Origin: a virus
Taxonomy: Duplodnaviria > Caudoviricetes
DNA length: 46,686 nucleotides
Strand: one strand, 5' to 3'
IMG/VR virus record: IMGVR_UViG_3300027697_000031
Coordinates: 1 to 46,686 of that record
Shown: one piece after another, positions 1 to 46,686 of the stretch
Numbering within the stretch: position 1 is the first letter of the stretch
How the letters are laid out: each line of letters begins with the position of its first letter
Notes under the pieces: generated by a model
The model's input: the letters and a program-made list of their open reading frames with translations, nothing else
Told to the model about the DNA's origin: nothing
The model's database searches: none
Made by a program: the position numbers and the translations under genes

Positions 1-132
1 AGCAGCAGAACGCGCAGCAATGATCTTGGGAAAATCAAGAACCATTTCCACACGGACGGACTTGTTAAGGTCATTTGCCGGGTAAGCGGCTGTGCCTTTG
101 TTAAAACCGAGAGAGTCGGTATATGTTGCCAT
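1..132 (-). CDS. Partial virion protein (N-terminus MATYTDSLGFNKG...), possibly head decoration/cement protein; truncated by window edge
   Basis: ATG at 132 with SD TAGGAG; frame is open to position 1; lies directly downstream of the major capsid gene. Confidence 0.6.
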   Translation of the reverse strand, partial: MATYTDSLGFNKGTAAYPANDLNKSVRVEMVLDFPKIIAARSAA

Positions 133-144
133 GTTAATTCTCCT

Positions 145-178
145 AAAAAAGTTACGAGAGGGGGCCGAAGCCCCCCGT
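145..178 (-). terminator. Intrinsic terminator after major capsid gene
   Basis: GGGGGC-TTCG-GCCCCC hairpin (UUCG tetraloop) followed after a short spacer by T6. Confidence 0.75.
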
Positions 179-181
179 CAA

Positions 182-1087
182 TTACAGAGTAATGATACCT
201 TGTGACAATGCCTCAGGCTTAACCACTTTGTATCCATACACTTGTAGACCACGGATGATGTTACCGAAGGTGGACTCAGAGCGAATGGTTTCCATGTTGG
301 TCATTTGCGAAGCAAAAGTGAAGCCCATCTTGTGACCAGCGATGATGCTGAACTTGCCGCTGGAAACACTGAGGTTGTGGCTCATGTAAACCGTAAAACG
401 GTCGATCATGCCAAGGCGACCATTACGAAGAATGGACACGCTGTCACCAGTCAAAGAAGCATCCTTAAGGTCAGACTTCTTAATCATACCGGCCATCTTG
501 GCAGGGATAACTACGAAGCGGTTACCTTCTGGGCAGTTTGCCTCATCAAGAACAGTACCGATGTCAACAAGGTACTCCAACACGTTGGTCTTGGTAATAG
601 CGATAGGCGAACCAGTCGTACCCAAGTCAATGTTGTTAGAGATGCGACCAGCGGTTGCACCTTTGTTGTCAGCAGAAATGTCCGGCAGAATGTCGGTCAA
701 AACACGTTGGTCAATCTTGATCTTCATACGCTCAGAAGCGTCTTTTGACCAAGTATCCATCAGATTGATGTCCGACTGAACCTTATCCACATCGTCCTCA
801 ACGCAAGCGAAGTACTCGCCTTTGTCGATAACAAGTTGCAGTTTAGGTTTGTCAGGATTCTCAACCGACAAAGTTTGACCTTTTACATAGGTCTTGATGG
901 TGATCTCAGGGGTAGTACGGATGTTAACCGTGTCGCCCATGTTACGAATTTCACCTTCGTAATCAGTGTTGGAAATAGCAGCCAACACAGTTGCGTCGTA
1001 GAAATTCTCGATTAATTTACCTGACCAAATCTCAGGAATGAAGTTACCCGAATAGTTCGGGCGGCCTGTGGAAACGGGAAATCCCAT
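182..1087 (-). CDS. Major capsid protein (P22/T7-like coat, HK97 fold)
   Basis: 301 aa; N-terminal FIPEIWS, DYEGEI..GDTV motif and C-terminal GLQVYGYKVVKPE; follows the scaffold gene; SD GAGGAG. Confidence 0.9.
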   Translation of the reverse strand: MGFPVSTGRPNYSGNFIPEIWSGKLIENFYDATVLAAISNTDYEGEIRNMGDTVNIRTTPEITIKTYVKGQTLSVENPDKPKLQLVIDKGEYFACVEDDVDKVQSDINLMDTWSKDASERMKIKIDQRVLTDILPDISADNKGATAGRISNNIDLGTTGSPIAITKTNVLEYLVDIGTVLDEANCPEGNRFVVIPAKMAGMIKKSDLKDASLTGDSVSILRNGRLGMIDRFTVYMSHNLSVSSGKFSIIAGHKMGFTFASQMTNMETIRSESTFGNIIRGLQVYGYKVVKPEALSQGIITL

Positions 1088-1103
1088 GATAAAACTCCTC
1101 TAA

Positions 1104-2156
1104 TCAAGCGTTAACAGTTATGCGACCGTCTCGCTGTGCAGCGAAAATGTCGCGTTCAATGCGGTCACGCTCTGCTTCACGGCCACGATATTTACCAGAC
1201 CTAACATCATTAAAGAAACCTTTAATGTCATCAGGGCTGTATGTCTTGGCATTGTTGTTCGCAGGTGTTCCGGTGTTCTTTGAACGACCCGGTGCAACCT
1301 GACGCTCCAACTCTGAAGCAGTCGCTGTCCGACGAGTGTTTTGAGCAACATTGGCTTTGCCAGTCAACTCATTCCAAGTTTGGAAGAAACTAGCAACCCG
1401 GCGTACATCAAGGATACGTTGAGCATCCTCAAGGTAAGTCTGACGGCTAATTCCAGTTAGCGGGTCAATCTCCAACAACCATGATTGAAATGCATGGTCA
1501 TCGTTAATTTCGCGCCAATTGGGGGCCGCACTTGACAGGTCAGACCAGAACTGTTGCTCTGCTGTCATTGCTTGTCGGTGCGCCACTGCCTGTACCTGAG
1601 GTACGACACTGGTTTGCAACGAGCGAATGATTTGATCTAATTGAGCAATCTTCTGAGCAACCGGATAGAGTTCCTCGCGAGTCACACGACGCATAACGTC
1701 AATAGACTCACCATACTCTTGGACATCATTCTCAGTTACCAAAGGTTGAACTTGAGTTTGCTGTGCCGGTTGAGAGGATTGCTGCGAAAGAGACGCAAGC
1801 AATTGTTCCATCTGTTGTACGCGACCATTTAGTTCACGATTCTGCGAGTGCAGACGCGGAACTTCGGCGTTGTACATACCTTGTAAAGTACGCCATTTCT
1901 GAGCATAAGTCTCAGAATTGGGGTCATCTTCTTGGCCTGTACCACTGGGGGTTTGCTCATTCCCCTGCGGTTGAGCAGCGTTATTCGGTACAGCGCTCTC
2001 GTCGGCTGGTGCGGGTTGTGCGGTGTTCTCAGAAGGCGAAGTGTTGCCATCGGCAGGAGGGGTCGCCTCATTGCCATTGTTTTCATCGCCATTGAGTTGC
2101 TTGTACAACTCCTGTACGGCCTCGGTCTGTTTACGAATTTGCTCTGGTAGTGCCAT
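1104..2156 (-). CDS. Capsid scaffolding protein
   Basis: 350 aa with acidic low-complexity N-terminus and coiled coil; sits between portal and capsid genes. Confidence 0.75.
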   Translation of the reverse strand: MALPEQIRKQTEAVQELYKQLNGDENNGNEATPPADGNTSPSENTAQPAPADESAVPNNAAQPQGNEQTPSGTGQEDDPNSETYAQKWRTLQGMYNAEVPRLHSQNRELNGRVQQMEQLLASLSQQSSQPAQQTQVQPLVTENDVQEYGESIDVMRRVTREELYPVAQKIAQLDQIIRSLQTSVVPQVQAVAHRQAMTAEQQFWSDLSSAAPNWREINDDHAFQSWLLEIDPLTGISRQTYLEDAQRILDVRRVASFFQTWNELTGKANVAQNTRRTATASELERQVAPGRSKNTGTPANNNAKTYSPDDIKGFFNDVRSGKYRGREAERDRIERDIFAAQRDGRITVNA

Positions 2157-2206
2157 GATAAAACGCTCCTATCGGTGTGCGTGGATTAGACGGCGAGTCA
2201 TATCAG

Positions 2207-2422
2207 TTAGGACTTTGCCGCTAGTTCAGGGGCTTCTTTGGCAAACTTGTATAGTTCACCCAAAACCTGACACCGCCCTTGTAAGAGTGCCGGGTTGTTA
2301 ATAGCGCTAGGCAGTTGCTCTAACTCGTGATAGCGCCATGTTCTAAGCCAGTCCAGAATTTCTGGATACTGGCGCATGGCAATGCCAAGAGCCTTTACGA
2401 CTTTAGGATCGGGCTTAATCAT
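2207..2422 (-). CDS. Small conserved head-module protein
   Basis: 71 aa with LLQGRCQVL motif; ATGA overlap with the portal stop. Confidence 0.65.
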   Translation of the reverse strand: MIKPDPKVVKALGIAMRQYPEILDWLRTWRYHELEQLPSAINNPALLQGRCQVLGELYKFAKEAPELAAKS

Positions 2423-4455
2423 GCAGCCCTCCCCCCAGCACCGGACACTAGATTACCTTCTTGTCCACCTTTGGGAGAACCGTCTGGTTGAGTCGGTGTA
2501 GGCGCAGGTTGTTGCTGCGACTGTGCCGCTCTCATTGCCAGAGCATTTTTCTCTTTAGATGGGATAAGTTCATCCAGTGGCATTTGCAAACCTTTAGCCA
2601 CTTCGCGAAGAATCGCGGCGCGGCCATCCTTACCAAGGATCTCCATATCGATCTGATTGGCGGTTGCATTAAGAAATTCAATACGGCGGACGTTGACGGT
2701 TTCTTTGACCGCAAGGTTAACTGCACCTTTGGCGATAACCTCAACGTCGCCTTTAATAGACTCATCCTCGTCATAGCGCATGTTGTAAACGAACTGGCGT
2801 TGGACAATGGGTTTAATCACATCATTGTCGATGTGCATGACTACTTGTCGGATTCCCTTGCCAGCCGCTCCCATGAGCATTGACAAACCAGAGGATGTAC
2901 GCCCAGCACCCTGAACATTCAAGTCTCCATACAGATATGCAGGAACACCTGAGTGGTCATCAGCCAAGCGTGAAAACTTCTCGTACACACCCATGAGGGT
3001 CTGTGCGTTATCTTCGGGCTGCGTAAAGCGTACGGCTGGTGCGCTCGATCCTACTGGATCGTTCATCACCTGCCAAATCTTCCAAGGATACATCTGTGTG
3101 ATGTCCTCGTTGGGAGGAATACGCTCTAAGTTTACTTCGACTTGCGGGCCACTAGAGATGCCCATATTGTTGACAAGCGCTCGCGCAGCCGCGTTACATA
3201 CGTTTTGAAGGTCTTCAATGATTTCAGGGATTCCTTTACCCCAGAAAGCACCCGGACACTTAATGAATGAAGTTTTTGCATAAGGCTTTTCTCCTAACGG
3301 ATCATAGTTAAGTACAGCCTTGATAACATAATTGCCAACCATCCAGACGTTTGCATCGTATTCTTGGGCTGGATCAGGGACTTCATCCTCTGACATACCC
3401 CAGTCGAGCAGCATCTGTCCGCTAACTTTGCCCCAGAACTCTAGTGCATCAAACACTTCTGTTGGGCGCATGTATGAGTAGAACTTCCGTTCTTCCTCAT
3501 TCTTAATCAGTTCAACATCTTCACTGATCCATGATTGACCATTACCAATCTCAAGGACTTTACGAATAGCATCTTCGTCATACCCCGGCACACCGATCAG
3601 GTCAGACAAATCCATTCGGGTCAGTGGGTGATGTTCAAAGATGTAACCTTCGTTAATGTTTGTAATCCCCGGCTCAGGATAAATACGGAACGGATCGACG
3701 CGCTCGTACTCCGGCGCAATGCGCTCAGAGGACTTAACCACGGTACGACCGGATTCGTCTTGTTCCCAACCAAGGTATCTCTGACGACGGACAATCGGCC
3801 CTTTAACAAAGGCACATGGGAAAGTCACGAGGTCAGTGATGAAATCGTTAAACGCATTTGCCCAGCCACCTTGTGTAAACTGATCGCTAATCCGCAACTT
3901 CATACGGTCTACACGATTCTGGGCTTCTTGCAAAATCTTGAAGCGATAATCTTGGGAAATAATCTCTTTGAGTTCTCCCATTACTTCTTGCGATGGTGCT
4001 TCTCCACTACGCTGAATCATCTCCAACACTTTGTTGGCAAAGATGTCTTGAATCTCTTTAGTTGCCTTAGGGCTAAGATCAGGGATAGGAGTAGCGCTCA
4101 AATCCCAAGGGGGTGTCCCTGTGTCAAGTAGAATGTCTCTGAGCCAAGACTCCGCTGCGCGGCACTTGACTTCAGTAATCATCATAAAAATTTCTGAGCC
4201 GCCTTGTTTACGAATACCTGCCATCTTATCGGCTTCGTATTCGCCATTACGCTGACGCATAGCCATCAACATCTTATTCTCAATAGGCTTCTTGGCTTGC
4301 TGGGCTACATCCCAACAGGCACGCAGATACTCCGCCATACCAAGGATAAAGGGTTGGGCTTGACGATCCTCTAAGGCACGATCAGCCAACATCTTCTCCT
4401 GACGATTTAACTCGTCATTGGACACTACACGAAGAAGGGTTAGTCCACCGGCCAT
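2419..4455 (-). CDS. Portal (head-tail connector) protein
   Basis: 678 aa; VDPFRIYP, FWGKGIPEIIEDLQ..N and RTSSGLSMLM motifs typical of podovirus portals; position between terL and scaffold. Confidence 0.88.
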   Translation of the reverse strand: MAGGLTLLRVVSNDELNRQEKMLADRALEDRQAQPFILGMAEYLRACWDVAQQAKKPIENKMLMAMRQRNGEYEADKMAGIRKQGGSEIFMMITEVKCRAAESWLRDILLDTGTPPWDLSATPIPDLSPKATKEIQDIFANKVLEMIQRSGEAPSQEVMGELKEIISQDYRFKILQEAQNRVDRMKLRISDQFTQGGWANAFNDFITDLVTFPCAFVKGPIVRRQRYLGWEQDESGRTVVKSSERIAPEYERVDPFRIYPEPGITNINEGYIFEHHPLTRMDLSDLIGVPGYDEDAIRKVLEIGNGQSWISEDVELIKNEEERKFYSYMRPTEVFDALEFWGKVSGQMLLDWGMSEDEVPDPAQEYDANVWMVGNYVIKAVLNYDPLGEKPYAKTSFIKCPGAFWGKGIPEIIEDLQNVCNAAARALVNNMGISSGPQVEVNLERIPPNEDITQMYPWKIWQVMNDPVGSSAPAVRFTQPEDNAQTLMGVYEKFSRLADDHSGVPAYLYGDLNVQGAGRTSSGLSMLMGAAGKGIRQVVMHIDNDVIKPIVQRQFVYNMRYDEDESIKGDVEVIAKGAVNLAVKETVNVRRIEFLNATANQIDMEILGKDGRAAILREVAKGLQMPLDELIPSKEKNALAMRAAQSQQQPAPTPTQPDGSPKGGQEGNLVSGAGGRAA

Positions 4456-4637
4456 TAGTCAGCCTCTGGGCGTTTGTTGCCCTTCATCTCATGCACTTCC
4501 ATGATCTGTTTGATATTCATAGCGGGCATCTTAAACTCCATCTCGTAGAGTTCCATTGGTGCTGGTTTGCCAGCCAAGCCAGAAGTATCCATCTTGGGGT
4601 TGTCTGACAGAATCGTGAACTGTTTGCCTGACTTCAT
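4455..4637 (-). CDS. Hypothetical protein, 60 aa
   Basis: SD GGAGG; TAATG coupling to the portal start. Confidence 0.6.
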   Translation of the reverse strand: MKSGKQFTILSDNPKMDTSGLAGKPAPMELYEMEFKMPAMNIKQIMEVHEMKGNKRPEAD

Positions 4638-4678
4638 AGCGTTCCTCCGGTTGCCGCACTACTACATATTGTAGTGTG

Positions 4679-4707
4679 GTTATAGCAGCAAGTATACATG
4701 CTGTCAA
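4679..4707 (-). promoter_or_regulatory. Sigma70-type promoter for the portal-scaffold-capsid operon
   Basis: TTGACA (4707-4702), N17, TATAAC (4684-4679), with TG extension. Confidence 0.8.
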
Positions 4708-4708
4708 A

Positions 4709-4741
4709 GAAAAAAGAACCCCCTACGTTTCCGCAGGGGGC
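4709..4741 (-). terminator. Intrinsic terminator for terL and/or the putative sRNA
   Basis: GCCCCCTGCG-GAAA-CGTAGGGGGT then TCTTTTTT; two G-U wobbles form only on the minus strand. Confidence 0.85.
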
Positions 4742-4779
4742 AAGAGGCGTGAAGGAGAACGCCAAGGAGGTGAAACTGC
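4709..4779 (-). ncRNA. Putative ~70-nt small RNA carrying two anti-Shine-Dalgarno motifs
   Basis: Extended -10 TGTGaTATAGT (4795-4785); UCACCUCCUU; hairpin GGCGU-UCUCCUUC-ACGCC; terminator. Confidence 0.55.
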
Positions 4780-4799
4780 ATCCTACTATATCACACATT

Positions 4800-6188
4800 C
4801 TAAGTCCAGCCGACTGCCGAAATGGGCTTGATTTCCCGGCGTTCGTGTAAATGACCCCCCTCGCCAATACTAGCGATATGGAGCATGAGGTATTGTAGCG
4901 CCTCAGCCACATGGGAGTGTTTATTTTTCTCAATGTCGCCGTCGCCTTTGGGTTTATACCTATATCCACCCATCATGGCAGCCTTGAGTTGAGTGCAACT
5001 GGGGTCTACTAGGAAGGCCGGATCACCGTCTACTTGACGCATCAAGTAGTCATCGACCGAGTTAATCCGTGCCGAGATGCTGTTAGTCCTAGCGGGCATG
5101 ACCCTTAGCCCCTCCGCCTTAATGATGTCAACCGCCGATCTCTCATCTGTCTGCGCCCGCTGGATACCCGCAGGGTCAGTAACCACCAGTATAGGTGCGC
5201 CTCCAAACCGCTCGTATAGCAATGGCTTAAGCATTGTCCTGACAAAACGCTGTACTCCCATATCAAACGATACACACTCGCCAAGTATCAGCGCCCGACC
5301 ACGGGGGTCTTGTTGTCCGATAACAGCCGCTGGGGTAAGCCCCAAGTCCATCCCGATAACAATGGGTCGAACCCCATTGTTGATATAGCGAAGTCTCTCG
5401 CGAGCCATATGGTAGTCCGGCCTGAAATACTTATACACCGGCATACCAGCCGAGGACAGCCCGTACTCTCCATCGATGTAAACCCTAATATATTCTTCGC
5501 TTCGACCTTGGGTGTCGTAGTAACCTTCGGGGAGGTTCTCGATGTTCTCGGCGTACGCCGAGCGCCCGCTTGGCTGTTTGAATACCGCCCAACCATTATC
5601 GTTCGGAGATACGCCATCTTTAGGATCCAGCCCTTCCATCTGGTAATACCACCAAGTGTCCATTGTAGGTGGGTTAGTATCCCCCCACATCCCATGCCAT
5701 GTCGGCCCCCCGTCCTTTGCCGACGGGAAACGCCCAATACGCTTAGACATCGCATCCATAATGTCAGGGTGAATGTCCCGACACTCGTTAAACCACGCAA
5801 ATGTCAACTCCAACGAGTTCAAGTTAGCCACATCGTCAGCGTCATCTAGCGCTCGGAACATAATCTCGCACTCAACCTCGCCTACTTTGAAGAAATAGGT
5901 CTTGGTTGTACGCATATACTCCCCACAGACCCCCGGCGGGAACCAATCAAGGAAGGTTTTGATCGTAGTATCCTGCAACTGCCGTGCGGTTTCCCGCACA
6001 ATAGCCGCCCGCGTCTTGCGGATGCCCTGTGCATTGGGGGTTTGTAGGGATGCCCGCCTTACAATCTCGAACGAACAGGTCACGGACTTGCCAGAACCTA
6101 CCGGCCCCATCAAAACGCGCATTTTTGCGTCCGACTCCATGAACTTCGCCCCAGTTGGCGGGGGTGTGTAGTTAATATCGAGCGCCAT
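4800..6188 (-). CDS. terL: Terminase large subunit
   Basis: Walker A GPVGSGKS, Walker B variant WFNE, DTNPP motif, RNase H-like IGMDLG, DPAG and SHVAEALQY. Confidence 0.92.
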   Translation of the reverse strand: MALDINYTPPPTGAKFMESDAKMRVLMGPVGSGKSVTCSFEIVRRASLQTPNAQGIRKTRAAIVRETARQLQDTTIKTFLDWFPPGVCGEYMRTTKTYFFKVGEVECEIMFRALDDADDVANLNSLELTFAWFNECRDIHPDIMDAMSKRIGRFPSAKDGGPTWHGMWGDTNPPTMDTWWYYQMEGLDPKDGVSPNDNGWAVFKQPSGRSAYAENIENLPEGYYDTQGRSEEYIRVYIDGEYGLSSAGMPVYKYFRPDYHMARERLRYINNGVRPIVIGMDLGLTPAAVIGQQDPRGRALILGECVSFDMGVQRFVRTMLKPLLYERFGGAPILVVTDPAGIQRAQTDERSAVDIIKAEGLRVMPARTNSISARINSVDDYLMRQVDGDPAFLVDPSCTQLKAAMMGGYRYKPKGDGDIEKNKHSHVAEALQYLMLHIASIGEGGHLHERREIKPISAVGWT

Positions 6189-6388
6189 TAGTGGGTTTCC
6201 CCTACCACCATGACCACAAACTCACGGCCACGCTTCTTATGCTTGCTGATTTTGGTCTTAAACGAGGCTCCCGCCTCCTTTAACGCCAGTGTAAAGTTGT
6301 TGTACTCACTTGAAGTGGTAAAAATTGCTGCCTTGAACCCGTCGTAGGTGGAATTAAGCCTGTTCGCTATGCTCAATGGTAGTGACAT
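6188..6388 (-). CDS. Hypothetical protein (likely start MSLPLS...)
   Basis: SD AAGAGG before ATG at 6388; TAATG coupling to terL. Confidence 0.55.
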   Translation of the reverse strand: MSLPLSIANRLNSTYDGFKAAIFTTSSEYNNFTLALKEAGASFKTKISKHKKRGREFVVMVVGETH

Positions 6389-6836
6389 CCGTCGCCTCTT
6401 GTTCAATTACCTGTGCTTCATGGGTCTGACCACCCAAATTGATCGTGATTTTCACGCCTCCCCCTGCACCATCAGATACTTCTGTGTTCTTTGGCTCTAG
6501 TCCAGCCCACTTAACTGTCGATTTTATGAGGTCGGCCTTCACCGCAGGGCTAACTGCGGGGTCATGTATCAATAAGTAGGAGGTTGTTAGGAGTTCTTCG
6601 GCTTGGGCGCGGGCTTTGAGTTTGAATGTCAGCCCCTTTTCCTGCACTTCAGTCTGGTAATGCTCCACCTTTTTGAGAAAGATAGGGTCTTTGTTGTAGG
6701 CAAGCAGGTCTACCGCCGCAATCTTGTGCCGCGTAATTACTTCTTGCAGAGATTCTCCGCTACCTTCGAGCATCAACGCCACATCGAAGGCCAGTCTGTC
6801 TGACCACTTCGTGTGATAAAGGGGTAGGTTATCCAT
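6354..6836 (-). CDS. Probable terminase small subunit
   Basis: 160 aa from ATG 6836; helical body with a C-terminal beta-strand (VKITINLG); upstream of terL. Confidence 0.55.
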   Translation of the reverse strand: MDNLPLYHTKWSDRLAFDVALMLEGSGESLQEVITRHKIAAVDLLAYNKDPIFLKKVEHYQTEVQEKGLTFKLKARAQAEELLTTSYLLIHDPAVSPAVKADLIKSTVKWAGLEPKNTEVSDGAGGGVKITINLGGQTHEAQVIEQEATDVTTIEHSEQA

Positions 6837-6842
6837 AGTCGG

Positions 6843-6873
6843 AATATAACACAGCAACTTACTTAGGTGTCAA
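6843..6873 (-). promoter_or_regulatory. Late promoter upstream of the terS-like gene, probably giving a leaderless transcript
   Basis: TTGACA (6873-6868), N19, TATATT (6848-6843), with TG extension; ATG lies 6 nt after the -10. Confidence 0.6.
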
Positions 6874-7062
6874 TAGGGGGACTCTAGATAGTTTGGAAGT
6901 TCCGTAACTTTACACTTGGGTTTTTTGGGTCTTGGTTTAAGAGGTTGCCTACAATAAGGGGGGCGTGTCCAAAGCGCAGTCCATGTCCCCCCCCCTCTCG
7001 CTCACTCACTCGCTCGCGCACCGCGCACCGCGCCCGCCCGCAAACCCTTGATGTGGCTTGAT

Positions 7063-7092
7063 ACTTGACAATTCTGTCAAGTCTGTTAGTCT
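7063..7092 (+). promoter_or_regulatory. Early promoter P1 overlapped by an operator-like inverted repeat
   Basis: TTGACA (7065-7070), N16, TAGTCT; ACTTGACA-attc-TGTCAAGT inverted repeat. Confidence 0.6.
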
Positions 7093-7118
7093 GAAATTGT
7101 CGATGCAAATGCAGCGAC

Positions 7119-7148
7119 TCAGATGAAAATCTGATTGTTCATTAACAA
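7119..7148 (+). promoter_or_regulatory. boxB-like hairpin plus boxA-like antitermination signal
   Basis: TCAGAT-GAAA-ATCTGA followed by TGTTCATTAACAA (E. coli rrn boxA is TGCTCTTTAACAA). Confidence 0.5.
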
Positions 7149-7162
7149 CTTAGGAGAACCAA

Positions 7163-7471
7163 ATGATTAAATCTAATTTAATCGCACGTCCGACCCACGT
7201 ACGGGTTATCGTAGCCCCCAAAGCGGGATACCTCAAACTTGAGGGATGCAACGCCGATGCTTCAGGTACGGTGTTCCCAGTCGATCAGTCCAAGGAAGTT
7301 TACGCTTTCATGGTCAAGAAAGGCAAGGAACTCAAGAAAGAAGTCAAGGTTTGGATCCAGTCCGCTGGTGCAAAAACACCAGAGATCAAGTTTAACAAAT
7401 ACGACGGCCATCCTTACATGGCTCTAGTAGGCGACGATAAACCGAGCAAGACTGCGAAAGTAGTCCTGTAA
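7163..7471 (+). CDS. Early hypothetical protein, paralog A
   Basis: 102 aa; SD TAGGAG; clearly paralogous to 8462..8782. Confidence 0.8.
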   Translation: MIKSNLIARPTHVRVIVAPKAGYLKLEGCNADASGTVFPVDQSKEVYAFMVKKGKELKKEVKVWIQSAGAKTPEIKFNKYDGHPYMALVGDDKPSKTAKVVL

Positions 7472-7537
7472 GGTAGTAGTAAAGACCCCGGCCGGGAAAC
7501 CGGTCGGGTTCCCCTAACCGATCCTCTGGAGAAAACG

Positions 7538-7693
7538 ATGAAAGAGATCAAACGCAAGACCTTCGTGGTCAAGTACAAGTACGGTTCACAATGGTACGAG
7601 TTCCATACCACAACCAAAAACAAGGCCTTTGACTTTGTATTACGAAAGCAAAGTGACCCTCGGATGGGCGTGGCAGTAATCAAGACCAAGTAA
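7538..7693 (+). CDS. Small early protein, 51 aa (MKEIKRKTFVVKYKYG...)
   Basis: Read manually; SD GGAG; preceded by a GAAA hairpin. Confidence 0.65.
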   Translation: MKEIKRKTFVVKYKYGSQWYEFHTTTKNKAFDFVLRKQSDPRMGVAVIKTK

Positions 7694-7743
7694 ACCAAGG
7701 GAGACCGGGCGAAAGCCCGGCTCCCGTAACCGGAGAAAAGACC

Positions 7744-7830
7744 ATGAATGAAAACTTCAAGATATTCCTGATAGCCCTAGCAGTCTGGCCTGTGCTGTAC
7801 CTACTGATGGTGCTAGTTCTATCCCTGTAA
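7744..7830 (+). CDS. 28-aa membrane peptide (MNENFKIFLIALAVWPVLYLLMVLVLSL)
   Basis: Read manually; SD GGAG; one hydrophobic helix. Confidence 0.55.
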   Translation: MNENFKIFLIALAVWPVLYLLMVLVLSL

Positions 7831-7835
7831 CCAAC

Positions 7836-7859
7836 GCCCGGCGAAAGCCGGGTTTTTTT
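7836..7859 (+). terminator. Intrinsic terminator ending the first early transcription unit
   Basis: GCCCGGC-GAAA-GCCGGG followed by T7. Confidence 0.9.
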
Positions 7860-7949
7860 CTGCCTTGTTTTTTATAAATAAAAACCCATACGTCGGGGGC
7901 TTATAGGTCATCTGACCTTACATCATGCCTCATAATGGGGTGTGAATGG

Positions 7950-8305
7950 AACTATCTACACTATCTAAACTATACATCGGCCATATGACAGGATTTAGAT
8001 AGCGTAACTTGACAATGAAAATGTATAGTTTGCAGGAATACCAAGGGATTCCAGAGGTATATGTATAGTTTATCTATCTAACTATCTATATTATCTATCA
8101 TTTTATGCTACTGTTTGATTCCACATTTGGAAATGTACTTTACATGTAAAGTGCGGTATGATAATACATAAAATTGTAGTGCCTTATTATGCCGAAAAAC
8201 ATAGATAGTTTAGATAGTTGCATTATTCCCCAATCAAATCAATGGCTTACGCTATCCGTAAAGTTAGATAATGCATATATACTTTACATCTGACAGTAGA
8301 TAGTT
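7950..8305. repeat. AT-rich non-coding region with CTATCTA/TAGATAG repeats; candidate replication origin
   Basis: CTATCTA at 7952, 7961, 8074, 8082; TAGATAG at 7996, 8202, 8211, 8297; 16-bp palindrome ACTTTACATGTAAAGT at 8137-8152. Confidence 0.65.
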
Positions 8306-8355
8306 GTACCTACTGTTGCACCATCAACCTTACAGTCTTACTTTGAAGTGGCGGG

Positions 8356-8386
8356 ACTTGACAATCGGCTCGGCTTCGGCGAGTCT
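8356..8386 (+). promoter_or_regulatory. Early promoter P2, similar to P1
   Basis: ACTTGACAAT...AGTCTG as in P1; TTGACA (8358-8363), N17, GAGTCT. Confidence 0.5.
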
Positions 8387-8461
8387 GGGAGTGTCCCCAA
8401 CGGGATCAGCGTTATGGCATAACAGCCATAACATTACATTAACTTTCATGGAGATTATGAA

Positions 8462-8782
8462 ATGAAAAAACTCAAACCAACCCACATCAATGTCATCTTA
8501 CGCCCTAAAGCAGGTGATATAGCAATTGAGGGTACATACAACGCTGATGGTACGCCATCATCTGACGGTAAGTTTAGCGTTGATGATGCTAAGGGCATCT
8601 ATGCTTACATGGTGAAGAAGGGTAAGGAACTTGGTAAGGCTTTACATACTTGGTCACCCAAGGATAATGCCGGTAAGAACCCTGTTGTAAAGTTCAACAA
8701 GTATGACAATGCACCATACATTGCATTGGTCAACAACACCGAAGCATCACGCCAACCTTCAGCAGTCAAGGTTGTTCTTTAA
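8462..8782 (+). CDS. Early hypothetical protein, paralog B
   Basis: 106 aa; shares PTH..VI..PKAG, YAxMVKKGKEL, KFNKYD..PYxALV and terminal KVVL with 7163..7471. Confidence 0.8.
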   Translation: MKKLKPTHINVILRPKAGDIAIEGTYNADGTPSSDGKFSVDDAKGIYAYMVKKGKELGKALHTWSPKDNAGKNPVVKFNKYDNAPYIALVNNTEASRQPSAVKVVL

Positions 8783-8789
8783 CCCCGAT

Positions 8790-8833
8790 GGGAGGATTGT
8801 ATAAAACACCATACAACCCTCCCTTTTCCTTTT
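8790..8833 (+). terminator. Hairpin with pyrimidine tail (terminator or processing site)
   Basis: GGGAGGATTGTAT...ATACAACCCTCCC then TTTTCCTTTT. Confidence 0.5.
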
Positions 8834-8849
8834 GTCATGGAGATATGAA

Positions 8850-9086
8850 ATGACCCAACTATACACACATACAGTACATATAGATACCAACATGGATCTA
8901 GTTGATGAGATGCATTGGGAGGATGTTGCATCTGAACGGGAGTTGTTTGTTTCATTGGAGTCTGAAGGGTTGGAGGAATCGTCAAGCCAACCCATCTTTG
9001 GCGGCATCAACCCAATGTCAAACGGCATCTATGCTTACACATCATGGTTCTACGATGGTGATGATTCAGCATTTAGCCCAATCTAA
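8850..9086 (+). CDS. Small very acidic early protein, 78 aa
   Basis: SD GGAG before ATG 8850; 15 D/E against 1 R and no K. Confidence 0.65.
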   Translation: MTQLYTHTVHIDTNMDLVDEMHWEDVASERELFVSLESEGLEESSSQPIFGGINPMSNGIYAYTSWFYDGDDSAFSPI

Positions 9087-9096
9087 TGGAGTGCAT

Positions 9097-9483
9097 ATGA
9101 AGCAGATAGCCAATGCTGATGCAAGACTTTACATACAACGCCGTGAACCCTTCAAAGGTAGCAACCTATGGGGGGAAAAGCGTATGACTCAAGGTGTATT
9201 AAGCACACATGACTATGTGGACTGGGAGGACTCATCAGAGTTGTATGTGGTTTGTTCCTATGGGGTTCACTACCCTATGTGGGTCTATGACTTTTTTACG
9301 GGTCAATGGTTCGGCAACCATGACAAATACAGTCGCACTACATCCAAGCATAAGTCACAAACCCAACCATGTGAGGGTACAAGGATTCGATGGTATGACA
9401 CTCAGACGATGGTGGACTTGATGGTGTATGGGTATCGGGGATTGGCATCACGAAGGATTCTATACGGAGGTAAAGTAGCATGA
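9097..9483 (+). CDS. Phage early hypothetical protein
   Basis: SD GGAG before ATG 9097 (MKQIAN...); YVVCSYG.H and DKYSRTTSKH motifs recognised from other phage early proteins. Confidence 0.7.
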   Translation: MKQIANADARLYIQRREPFKGSNLWGEKRMTQGVLSTHDYVDWEDSSELYVVCSYGVHYPMWVYDFFTGQWFGNHDKYSRTTSKHKSQTQPCEGTRIRWYDTQTMVDLMVYGYRGLASRRILYGGKVA

Positions 9484-9677
9484 GACCAAGATGTAAAGTT
9501 TGTAATGAGTTGTTTCCTACGGCACGCAAGAAGTTGGGCTATGACAATTGCACCAAGCATGGCAATGCCAAGCGTAACTTTACAGTAGCAATACCATATT
9601 CAAAGGGTGCATATCAGTTGATATACAACCCTGACGATATGTTTATGACCAACCCTAAACATATACGGGGGAAATGA
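9480..9677 (+). CDS. Small zinc-finger protein (DksA/TraR-like Cys pattern)
   Basis: CKVC...PTARKKLGYDNCTKH; SD GGAGG. Confidence 0.6.
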   Translation: MRPRCKVCNELFPTARKKLGYDNCTKHGNAKRNFTVAIPYSKGAYQLIYNPDDMFMTNPKHIRGK

Positions 9678-9886
9678 TGAGCGATACCAATTGGAATGAT
9701 GGCGTTGCCAACCATATAAGTTCAGCATTGATGGACATGTATGACATACGCAAGGCTCTGTCAAGTAAGGTTAAGAGTCAACCCAAGGACAATGATGGTA
9801 CGGAAACTACCATCGGGGACTGTATTGATTCGGTCATTGAAGCATTGGAGTACATGGACTTCAGGAAATGGAAAGAGGTCAAGTGA
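9674..9886 (+). CDS. Hypothetical protein, 70 aa
   Basis: ATGA coupling with the upstream gene. Confidence 0.6.
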   Translation: MMSDTNWNDGVANHISSALMDMYDIRKALSSKVKSQPKDNDGTETTIGDCIDSVIEALEYMDFRKWKEVK

Positions 9887-10029
9887 TGCCCATGCCTTTA
9901 CATGAAGCGGCTCAGAACACGGCATGGTTCGTCATTATCGTGGTGGTGGGCATAGCCCTTGTGCTATGGCATGACTGCCGTAAGGAAACTAAGGAAGATC
10001 AACGCAAGAAGGAGAAAAAGCATGACTAA
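9886..10029 (+). CDS. 47-aa membrane protein
   Basis: Read manually; TM segment WFVIIVVVGIALVLW then a basic tail; TGATG coupling. Confidence 0.55.
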   Translation: MPMPLHEAAQNTAWFVIIVVVGIALVLWHDCRKETKEDQRKKEKKHD

Positions 10030-10093
10030 ATTAATGTGGTTTATTGCCATTGGTGCATTGTTGGGTGCTATTGGTGGGGTGATATTCGGATGA
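10022..10093 (+). CDS. 23-aa membrane peptide (MTKLMWFIAIGALLGAIGGVIFG)
   Basis: Read manually; strong SD AAGGAG; ATGA coupling to the next gene. Confidence 0.5.
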   Translation: MTKLMWFIAIGALLGAIGGVIFG

Positions 10094-10251
10094 ATAAAAC
10101 TACAAAGACCATCATTGACTTTCTGATTGCAACCATATTCGGTGTACTCGTTGCCATTCTGTTCATGGAATGGTGGGTAGGGTGCGGTGAATCGTATGTC
10201 GATGCCAAGGGTATACGGCATATGAATGAGTGTTTGTTTCTTAAACTATGA
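10090..10251 (+). CDS. 53-aa membrane protein with a C-terminal Cys pair
   Basis: MNKTTK...; TM helix followed by GCGE...NECLF. Confidence 0.6.
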   Translation: MNKTTKTIIDFLIATIFGVLVAILFMEWWVGCGESYVDAKGIRHMNECLFLKL

Positions 10252-10262
10252 GGAGTAATGCT

Positions 10263-10427
10263 ATGAAGCGTCTGTTCATGTTACGGCATGGCAAAGGTGG
10301 AAGTGTAGTGCGAAGTAAGGAAGGGCAACCGATGTATTACGGGGATAAACCGAGTGCAAAGCAAGCCCGACAGGAGGGACAAGTTGTGTCCTATGGCGTT
10401 GACCATCGCAAATATAAAGGAGATTAA
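10263..10427 (+). CDS. Hypothetical protein, 54 aa (MKRLFMLRHGKGG...)
   Basis: Read manually; SD GAGGAG; ends just before the AAA gene start. Confidence 0.6.
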   Translation: MKRLFMLRHGKGGSVVRSKEGQPMYYGDKPSAKQARQEGQVVSYGVDHRKYKGD

Positions 10428-10428
10428 T

Positions 10429-11412
10429 ATGCGAGCCAGTTTACTTAAAGATACATTGAAGTCGTTGTTTCCCATTCAGAGGACTGTTGCCATTGAAGGC
10501 CCTCCCGGTGGTGGTAAGACAACCATTGTGCATGAAGTTGCACAGGAACTTGATGTGCCATGTGTCGAAGTACATATGCCGACCATGTTGGTAGAGGACT
10601 TTGGCATCCCGATGCTTGAAGGGGAGTGCATGCAGTACAAGTTGCCCCATTGGTTTCCGATCAAGGGTAAAGCCCCTGAGCGTGGCATCTTGTTGTTCGA
10701 TGATCGCAACCAAGCAAGTAATGATCTTCAGAAGGTGCTTGCCAACATATGTCAAGCCCGAACATTACATGGCGTACCAATGCCTGATGGGTGGCAAGTT
10801 GTATCAACGGGCAATCGTCAGTCCGACAGAGCAGGTGCAAACAAGGTGTTGAGCCATTTGCGTAATCGTGAGACTGCCATTGAGTATGAGACACACCTTG
10901 ATGACTTCACTACATGGTGCATTGACCACAAGGTTAAGCCCGAAGTGATTTCATTTACTCGGTTCAAGACGGGTTTGTTGCATGACTTTGACCCACAACG
11001 GGATCAGAATCCTAGCCCAAGAGCATGGGTTGAGGGTGTATCTGATGTGCTTGGTACTGTCCCTGCTGAAGCAGAGTATGAGTGCTTTAAGGGTGCAGTA
11101 GGTGAGGGTGCGGCGGCAGAGTTCGTTGGGTATCTCCGCATTTTCCGTACTCTACCTAACCCTGATGCCATCTTGCTAAATCCTGCAACGGCAGATGTAC
11201 CCAAAGATCCTGCTACGAAGTATGCATTGGCAGGTGCATTGGCTGATCGTGCAACAGAAGCAAACTTTGAACGAGTATGTACCTATGCAGAGCGTATGGA
11301 TGGTGACTTCTCAGTACTGACTGTCTCATATGCTTGCCGTAAGAAACCTGAGTTGACCAACACTCAAGCGTTTACGAAGTGGTCTGTAAACCACTCAGAT
11401 GTATTGTTTTAA
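10429..11412 (+). CDS. MoxR-like AAA+ ATPase
   Basis: Walker A GPPGGGKT, Walker B variant LLFDD, sensor TGN, LRNR arginine finger, SPRAW; SD AAGGAG before ATG 10429. Confidence 0.88.
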   Translation: MRASLLKDTLKSLFPIQRTVAIEGPPGGGKTTIVHEVAQELDVPCVEVHMPTMLVEDFGIPMLEGECMQYKLPHWFPIKGKAPERGILLFDDRNQASNDLQKVLANICQARTLHGVPMPDGWQVVSTGNRQSDRAGANKVLSHLRNRETAIEYETHLDDFTTWCIDHKVKPEVISFTRFKTGLLHDFDPQRDQNPSPRAWVEGVSDVLGTVPAEAEYECFKGAVGEGAAAEFVGYLRIFRTLPNPDAILLNPATADVPKDPATKYALAGALADRATEANFERVCTYAERMDGDFSVLTVSYACRKKPELTNTQAFTKWSVNHSDVLF

Positions 11413-11422
11413 CTAGCAGTCA

Positions 11423-11514
11423 TGGGGTATAGACACAGCCCTTTGTGGTACTACCGCTTGGACATCACCATCGTTTTGTCTTGCAACCTGTACCACTCGG
11501 CAGTCTGTACCCCA
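11423..11514 (+). other. Long imperfect intergenic RNA hairpin
   Basis: Nested stems TGGGGTATAGAC/GTCTGTACCCCA, GCC/GGC, GTGGTAC/GTACCAC and GGACA/TGTCT. Confidence 0.65.
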
Positions 11515-11540
11515 CCCATAACACAACATAAGGAGTGAAG

Positions 11541-12392
11541 ATGAACCTATCTGACCGCGCATTACTTGTGCAGTTGACCATATCCCAATGGACTGCACGG
11601 AAGTATGACAAGAAAGCAACGCAAGAAGTTGCTACGACTTTCAATACATCGAAAGATGCAGGGCGTTACAACAAGTCATTGCTACCTATGAATGACTACC
11701 TTGATCGGGTGCATAAGAAAACTACATTCATCCGTGAGAAGTTCTACAAGAACACTCTACCTTGGGGTATGGAAGGCACGATGATGTTGCCCACTACCAA
11801 TTACCTTGCGTTTATGAATGAGTTCCGTAAGGAAAAGAACGAGTGGTTGACCCTTGTCAATGACTTCAAGTCCAATTACTTGCAGTTGAAAGATGATGCA
11901 AAGCGAGTGCTTGGGCAGTTGTATGCCGATGCTGACTATCCTACGGAGAGTGAAGTAGGCAACAAGTTCAAGATCGACATGGCAGTATTTCCTGTGCCAT
12001 CGACAGACTTTAGATGTCAGATTGCCAGCGATGAATTGTCACGCATCCAACAAGATGTTGAGGCAAGAGTTGCTGATGCTCAGGCTACTGCGATGAAGGA
12101 AGTATGGACTCGGTTGTATGACAGAGTGAAACATATGGCAGAGAAACTTGCTGACCCTAAGTCTATCTTCAGAGATACCTTGGTGGAGAATCTGCAAGAG
12201 CAATGCGCCATGCTAACTCGTCTTAACTTTATGGATGATCCAAACCTTGAAGCCTTACGGCAACAAGTTGAGGGGACACTTGCATCACATCATCCTGATG
12301 CATTACGAAACGATCCTGACCTACGCCGTGATACTGCGGCTGAAGCGAAGGCAATCATGGACAAGATGTCCGTATTTATGGGAGGTCAATAA
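11541..12392 (+). CDS. DUF3150-like protein
   Basis: 283 aa, helical; TLPW..G...LP and Y...DYP....V..KF motifs; lies between the AAA and vWA genes. Confidence 0.6.
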   Translation: MNLSDRALLVQLTISQWTARKYDKKATQEVATTFNTSKDAGRYNKSLLPMNDYLDRVHKKTTFIREKFYKNTLPWGMEGTMMLPTTNYLAFMNEFRKEKNEWLTLVNDFKSNYLQLKDDAKRVLGQLYADADYPTESEVGNKFKIDMAVFPVPSTDFRCQIASDELSRIQQDVEARVADAQATAMKEVWTRLYDRVKHMAEKLADPKSIFRDTLVENLQEQCAMLTRLNFMDDPNLEALRQQVEGTLASHHPDALRNDPDLRRDTAAEAKAIMDKMSVFMGGQ

Positions 12393-13567
12393 TGACAACA
12401 CTAGCACCTAGTTCCGTTGTGAACAATACGAAGTACACGGATATGACTCCGCTGACTGATGCTCAGAAGGCGGTGCAACATAAGCGCATCATCAAGGCTC
12501 GTACTGCCTTGGTGTTGGAGCATCCGTTCTTTGGCAACATTGCATTGAACCTACCATTCTTTTTCGATGACAAGATTCCTACTGCCGCAACCAATGGCAA
12601 GCGTATCAAGTACAACCCACGCTTTGTGGAGTCATTGTGTGAGGAAGAAGTTAAGTTCCTTGTTGCCCATGAGTGTGGTCATCCTATGCTTGAGCATAAC
12701 TTCCGTCGTGGTGAGCGTAGTCCACGCCGTTGGAATCAAGCAGGTGACTATGTGATTAACCAACTATTGACCAATGAAGGTATTGGCAAGATGCCCCAAG
12801 GCGGTCTACTCAACGATGCCCTGTACCAAGCAGGTAATGGTGTAACTGATGCAATCTACAACTTGTTGCCCGAAGATCAAGGTGGCGATGAGGGTGGTGA
12901 TCCATTGGATGATTGCGAAGATGGTGATGGCAACCCTGCTGACCAAGCACAACAGTCTGCCGAATGGAAAGTCAAGGTAGCACAAGCGGCACAAGCCGCA
13001 AAGATGATGGGCAAAATGTCTGCTGAACTAGAGCGATTCGTGGGTAATGTGCTGAACCCCAAGGTCGATTGGCGTGATGTGATGCAACGCTTTCTTGTCA
13101 AGTGCAAGTCCGATGATCGCTCATTTGCTAGACCTAATCGTAGATTCTTGTCGCAAGGATTGTATCTACCAACATCGTCAGGTGAGACATTGGGCGAAGT
13201 ACTGTTTGCCGTTGACTGCTCAGGCTCCATTGGTCAGGCAGAGATAGATCAATTTGCGGCAGAGGTACGCATGGTCAAAGAAGATCTTGTACCAACAAAG
13301 ATTCATGTGGTGTACTTTGATAGCGAGGTATCACACTACGAATCATACGAACCCAATGATTCATTGAACATTCGACCACATGGCGGTGGCGGTACTGACT
13401 TTGCCCCTGTGTTTAAGTACATGGTAGATCACGGCATTGAACCTGTGGCATGTGTGTTCTTGACTGACCTATGTTGTGATTCATTCGGTGAACAACCATC
13501 ATGCCCTGTGTTGTGGGTATCTACTCAGGCAGACCAAGCACCATTCGGTGAAGTGGTGATGATGTAA
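12392..13567 (+). CDS. Zincin-like metallopeptidase plus vWA domain (DUF2201-type)
   Basis: HPFFG, TAATNG, HECGH (HExxH), WNQAGDYVIN, MIDAS DCSGS, GGGGTDF and FLTD. Confidence 0.88.
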   Translation: MTTLAPSSVVNNTKYTDMTPLTDAQKAVQHKRIIKARTALVLEHPFFGNIALNLPFFFDDKIPTAATNGKRIKYNPRFVESLCEEEVKFLVAHECGHPMLEHNFRRGERSPRRWNQAGDYVINQLLTNEGIGKMPQGGLLNDALYQAGNGVTDAIYNLLPEDQGGDEGGDPLDDCEDGDGNPADQAQQSAEWKVKVAQAAQAAKMMGKMSAELERFVGNVLNPKVDWRDVMQRFLVKCKSDDRSFARPNRRFLSQGLYLPTSSGETLGEVLFAVDCSGSIGQAEIDQFAAEVRMVKEDLVPTKIHVVYFDSEVSHYESYEPNDSLNIRPHGGGGTDFAPVFKYMVDHGIEPVACVFLTDLCCDSFGEQPSCPVLWVSTQADQAPFGEVVMM

Positions 13568-13770
13568 TGGACTTCACCATTGGCGAGATCATTGTGGGTG
13601 CGGTGTACTTTGCTATGGCAGGGTACATCATGTACCTACAACATGTTGTGCAAAGAGTGTCGAGCAAGACTGACTTCTTACAGTTGGTCTTGGTCGATGT
13701 GTGCGATGGCAAAGTTGATATACGGAGGACTCGTAATGGATTTGCAATCAGTAAGCGTGAACGGATATAA
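13567..13770 (+). CDS. Small membrane-anchored hypothetical protein
   Basis: TAATG coupling; N-terminal TM helix. Confidence 0.5.
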   Translation: MDFTIGEIIVGAVYFAMAGYIMYLQHVVQRVSSKTDFLQLVLVDVCDGKVDIRRTRNGFAISKRERI

Positions 13771-13930
13771 GTGTTTCTATAAAAACAAAACGGCAGAGGT
13801 TAAGGCTGAGACTTCCTATTCCGCTCAACAGAAAGCGGCAGAAATCTTTAAGGCAAAGAGAGCCTATGAAGTGACTGTCGTTCTATGTGAGAAGAATGGT
13901 GAGCAAGTTATTCATAAACCTACATTCTAG
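13736..13930 (+). CDS. Small phage early protein
   Basis: SD GGAGG before ATG 13736; NGYKCFYKNK..EVKAETSYSAQQKAA motif. Confidence 0.65.
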   Translation: MDLQSVSVNGYKCFYKNKTAEVKAETSYSAQQKAAEIFKAKRAYEVTVVLCEKNGEQVIHKPTF

Positions 13931-13940
13931 GGAGGACATA

Positions 13941-14141
13941 ATGGTAATTCAAAGCCCGTTTTATAAGCAGTTGAAGAAGGAGATACGGGTGACTGTGGCA
14001 GAAGAAGCAATAACAACCATCAATAACTTGGTGCGTGTGGTGCATGACCTGTACCCCGACCCTGAGTTCGTATCGCAGTATGGTGTAGATGAGGTACTTA
14101 ACCAAGCCCAAGTGACACTTGGCAAACTTAAAGGAGAATGA
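13941..14141 (+). CDS. Hypothetical protein, 66 aa
   Basis: SD GGAGG before ATG 13941. Confidence 0.6.
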   Translation: MVIQSPFYKQLKKEIRVTVAEEAITTINNLVRVVHDLYPDPEFVSQYGVDEVLNQAQVTLGKLKGE

Positions 14142-14142
14142 C

Positions 14143-14814
14143 ATGGCAACAGTACGATTCAGCAAGGAGTTCAAGGACTCCATCATTAAGAAAGCAAGAG
14201 AAGTATTCAAGTCCCGTGAGAAATCGGTAGATGATGCATTGCCAAACAAGTGGGGCGATAAGTTATACGACGCTATCTTTGCAAGCCATATCCCTACGCT
14301 CAACAATGTACCCGTTGAGTTCCTCAACATGCAAGGCGAGTTGCGTTTTGGTGGGATGGTTGCAGACAATCTGCAATCAGTATCATTCTCTATGCCGTTG
14401 ACTATGAAGCGACCATTCCCCGTAGATAGCGACAAACTACCTGCTGATCTTCAGACTAAGGTTAAGAAGTCAGGGGGATACTACAACAACGAGTACAAAC
14501 TGCTTGATGTACCTGAGTTCGCAGACTTCAAGGCTGAGTTAGTTGCATGGGTACAGGCTAAGACAGACCTTAGAAACAAAGAGCGTGAGTTCATTAATGC
14601 AGTTGAGAAAGTAATTAACTCACATGCAACCCTCGCCCCTGCTCTCAAGATGTGGCCTCCATTATGGGAATTTGTGGAGGAAAGTTATCGTGACCGCCAT
14701 CGTGAGGTGGTGGACAGGGTTAAACCATCTGAGAAATTACAGTCATTGGAGGAAGAAGGCATCAATCTTTCTGCTCTAACTGCAACCGTTGTCGCCCACA
14801 AACTAACCAAGTAA
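14143..14814 (+). CDS. Hypothetical protein, possibly Nmad5-like
   Basis: SD AAGGAG; coiled coil followed by TLAPALKMWP, reminiscent of the T..L..WP motif of Nmad5. Confidence 0.55.
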   Translation: MATVRFSKEFKDSIIKKAREVFKSREKSVDDALPNKWGDKLYDAIFASHIPTLNNVPVEFLNMQGELRFGGMVADNLQSVSFSMPLTMKRPFPVDSDKLPADLQTKVKKSGGYYNNEYKLLDVPEFADFKAELVAWVQAKTDLRNKEREFINAVEKVINSHATLAPALKMWPPLWEFVEESYRDRHREVVDRVKPSEKLQSLEEEGINLSALTATVVAHKLTK

Positions 14815-14822
14815 GGACTAAC

Positions 14823-15770
14823 ATGACACAACCTACCGCACATTGGTGGAATAACTGCCCCTTGCGTACCTATGCTGATGCGTTTGCCCACTTCAGTACC
14901 GCCAAGAGTAAACCTAATGGTAAACCCTTACGCCAATGGGCGAGGGTGTATATCAACGGCAGTACCCTTGAGTTCTATTATGGTGATAATAAGGGTGTAA
15001 AGTTTGGCGAGTGGACACCTGACAACATCTTTACATTTACTTCCTCGCCTCACGAATTGCGTAATACATGCGCCGTTACATTTGCGTCAAGTTTGTATCG
15101 TGCCGTGCCATTCATGTGGCAACGGGTGGGTACGGGTAGGTATCGCATCCAACATACTTCAAAGATTCCATACAAAGAATATCGTACAACAAACTATACA
15201 GATGAGCGTATGGACTGGGGTTACATGAGGACTAAAGCCCTAAACTACGAGAAAGGATTACGCTTCAACATGTTGACAGGTGAGTGCATTGATGCCCCAC
15301 CAGAGTACTCTGAACTCGTCAATGATTCTGCCCGCAAGGAATGGCTACGAGGACTACGCAAATTCAAGTACGCTATGAAAGTCAGAGGGCGTATCGGTGC
15401 GTTTGACCCCATCATTCAGTCTATCAAGTCAGACTCCAATGCTATGGCAAACCGAGGTGTGCCTGATTGGTCGGATAAGATATGGCTCTATGCTCTTTCT
15501 GATGCCATCAAAACAGGTGATATTAGCCTAGAGATTATGCGTGGGTTTGCTTCCCATGCTTTGTTTGATCGTTACTATTATCATCGTGGTTCGATCTCGA
15601 CTGCAAATATCTTGGAAGTTGTAGATGCAGTATGTAAGACATATAGTTTTGATTTGCGTAAACAGTTCGGAGTGTTCAATGCGGTGTCCCCAATGCAAGA
15701 AACGAATGAAGTGTCTCGACACGAGGTGGCAGGAGACAGAGAGAATAACCCTACGCCGATGGAAGTGTGA
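14823..15770 (+). CDS. Hypothetical protein, 315 aa
   Basis: Long ORF with SD AAGGA in operon context. Confidence 0.7.
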   Translation: MTQPTAHWWNNCPLRTYADAFAHFSTAKSKPNGKPLRQWARVYINGSTLEFYYGDNKGVKFGEWTPDNIFTFTSSPHELRNTCAVTFASSLYRAVPFMWQRVGTGRYRIQHTSKIPYKEYRTTNYTDERMDWGYMRTKALNYEKGLRFNMLTGECIDAPPEYSELVNDSARKEWLRGLRKFKYAMKVRGRIGAFDPIIQSIKSDSNAMANRGVPDWSDKIWLYALSDAIKTGDISLEIMRGFASHALFDRYYYHRGSISTANILEVVDAVCKTYSFDLRKQFGVFNAVSPMQETNEVSRHEVAGDRENNPTPMEV

Positions 15771-16035
15771 GTGCGGAGTTCGGGGTAAGACCAAAGAAGC
15801 ATGGCTCTCTACCCCGACCAAAGTACAACCACGGAAAGCAAAGCCGAAGAAGCAAACCATGAATCAACAAGTTGACCATTTGATGAAGGCTTTTTACGGG
15901 GGGCGTGTGTCGAAGAAAGAGAAACAAGTTGTGGTGAAACACACGCCTATCAAATCTATGTTTGAGGATACTGAAGAAAACTTTGGCGATGATATAAAAG
16001 ACTTAGGGTTAGACATACCTAGAAACTTTGACTAA
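15679..16035 (+). CDS. Protein with an NrdR-like N-terminal zinc ribbon
   Basis: MRCPQC...LDTR...LRRWKCEC...KTKE matches the NrdR N-terminal pattern; SD GGAG. Confidence 0.65.
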   Translation: MRCPQCKKRMKCLDTRWQETERITLRRWKCECGVRGKTKEAWLSTPTKVQPRKAKPKKQTMNQQVDHLMKAFYGGRVSKKEKQVVVKHTPIKSMFEDTEENFGDDIKDLGLDIPRNFD

Positions 16036-16046
16036 AGGAGTTTAAT

Positions 16047-16286
16047 ATGAATGACATTGAGAGAATGGTGAAAGACTACACAAGAGTAGTTGGCAAGATA
16101 CAAGATGCCATCTCTCAAGAAAAAGTTGATGACATTATTCCCGCACTTTCTTCTGTACTTGCAGAGGTTGGTGCGTTTTCTGAAATTGAAAAGAAACAGT
16201 TGGTGTATTTTGTAGTAGGTGCGATTGATAGGATATACAGAAACCACGAAGGAGGTTCATGTGAGCATCAAGGAAAACCTAATTAG
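16047..16286 (+). CDS. Hypothetical protein, 79 aa
   Basis: SD AAGGAG. Confidence 0.65.
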   Translation: MNDIERMVKDYTRVVGKIQDAISQEKVDDIIPALSSVLAEVGAFSEIEKKQLVYFVVGAIDRIYRNHEGGSCEHQGKPN

Positions 16287-16473
16287 TCTTTCAAATTCGT
16301 ACAATAGCCCTGCTCTCCGAGAAGCGGCGGCGTATATAGAGGTGTTGGAGAGTGAAGTAAAGATTCAACAAGAGCGTATCAAGTTGTTAGAGCGTGAAGT
16401 AGCCTACGCTGAAAACGGCTACAACCAAAAGTACAAAAGCATTGAGGTGAAAGATGAGAAAGAAAACCAGTAA
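16261..16473 (+). CDS. Hypothetical coiled-coil protein
   Basis: SD AAGGAGG before GTG 16261; LREAAAYIE motif. Confidence 0.6.
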   Translation: MSIKENLISLSNSYNSPALREAAAYIEVLESEVKIQQERIKLLEREVAYAENGYNQKYKSIEVKDEKENQ

Positions 16474-16837
16474 AGCAGAAAAGATTCGCCAGTTCTTAAA
16501 GGCTAACCCTACCGCTACACCAAAAGAGATTGCCACGAAGTTCAAGGTCAATGTCACGATGGTGTATGCGCTACGCAAGAAAGCCTTGATCCCTATGGCT
16601 CACGCTGTGAGCCACCCCTCGTCAGCCAACCAACAACAAGTTGGTGGATCTCACTACAAAGCAATGCCGATCCAACCTTGGGAAGCCATGCAAGCATGGA
16701 TGAAACCCGATGAGTTCAATGGATTCTTAAAGGGCAACGCAATCAAATATCTTGCTAGGTGTAATGCAAAGGGGGGCCTCGAAGATGTGAAGAAAGCCCA
16801 TCACTACATCGCCAAACTAATTGAGGTGAGCAAATGA
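16454..16837 (+). CDS. DUF3310 (SaV-like) protein with an N-terminal HTH-like extension
   Basis: QVGGSHY...IQPWE...FLKGNAIKYLAR...KGGLEDVKKA. Confidence 0.8.
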   Translation: MRKKTSKAEKIRQFLKANPTATPKEIATKFKVNVTMVYALRKKALIPMAHAVSHPSSANQQQVGGSHYKAMPIQPWEAMQAWMKPDEFNGFLKGNAIKYLARCNAKGGLEDVKKAHHYIAKLIEVSK

Positions 16838-16944
16838 TGGAGATTCTATGGGAGATATTCAAGTGGACTATGTTCCTACTTGGTTGCGTGACTGCGCTAG
16901 GTGCGTTAGCCACACTCGTATTCATATGGTTGCAAGATAGGTAA
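16834..16944 (+). CDS. 36-aa membrane peptide
   Basis: Read manually; SD GAGG; ATGA coupling; hydrophobic helix. Confidence 0.5.
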   Translation: MMEILWEIFKWTMFLLGCVTALGALATLVFIWLQDR

Positions 16945-16946
16945 GC

Positions 16947-18827
16947 ATGGAAATAATCACGATTGACTTTGAAACATACTATGACAAAGAGTATTCGCTT
17001 TCAAAGATGACTACCGAAGCCTACATTCGTGACCCTCGCTTTGAGGTGATCGGTGTAGGTGTTAAGGTAAACAAAGAGCCTACCATTTGGTATAGCGGTA
17101 CGAATGTCAAAGGATTCCTGACAGGGTTAGACTACTCTGATAAGGCAATCCTTTGCCATCATACTGCCTTTGATGGGGCAATCCTATCATGGCACTTTGG
17201 CATCAAGCCAAAGTTGTGGCTCGACACACTCAGCATGGCACGACCATTCCACAACATGACGGTAGGTGGTAGTCTCAAGGCACTCGCTACACACTACGAG
17301 ATCGGCGCAAAAGGCGACGAAGTTATCAATGCGTTAGGCAAACGCAGGGGGGACTTTGCGCCTGATGAACTTGCACGCTACGCAGAGTACTGTAAGAACG
17401 ATGTGGACTTGACTTATCAGTTGTTCAAAAAGATAGGCAAAGATTTTCCAATCTCCGAACTCATGGTCATCGATCAAACCATTCGCATGTACACCGAACC
17501 TGTGATCGAGTTGGATGTGCCAACCTTAGAGCAACATCTTGACAGTGTGTTGCAACGCAAAAAAGATTTACTCAACGACATGGGCTTGGGCGATGGCATT
17601 TCTGACGAGACACTAACTAAAGCGTTGATGAGCAACAACATCTTTGCCAAGTTCCTTTCCAACCTTGGGGTCGAACCCCCTACAAAAACAAGTCTACGCA
17701 CAGGCAAGGAAGCCTTTGCCTTTTCTAAAACCGACAAAGCGTTTACCGACTTACTAGAACATCCTGATGAAAGGGTGCAGTCTGCGGTGGCAGCAAGGCT
17801 CGGAATCAAATCCACTATTGAAGAAACCCGAACCAAAGCACTAATAGAAGTAGCCAGTCGTGGTCGCTTGCCGATCATGCTCAACTACTATGGCGCACAC
17901 ACAGGCAGATTCTCAGGGGGCGATAAACTAAACCTACAAAATCTACCTGCTCGTGGCAATAACTCTATACGACGCGCACTCAAAGCCCCACCAAACCACA
18001 AGTTAATTGCATGTGATAGTTCACAGATCGAAGCCCGCATGGTCGCCTATGTTGCAGGTCAGGAAGAATTAGTCCAAGCATTTGCTGAAGGGCGAGATGT
18101 GTACTCGGAGTTTGCGACCGAAGTCTATGGGCGAACAATCACCAAGCAAGATAAAGTAGAACGATTCGTGGGCAAGACCTGTATCTTGGGGCTTGGCTAC
18201 GGCATGGGGGCTGAGAAGTTTCGGCGCACCCTAGAGATAGGGCAGGGCGGTATCTCCGTGCGGATTGACCTACACGAAGCAGATCGTATTGTGCGCTTGT
18301 ATCGCCAAAAGAATTGGAAGATAGTTCAGTTGTGGCAGAAGTGTGGCAACGCACTTAACCATATAGTTACAGGGCAAAGCGGTCAGATCGTTGATTGGAT
18401 TCCATACGATAGCGAGGGAATCATACTGCCTAACAAGATGCGTATACGATACCCTGCTTTGCGTACAGATGGCAGTCAGTTCCTTTATATCGCAGATGCA
18501 AGAGAGTATCGCAAGGCGGTACAGAACCGTGTGATAACAGGCGAGATCAAGGAAGTTAACTGGACAAAAATCTATGGCGGTAAAGTCACAGAGAATTTGA
18601 TTCAAGCCTTGGCTCGTATCGTTATTGCAGAACAGATGACGAAGATCGGGCAACACTATCATGTGGCTTTCCAAGTACACGATGAGATTATCATCACGGC
18701 CCCGGTATCCGATGCGTCTAACGCAGAGCAACTTCTTGTACAAACAATGTCCACCCCTCCAGTCTGGGCGCAGGGGCTACCCGTAGCCTGTGAATCAGGC
18801 ATGGCAGATACTTACGGCGACACTTGA
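16947..18827 (+). CDS. polA: Family A DNA polymerase with 3'-5' exonuclease
   Basis: ExoI DFETY, HTGRFSG, NLQNLP, motif A DSSQIEAR, motif B RFVGKTCILGLGYG, motif C QVHDE. Confidence 0.95.
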   Translation: MEIITIDFETYYDKEYSLSKMTTEAYIRDPRFEVIGVGVKVNKEPTIWYSGTNVKGFLTGLDYSDKAILCHHTAFDGAILSWHFGIKPKLWLDTLSMARPFHNMTVGGSLKALATHYEIGAKGDEVINALGKRRGDFAPDELARYAEYCKNDVDLTYQLFKKIGKDFPISELMVIDQTIRMYTEPVIELDVPTLEQHLDSVLQRKKDLLNDMGLGDGISDETLTKALMSNNIFAKFLSNLGVEPPTKTSLRTGKEAFAFSKTDKAFTDLLEHPDERVQSAVAARLGIKSTIEETRTKALIEVASRGRLPIMLNYYGAHTGRFSGGDKLNLQNLPARGNNSIRRALKAPPNHKLIACDSSQIEARMVAYVAGQEELVQAFAEGRDVYSEFATEVYGRTITKQDKVERFVGKTCILGLGYGMGAEKFRRTLEIGQGGISVRIDLHEADRIVRLYRQKNWKIVQLWQKCGNALNHIVTGQSGQIVDWIPYDSEGIILPNKMRIRYPALRTDGSQFLYIADAREYRKAVQNRVITGEIKEVNWTKIYGGKVTENLIQALARIVIAEQMTKIGQHYHVAFQVHDEIIITAPVSDASNAEQLLVQTMSTPPVWAQGLPVACESGMADTYGDT

Positions 18828-18852
18828 CACCCCCAAAAATGTGTGATAAATT
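18824..18852 (+). promoter_or_regulatory. Sigma70-type promoter
   Basis: TTGACA, N17, TAAATT, with TGTG extension. Confidence 0.65.
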
Positions 18853-18900
18853 TACCTTTCCAAATAAGTTAAGGGTGATGGAAGTCCCATCACTGACAAT

Positions 18901-19560
18901 ATGAAACTGAGTCATTCATACAGTTCAATTAAACTGTACGAGAATTGCCCCTACCGCTACTTCCGTCAGCGTGTTCTGAAGGATGTGGTGGATGAGGGGG
19001 GTGAAGCCAGTAAGCATGGCGAACGGATACATGCGTATCTTGAGCATCGGCTTAAATCCAACAACTTGTTGCCACAAGAAATTGCCCACTACGAATCTCT
19101 TTGCCAATCGGTAGAACGACTAGCCGAGGGGGGTGATTTGCATATCGAACATGAGATGGTGCTGACTGAGAACCTTACACCAACAGGTTGGTGGGAGGCA
19201 GATGCTTGGCTCAGATCTAAACTTGACATCCTTGTATTAAATGGTAGCCTAGCCAATGTGATGGATTGGAAAACAGGCAAACGAAACCTTGACCAATTCC
19301 AAATGCAACTGTTTGCGGCGCAGGTGTTTCAACACTTCCCTGATGTGCAGACTGTAAGGACTAGCCTAGTGTGGCTCAAGACAATGGAGATGGATACAGA
19401 GACCTATTACAGGGCGCAGACGAACGACCTGTGGGCGGATGTGATGAAGCGTATTCAGCGTATATACAAGTCGTTGGAGCATGACAACTGGCCTATGAAA
19501 CCATCAGGGCTATGTCGCTTTTGTCCTGCCCGACACGACTGTGTTAGTGCTAGGGTTTAA
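18901..19560 (+). CDS. PD-(D/E)XK (RecB/Cas4-like) exonuclease
   Basis: SYSS...CP, G..IH, LD...DWKTGK, Q..L.A and C-terminal CRFCPARHDC. Confidence 0.85.
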   Translation: MKLSHSYSSIKLYENCPYRYFRQRVLKDVVDEGGEASKHGERIHAYLEHRLKSNNLLPQEIAHYESLCQSVERLAEGGDLHIEHEMVLTENLTPTGWWEADAWLRSKLDILVLNGSLANVMDWKTGKRNLDQFQMQLFAAQVFQHFPDVQTVRTSLVWLKTMEMDTETYYRAQTNDLWADVMKRIQRIYKSLEHDNWPMKPSGLCRFCPARHDCVSARV

Positions 19561-19566
19561 CCTTAC

Positions 19567-19594
19567 TTGACAAGAGCGTAAAGTGAGTTACAAT
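19567..19594 (+). promoter_or_regulatory. Possible sigma70 promoter overlapping the VRR-NUC start
   Basis: TTGACA, N16, TACAAT. Confidence 0.45.
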
Positions 19595-19891
19595 ACTCCC
19601 GAAGGCAAGGTAAAGAAGAAGGTAGTGACCGTATTGAAGAAGCATGGTGTGTGGTATTTCTTCCCTGCTAACAATGGCTTTGGCAAGGCGGGGATACCTG
19701 ACCTGATAGCGATTGTGAGGGGACAGTTTTTAGGGATTGAAGTCAAGGCAGACAAGACCAAGAAGCCGACGATGTTGCAAGTGAAGTGTGGTCAAGAGAT
19801 TCAAAACGCAGGTGGTTGGTGGATGGTGGTGTATGACGAGCCAACCCTTGCGTTGATGGAACAAATAATAAAAGAAAAACTTTACAGGTGA
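19583..19891 (+). CDS. VRR-NUC nuclease (Holliday junction resolvase-like)
   Basis: TPEGKVK, GIPDLI, FLGIEVKA, PTMLQ and AGG motifs. Confidence 0.88.
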   Translation: MSYNTPEGKVKKKVVTVLKKHGVWYFFPANNGFGKAGIPDLIAIVRGQFLGIEVKADKTKKPTMLQVKCGQEIQNAGGWWMVVYDEPTLALMEQIIKEKLYR

Positions 19892-19898
19892 AAAGATA

Positions 19899-21449
19899 AT
19901 GCTAGTAGTTCAAGATGCCAAAGCGTTGGCATTAAAACTCAACAACCCGAACAGGGTACTTGAGACGATACCAACCGCCAAGCCGTTTGAGTATCAAGGC
20001 GTACCCCTTGTGGTTACACCCCATCGTCTTGATGAGGTACGGGTATTGCGTAACCTTGGTATTCAAGCACCATCCCCCATTCTGTATTACTACGACTGGC
20101 CCGGCCAGTACACCCCGTATGACCACCAAAAACAAACTGCTGCGTTCTTGACGCTCAACACTCGTGGGCTTGTATTGAATGAGATCGGTACAGGCAAAAC
20201 CCAATCAGCATTATGGGCGGCTGACTATCTTATAAAGACAGGGCAGATTGAAAAGGTATTGATTCTTTCACCGCTATCTACGCTTGAACGGGTGTGGGGT
20301 GATGGTATCTTTACAGGCTTTCCACACCGCAAGTTCTTGGTGTTACATGGCACTGCCGCCAAACGCAAGCAGTTGCTCAGAGAAGAAGCAGACTTCTACA
20401 TCATCAACCATGATGGCTTCCCGATCATATCTGACCAAGCATTAGGGATGTTCGACCTAGTGATCGTAGACGAAGCGGCAGTTCTGCGTAACCCATCGAC
20501 ACAACGATTCAAGATATTCCGTAAATGGGTAGACATGAATCCATCAATACGTTTGTGGTTGATGACTGGCACACCTACCCCGAATGATCCAACCGATGCA
20601 TGGGCGTTGGCTAAATTAGTTAACAGTCCGTACTGTACAAAAACATATACTGCTTTCCGTGAGCAGGTGATGATGAAGATTGGGCAATGGAATTTTGTAC
20701 CACGACCTGAGTCGGTGGACATTGTTAAGAACATACTGCAACCTGCGGTACGGTATACCCGTGATGAATGTTTTGACCTACCCGATACGGTAGTGCAGAC
20801 ACGGCAGGTGGATTTGACCCCGATACAGAAGAAGCATTACACCCAAATGCTCAAGCACTTTGTTTCGGAGGCAACCGAAGGAACTATTACTGCGGTCAAT
20901 GAAGCAGTAAAGATTCAGAAACTTGTACAGATTTGTTGTGGCGTTGCTTACGGTGACGACGGGCAGAACATACAAGTTGATGCAACCCCAAGAGTTAACT
21001 TAGTTAAGGAGGTAATCGAAGAAGCAGGGGAGAAAGTAATTGTATTCGTACCGCTGACAGGTACTCTGCATATGTTGGAGCAAGAACTTGGTAAGCATTG
21101 GACAGTTGGTGTCGTGAATGGCGAAGTATCCGCACATAAACGAAATCAAATTTTCCATGACTTCCAACATTCTAAACACCCACATGTGTTGATTGCCCAC
21201 CCCGGCACAATGGCGCATGGCTTGACGCTGACAACGGCATCAACGATTGTGTGGTACGGCCCGATCAATAGCAATGAACAATACACACAAGCAAATGGTC
21301 GGATAGAACGCATTGGTAAGAAGCATGTATCCAATGTGATTCACATTGAAGCAACCGATCTTGAGCATAAGATTTATCAAAGGCTCAGGAACAAACAGAA
21401 GTTGCAGGGTTTGTTATTGGATTTAATTCAACAAGAAACTGAGAGGTGA
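19899..21449 (+). CDS. SNF2-family superfamily 2 helicase
   Basis: GTGKT, DEAA, TGTP, HGLTLT and QANGRIERIG. Confidence 0.92.
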   Translation: MLVVQDAKALALKLNNPNRVLETIPTAKPFEYQGVPLVVTPHRLDEVRVLRNLGIQAPSPILYYYDWPGQYTPYDHQKQTAAFLTLNTRGLVLNEIGTGKTQSALWAADYLIKTGQIEKVLILSPLSTLERVWGDGIFTGFPHRKFLVLHGTAAKRKQLLREEADFYIINHDGFPIISDQALGMFDLVIVDEAAVLRNPSTQRFKIFRKWVDMNPSIRLWLMTGTPTPNDPTDAWALAKLVNSPYCTKTYTAFREQVMMKIGQWNFVPRPESVDIVKNILQPAVRYTRDECFDLPDTVVQTRQVDLTPIQKKHYTQMLKHFVSEATEGTITAVNEAVKIQKLVQICCGVAYGDDGQNIQVDATPRVNLVKEVIEEAGEKVIVFVPLTGTLHMLEQELGKHWTVGVVNGEVSAHKRNQIFHDFQHSKHPHVLIAHPGTMAHGLTLTTASTIVWYGPINSNEQYTQANGRIERIGKKHVSNVIHIEATDLEHKIYQRLRNKQKLQGLLLDLIQQETER

Positions 21450-21451
21450 TT

Positions 21452-21856
21452 ATGAGTATAACTGTCGATGATGTTGTTGCGGCGTATCTCAAACTCCGCA
21501 ATAAGAAGGAAGCCCTAGAAGCCGAGACGAAGGATCAAGTCAAGACTTTGAAGGAAAAGATGGAGCAGTTTGAAGCATGGATCAAGGAACAGGCTGACGC
21601 TCAAGGCGTTACCAGTTTCAAAACCAAGCATGGAACTGCGTTCTTAACCACGACGGACTATGCGAATGTCGGTGATTGGGATGCCGTACTTGGATTCATT
21701 CGTGAGAACGAAGCCTACGACATGCTTGAGAAACGCATTAGCAAAGTTGCAGTCCGTGGATATATAGATGCAACCAAAGCAGTACCCCCCGGCGTGAACT
21801 ACGGCACGAAGTTGGAGGTGAATATCCGTAAGCCCGTAGCCCGTGTTGAAGACTAA
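21452..21856 (+). CDS. Replication-module hypothetical protein
   Basis: SD GAGG; coiled coil followed by DW..V..FI and PPGV motifs. Confidence 0.7.
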   Translation: MSITVDDVVAAYLKLRNKKEALEAETKDQVKTLKEKMEQFEAWIKEQADAQGVTSFKTKHGTAFLTTTDYANVGDWDAVLGFIRENEAYDMLEKRISKVAVRGYIDATKAVPPGVNYGTKLEVNIRKPVARVED

Positions 21857-21878
21857 CCGCTCACTAAAGGAGAAAACC

Positions 21879-22856
21879 ATGAGCAATCTTGTACCTGTAA
21901 ATATCCAAGTCCCCGCACACTTGGCAAGCCGTATCGGCACACCATCATTACTTGCACAGTCAATGGCAGGTGGTCTTGGTAATGGTGGCGAATCCATCCC
22001 ACGCATCAGTATTAAAGGCGGGCGTTTCCGTATTGTCGAGGGTGATACCGAGACTGTATTGGACACCACAACCATTGATGTAGTAATCGTTGGTGCAAAT
22101 CCTCGTCTGTCAAAGACTTGGTATGCAAAGGCATGGACACCTGACTCTGAACCACAAGCACCCGACTGCTTCTCATTGGATGGTATCGGCCCTGATCCGT
22201 CAGCCACACAACCACAAAATGACCTGTGTGCGTCTTGCCCACAGAACGCTTGGGGTAGCAAAGTGACTCCACAAGGTCAGCAGATCAAAGCCTGTGCCGA
22301 TCAGAAGCGTCTTGCCGTGGTGTCTGCTGATGACCCGACAGGCCCTACCTACTTGTTGCAGGTTACACCTGCCGCATTGAAAGGTCTGAACCAGTACCAA
22401 AAAGAACTTGCCATGCGTGGCATTGCCCCTGAGATTGTGCGTACCCGTATCTCGTTTGATACTGATGCGTCGTTCCCCAAACTGAAGTTCGGCTTTGGTG
22501 GATTCAATGAGGCTGATGTTCAGGCGGCAGTTGATCCTTTGTTTGGCTCAGCATCTGTCAAGGAAATTACTGGTGAGAATCCAAGGGCTGCTGTTGCAGT
22601 GCCGCAGATTGCCTCACCACAACAAGTTGCACCGAAACCCGCATTGAAGGCGGTAGAATCCACCCCCGCCCCTGCTCCTGTTGCGGAACAACCTGCTCCT
22701 TTGAAGCGTGGTTTTGGTGCATCCAAACCTGCTACTCCTGTAAAGGCGGCTACCCCTAAACCTGCCGTTGCACCTGCCGCAACCGCTACAAGTGCGGCGG
22801 CTTTAGCGGATAGCATTGCGGCTCTTGTCGGAGAGGTAAACTCTGATGATGCCTAA
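21879..22856 (+). CDS. Probable single-stranded DNA binding protein
   Basis: RISIKGGRF, CASCPQN..GS, KAC...RLAV; Ala/Pro-rich tail with an acidic end; SD AAGGAG. Confidence 0.6.
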   Translation: MSNLVPVNIQVPAHLASRIGTPSLLAQSMAGGLGNGGESIPRISIKGGRFRIVEGDTETVLDTTTIDVVIVGANPRLSKTWYAKAWTPDSEPQAPDCFSLDGIGPDPSATQPQNDLCASCPQNAWGSKVTPQGQQIKACADQKRLAVVSADDPTGPTYLLQVTPAALKGLNQYQKELAMRGIAPEIVRTRISFDTDASFPKLKFGFGGFNEADVQAAVDPLFGSASVKEITGENPRAAVAVPQIASPQQVAPKPALKAVESTPAPAPVAEQPAPLKRGFGASKPATPVKAATPKPAVAPAATATSAAALADSIAALVGEVNSDDA

Positions 22857-23133
22857 ACAACCACTCGACTTTACAAAGGTCGAGGCGTTGCGGAAGCACA
22901 TGTTGATGACAACAACTGACATGGCATCACTGCTTGGTACATCCCGCATGACTTACTACGGTTGGGTTCGTGGTAAGCCCCTACGGAAAAGCAGTGACGA
23001 ATATGTTAGGCTGATGCTCAAACGGTTACTTGCAATAATGACCGATCACCAATGGCCTATGCCTGATGTGATTGCGATGGAGCAACCGCAGAGAAAACAA
23101 CGACTCGACGAGTTATTAACGCAGTATCAATAG
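22846..23133 (+). CDS. XRE/Cro-like HTH DNA-binding protein
   Basis: LRK..MTTTDMASLLGTSRMTYYGW..G. Confidence 0.8.
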   Translation: MMPKQPLDFTKVEALRKHMLMTTTDMASLLGTSRMTYYGWVRGKPLRKSSDEYVRLMLKRLLAIMTDHQWPMPDVIAMEQPQRKQRLDELLTQYQ

Positions 23134-23139
23134 GGTGAG

Positions 23140-23159
23140 GCGGGGGAGCAATCCCCCGC
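23140..23159 (+). other. GC-rich GNRA hairpin upstream of the primase RBS
   Basis: GCGGGGGA-GCAA-TCCCCCGC with no U tract. Confidence 0.55.
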
Positions 23160-23175
23160 TAAGAACAGGAGCATT

Positions 23176-26040
23176 ATGAACACGCTTGATTTTCTAAAGC
23201 GGGTTCTGCCGTCTGAAGGAATATATGTCGCAGTTCTAATTAGAGGTAAGACGACTAAGCAGTTATTCTTTCAAACAGTTGAAGAACTTGCAAACGCAGT
23301 ACAACAAGGTGATGCGAGAGAGATAGATGCGTACTACGCTATATCGTCTTTCAAAGAAGAAGGTAGTCGGAAGTTCAATAACGCCCACTTAACTCAAGTG
23401 GTTGCGATGGACATCGACTGCGGAGAAGGTAAGCAGTATACAAATTGGAAAGAAGGACTCAAAGCCTTTGGTGCATTTGCTACCAAAGTGAATACCCCTG
23501 CGCCGATGATCGTGTTGTCAGGCGGTGGGCTACATGTTTACTGGTGTTTGACCGAAGCACTCCGGCCGGAAGAATGGAAACCACTAGCCGAGGGGATAAA
23601 AGCCTTGGCTCTGAGCAATGGGCTTGCCATTGACCCAACAGTAACGGGCGATGTATCCCGAATCCTACGCCCCGTCGAGACACACAACTATAAAGATGGC
23701 ACACCACGCCCAGTTAAGTTACTACTGGATGCCGTACCCGTTGACCCCGACCATCTGCGGTCACTCATTCCTGAGCATGTGTCAGTACCGTCAGTAAATC
23801 GACAAGCAACTAGCAGTAAGTTGCTACAAGATATGGCGGTGAAGTCTGACTTCCCGCTATCAAACGGCGAGGCTATCCTTAATAAGTGCCAACAGATTAA
23901 ATGGATGTACGACAACAGGGCTGACAAGACCAAGGTCAACGAACCCATGTGGTATCGGATGATTGGCGTTGCCGCCTACTGCCATAACGCAGAAGAAGTA
24001 GCAATCAAGTGGAGCGAGGGACATCCTGACTTTGATCCACAAGCAACTATTGAGAAGATGGAGCATTGGAAAGAAGGCGCAACTGGCCCATCACTGTGCG
24101 AGAAGTTTGAGGAAGTAAACCCCGGCGGGTGCAAAGGATGTAAGTTCAAGGACAAGATTGGTAGCCCTGTACGCTTAGGTGTGCAGTTCCAAGAAGTCGA
24201 GATTAGCCAAGATGTACTTGACCCAACCGCCTATGAAATAGAACTACCCAAGCCATACAAACGAACAGACAAGGGAATCAAAGCCACCATAGACGACACC
24301 GATATTGATGTATCACCGTTTGATTTGTATCCAGTCGGATACGGCAAGGATGAATCCCTTGGCTATGAAGTAGTACGGTATCACTGGAAACGCCCACATG
24401 TAGGATGGCAACCATTGAACCTACGGCAAGCGTTCCTTACCGATGGAAGCCGAGAGTTTGCGAGTGCAATCGCAGACCAAGGCATTGTGTTAACTAGCAA
24501 GAAACAGACGGAGTACTTTCAACATATGTTGCGTTCATACATGGATAAACTGCGGCAACAACGCACCATGACCAACCTCTACTCCACGATGGGGTGGAAG
24601 AATAACTACACCGAATGGGTCATGGGTGACACAATACTGCGCCGCAACAAAGACGGTACGGTAACAGAGGAACAAATTATTCTGTCATCGGGATCCCAAC
24701 GATTAGGCAACGATCTGTACGGAGCAGAGGGAACGCTTGAAGAATGGCGTGACTTCACGAAACTGCTTCCGCAGGGCAAGTTCATACCCATCCAATTCAT
24801 CCTAGGGGTAAGCCTATCCTCCCCGTTCTATGACTTCACAGGACTAAAGAACACAGTTATATCCCTGTTTGGTGAGACAGGTAGTGGCAAGACCTTGGCT
24901 CAGTTATGGGGTCAGTCTGTATGGGGTGACCCAATCAAGTTGCACTTTGCCGCCAAGTACACACAGAACGCTTTGTTCTCCCGCTTCGGACTGTACTGCA
25001 ACATGATGATGACCGTTGACGAAACCACAATGGTGGATGTTAAAGATGTGGGCGACCTAATCTACTGGTTCACGCAGGGTAGGGACAAGGCAAGGCTTAA
25101 CCGTCATGCTGAAGAACGGGAGTCAAGAGAGTGGGCTGCACCTTCCGTGTTATCCACCAACAAGTCTATGAGTTCTAAACTTGCGGCATCTGGTTTGGAG
25201 TCAGCCGCACAAATGGCTCGACTGCTTGAGTTGGAGACCCACCCCCACCCCCTATTTACTAGCAACAGTTCTGCGGGTCGTGAGATTCACAAGTTTGTGA
25301 CTAGCCATTACGGTACGGCAGGGCGTGAGTTTATGAAACGCCTACTGGAACTTGGCCCTGATTCGATTAAGGCTATGATCGATGAGTCGTTCGCCACCTT
25401 CTCCAAGAGATACAACTGTAAGTTTGCAGGTGATGAAAGGTTTTGGGAACAGGCTATTGTCTTGGCTGACCTAGCCTTGCGCCTTGCTTACGAGTGGGGA
25501 CTGATCCTCTACAAGCCAAAGGATTGCATTGAGTGGGCGTTGATTCAGATTGGCGCAATCCGCAAGGTTGTGGCTGACCAAAAGGTAGATGGTTTAGATA
25601 TGCTGACTGAGTTCTTGAACGAACATGCAAGCACCGCGTTGACTGTATGGCACACAGGTAACAACAAACCTACACCTGATTTGTCACGCATCCCAAGGAG
25701 CGACTTGCGTATCCGCTTTGACTTGTTCCGTAAAGACTCGGCTTCGCCATGTGACCACGGGTCAGTAACCTTTGACCGTACTTTCTATCGCAAGTGGTTA
25801 TCCCAACAAGGGTATGACTACAAGTCGTTCATGCAAGAGATCAATGGGCAGAGCATCAATGCTACGCCTAAGTCTAATAAGTCTAGCCTTGGTAAAGATA
25901 GCCCGATTAAGATTCCACAATGCTATGTTATCAGCGTCAACCTTAATCACCCTAGACTCAAGGCAATTTTAGATGACGCTGATGAAGCGGCTGACAGTAC
26001 AACCCTAGGCAACTTGGCTTTAGTCGGAGTCGCTCAGTAG
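23176..26040 (+). CDS. Primase-helicase (RepB/AEP-like primase, PriCT-like domain, DUF927 helicase)
   Basis: DIDCG and SGGGLHVYW primase motifs, RILR, C..F....C.GC, Walker A GETGSGKT and TVDE. Confidence 0.85.
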   Translation: MNTLDFLKRVLPSEGIYVAVLIRGKTTKQLFFQTVEELANAVQQGDAREIDAYYAISSFKEEGSRKFNNAHLTQVVAMDIDCGEGKQYTNWKEGLKAFGAFATKVNTPAPMIVLSGGGLHVYWCLTEALRPEEWKPLAEGIKALALSNGLAIDPTVTGDVSRILRPVETHNYKDGTPRPVKLLLDAVPVDPDHLRSLIPEHVSVPSVNRQATSSKLLQDMAVKSDFPLSNGEAILNKCQQIKWMYDNRADKTKVNEPMWYRMIGVAAYCHNAEEVAIKWSEGHPDFDPQATIEKMEHWKEGATGPSLCEKFEEVNPGGCKGCKFKDKIGSPVRLGVQFQEVEISQDVLDPTAYEIELPKPYKRTDKGIKATIDDTDIDVSPFDLYPVGYGKDESLGYEVVRYHWKRPHVGWQPLNLRQAFLTDGSREFASAIADQGIVLTSKKQTEYFQHMLRSYMDKLRQQRTMTNLYSTMGWKNNYTEWVMGDTILRRNKDGTVTEEQIILSSGSQRLGNDLYGAEGTLEEWRDFTKLLPQGKFIPIQFILGVSLSSPFYDFTGLKNTVISLFGETGSGKTLAQLWGQSVWGDPIKLHFAAKYTQNALFSRFGLYCNMMMTVDETTMVDVKDVGDLIYWFTQGRDKARLNRHAEERESREWAAPSVLSTNKSMSSKLAASGLESAAQMARLLELETHPHPLFTSNSSAGREIHKFVTSHYGTAGREFMKRLLELGPDSIKAMIDESFATFSKRYNCKFAGDERFWEQAIVLADLALRLAYEWGLILYKPKDCIEWALIQIGAIRKVVADQKVDGLDMLTEFLNEHASTALTVWHTGNNKPTPDLSRIPRSDLRIRFDLFRKDSASPCDHGSVTFDRTFYRKWLSQQGYDYKSFMQEINGQSINATPKSNKSSLGKDSPIKIPQCYVISVNLNHPRLKAILDDADEAADSTTLGNLALVGVAQ

Positions 26041-29000
26041 TTCAAAGGCGTAGTCCAAGTCATCCCGTGCCGCACGGGATGATGCCCGTAGGGTGCGCTC
26101 TTTGGCAGGGAGTCTTGCTTCACGCAAGGCTTTCTGTGAGTTACCTTCAAAGTTTCTAATCTCCAAAGCCGTACCTCTTGCGCCTGTATTCCAGTCCCGT
26201 ACTGCCTCTAAGACTGCATTAGCGGTGGCAGTATCGTTAGAAATCCTAGCCTTGATATACGCCTGACGGAAACCTGCGGTCACATCTTTTTGGTAATCGG
26301 TAAGACGGTTGGCAATCTTGATACCTTGGTAAGACTCAGCCGCAGCCGATGGGTAGAACCCAAGTAGACGGGTAGCGATTGTCCCTAAGTGCATGTCGTT
26401 GCTGACTACATAGCCACGCTTGTCAACGATTGCACCCGATTGACTATACGCAATGGCATCACCTAAAGCACGGAAGGCCGTGACAGGAGACTCACGCACC
26501 ACATCAAGTGCAGAGATACGGGCCGAGAACGGTGCGCGTATAGCATCTGCAAACATGTTGGCAGTTCCTAGTATTGCTGAAGGCGCTGGGCCAGCGATCT
26601 CGCCAAGTTCACGAGCCACATCAGCGCCAGCCAGTAGCACACCAGTACCGGGCAACATGTTGCCAAGAGATACGCGACCTGCTACGTCAGCAGGAATCCA
26701 TTGATTGATAACACCGCCAAGGAGGTAAGAAGAAGAACCGGGAACTATGCCATCGGCAAACTTGGCGATTTCATAGCGGATGCTACCTTTCTTGAACCCT
26801 AGTTTCTGAGCAATCGTATCAATTAAATCCTCAAGATCTTCAGCAAACGGTAATCCTTGTAGTCCGGTCAGTACCCACAACGCCGCAAGCATACCGATCT
26901 TACCCTCACGAGACAGGTTGGCAAGCATCTGCACGGATGTGGTTGGGAATACTTTGTACATATACATGAACGACTGTATGCCTGATCTCCAAGCCGGTGG
27001 TCGATTCAGTACGGAGTACTCACCCAATGTAAGTTGTAGTGTCTTGACCGCAAACTCACTGGCTTGTGTCTGTGCTTCAGTGTCAGATAAACCTGCGGCT
27101 TTTACACGGTCATACTGCATACGATACGCTGCTAGACCAAGACTGCGGCGTGACGCTTGCTCAGTCAGATTGAACGGAGCCATCCATCCATCAATAAATT
27201 TCTGCTTCAAACCAGAGGTAGCAAGACCACGAGCCATACCAATCATGGCATTAGACTGTGCGGGAATCATTGCACCCTCACGAATCTCATTTGCGATGAA
27301 CCTAGCCTCATGCTCTTTTAATCCGTACTTCTGCTGAAGTTGGGGGTCTGCGGCTACTTCGTCATAGAACTCAGCACGATTAGCGTCACGGCTAGTCTCG
27401 CTCGCAGGATTCATCCCGATCACACCAACTTGTTTAAGAGCAATGTGTAGTTGCGCCATTGACTGACCAAAACCAAAGCCACCGCCAAAGGCAGTACGCT
27501 CGTTGTAACTAGATAGGTAGGGTAGCCCGTTGGTGTAGATAGACAAGAAGTTCAGCGCACCTGTGGCAATAGACGCACCCAACTGGATCAGACTGGTTGA
27601 GGCACGGATCTGAGAAACCAGTTTGCCCGAACCAAAGTCAGACTCATCTACGTTGCGGTTGCCATCCAAGAACGCCATTGTCTTAGCGGCTTCATTGTAG
27701 AACTCGTTGCCACGACGCAGACCATTGACAGGGTTAGTCGTCTCGTACATGTACTTGTATTGCTGGTACTCACGGCGGGCTAGTGTCTTGGCTTCAGGCG
27801 AGGCTTTAGGATCAGCCTCTACACGGTCAGCAGTTACACGCAAGGATTCGAGCAGTGCTTTGTCTCCGTTCCACAAGCGTTGGGTTCTGCCAAGGCTGAG
27901 GTTCATCAACTCACTAACACGAGGGCGCATCATCATCTTAGCCACGGTGGATGCACGGGACTCAATATGACGGGAGATTGCCATGATGCCATCACGCTTA
28001 TCGCCGGGGGTAAAGGCACGTTGCAAGCGGTTACGGGCTGAACTGTTCTGACGGGTAAGAGCAACCGTGATCTGCTCCATCTTCTTAGGATTCAGAGCAA
28101 CGTCAAACTGGCGCAAGCCACGAATAAAGTCGTTGTAGTTTAACTCTGGCGGTGCAGCAATAGCGTCGAGAGCGGCTTCGTGAATGGCTTCTAGTTTGAC
28201 TTTCCGAACCGCAAAACTTTGGGTGTTCTCATCGTAGACTTCGATCTCATAGTCTTTATCTTCAAACAAATCATTAACGCTGTCTGCCATAGCACGGGCT
28301 TCGCTAGGTGTTTCCATCTGCGAGAACACGAACTGCTCGCGATAAGAATCCCGTGGGCGTAGGAGGCGACCAGTCTTAGGATCAATAACTTGTACCCGAA
28401 CTTGGTACTGACCTTCACGCAGGATAGGGGTATACCCGGTAGCCAACGAACGCTTAGTAAACAGGTCGGCATCCTTAGCGGATATGTCAGAAAGAACAAT
28501 CTGCTTGACTCGGTTCTGAATCACAAACTTATTTTCAGGTGTGATACTAACTTCCTTACGCATTGCTTCCAAAGACTTGACTGCATCATCAGCCTCTTTA
28601 CCTTTGAAGAACGCCTTGAATCCATCAATGTCGGCTTGCTTTTGGGCAGGGTCAACTGCGCTTGCAGCAATTGCTTTGTTCAGTGCAACAAGAAACTCGT
28701 TACCTAGTGTCATGGACTCAGTGTCAAACTTAGGATAGCCACGCTCGTCTAGGGTAATCTTGTCTGTGTAGATGTCACGGTACTTGGTAATCATGCGGTC
28801 AAGGAAAGCCTGTGAGTCCTTGGACATCTGCTTTCCATCGGTCATTAACTCACCAAGTTCACGATAGGCGTTGCCACGTTCGGCAAATGCGCCAAGGTAT
28901 CTGGCTCGGAGAAGTTGTAACTCCACATCATTGACTGACTCACGGAGAGATAAGTACCCAGTCCACTCAATGCTTTGTTCGGTAATGTCTTTATACCCAG

Positions 29001-32000
29001 CAAAGCGCTCAGTTTTCTCTACCATCTTGTCGCCTTCAGGGATCATCACGGTGTAGTCAAACCCGTCACGCATCATCTCAAACGTAATCTGCCCCTGCTT
29101 GGCAAGTCTGTTGATCTCTAATTGGTTAGCCAATAGGTTGCCGTTATCGTCAAAGGTATATAGCGGTGCGCTACCTAGTTCACTAAGGCGGTCTACACGG
29201 GATACTGCCCAACGCTGACCTGCATAGAGGGCTTCGTTAATCCGCTTGGTCTGCTCAGACGTAGTACCACTGAACTCAACAAGGCCAAGGTCTACTGACC
29301 GGCCTAGAACCTTACGCAGTTTCTCATTGTTCTTAACCTTGATGCTCATGGAAATGTCACGACCTTGGTCAATGATTCTTTCCAACTCGTTCATGCCGGG
29401 GTTAAGACGGGCGCGATAGTTCAGTAGGCTCAAGAAGGTGGCTTTGAACTTATCGTAGGAAGCAAGACTGTCTACGCCCTGAGCCTTGAGGTACTCCCAA
29501 GACTCGTTAAATGTTCTAGGTACGCCACCGATGGTGTCAATCATTAGTCCAGCCATACGGTTATCGGCGTAGTAGTCACCTGCCGTAGCAAAGCGACCTG
29601 TCCCACTGGTAATCTTGCCGTACTCCACTACATACAGGCGCTTGATAACTTCAGACACATCAAAGGCAATGCCGGGATTACCAGTGCGGTTGTACGCACG
29701 GGCTTGGCTAACGAGGTAGCGTACTGCCTCATCTCCAAAACGCATCCCGGTGCGGTTTAGGAATCCCTTAATGGCGTTCCATATCTTAGCCACAATGCTG
29801 GTATCTAGTGAGGCGGCGTAGTCAGCCAAGTATTCCTCGACTGCCTCGGCACGGGACATTCCCTCTGCATCCATCGCCGCATCAACGGCACTCTGCATGT
29901 ATGGATGTTCTTGGTACAGGCGCTCCATCAGACCATCAAACTTGTTGGCAGGAATAATTCCACGCAGACCAAAGTGACCCATCGTTTCGTGGGCAAGTAC
30001 AAACTTTAACTGCTGGTCTGTTGCGATGCGGTCGCTAAAGATAATGACGTTGCCATCACCAAACGAATAGCCCGCAGCCGATACCGTGTCGAAGTCACCT
30101 TGTGGGCGAGCCGCCACAGCACGGGCGTACAACTCAGGGTTGCGTGCCTTCAGGTCAGCCTGATTAGCGTAGGTAAATACACTGGGCTTGCGAGCAAGAC
30201 GTGACAAGAAGTTGCTGATTGTCTGACGTACCTTCAGCAGCGGCAGCGGGGAGGTAATTGAACTGCCATCATCCCGCTTGTAACGACCAGAGTCAAAGCC
30301 ACTGGGCTTACGACCAAACCCGTTCCAGTCATCCAACGAGAACGGTGGGGTGTACTCACCCGGTGCTTCTTTTTTCTTCTTGCCTTTACCCTTTGCTTGG
30401 ACTTCTTCTTGTTCAGCCGCTACTAGATCGGGGTCAACATCCGTATCCAAGTCACGGTCAGCATCCATTGCCTCCATATCCCTGCGGGTTTCTTCGGATA
30501 TTTCAGAAGAAACAACCCGTAGTTTGGAGTTAACTTCGGTAGTCTTAGGTGTACCGTCAGCATTAAAGTATGCCGACAGCGGTTTGTTTGCGTAAGCCAC
30601 AAAGGCTTGCAGTCCGTCTTTCCGTACCTGCGCCCACATCTCGGTCAACTTGATAAGCATCTTGGCTTGGGCATCAGCGTTCTGTGCAAAGCCAGTCTTA
30701 GTATTGATGTCCTTAATATAGTCCAGCAGTTTGATCGCAGAGTTATCCTTGATCGTATCTTGATCCGGCGTAACTGGGGTATTACCAATAGCCTCGTTCT
30801 GATATTGGGCTGGCAGGTTTTGCAAGTTCATAATCTGCTTGGCTTTTTCAAGCAGGTCAGTGGCAATAATCATTTGGAACAACGGCGTTTCATTACCAGC
30901 CCTGTCCGTAGCCGAAGCCTCACCCTCAGCAGCACTTTGAGTACGCATGAACCTGACCAGTGCCTTCTTAAAGGTGGCATCTTTTTCGACGCTATCGAGG
31001 AAAGCCTTAGCCTCAACATCCAGTTTAGCCTTGCGGTCATTGGAGTCAGGGGTGTAGGCGTATTCCATTACACCAATGAGACTGATTACTTTCTCTGATT
31101 CAGACTTGGTTTCTTCAACTGACCGCATTAAATCTTCCATCAACTCACGGGAAGTTTGGTCTTTAGGTGGCATACCCCGTGTTGGGGCTGGAGTAGGCGT
31201 AACTGTGGCTGCGGCCTTTTCGTCTGCTAATCTTTGAACAGCCTCGGCAATCTTTGCTTCACGCAGTTTTCTTGCTTCGTCTGTGTCAGTTACTGGAGCG
31301 GCTGCCGCAGCAGCCTTACCCTTTTTTAGTGTGGCTCCTTTCTTAGGAGCAGTTACTTCTTCTTGCTTCGCCCCGCGCTTGAGAGCGACGCTGCCACCGC
31401 CTGTCGGAGTGCCGCCGCCTTGGTCTTGGGTCGTGGGCTGCTGCCCAGTTTGCCCCCTGCCTTGTACTCCCGCATTATCTTGCTTACGTTTTGTGAGACG
31501 ACTTTGTTGCTGCTTCCCTTTTTGAGTGGCATCTTGCTTTCCTTTCTTTTGCTTAGCAGGTTTTTGTACTTCCCCTTCAAACTCACCGTTTGTAAACTTA
31601 CCATCCATAACGGTTCCGTCTACATCTTCAAACCTACCTTGACCATTGGTAAAACCATTCTTCCATTGACCAGTGTAAGTACTACCATCAGGGTAAGTCA
31701 TTACCCCAGTACCATTTGGCTCATTGTCTTTTAGTTGCCCAGTGTACATAGCGCCATCTTCATACTCGACCGTGCCAGTTCTAGACTTAAGCGTTTCGGC
31801 TTTGCGGGCTTTTGCAACAGTGGCTGGAGTAACAGCCTTGCCTGTCGGCTTAGCAATCGCAGCACCTTGTTCAACGGTTGGAGTAATTTTTTGTGGTTTG
31901 GCTACGCTCTTGAGTGCCGCTACCGATGGCTGACCACGCTGAGTAAACAACGGGATCTGTGTCTGTGCGGGTAAGCCCGGAATAGCAATTTGATCTGCGG

Positions 32001-34125
32001 TCAAAGCGGGAGCAACGGGTACTCCAATGCCACGACGCAAGCCCTCGCCTCGTGAAGGACGAGGTGTGCCAGCCAAGGGCTGACCACGGTCAAACATAGA
32101 AATCTGCCTAGGCGCACGCTGTTGCGCTTGAACCATTGGCATAGGTTGTGGCGCAGGGGTAGGGGTAGGCGCAGGGGCTTGAGCGGCTAAATCTAATTGA
32201 CGTTGCGCTGCGGCAACATTGCCAAGGCGCTCAAGGTCTGCTTCTCTTTGTGCTGCTGCTTGCTGCTGAGCCTGTGACAAAGCCTGACGACTTTGCGCCA
32301 AGTTCATCTGTTGTTCCATGATCGGATTGACTGACGTTTGTTGATTGGTAAAGCCAACACCCGACGGCGCGGGTGGTGCAAACTGCAATACACCTTGATT
32401 TGGATTAACAAATGTTGGTGCTGGCAAAGCCAAGCGATCAGAAGGAGGGGGTGTTATAGCCTGTTGTTCGTACTGCCCAGTAGCCTCATTCCATACCATA
32501 CGTGGCGCTTGTTCGCCTACGTTCATACTGCGCTGGCGCACCTCACCTACTGTGGATGGGCCAAGGTCTAAAACACCTTGCGGGCCAAAGTCACCGGGGG
32601 TAACTTGCCCAAAGAAAGGGCGTTCGCTTGCTGTGCGAGGACGCACCACACTATCAGAACCAATACCACCGATAAGGTCGTTGGCTTGACCTACCCCACC
32701 AGTTTGTACGGGGCCACCTTGCATGTCTGCCGCAGGAGAAACGACTGTAAGCGCAGTCGATGTTGACCCTGCTTTTTGTTCCAATAAGTTAGTTGGCTTA
32801 TTTGTAGGAATGGCTTCTTTAGCACGACCACGCAGAAGTCCAGACGCACCTCCAACTGCCGTACCAGTAATGGCTCCAGCCGCACCGGCTTCAAGTACAC
32901 GAGATGCGAGGTCAGGTGCTATTTCTCCACCAGCCAAGGTAGGCGCAAGTGCGCCTGTAACTAATTCTTGTCCTGCTTCAGTCAGACCCTCAGCCACAGT
33001 ACCGAGAGCGCCTTCTCTTAAACCTAATGCTCCACGCTGTCCAGCGGCTTTAAGTTTGGTAGTTCCCGCAGTAACCGCAGGAAGTTTGTTTCCCATGTAA
33101 CGGGTAAAGAGTAGGAACTCCGGCAAACTTTCAAGAGCAGCGTATGGAGCAGCAGCAAGCAAGGCTGCGTAAGGATTAGCCGCACCTGCCTCCTCAGTGG
33201 CAAGATAAGACTCGCCAAAACCAGCGACATAGTTAGAAGCCAGTGATGCGCCAGCGGCGTAAGTAGCCGCAGCGGCTCGTTTGAGTAAGGCTTTTTCTGC
33301 TACCTCTAACCCAGCCCAGCCCACTTGGGCTTTCTTTAGTGCAGCGGCTTTGATCTGTTGCTTGACTGCTTCTTTCGCACCAACGCTAAGAACTGCACCG
33401 CCAACCGTACCGGCAGGGCCACCTGTTGCAGTACCGATTGCAGCACCACCTAGAGCCACGGCGACAGACTCAAGCAGACTTGGGCCAGCCTGACCAAGCG
33501 AAGCAACCGCCCAATCCCATGCTTTAGATCCGCTATCAATCTCAGAAAACTCACGCTGGAATGGTGCAGTCTTATTTAGGTCTGCAATTTGTTGCAGCAC
33601 AATATCTTTACCAGCAGTCTCAAGCCCTTGAATACCAGTTAAATCACCAATACCTTGCAGCGCACCACCAGCGATCATCTGAAGCGAGTCAACGCCACGG
33701 CCAAAATTCTTTTTGAACAAGCGACCTGTTGATGGATTCTTAATAGACTGAAGGAACTGCCCATAGGCTTGTTGACTAAGTGGAACCCAGTCAGCCGTAT
33801 CGGTAGGCAAACCAGTGCCGGGGCCACCAGCCAAAGACTCAGCCTCTAGCGCAGACGTAGCATCATCCGCAGAGAACCGCATACCATTGACAAACAATTG
33901 GTTCTTTGATGGGCTAAAAGCAATTGACGGCGGCTGTTTAATATCAGGTAAACGGAACTCGCTAGTCTTAACTAACCGCTCCCCCAATGCGGCCATGTCA
34001 GTAAGTGACGGGCCAAGATTTCCCAAACCCACGTTTGAGGTGGGTGTGTAGGGAGCAAATGGTTGTGGAGCATCGGTAAGCCCCATCGATTCAAATGCAG
34101 GACTTGCGAAGGGGGAGTTAGCCAT
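26020..34125 (-). CDS. Giant internal virion/ejection (polyvalent) protein, 2701 aa
   Basis: Gly/Ala hydrophobic N-terminal region, MORN-like repeats, zincin LAHETMGH, C-terminal GLQGLPF region; last gene of the ejection-protein cluster. Confidence 0.8.
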   Translation of the reverse strand: MANSPFASPAFESMGLTDAPQPFAPYTPTSNVGLGNLGPSLTDMAALGERLVKTSEFRLPDIKQPPSIAFSPSKNQLFVNGMRFSADDATSALEAESLAGGPGTGLPTDTADWVPLSQQAYGQFLQSIKNPSTGRLFKKNFGRGVDSLQMIAGGALQGIGDLTGIQGLETAGKDIVLQQIADLNKTAPFQREFSEIDSGSKAWDWAVASLGQAGPSLLESVAVALGGAAIGTATGGPAGTVGGAVLSVGAKEAVKQQIKAAALKKAQVGWAGLEVAEKALLKRAAAATYAAGASLASNYVAGFGESYLATEEAGAANPYAALLAAAPYAALESLPEFLLFTRYMGNKLPAVTAGTTKLKAAGQRGALGLREGALGTVAEGLTEAGQELVTGALAPTLAGGEIAPDLASRVLEAGAAGAITGTAVGGASGLLRGRAKEAIPTNKPTNLLEQKAGSTSTALTVVSPAADMQGGPVQTGGVGQANDLIGGIGSDSVVRPRTASERPFFGQVTPGDFGPQGVLDLGPSTVGEVRQRSMNVGEQAPRMVWNEATGQYEQQAITPPPSDRLALPAPTFVNPNQGVLQFAPPAPSGVGFTNQQTSVNPIMEQQMNLAQSRQALSQAQQQAAAQREADLERLGNVAAAQRQLDLAAQAPAPTPTPAPQPMPMVQAQQRAPRQISMFDRGQPLAGTPRPSRGEGLRRGIGVPVAPALTADQIAIPGLPAQTQIPLFTQRGQPSVAALKSVAKPQKITPTVEQGAAIAKPTGKAVTPATVAKARKAETLKSRTGTVEYEDGAMYTGQLKDNEPNGTGVMTYPDGSTYTGQWKNGFTNGQGRFEDVDGTVMDGKFTNGEFEGEVQKPAKQKKGKQDATQKGKQQQSRLTKRKQDNAGVQGRGQTGQQPTTQDQGGGTPTGGGSVALKRGAKQEEVTAPKKGATLKKGKAAAAAAPVTDTDEARKLREAKIAEAVQRLADEKAAATVTPTPAPTRGMPPKDQTSRELMEDLMRSVEETKSESEKVISLIGVMEYAYTPDSNDRKAKLDVEAKAFLDSVEKDATFKKALVRFMRTQSAAEGEASATDRAGNETPLFQMIIATDLLEKAKQIMNLQNLPAQYQNEAIGNTPVTPDQDTIKDNSAIKLLDYIKDINTKTGFAQNADAQAKMLIKLTEMWAQVRKDGLQAFVAYANKPLSAYFNADGTPKTTEVNSKLRVVSSEISEETRRDMEAMDADRDLDTDVDPDLVAAEQEEVQAKGKGKKKKEAPGEYTPPFSLDDWNGFGRKPSGFDSGRYKRDDGSSITSPLPLLKVRQTISNFLSRLARKPSVFTYANQADLKARNPELYARAVAARPQGDFDTVSAAGYSFGDGNVIIFSDRIATDQQLKFVLAHETMGHFGLRGIIPANKFDGLMERLYQEHPYMQSAVDAAMDAEGMSRAEAVEEYLADYAASLDTSIVAKIWNAIKGFLNRTGMRFGDEAVRYLVSQARAYNRTGNPGIAFDVSEVIKRLYVVEYGKITSGTGRFATAGDYYADNRMAGLMIDTIGGVPRTFNESWEYLKAQGVDSLASYDKFKATFLSLLNYRARLNPGMNELERIIDQGRDISMSIKVKNNEKLRKVLGRSVDLGLVEFSGTTSEQTKRINEALYAGQRWAVSRVDRLSELGSAPLYTFDDNGNLLANQLEINRLAKQGQITFEMMRDGFDYTVMIPEGDKMVEKTERFAGYKDITEQSIEWTGYLSLRESVNDVELQLLRARYLGAFAERGNAYRELGELMTDGKQMSKDSQAFLDRMITKYRDIYTDKITLDERGYPKFDTESMTLGNEFLVALNKAIAASAVDPAQKQADIDGFKAFFKGKEADDAVKSLEAMRKEVSITPENKFVIQNRVKQIVLSDISAKDADLFTKRSLATGYTPILREGQYQVRVQVIDPKTGRLLRPRDSYREQFVFSQMETPSEARAMADSVNDLFEDKDYEIEVYDENTQSFAVRKVKLEAIHEAALDAIAAPPELNYNDFIRGLRQFDVALNPKKMEQITVALTRQNSSARNRLQRAFTPGDKRDGIMAISRHIESRASTVAKMMMRPRVSELMNLSLGRTQRLWNGDKALLESLRVTADRVEADPKASPEAKTLARREYQQYKYMYETTNPVNGLRRGNEFYNEAAKTMAFLDGNRNVDESDFGSGKLVSQIRASTSLIQLGASIATGALNFLSIYTNGLPYLSSYNERTAFGGGFGFGQSMAQLHIALKQVGVIGMNPASETSRDANRAEFYDEVAADPQLQQKYGLKEHEARFIANEIREGAMIPAQSNAMIGMARGLATSGLKQKFIDGWMAPFNLTEQASRRSLGLAAYRMQYDRVKAAGLSDTEAQTQASEFAVKTLQLTLGEYSVLNRPPAWRSGIQSFMYMYKVFPTTSVQMLANLSREGKIGMLAALWVLTGLQGLPFAEDLEDLIDTIAQKLGFKKGSIRYEIAKFADGIVPGSSSYLLGGVINQWIPADVAGRVSLGNMLPGTGVLLAGADVARELGEIAGPAPSAILGTANMFADAIRAPFSARISALDVVRESPVTAFRALGDAIAYSQSGAIVDKRGYVVSNDMHLGTIATRLLGFYPSAAAESYQGIKIANRLTDYQKDVTAGFRQAYIKARISNDTATANAVLEAVRDWNTGARGTALEIRNFEGNSQKALREARLPAKERTLRASSRAARDDLDYAFELLSDSD
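31353..31532 (-). CDS. Overprinted 59-aa basic protein (MPLKKGSSNKVVSQNVSKIMREYKAGG...QAVAASLSSAGRSKKK), DUF6496-like
   Basis: Alternative frame nested in the 2701-aa gene; SD AAAGGA 7 nt before ATG 31532; matches the recurrent small phage protein pattern MPLKKG.S...S.N....M.E...QAVA..LS.AG.SKK. Confidence 0.7.
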   Translation of the reverse strand: MPLKKGSSNKVVSQNVSKIMREYKAGGKLGSSPRPKTKAAALRQAVAASLSSAGRSKKK

Positions 34126-36122
34126 TATCTACCTCTAGCCATTTGTGTTGCAGAAGGCAAACCAGCAATAGGAACTGCGGCATTGCTCTGTATTTCAACT
34201 CCATCAACAACTGTCTTAGTACCAGTAGGATTGTAAATATAAGGGGGGATTCCAAGATACGCAGGAGGTATGATAACCCAAGTGCCAGTGGCAGTATCAG
34301 GTTTAGCCGTCCACCCTTGCTTCATGGATTCTTCTCTGAGTCTAAAGTTACCCTTAGTGGTTTCAACCATTACGTCTTTAACCATATTGGCTTGGATCTC
34401 ATCACGCTTTGTAGCAGCACTAACTTGACCCTTGACACCTTCTTTAGCGGCAAACATACCAAGTTCAGTCTGCGAAGCAATCTTAGCCTCACGGTACTTC
34501 GTGTCAAACATTTCACGGGCAGCATCACGAATCTGCGCCCTAGTCATAGGCTCTCCAACTTTTTGCCCATTGACCCACATATTGAAGTTACCATCCGAGC
34601 GAGGCTGGAACGCAACCGGTTGTCCAACGTAGAAACTCATGGCTGCTGAAACACCACGGGGGTCATTGGAATACTCTAGTTGATAGACTGTACCCATTGC
34701 CTGTAAGAGTCGGTTGCCATCACGGTAAGAATTATCTAACTGGGTAATCTGATCTCGAACCAACTCAGCCTCAGCACCCATACCTGCGTTTTGGTACATC
34801 TGGAACTTACGAATACCATCTGCACGAGAGCGTTGATACTGCTCATTAAGGATTTTTTGATCGCCAGTAATAGCACCAGTGTTAGCAAGATAGTAAGACG
34901 TTGGGCTTTTTGGTTCTTTAGTTTGTCTAACACCCGGAGTAGCCGCAGATGCAATGGGGCCAGCAACCACAGGTTGTGCAGAAGCAGCACCGGGTGCAGC
35001 GGGAGCAGCGCCAACAACAGGAGCAGTTACATCAGTAGTAGTTGCGCCGGGAGCAGCAGCCACTTGTACAGGAGCAACACCCGGTTGGTCAATACCAGAC
35101 AGAATAGTAGCAATAGGTCTAGCCATTGCAGTACGACCAGCCACAGAAGTTGCACCTTTATAGCGATATAGAGCCTGTTCGTAGTTACCGTTTGCTTCTT
35201 TAAGGTACTGGGCAAATAGTTGCGCTGCGTAAGGAATAGCCTTTAGCGGATCCATTGCGTCGGCTTGGCTAATCTGTCCTTGCTTCGTGCCTATGTTGGT
35301 TGTGTAGATTTGAGCGATACCAAAAGCAACAGGCTTTCCGTTGACGTTGTTAATTGCGTCGGCTTTGAATGACGACTCAGTACCAATCAACCGCTTAAAG
35401 ACCACGGGATCAATTCCGTATTGCTGGGCAGCCTTGGTCATTACATCATCGTACGGCGTATTAATAGCGTCATACTGAACAGCAGATCGAGCGACCGCCT
35501 GAGGAGTAGACTCTTGGATTACACTGCTACGGCCTTCACGACCAAAGTCAATGGTAGGTTGATTACGAGTAATAACTTGATTATTAGAATCAAGTCTTTT
35601 TTGATACATATCTCGTTGCTGCTCAAGATTGCGCCGTGCATTAGGCGGTAAATCAGTACGCTGCAAAGTCTTATTAAGATTGTCCACCTGCATCTTATTT
35701 AGTTGCGCCATTTCAGTAGCACGCTTAAATGCCAGTGGGTCAGCAGATGGGTTAGGAACCATCTGCCCATAAGGAATATTTGCCGGAGCCTGAGTTACAG
35801 CCTGTCGTGTCTCTGGAGAAACTGCCCCAGAGAATTGATTTGGCCCAGAAGCCGCAGGTGCAGGTGCAGCAGGAGGAGCAACTTGCTCAACATCCATAGG
35901 TTTTTGTTGACCTACACCCAACAAGTCGCCGGTTGTAACTGCTTCTGGTGCTGGCGCATTGGCTTGTTGCTGGCGCAATGCCTCTTGACGGCGTAGCGCT
36001 TCGAGCGCCATAACGTCTTTTTCTTCAGTACGCAGAGTCTGTCGCCGTTTTGTGGCTAAGTCCATGCCAGCATAGAACCCTTCGGTTCCAGCCGCTATAT
36101 TCCCAAAAGTTAGGGCAGCCAT
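34125..36122 (-). CDS. Internal virion protein with a lytic transglycosylase (SLT) domain
   Basis: AAQQYGIDP..F..LI.TESSF...A, GIAQI and AL..Y motifs. Confidence 0.8.
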   Translation of the reverse strand: MAALTFGNIAAGTEGFYAGMDLATKRRQTLRTEEKDVMALEALRRQEALRQQQANAPAPEAVTTGDLLGVGQQKPMDVEQVAPPAAPAPAASGPNQFSGAVSPETRQAVTQAPANIPYGQMVPNPSADPLAFKRATEMAQLNKMQVDNLNKTLQRTDLPPNARRNLEQQRDMYQKRLDSNNQVITRNQPTIDFGREGRSSVIQESTPQAVARSAVQYDAINTPYDDVMTKAAQQYGIDPVVFKRLIGTESSFKADAINNVNGKPVAFGIAQIYTTNIGTKQGQISQADAMDPLKAIPYAAQLFAQYLKEANGNYEQALYRYKGATSVAGRTAMARPIATILSGIDQPGVAPVQVAAAPGATTTDVTAPVVGAAPAAPGAASAQPVVAGPIASAATPGVRQTKEPKSPTSYYLANTGAITGDQKILNEQYQRSRADGIRKFQMYQNAGMGAEAELVRDQITQLDNSYRDGNRLLQAMGTVYQLEYSNDPRGVSAAMSFYVGQPVAFQPRSDGNFNMWVNGQKVGEPMTRAQIRDAAREMFDTKYREAKIASQTELGMFAAKEGVKGQVSAATKRDEIQANMVKDVMVETTKGNFRLREESMKQGWTAKPDTATGTWVIIPPAYLGIPPYIYNPTGTKTVVDGVEIQSNAAVPIAGLPSATQMARGR

Positions 36123-36132
36123 GATCTACTCC

Positions 36133-37647
36133 TTAACCAAGAACCGAACCGAACAGACCTTGAGTTTCTTTAATTGCTCGGCGTTTGCGTTCGTCAGCGG
36201 TGTTATACATATTCTGTAAGTTCTGTGCATAGCCCATAGTACTGAGGCTTGACGCACTTGGGTACAGATTCAGTCCAGCAGTCCTTGCTCGGTTCTGTGC
36301 ATCAACAGCGCCAAGGAATCCGGTATCGTAGGCAGTACCAACATCACGCCCAGTGCCTAGTCGAATACGGCGTTGCTCGGCTTCACGCATACCGACTCTA
36401 GCCTGAGGGATCTTACCTAGTGTTTCCCGCTCAACCCTAGCACCAGCCTGTTGAACTTGACGCGCACGCTGAAGACCGAAGTACTCAGGATCAAAGTAGT
36501 TAGCACCTTGAACCAACGAACGGGCGGCATCAAGTTTTTCTCTAAACATTTCTTGGTTTGTAGAACGAAGCGTTTCAAGTTCTTGACGCTGTTGGTCAAG
36601 CAATTGTTTTTCTTCGGGGGACATACCTTCAGGTGCAAGATAAGTACCAGCAATTTGACCGGCAGCACGGAGAAGGAAATCAGCCTGTTTCTTAGGATCA
36701 GTAACACTCTTAACAAGTTCAGAGCCAGCCTTTTGAACGCCCGTAACAAGACGATCACCTAGTGTGCCAGTTGAACCAGCAGTTTGTGGAGCAGAAGTAG
36801 GCGCAGTGCTAGGAGCAGTGCTAGGAGCAGTGCTAGGAGCAGGAGCCGCAGGGGCAGTAGCAGTATTAAGTCCAGCACCCTCAGCACCTTGAACCGCAGG
36901 AGTCGTACTAACTATTTGTCCTTCAGTATTTGTAACGATTGTTGAACCATCACCTAAAGTTTGAATAGACGATCCATCATCAAAGGTTTGTGTACCCATC
37001 CGATAAGCAGGGGCAGATGTGCCAGATAGTTGTGCGCCAAGATCAGATGCAGTTTGTGCAGCGGCTTGTGCATCTAAACCACCTTGAACAGCCAGACCAG
37101 TGGATTTGTCAACAACATCATACAGACCAGTTTCTACGTTATAGGAAGGAGTAAAGCCTGACGTAGCGCTAACAGGGGCTTGAGAACCACCAACGGCAGC
37201 ACTAGCGGGGGTATTGAGCGCACCCGTAGCAGAGTTAATCCCTTGGTAACCAGAAATACCACCGCCAATAGCGCCAAACAATGCGCCACGACCTGCGTCT
37301 TGTCCAGTTACTTTAGCCGCCACAGCACCAAGGGCAGCACCTACGATACCGCCAGCAATTGCACCGGATGCACCAGCGGCAAACGTACCGGCTAGAGCAG
37401 TACTAACTGCACCTGAAAGACCGATAGAAGAAGCAATTGCCGGAGCAAAATAAGGAACAGCCACGGCTGCGGCCACAGCCACTACGGCTTTGAACACATT
37501 ACCACCACCGCCGCCATGCAGTGTAGGTTGTTTGTGCATCAGCGAGTATGCGATGGGGTTTAGTTTATGCGGGCCAGCGCCACCAAAGGCATCAAGCGGC
37601 ATGTACTCAAGTTCAAGCCCATAAGGGGCGCGGGTAGTAATAGACAT
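36133..37647 (-). CDS. Internal virion (ejection) protein
   Basis: LHGGGGG followed by Gly/Ala hydrophobic helices; lies between the GNAT-like and SLT genes. Confidence 0.65.
   Translation of the reverse strand: MSITTRAPYGLELEYMPLDAFGGAGPHKLNPIAYSLMHKQPTLHGGGGGNVFKAVVAVAAAVAVPYFAPAIASSIGLSGAVSTALAGTFAAGASGAIAGGIVGAALGAVAAKVTGQDAGRGALFGAIGGGISGYQGINSATGALNTPASAAVGGSQAPVSATSGFTPSYNVETGLYDVVDKSTGLAVQGGLDAQAAAQTASDLGAQLSGTSAPAYRMGTQTFDDGSSIQTLGDGSTIVTNTEGQIVSTTPAVQGAEGAGLNTATAPAAPAPSTAPSTAPSTAPTSAPQTAGSTGTLGDRLVTGVQKAGSELVKSVTDPKKQADFLLRAAGQIAGTYLAPEGMSPEEKQLLDQQRQELETLRSTNQEMFREKLDAARSLVQGANYFDPEYFGLQRARQVQQAGARVERETLGKIPQARVGMREAEQRRIRLGTGRDVGTAYDTGFLGAVDAQNRARTAGLNLYPSASSLSTMGYAQNLQNMYNTADERKRRAIKETQGLFGSVLG
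36803..36840. repeat. 12-bp tandem repeat, 3 copies (encodes APST repeats)
   Basis: GCAGTGCTAGGA at 36803, 36815 and 36827. Confidence 0.8.
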
Positions 37648-38127
37648 TTAAGCCTCCGTCAAATTAAATCTCATGTGTGTATACACATGATTAAATCCAT
37701 ATCGAGAAATGACACGCTCCATTGCTGGGGATACCCATCCCTCAATGGCTCGGACACCGTTCATGTAAGCCCAACCACACAATCTTTTCCAAAACTTTTC
37801 AAAAAAGAAGTCAAGATCAGATCCGCCAAGTGCAAGAATGTTCATAGCCGGTAGCCTTGGGTATTGAACGATTTCAAGGACAACCACCAACTTAACGTCA
37901 GGTGAGATGCACTTATCATTCTTGACAACAAAAACATAAAACTTGCCTTGTAAAGCAAGTGTGTAAATGTCATCAGCGGTAATCTCTCCATGCATGGATC
38001 GTTTGATGCACTTCTCCACAAGTCCTTTGGCTTTAGGCCAATACTTGTCAAACTGTTCCTTGGTGCTAAGTAGTAGGGCATCGTAGTCTTCCAAGGGTAT
38101 CGGGTCGAATCCGGGTGGGTGCGCCAT
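37648..38127 (-). CDS. GNAT-fold virion assembly protein (position equivalent to T7 gp13)
   Basis: EIVQYPR...NILALGG and WA..NG...IEG...ERV..RYGF motifs. Confidence 0.6.
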   Translation of the reverse strand: MAHPPGFDPIPLEDYDALLLSTKEQFDKYWPKAKGLVEKCIKRSMHGEITADDIYTLALQGKFYVFVVKNDKCISPDVKLVVVLEIVQYPRLPAMNILALGGSDLDFFFEKFWKRLCGWAYMNGVRAIEGWVSPAMERVISRYGFNHVYTHMRFNLTEA

Positions 38128-39119
38128 TAACTAGCCTTTGGTTTATTGGAGTATGCCTCCAACAACTTATCAAAAAACTCTGTGCCTTTTGCTTTTACAA
38201 CATGGGCAGGGATTACATACTCACCTGCGGACACACGAATCGGGATACTATCGCTAGTGCCTGTACCAGCACCTTTTACTTTACCGCCCATTGCAGCGTG
38301 GTCACCAGCAGTAACAACACCGCCGTCACGCATCTGAGGCAACTCAGAAGGATTAATCATTGGTGCAGTACCCATACTGCCACCCATACCCATTTGCCCA
38401 ATCATCTGTTGTGCAGCACGGAAAGCAATAATAATTGTAATAACTAGACCCTGATCGAAATCAGCAGGAAGATCTTGCTCACTAGCCAGTCCTTGTTGAA
38501 TTGCAAAACGACGCAGATACGGATACATGTCAGGATTTTGTAAAGCAGTCATAGCCAACTGACCACCTTGATTCATTTCTTCAGGAGTCAACTCACCCGT
38601 TTGATAACCAGCCATAATGGCTTGTTGAATCTCAGCCACGGCTTGTGGTTGCGTACGCATAAATTCTTGAATCTGCATCTCAATCATCTGCGGAGACATA
38701 TTCTCTTGTGGTTGGGCTTGCGGGTTCATACCAGCGGGGCGTACGGGCGCACCGCCTTGTCCGACCATTCCGCCTTGGGCGTATGTGGGTTGAAGTCTGA
38801 AGTCGAGTGCAGGAAATTGTGGGTTCACGGCAGTAGTCCCCATAGGAAAAGATTGAATGGCACGCTCATTAACAGCAACTTGTGGAGATCCAGACCCCAT
38901 AAGGCCGGTCAAAGACGCGGGTAGATCAAGTGAATCAGTAGAAACAGGCAACTCCGTAGGTAGCGCAGATGGCGCTGGAGTCATTACAGGAGCAGGAACA
39001 CTGCTCAAATTTGTTTGCGCTGGGCCAGCGACAGTAGGTTCGGCTGGCTGAGGAAGCGCAGCCGGAGCCTTTTGTTGCATATTTAGAATTGATAAAACCG
39101 GATTCGCAGCCCTAGCCAT
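38127..39119 (-). CDS. Virion protein with C-terminal GAGTGTSDSIP..VSAGEYVIPA motif
   Basis: Motif common in tail/tape-measure and injection proteins; three xxGGxV motifs. Confidence 0.65.
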   Translation of the reverse strand: MARAANPVLSILNMQQKAPAALPQPAEPTVAGPAQTNLSSVPAPVMTPAPSALPTELPVSTDSLDLPASLTGLMGSGSPQVAVNERAIQSFPMGTTAVNPQFPALDFRLQPTYAQGGMVGQGGAPVRPAGMNPQAQPQENMSPQMIEMQIQEFMRTQPQAVAEIQQAIMAGYQTGELTPEEMNQGGQLAMTALQNPDMYPYLRRFAIQQGLASEQDLPADFDQGLVITIIIAFRAAQQMIGQMGMGGSMGTAPMINPSELPQMRDGGVVTAGDHAAMGGKVKGAGTGTSDSIPIRVSAGEYVIPAHVVKAKGTEFFDKLLEAYSNKPKAS

Positions 39120-39122
39120 AAC

Positions 39123-39470
39123 TTACCCTTTCAATTGAACGATCATGGTGTTAATCACTGATCTCAAATAGGCAACATCGTTCGCAAGTTCTTGGACATT
39201 TAGAATCAACTTTGCAAAGTCGTCCAAATCTGCTACGTTTTGCCCGCTAATAGTATACCCTTTACCTTCGGCTGTGACACGTTTCATATTCAATTCTCGT
39301 GCCTCATTTACCGTAATGTCAGACCGCACAACCGCCCGACTTGCTAAATCCCCTTCCCCCCGAATACCGCAGAGCAACTCCACGTTTTCTTTCATGGTGT
39401 TGGACAACTGGTTTTGCCACTCGTTAAGACCAGTTGGTACGGCAGGGATGGCTGTAAATCGTCCGGGCAT
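39123..39470 (-). CDS. Tail-associated hypothetical protein
   Basis: MKENVELLCGIRG motif; TAATG coupling to the upstream tail gene. Confidence 0.65.
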   Translation of the reverse strand: MPGRFTAIPAVPTGLNEWQNQLSNTMKENVELLCGIRGEGDLASRAVVRSDITVNEARELNMKRVTAEGKGYTISGQNVADLDDFAKLILNVQELANDVAYLRSVINTMIVQLKG

Positions 39471-42085
39471 TAGGCAGTCCTCAATCCATAGGGAGTTTCA
39501 CCAATGTGGATAGCCCGGACTCTAGCCGAACCAGACACACCAACTTCAAAGGTGTCCGAGCGATACCCAGTGGGGAGGCGGAACACCTCGTCACTACTTA
39601 CTGTGGCTTGGAACACCAGCACTTTATCGACCCATAACTTAAAGGTCACTGGTAATGTACCGCCAACGTCTTTTAACGACCGTGTAAGGTTATCCCCGTT
39701 AATTACGGTGGAGTTCAATGTGCCATCGTTAGCAATGCGAATACCTAAAGAAGTAACTCGGTCGTAGGGGCCATTCATATCCCCTAGTCCCTTAAGGCAG
39801 ATGACCGTACCAGAAGTATCTGCCGTAGTGCTGACCGTAGTACCCACATCTGCAAAGGTAAAGGTCGTTGAGTTTACGACAGTTATCTCAACTTGTTGGG
39901 CATTGAATGTCGAAGCCGTACCGCCGGTAAACCCGGAAATGTCAACCTTTGATCCAGTTACCAATAAATGCGGCGTTGCAGTAACAATGGTCGCCACGTT
40001 GGCGTTACGGGCATAAGACGCCGTTTGTGTAGGGGTAGAGTAGTCTTCCCAAACCTGAGTGTTATAGGCTGGAACCCCAGCGTTATACGCCGCAATAGCC
40101 TCTGTCTCAGCATCAGGAGTTGCAAAGTCCGCAATAATCCGCGCTGCACCAAGGTTCAAAAAGTCCTTGGTAATAATGGTTTTAGATTTCCATTCCATTG
40201 AGGAAAGAGGTTGCGTGTCCAAATCCCATTTGTACAAATTACCTAGGGCGTCCCCAATATAGTAGAAATCATTGGTTAGTGGGTCATACCATGAGGCTGT
40301 AAACTTATAGTTAATCTGGACAAAGTAGCCACCGATTCGGTCATCTCGCTCAAAAATAAATGAGTTCAAAGCGTGAGAGCCAAAGTACTTACCATTGTAG
40401 AATTTACCCACAATGGTAGAAGGGTCAAGGGCTTCGTTCCATGTATCCCAGTCGTGAACCAGTTTAGTCATTACATCCATACCGGCGGACGGATTGTAAA
40501 GCGCCATGCCCCCATAGGTAGCGTAGGCTACGCCATAACCCATGTTGACAATTGACCGTTTAGATACGCAAGGAAGCAGGGTGTCAATACGGGCAAACGC
40601 CATTGTCGCAGGGTTGTTACCTGAAACTTGGTATGGATACTCCTCAGTCAAAACAAGGACATATCCCGCAGTAGCGGCAATCCCAACGATTTCGTCTTGG
40701 AAAGTTAGGGCATATTTTTCCGGCCATGCATGGGGTAGTCCCGGCTCAGAGAAGTACAACTTGTTGCCAGTAAATCCTACCAAGATGTTATTTTGCACCG
40801 CAGTAAGACCTTGCAAATTTTCTGGTGGAGGATCGTAGTCGTCCGTAAGCAGTACATCAAAAAGCAAAGTAGAATCAAAGTCGTCTGTAAAACTATACGA
40901 TCCGTCACCCCAGTAACGAGCAGTGGAAGTCGGAGGATTTTCAGAGACATCGTGATACAGCGTACCAGTAGTATCAGCCGTTGTAGCCGTAGTAGCAGCC
41001 GTCTGAGCGTACTCAAAAGTGTAGTCATCAATGACACTGGTAACTATACCGCCTGTAATGTTAAACGATGTATTAGTGCAACCACTAAGTTTGAATCGAT
41101 CATCCACCACTAAGTTGTGGTGTTTTTGTAGTTTGACGCGTGAAACATTGGCGGTTCGACTAACTGTGGCAGTTGCAATTGGAAACCACAGGGTCTTAAG
41201 TAGATAGTAGTCCGTACCAGAAGTTGAAGGTAAAGTTCTATACAGCCGTACTCCGCCGACAAAGTAGTTAGCCGAAGGAGTAGCCGTAGGCAACCCAGTA
41301 ACAGTTACTGTTTGACCCTCTTTAATGTACAGCGCCGTAGATGGCTCAGAAGCAATAGACTCCTCCTCCCACGGGGTGTACCAAGTAAACACATAAGTAC
41401 GGGTTTGGGTATTACCAGCCAGTGAGACACGACCAGCCGAGTCAGCCGTAGTTGAGACTGCTGAACCGGGGTTAAAGTAAGTAAAGGTCGTGCTGTCGAC
41501 TACGGTTACCTCAACGTTGGTAGCGTTAAAGGTCTTACCCGTAGTCGTTGTAAAGTCACTAATCGTAACGATATTACCAGTACGCAATCCATGAGCAGCA
41601 GAGGTAATGATAGTGGCAGTGTTACCAGCATCACGAGCGTAGGAGGTTGTGGTCTTTTGGGTAAAAGACGTTGCGCTTGTAGTAAGCGTTGTCGTAGGTA
41701 ACGGCAACCCCAGATAGTAATAGTTGTTTGGGTATGGCTCTCCAGTAGCAGTAGCCAGTTCATAGTTCGATACCTTAGGCACACCATCGCCGGTGTAGTA
41801 GAACCGTTGTTCTTCGTCGTTAGAGTCAGAAGCCACGGCAATATCCACATCATTGAGCCAAGTCAAAAACTTTAGCACCCCTGTACTGGGAGTGCGTAAT
41901 GCGTATAAAGTTTTAATCTCACCTGTACGGTTGACATTACCGACGTTAAAAGGTAGACGATAGGGAATCAGATCGCCTGAATACAACTTGACGTTAAACG
42001 CCAGTTGAGCAGCAGAGTCCGGCAGCAACTCCGAAGCAATCTTCGGTGCTTCTCCAAGAAACTTAACGATCTTTACTGCGGCCAT
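39470..42085 (-). CDS. Tail tubular/nozzle-like protein with three inserted small beta domains
   Basis: FLGEAPK N-terminus, TYVFTW...EES, LYFSEP..PHAWP and CVSKRSIV motifs; likely start ATG 42085. Confidence 0.75.
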   Translation of the reverse strand: MAAVKIVKFLGEAPKIASELLPDSAAQLAFNVKLYSGDLIPYRLPFNVGNVNRTGEIKTLYALRTPSTGVLKFLTWLNDVDIAVASDSNDEEQRFYYTGDGVPKVSNYELATATGEPYPNNYYYLGLPLPTTTLTTSATSFTQKTTTSYARDAGNTATIITSAAHGLRTGNIVTISDFTTTTGKTFNATNVEVTVVDSTTFTYFNPGSAVSTTADSAGRVSLAGNTQTRTYVFTWYTPWEEESIASEPSTALYIKEGQTVTVTGLPTATPSANYFVGGVRLYRTLPSTSGTDYYLLKTLWFPIATATVSRTANVSRVKLQKHHNLVVDDRFKLSGCTNTSFNITGGIVTSVIDDYTFEYAQTAATTATTADTTGTLYHDVSENPPTSTARYWGDGSYSFTDDFDSTLLFDVLLTDDYDPPPENLQGLTAVQNNILVGFTGNKLYFSEPGLPHAWPEKYALTFQDEIVGIAATAGYVLVLTEEYPYQVSGNNPATMAFARIDTLLPCVSKRSIVNMGYGVAYATYGGMALYNPSAGMDVMTKLVHDWDTWNEALDPSTIVGKFYNGKYFGSHALNSFIFERDDRIGGYFVQINYKFTASWYDPLTNDFYYIGDALGNLYKWDLDTQPLSSMEWKSKTIITKDFLNLGAARIIADFATPDAETEAIAAYNAGVPAYNTQVWEDYSTPTQTASYARNANVATIVTATPHLLVTGSKVDISGFTGGTASTFNAQQVEITVVNSTTFTFADVGTTVSTTADTSGTVICLKGLGDMNGPYDRVTSLGIRIANDGTLNSTVINGDNLTRSLKDVGGTLPVTFKLWVDKVLVFQATVSSDEVFRLPTGYRSDTFEVGVSGSARVRAIHIGETPYGLRTA

Positions 42086-42086
42086 A

Positions 42087-42551
42087 TTAGGCAACCAATC
42101 CGGGTAGATAAACCGTCTTGCCGTCTTTTTTGACAGCCGTTAGGTTTTGTTTTTTTAAATTTGCAGGGTCATACGATACATGCACCCAACCTGAATCAGG
42201 GATACCCGGAGTATAGAACTCAAGAATCAGTTGCGTATACTGCAAGTTATCCATAATCCAAATGGCTAAGTCCGCGTTCGGGATGCCGGGGATTTCGATG
42301 TCCGCCGCTTGCCCTTTGCAGTGGTCGCTGGTTTTGGAGCCACCGACTTTGGCGTTGACTTCCGGGTGACGGAAGCCGGAGTTGACTTTGACCCCCGTTT
42401 TGAAATGCTCTCTAACAGGCTGAAGAACCTGTTCACATAGTCTTTTAAGGTTTTCAATTTCAGCCTCCCCCGGTGTGTTATCCATATCATGCCGCAGTGC
42501 AGTCTCTGACTTCACCATTTCAGCAAGGGTAAAGTTAGTGGTCAAGTTCAT
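42087..42551 (-). CDS. Endolysin, peptidase M15A family
   Basis: NFTLAE, SGFR, SDHCKGQAADI and WVHVS zinc ligand motifs. Confidence 0.9.
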   Translation of the reverse strand: MNLTTNFTLAEMVKSETALRHDMDNTPGEAEIENLKRLCEQVLQPVREHFKTGVKVNSGFRHPEVNAKVGGSKTSDHCKGQAADIEIPGIPNADLAIWIMDNLQYTQLILEFYTPGIPDSGWVHVSYDPANLKKQNLTAVKKDGKTVYLPGLVA

Positions 42552-43003
42552 TTTTTCTCCAGCAAATCGTCAAGTTGTTTACTCTTTTCCTTAGAGCCAG
42601 CCGAGGAACCAAAATAGTAAGACAGAATCTGGGTTACGGCAGCAGACAACACTCCAAGAATATAGATCAAAATATCCTTAGCCATTGGTTTAACTTCAAT
42701 AAAGATTAGTATGGCAAACAGTACGAAGGACAATGTAATTACACCAAGCGCCAGAATAGAGTTGATGTTCTTAGTAACAGGGTGAACATCTGCGGAGGCC
42801 ATAGCCGCTTCACGACCACGAGCAGAATCACGATCTTTAGCCTCAATCTCCATGCGTTTGACATCGGCTTCAAGGTGGGCTAACTCGCCTTTTTGCGCCA
42901 GTTCAAGTAGTTTGGCTTGGGCTTCTGCCTTAGCAGCAGGATCAGGCATAACCCGATCAAGTACCTTTTCGCCAATCTTTAGTATTGTGTCGAGTCCAAT
43001 CAT
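42548..43003 (-). CDS. Holin-like membrane protein
   Basis: D...PDP..K, DRDSAR.RE, two TM helices and YYFGSS.GS; adjacent to the endolysin. Confidence 0.75.
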   Translation of the reverse strand: MIGLDTILKIGEKVLDRVMPDPAAKAEAQAKLLELAQKGELAHLEADVKRMEIEAKDRDSARGREAAMASADVHPVTKNINSILALGVITLSFVLFAILIFIEVKPMAKDILIYILGVLSAAVTQILSYYFGSSAGSKEKSKQLDDLLEKK

Positions 43004-43461
43004 TACCATGCCCCCGTTACTTTAAGGATTCCATAAATAATTCCACTCAGTAGAAATATAAGGATCCAAGTCAATCTTTCTTCGGCCCGCATCCGCTGAA
43101 ACTCATGGTCAAGCGTCTGCCTTTCCTTACGCATTTGTGCAACTAATGCTTTTACTTCTCCTACTGCGGCTTTTCCAAATTCACGACCAACTTCTATATA
43201 CATCTGTTCTTCAGCATCTCTAATCTTTCGCACCTCACGATACTCTGTGGCTGCGTCAACAAAAACTAAATCACCACGGCGCTCAAGTTGTAACTGCTTT
43301 TTCTTCCATGCAATCCTTGCTCGTGCTTCCTCATCAAGGAAGGAGTTGACCTCTGCCCCAGCCTGTTTGATTTCCCGACCAACCTTGATTGCTTCCTTGA
43401 TACCACCAAGGGCTAAACGCGCAACTTCGGCCGGATTCCCCGGATCTGGTAACTGGCTCAA
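43003..43461 (-). CDS. Coiled-coil protein with a C-terminal TM helix
   Basis: TTG start with SD GGAGG; lysis-region position. Confidence 0.6.
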   Translation of the reverse strand: MSQLPDPGNPAEVARLALGGIKEAIKVGREIKQAGAEVNSFLDEEARARIAWKKKQLQLERRGDLVFVDAATEYREVRKIRDAEEQMYIEVGREFGKAAVGEVKALVAQMRKERQTLDHEFQRMRAEERLTWILIFLLSGIIYGILKVTGAW

Positions 43462-43492
43462 GATTCATCCTCCGTCCCTGATAAGTAGGCTA

Positions 43493-43645
43493 CTACTTGC
43501 CTTTTTTCATGCACTTGCCCATTGCCTTACACTTTGCAGCGTTGGGACAGCCGGGACAAGGTTTGAAAGTCATACCACCTTTGGCGTAACCCATTGGCTT
43601 AGCGGCGACTTTCTTTGCAGCAGGTTTCTTCATCATTCCGGGCAT
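43493..43645 (-). CDS. 50-aa Lys/Met-rich peptide with YAKGG and four Cys
   Basis: Read manually: MPGMMRKPAAKKVAAKPMGYAKGGMTFKPCPGCPNAAKCKAMGKCMKKGK; SD AAGGAG. Confidence 0.65.
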   Translation of the reverse strand: MPGMMKKPAAKKVAAKPMGYAKGGMTFKPCPGCPNAAKCKAMGKCMKKGK

Positions 43646-43647
43646 GG

Positions 43648-43830
43648 TCATACTCCTTTAAGAACGATAGCCACAAGGATACCCGCCATACCGACTATCA
43701 AAGCACCGGCGGTTTTAATCATTAGAGACTCCAGCCGATCAACGCGCTGGATAAAGGTGTTGTACCGCTCTGCACAAACGGCTTCATGCGAGGTCAGTTG
43801 CACCTCTAATTCATGCGTTGTTGTTGCCAC
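43648..43830 (-). CDS. Small coiled-coil plus TM protein (XhlA-like)
   Basis: HEAVCAERY...RLE followed by a TM helix; SD GGAGG. Confidence 0.7.
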   Translation of the reverse strand: MATTTHELEVQLTSHEAVCAERYNTFIQRVDRLESLMIKTAGALIVGMAGILVAIVLKGV

Positions 43831-43984
43831 TTTCGGCCTCCATTACTGCTTGGGTTTGGTCAATTACCGGAGGTAAATCCGGTTCTACGATTTCAGGTTC
43901 AATAACTAATACACATCCCTCAGGTACTTCCTCACACCGAGCAAGCGCACCGTTAGGGAACATGACTAAAGGTTTGCGTGTCAT
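43811..43984 (-). CDS. 57-aa acidic hypothetical protein, possibly a fibre chaperone
   Basis: Read manually (MTRKPLVMFPNG...); ATGA coupling with the upstream glycine-rich gene. Confidence 0.55.
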   Translation of the reverse strand: MTRKPLVMFPNGALARCEEVPEGCVLVIEPEIVEPDLPPVIDQTQAVMEAESGNNNA

Positions 43985-45423
43985 GCTGTAAATGTTCCAG
44001 ATGAAGTAAAGGTGTGGTAGGTATAACCGCCACTAGAAACAACAGTTCCTCCTGTCCCGCGTTGAGAACCGGAATAACGAATAATTACAATGCCGGAACC
44101 TCCTGAACCACCAACACCCGATCCTTTGTTGTAAGCACCGCGACCGCCGCCTCCGCCGCCTGTGTTAGCAGTTCCTGCTATGCCTGAACTTCCGTTTGAA
44201 TCACCGCCGTTACCACCTCCACCATCCCCGCCGCAACCACCGCCGCAGGTAGATCCGTTATATGATCCTCCGCCACCACCGCCGCCATAAAATCCGCTAG
44301 CGCCTGTGGAAGTAGCCGATGCCCAAGTAGACCAAGTATTTAAACCGTCACCACCAGCACCATTGTGGTCTGTATTTCCAGCCTCTCCTAATCCACCACC
44401 ACCGCCAGATGCGCTTGAAGTTTGTCCAGCACCACCAGCCGATCCGTAATGAGCGGTTCCACCAGTACCTTGTGTAGCGGAACTTGCTGAAGCACTATTT
44501 TCACCACCACCACCAGAACCTCCGTTTGCACCAGAAACATAATTGCTTACATTTCCTGCACCGCCACCACCTCCATATCCAATCATGGTACTACCGCCAG
44601 TTTGGAGCGAAGAGTTAGACCCGCTAGGAGCCCTATCATTTGTCATGCCAGAATTAGATGTTGGGCCTGCGCCACCTGCGCCAACAGTTACTGTGTATGT
44701 ATTAGACGAAAGCGTTAAATTGTTGTGGTAGGCTGCGCCGCCTGAACCTCCACCACCGCCTGACCATCCATTTGTAGTAAAACCACCAGCACCACCACCA
44801 GCAATAACAAGTGCTTCTGCCCCTGAAAGAGATATTCCACTTGGTACTACAAAATTACTAGATGATGTAAAAGTGTGGTAACGATAAGCACCAGATGTTG
44901 TAATTGTTCCGCCAGTTGGCAACCCTTGAACAGTCTTGCTAATAGAATTGCTTGAAGTAGTGCCGTCAATATTTATTACTGACAGAGCAATTGTATCTCC
45001 AGCAGTTTGACCATATACAGCCGCAGGAACTGAAACAGTAGCAGAACCTGAAGTAACAGTTACATTAGTTACATCTGCTATTGTTGATCCACTTTCAGAA
45101 AAACGAACTGTAATAGTATCTGTTGCATTATTTAGTGAAAGTGTAAGGTTAGACGATTGAGCAGCATAAATTGTTCCTGTTACTGAGTTAATAACTGGAA
45201 TTAAATTTGTGCTAATCCATAATGATCCGTTATGAAACTCAATAGAGCCAGTAGTTGTGTTGTATCTAATCATCCCTGATGCAGGTGTACCGGGACGCTC
45301 TGCTGTCGTTCCGGCAGGCAGATCAAAATACCCCGTGCTACTGTTAGCCTGGTCAGATACACCTGTTGGGGTAACACTTACCCCTGCAATGTTAGGCGAT
45401 GGCTGAGATCCAATGTAAGACAT
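43981..45423 (-). CDS. Glycine-rich tail fibre/adhesin protein
   Basis: GTTAERP...GMIRYNTT shaft motif, Ig-like segment and a polyglycine domain bracketed by two YHTFTSS motifs. Confidence 0.75.
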   Translation of the reverse strand: MSYIGSQPSPNIAGVSVTPTGVSDQANSSTGYFDLPAGTTAERPGTPASGMIRYNTTTGSIEFHNGSLWISTNLIPVINSVTGTIYAAQSSNLTLSLNNATDTITVRFSESGSTIADVTNVTVTSGSATVSVPAAVYGQTAGDTIALSVINIDGTTSSNSISKTVQGLPTGGTITTSGAYRYHTFTSSSNFVVPSGISLSGAEALVIAGGGAGGFTTNGWSGGGGGSGGAAYHNNLTLSSNTYTVTVGAGGAGPTSNSGMTNDRAPSGSNSSLQTGGSTMIGYGGGGGAGNVSNYVSGANGGSGGGGENSASASSATQGTGGTAHYGSAGGAGQTSSASGGGGGLGEAGNTDHNGAGGDGLNTWSTWASATSTGASGFYGGGGGGGSYNGSTCGGGCGGDGGGGNGGDSNGSSGIAGTANTGGGGGGRGAYNKGSGVGGSGGSGIVIIRYSGSQRGTGGTVVSSGGYTYHTFTSSGTFTA

Positions 45424-45743
45424 TAGGTAATCTCCAGAACAGATGCAATGACATCGGCAGACGATGATGCTGACGATAAGACCTTGAGCGCATCACCTGA
45501 TTCCAGCACCAGTTTCTGATCCCCGCCAATTGGCACTAATGAACCGCCGCTTGGTATCACCGCGCCCTTAACAATGTAGTAGTTAGTGCCGCCAATTGTG
45601 GTGTAGACATCCACATTGATAGTCGATGCTGTGATGTTAGCAACGGTCATACCGATCACCGTAGTGGCCGCAGATGCCGTTACAACAGTCGCTGCAGATG
45701 TACCAACAGCAGCGGACACATAATTTTTAAAAGTATTTGCCAT
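45423..45743 (-). CDS. Small virion structural protein
   Basis: MANTFKN...KLVLE.GD...ADV..SVLEIT pattern common in aquatic phage tail modules. Confidence 0.7.
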   Translation of the reverse strand: MANTFKNYVSAAVGTSAATVVTASAATTVIGMTVANITASTINVDVYTTIGGTNYYIVKGAVIPSGGSLVPIGGDQKLVLESGDALKVLSSASSSADVIASVLEIT

Positions 45744-45746
45744 GTT

Positions 45747-46685
45747 TTATCCCAATGCAATTGCCAAGGCCACAGCAGTACCTGCCGGGTCAGCGTCTAA
45801 AGTTACATACTCAACATCTGTCGCACCACTATTTACCCGCACATACTTGCCGCCGTTAGTAGCAAATGCTGGCAGCAGCGCAGCCCTGGCCGCAGCCGCT
45901 GTCGTGGCGCTTGTACCGCCCTGGGCAATCGATAACGCCGTGGTCAGCCCAGACAGAGAAGTGATGTCGCTGTTGGCCCCGGCATTGGCTTTGGTATTTA
46001 ACGCGCCAATGTTGTTAGCAACCGTAGTAATGTCAGCAGAAATCGGCGCAAGTGTCGAGACATCGGCAGACACACCGGCCACCGTGGTGACATTGCCAGA
46101 TATACCGGCAACAGTAGTCACATTTGCAGCAACCCCAGCAACCGTAGTCACATTGCTTGATATGCCAGCCACCGTAGTGACATTGGCTGCAATCCCTGAA
46201 ACCGTTGACACGCTAGATGAAATGCCAGATACCGTACTAACGGCTGACGATATGCCTGCCACCGTGGTGACATTGGCGCTGATCCCAGCAACCGTGTTTA
46301 CATTGGCAATGTTCGTGCCAACAGTATTGATGTTGGCAATGTTATTGGCGCAGACCTCAATCTCAGATACGGCCTCATTGAGATCATTGGCCGTGGTAAT
46401 AATTTGAGCAATGTCGGTAGCACAAGTATTAACGCTGGCAATGTTCGTTGCCACCGTGGTGACATCTGCTATATCTGCTGCAACTGTTCCAATATCTGTT
46501 GCGTCTGCTGCAACTGCTGTGACATTTGCTGCAATTCCAGCGACTGTCGTGACATTTCCAGATATGCCAGCAACTGTGGTGACATTGGCTGAGATTCCTG
46601 CAACGGTAGTGACATTGCCTGAAATACCTGCAACTGTTGTGACATTAGCCGCGACCCCAGCAACCGTGCTGACATCTGCAATGTC
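45747..46685 (-). CDS. Tail fibre-like protein with 10-aa repeats, 5' truncated by window edge
   Basis: Frame is open to the window edge; many NVTTVAGISA-type repeats; GANSDITSL.GL and GGT.ATTAA.AR motifs; C-terminal ALAIALG. Confidence 0.8.
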   Translation of the reverse strand, partial: DIADVSTVAGVAANVTTVAGISGNVTTVAGISANVTTVAGISGNVTTVAGIAANVTAVAADATDIGTVAADIADVTTVATNIASVNTCATDIAQIITTANDLNEAVSEIEVCANNIANINTVGTNIANVNTVAGISANVTTVAGISSAVSTVSGISSSVSTVSGIAANVTTVAGISSNVTTVAGVAANVTTVAGISGNVTTVAGVSADVSTLAPISADITTVANNIGALNTKANAGANSDITSLSGLTTALSIAQGGTSATTAAAARAALLPAFATNGGKYVRVNSGATDVEYVTLDADPAGTAVALAIALG

Positions 46686-46686
46686 T

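Follow-up and report, generated by a model that had tools for sequence, protein, structure and literature searches.

The closest described counterparts of the element reported here are small RNAs (sRNAs) of Betaproteobacteria. The toxic or double-hairpin sRNAs of family RF02278 are represented in Burkholderia by ncS03, ncS05, ncS27 and ncS62, according to the available part of PMC5688073. Blocking of ribosome-binding sites (RBSs) is reported as shown in the available parts of the sources on Neisseria NmsR (PMC5362039) and on Bordetella pertussis S17S (bioRxiv 10.1101/2024.11.19.624354), the latter also showing Hfq dependence and direct repression. Among the phage-encoded sRNAs covered in the available part of a review (PMC12197685), none represses the replication operon of its own phage in trans. 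Additionally, a literature search conducted mostly outside subscription journals returned neither an RF02278-like RNA borne by a phage nor a phage sRNA that represses the helicase of its own phage in trans. Four seed strings were looked for in six supplementary files of a survey of structured RNAs in phages (PMC10690425) and occurred in none of them; because the check covered these six files only, the motif may be catalogued in that survey without a function.

Here, we describe a putative sRNA gene located next to the terminase large subunit gene (terL) of a phage. What is new, as judged by sequence comparison, is that its exposed seeds co-vary by lineage with the RBSs of the phage's own SNF2-type helicase gene and of the next two genes, 15 kb away. 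The most likely explanation, to which we assign a probability of about 0.7, is that a trans-acting sRNA of ~70 nt pairs, as predicted, through these C/U-rich seeds over the three RBSs and lowers their translation.

The window, meaning the whole stretch of DNA that was analyzed, comprises the 46,686 bases of a linear virus record with a completeness of 85%. Its packaging and structural arm lies on the minus strand and its replication arm on the plus strand. No integrase or repressor was found among the 49 window ORFs or among 88 ORFs without a window homologue in six near-complete relatives, and the phage is therefore probably lytic. No cultured phage matched the window at the nucleotide level; the closest cultured phages are distant (the Rhizobium RHph_TM group and Pseudomonas Rollin and KPP25), and the space 3' of terL is just 9-16 nt in the two cultured relatives inspected. 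Uncultured relatives were found as 602 stretches in the scanned part of IMG/VR, of which the best 80 were kept. At E 1e-50, 3095 of 8000 scored sequences were terL relatives, indicating an abundant freshwater phage family, and the RNA runs holding the region are freshwater samples. Related contigs occur in eight MAGs of mixed phyla, two of them labelled Burkholderiales. Several further features of the genome plan were observed. An AT-rich non-coding stretch between the two arms (7950-8310) carries repeated CTATCTA / TAGATAG and is a possible origin or terminal region, and the early genes 7163-7471 and 8462-8782 (plus strand) are paralogues with 49% identity. A 36-aa membrane peptide is encoded at 16834-16944 (plus strand) just 5' of the DNA polymerase gene, with hydrophobic ORFs of similar size in most of 10 relatives. 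A 28-aa hydrophobic ORF at 7744-7830 (plus strand) with a GGAGA RBS has 27-31 aa look-alikes in 5 of 10 relatives and is a possible exclusion or membrane peptide.

Table 1. Features of the putative sRNA locus and of its predicted targets in the window
Feature	Position	Strand	Remarks
Predicted sRNA	4706..4779	minus	~70-74 nt; from sequence and fold
Extended -10, TGTG-a-TATAGT	4785..4795	minus	predicted +1 at 4779-4777; from sequence
Second possible promoter	TGGACT 4808-4803 / 17 nt / TAGGAT 4785-4780	minus	from sequence
Seed 1, single-stranded GUUUCACCUCCUU	4764..4776	minus	main clade: GUUGUCACCUC
Hairpin GGCGU/ACGCC with seed 2 UCUCCUUC in the loop	4746..4763	minus	stem letters vary by lineage, pairing kept
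Intrinsic terminator	4706..4741	minus	GAAA-capped stem 4741-4718 and U tract to about 4706
Separate downstream promoter, TTGACA-17-TATAAC	4679..4707	minus	serves a 60-aa ORF and portal; from sequence
terL	4800..6188	minus	462 aa; PHROG terminase large subunit; stop TAG 4802-4800
Near-consensus sigma-70 promoter (11/12)	19567..19594	plus	heads the endonuclease-helicase operon; TTGAC upstream in most relatives
Predicted target: RBS AGGUGAAA of SNF2-type helicase gene 19899-21449	19886..19893	plus	8 bp with seed 1
Predicted target: RBS GAGGUGA of 134-aa gene 21452-21856	21443..21449	plus	weak Pam3 gp33-like match
Predicted target: RBS AAGGAGAA of 325-aa gene 21879-22856	21867..21874	plus	pairs with seed 2; weaker signal
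Possible target: RBS of 283-aa gene 11541-12392	11530..11535	plus	DUF3150-like lead; weakest signal

The original prediction had proposed a minus-strand sRNA gene consisting of an extended -10, an unpaired stretch, a hairpin and a GAAA terminator, and all of these parts were recovered in their places by sequence and folding (Table 1). In the fold of 4783-4706, UCACCUCCUU at 4773-4764 (minus strand) is unpaired. A simple promoter scan does not list the sRNA promoter of the window, where a good -35 is missing. The separate downstream promoter shows two features of its own. Its spacer contains a GTATAC palindrome with variable inverted arms (59 of 128 relatives have GTATAC downstream), and the last T of its -10 is frequently missing, making it a possible site for a phage late regulator.

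For the comparison with relatives, whose loci carry L numbers, 53 distinct elements with a terminator were taken from loci picked by terL alone (L001-L080 and L124-L131); L047, which is cut, L125 and L129, which lack a terminator, and L127 and L130, in which the pattern for the terL end was not matched, were left out. A hairpin just before the terminator was present in 44 of the 53, a C/U loop in 36 and, together with an upstream C/U motif, all parts in 34. The corresponding means in 100 shuffles were 6.2, 1.3 and 0.4 (maximum 2 for the last, all parts together), so the layout occurs more often than by chance. The stems differ wholesale among lineages with pairing retained by compensation. In a model-fitted alignment of 41 rows (40 phage, 1 host), a kind of alignment that leans to its model, two-sided changes were seen at all six pairs of the inner helix. 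Because the stems are out of register in a plain MAFFT alignment, RNAalifold did not recover the inner hairpin from it. A motif scan matched 31 stretches, 30 of which lie immediately 3' of terL. In a wider set of 237 loci from three terL searches, amounting to 128 distinct relatives, our own classifier assigned a terminator with C/U motif to 101, a terminator only to 13 and neither to 14, and by eye L417 and L448 may hold an element that it missed. A C/U motif, the putative anti-Shine-Dalgarno (anti-SD) sequence, precedes 101 of 114 post-terL terminators versus 9 of 44 terminators at other gene ends. Each phage record searched held one strong copy.

Two parts of the original prediction held only partially. 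The 10-mer proposed as a mimic of the 16S rRNA 3' tail does equal the 16S rRNA 3' end of a Burkholderiaceae genome, which may not be that of the host, but strict mimicry is not a property of the family, since the full 10-nt match is found in 3 of 53 distinct elements and an 8-nt match in 18. The assignment of the strand by G-U wobbles agrees with the folding z-scores in the window (-3.7 for the minus versus -2.2 for the plus strand), but across relatives folding energy by itself does not settle the strand (25 of 53; G-U pairs 66 versus 35). UUGUC occurs in 34 of the 53 elements, 31 times as UUGUCACC, and the window reads UUUCACC, compared to the 5' UGUCUCC motif of RF02278.

In most relatives, the last codons of terL together with its TGA stop contain the -35 and the extended -10 of the sRNA promoter. 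All 40 of the TGA-stop elements continue with TAnnnT, which completes the extended -10, and 35 of the 40 have TTG at the -35 with a 17-nt spacer. The Val codons at that -35 are GTT in 36 of 37 cases versus 22% elsewhere in terL. None of 121 other TGA stops is followed by TAnnnT, and TAnnnT at the stop was seen in 0 of 14 elements without a terminator versus 62 of 101 with the RNA, counts that are not independent of descent. The window lineage has a TAG stop and the shifted TGTG-a-TATAGT instead of TTG-17-TGA-TAnnnT. In the L053 clade, no clear promoter was recognized at the stop, and the RNA may therefore be cut from terL mRNA there. With the exception of this clade, the element has the make-up of a trans-encoded RBS-blocking sRNA, i.e. 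a non-coding unit with its own promoter and terminator. On these comparative grounds, the putative sRNA gene is a real, conserved phage element of a known class.

Pairing with targets was scored as the best contiguous helix plus RNA accessibility, with the RNA of each phage set against the RBS of each phage and own combinations compared to swapped ones. The first set comprised 11 genomes and 28 gene families, and added genomes were fetched afterwards, one per cluster, with permutation p values. The first set ranked highest the 134-aa gene at 21452 (p 0.001), the helicase (0.006) and the 283-aa gene at 11541 (0.011), the effect of the next-ranked family being one third the size; just the gene at 21452 survives correction for 28 tests, and the 325-aa gene at 21879 gave p 0.38. 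With the added genomes, p was 0.0005 for the helicase (35 genomes in 15 clusters), 0.0015 for the 134-aa gene and 0.004 for the 325-aa gene. These values are optimistic, since some lineages are represented in both sets and the clusters are not a tree-based correction. The 283-aa gene gave p 0.009 (maximum 0.09) in a set of added genomes without the window and L061 RNAs. Five informative control genes (exonuclease, terL, portal, the 60-aa ORF and the gene at 6354) gave p 0.14-0.77 in the added genomes. The endonuclease (p 0.94) is a weak control because its upstream region is mostly promoter. When the RNAs with the commonest seed were dropped, p was 0.002 for the helicase, 0.0005 for the 134-aa gene and 0.002 for the 325-aa gene.

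Inspection of individual helices points in the same direction. Helices of at least 7 bp join the RNA to the helicase RBS in 39 of 46 genomes, compared to 13 of 46 for the exonuclease and 8 of 40 for terL, and the longest helices with the helicase RBS comprise one of 14 bp and several of 10 bp. In the main clade, seed GUUGUCACCU pairs with AGGUGACAAC, AGGUGACGAC or AGGUGAUGAC, in some cases via G-U. In the window, seed UUUCACCU faces the helicase RBS AGGUGAAA; the corresponding partners are CUUCGCCC and GGGUGAAG in L056 and CUUGUCUC and GAGACAAG in L209. The 14-bp helix, in L480, extends across the Shine-Dalgarno (SD) motif and the start codon. In L336 and L342, the linker contributes a 10-bp helix; it lies upstream of an SD with which the loop could pair as well. 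A GGUG(A/G) SD combined with a UCACC-type seed is present in 28 genomes, and in 27 of these the first base past the SD core is paired: it is C or U opposite a G of the RNA (23) and A opposite a U (4, from two separate terL lineages). Bases past the SD core are not dictated by 16S pairing. Seed pairing with a distant target is thus kept by compensatory change, a feature of the trans-encoded RBS-blocking sRNA class. Pairing with the helicase RBS is poor in L199, L213, L397, L064/L068, L401, L454 and L077, of which L397 pairs over 9 bp with the next gene.

These results narrow the range of targets that had been proposed. The complementary RBS motifs named in the original prediction exist at 10008, 14131, 21867, 7152 and 16249, the 23-aa ORF starting at 10022. 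The idea of an RBS-blocking RNA stands insofar as early replication-arm genes are the predicted targets and the RBS at 21867 is among those that co-vary, but broad silencing does not, as 3 of 28 families stood out and a cruder genome-wide top-decile test of own versus swapped pairs was null (p 0.52; starts and sites are approximate in this test, and non-targets enter its average). In the window, the helicase site ranks 7th of 42 RBSs by the helix score (-8.7 kcal/mol), and it does not stand out by plain duplex folding either. The preference for early over late RBSs is small and parallels plain SD strength. Enrichment of GGAGA in early genes is marginal (p 0.049; 0.23 at the family level), and that of GGTGA is not significant (0.10 at the family level). 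Some observations on the target operon itself may also be mentioned. In most relatives, the -10 of the promoter at 19567-19600 adjoins or overlaps the endonuclease start as called, which hints at a leaderless message or else a later start, and no solved structure matches the 325-aa target. The helicase match falls in two pieces in L328 (G288:448-2979), with a ~330-codon in-frame insertion that is a possible intein, and is split in L039 (G271:27489-28913).

As to similarity to known families, nothing reached the Rfam cut-off in the window or in the loci of 20 relatives; the sub-threshold matches were all to anti-SD sRNAs (suhB, anti-hemB, NmsRb and RF02278), apart from a weak ClpQY-promoter match on the terminator. 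RF02278 scored 12.6 bits in the window and 30.3, 27.7 and 29.9 bits in relatives, the gathering cut-off of 50 not being reached, and in two of three phage records its only match was the sRNA element (30.3 and 27.7 bits). The traits of RF02278, i.e. two hairpins, two unpaired C/U-rich stretches and a U tract at the end, are present. R1, a covariance model built from 14 phage elements only, has the sRNA element as its single strong match in the window. The R1 and RF02278 models recognize each other, and the host RNAs show their parts in the same order as the phage element. The suggestion of a wholly undescribed class is not supported, the architecture being that of RF02278, NmsR and S17S. Other RNAs were also noticed. 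The distant lineages L326, L342, L396 and L400 carry another anti-SD RNA with a CUCCUCCC loop, resembling anti-hemB (RF02837) or ar14/cuckoo (RF02344), in the same post-terL slot; in 20 such distant loci, all 14 Rfam matches fell on the CUCCUCCC slot with at most 34 bits versus cut-offs of 49.5 and 58.8. Seven unrelated viral records that are chance pattern matches (L133, L147, L156, L187, L221, L227 and L238) combine, in AT-rich sequence, a hairpin and a terminator with a promoter-like site, possibly another small RNA.

This kinship raises the question of whether the phage simply carries a captured host-type anti-SD sRNA, which would mainly repress host transporter or metabolic mRNAs or compete for Hfq, with phage RBS pairing being secondary. 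R1 matched 31 of 101 Burkholderiaceae genomes versus 5 of 101 Alteromonadaceae genomes. One unpublished genome (G086), on which alone no conclusion rests, is part of the host-site tallies given below and probably of this Burkholderiaceae sample. Among the best 20 of 30 fetched host loci, 9 were RF02278 above and 4 below the cut-off, 3 were anti-hemB and 4 belonged to no family. Members of the host family are predicted or shown to repress transporter and metabolic genes in the available parts of PMC5688073 and bioRxiv 10.1101/2024.11.19.624354. However, the phage seeds differ from the host seed and among lineages and track phage RBSs, and the main phage seed has perfect host sites before an ATG in 50 of 151 genomes versus 128 of 151 for the host seed. 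The host target search in these 151 genomes gave no single recurring gene family. We consider it unlikely that host mRNAs are the main targets; the two roles can coexist.

A structured terL 3' UTR, or a portal leader or attenuator whose anti-SD masks the next RBS in read-through transcripts, seems quite unlikely. Such a cis element would fit the fold of 4783-4640, which pairs CCUCC with the GGAGG of the 60-aa ORF, as well as the L053 clade with its lack of a clear promoter and the RNA contigs that cross the terminator. Contig X3 covers 4615-4779, its end coinciding with the predicted start, and X1 covers 4651-4789; both run through the terminator rather than showing a discrete transcript, have a depth of 2-4, are available as assembled contigs only and may reflect DNA carry-over, and as a sign of expression they are at most a weak hint. 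Longer contigs place the phage in the same RNA runs. The small-share RNA runs X4-X6 are without the element and 4790-5018 is without a contig, which carries no weight. Against a cis role, the seeds do not co-vary with the RBS of the 60-aa ORF (p 0.41), portal (0.19) or terL (0.14), and the downstream genes have their own promoter. Co-variation with sites 15 kb away requires a trans-acting RNA. Finally, it is highly improbable that the locus is a simple terminator flanked by pyrimidine-rich sequence, a type I antitoxin directed against the 23-aa membrane peptide or a CsrA/RsmA sponge made from the plus strand, the last two having been raised in the original prediction: any anti-SD pairs with any SD, the RBS of the 23-aa ORF is complementary over 9 nt and the plus-strand loop reads GAAGGAGA, but these readings are largely refuted by the shuffles, the promoter codon bias and the comparison of own with swapped pairing, the 23-aa ORF lies 5 kb away with no similar peptide among the SD-led hydrophobic ORFs of the 10 relatives scanned, and the minus strand carries the promoter, the U tract and the conserved signals, with neither a promoter nor a terminator for the plus strand around the element.

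Returning to the preferred explanation, a trans-acting sRNA that lowers translation of the helicase operon, the RNA would be transcribed by host sigma-70 polymerase from the terL-stop promoter or, in lineages without this promoter, be cut from the 3' end of terL mRNA. Pairing of an sRNA over the SD-to-AUG stretch blocks 30S entry, and the phage RNA would cover this stretch and prevent 30S loading on its predicted targets, the SNF2-type helicase gene and two unnamed neighbors in one operon. Hfq probably helps, terminal U tracts being linked to Hfq in the available part of PMC5362039. The sRNA would accumulate as genome copies and terL transcripts rise and, its level following genome number and terL transcription, would thus put a brake on replication proteins as packaging begins, acting either early as a ceiling or late as a shut-off. 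More tentatively, a lytic lineage may have taken over a host anti-SD sRNA, written its promoter into the last codons of terL and co-evolved the seeds with the RBSs of its own helicase operon; the resulting gene-dosage feedback would cap replication, time the packaging switch and perhaps prevent related phages that arrive later from replicating. Transcription is generally seen as the main means by which lytic phages time their development. If true, the proposed mechanism would mean that an abundant family of freshwater phages also controls the step from replication to packaging at the level of RNA. To our knowledge, natural compensatory changes between the seed of a trans-acting sRNA and a distant RBS are seldom visible. 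Here, such changes name targets and provide allele-swap tests, and they suggest a route to the targets of other anti-SD RNAs near terminase genes.

Compared to known systems, as described in the available parts of the respective sources, the phage element would share with phage sRNAs VpdS, PreS, 24B_1, sar, OOP and aQ (PMC12197685) the tuning of phage development by base pairing, whereas these sRNAs come mostly from temperate phages and are cis-antisense or aimed at host genes or lysogeny control. Like Neisseria NmsR A/B (RF02877; PMC5362039), it has one anti-SD between two stem-loops and another in the second loop, and many phage relatives have an extra, NmsR-like 5' hairpin; unlike the single phage copy, NmsR A/B are tandem siblings that regulate TCA-cycle genes, and RF02877 scores 19.4 bits in the window versus a cut-off of 52. 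S17S (bioRxiv 10.1101/2024.11.19.624354) is similar in its 67 nt and two single-stranded RBS-complementary sites and is processed from a longer RNA, a route that the phage clade without a promoter may share, but it is chromosomal and its 27-nt seed region is invariant across species. The RF02278 RNAs of Burkholderia (PMC5688073) are closest in design, with ~60-70 nt, a 5' UGUC-led C/U single strand, a C/U-loop hairpin, a short U-rich linker, a terminator, predicted pairing over RBSs and reciprocal model matches. In contrast, the phage copies score 12.6-30.3 bits versus the cut-off of 50, their seeds differ by lineage, they occur singly beside terL and their predicted targets are phage replication genes rather than host metabolism. 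The phage RNA would thus work like RF02278, NmsR and S17S and is a non-member by the Rfam cut-off. Common descent with RF02278-type RNAs is plausible, and the element is probably either a descendant of the betaproteobacterial double-hairpin sRNAs or a product of convergence on them.
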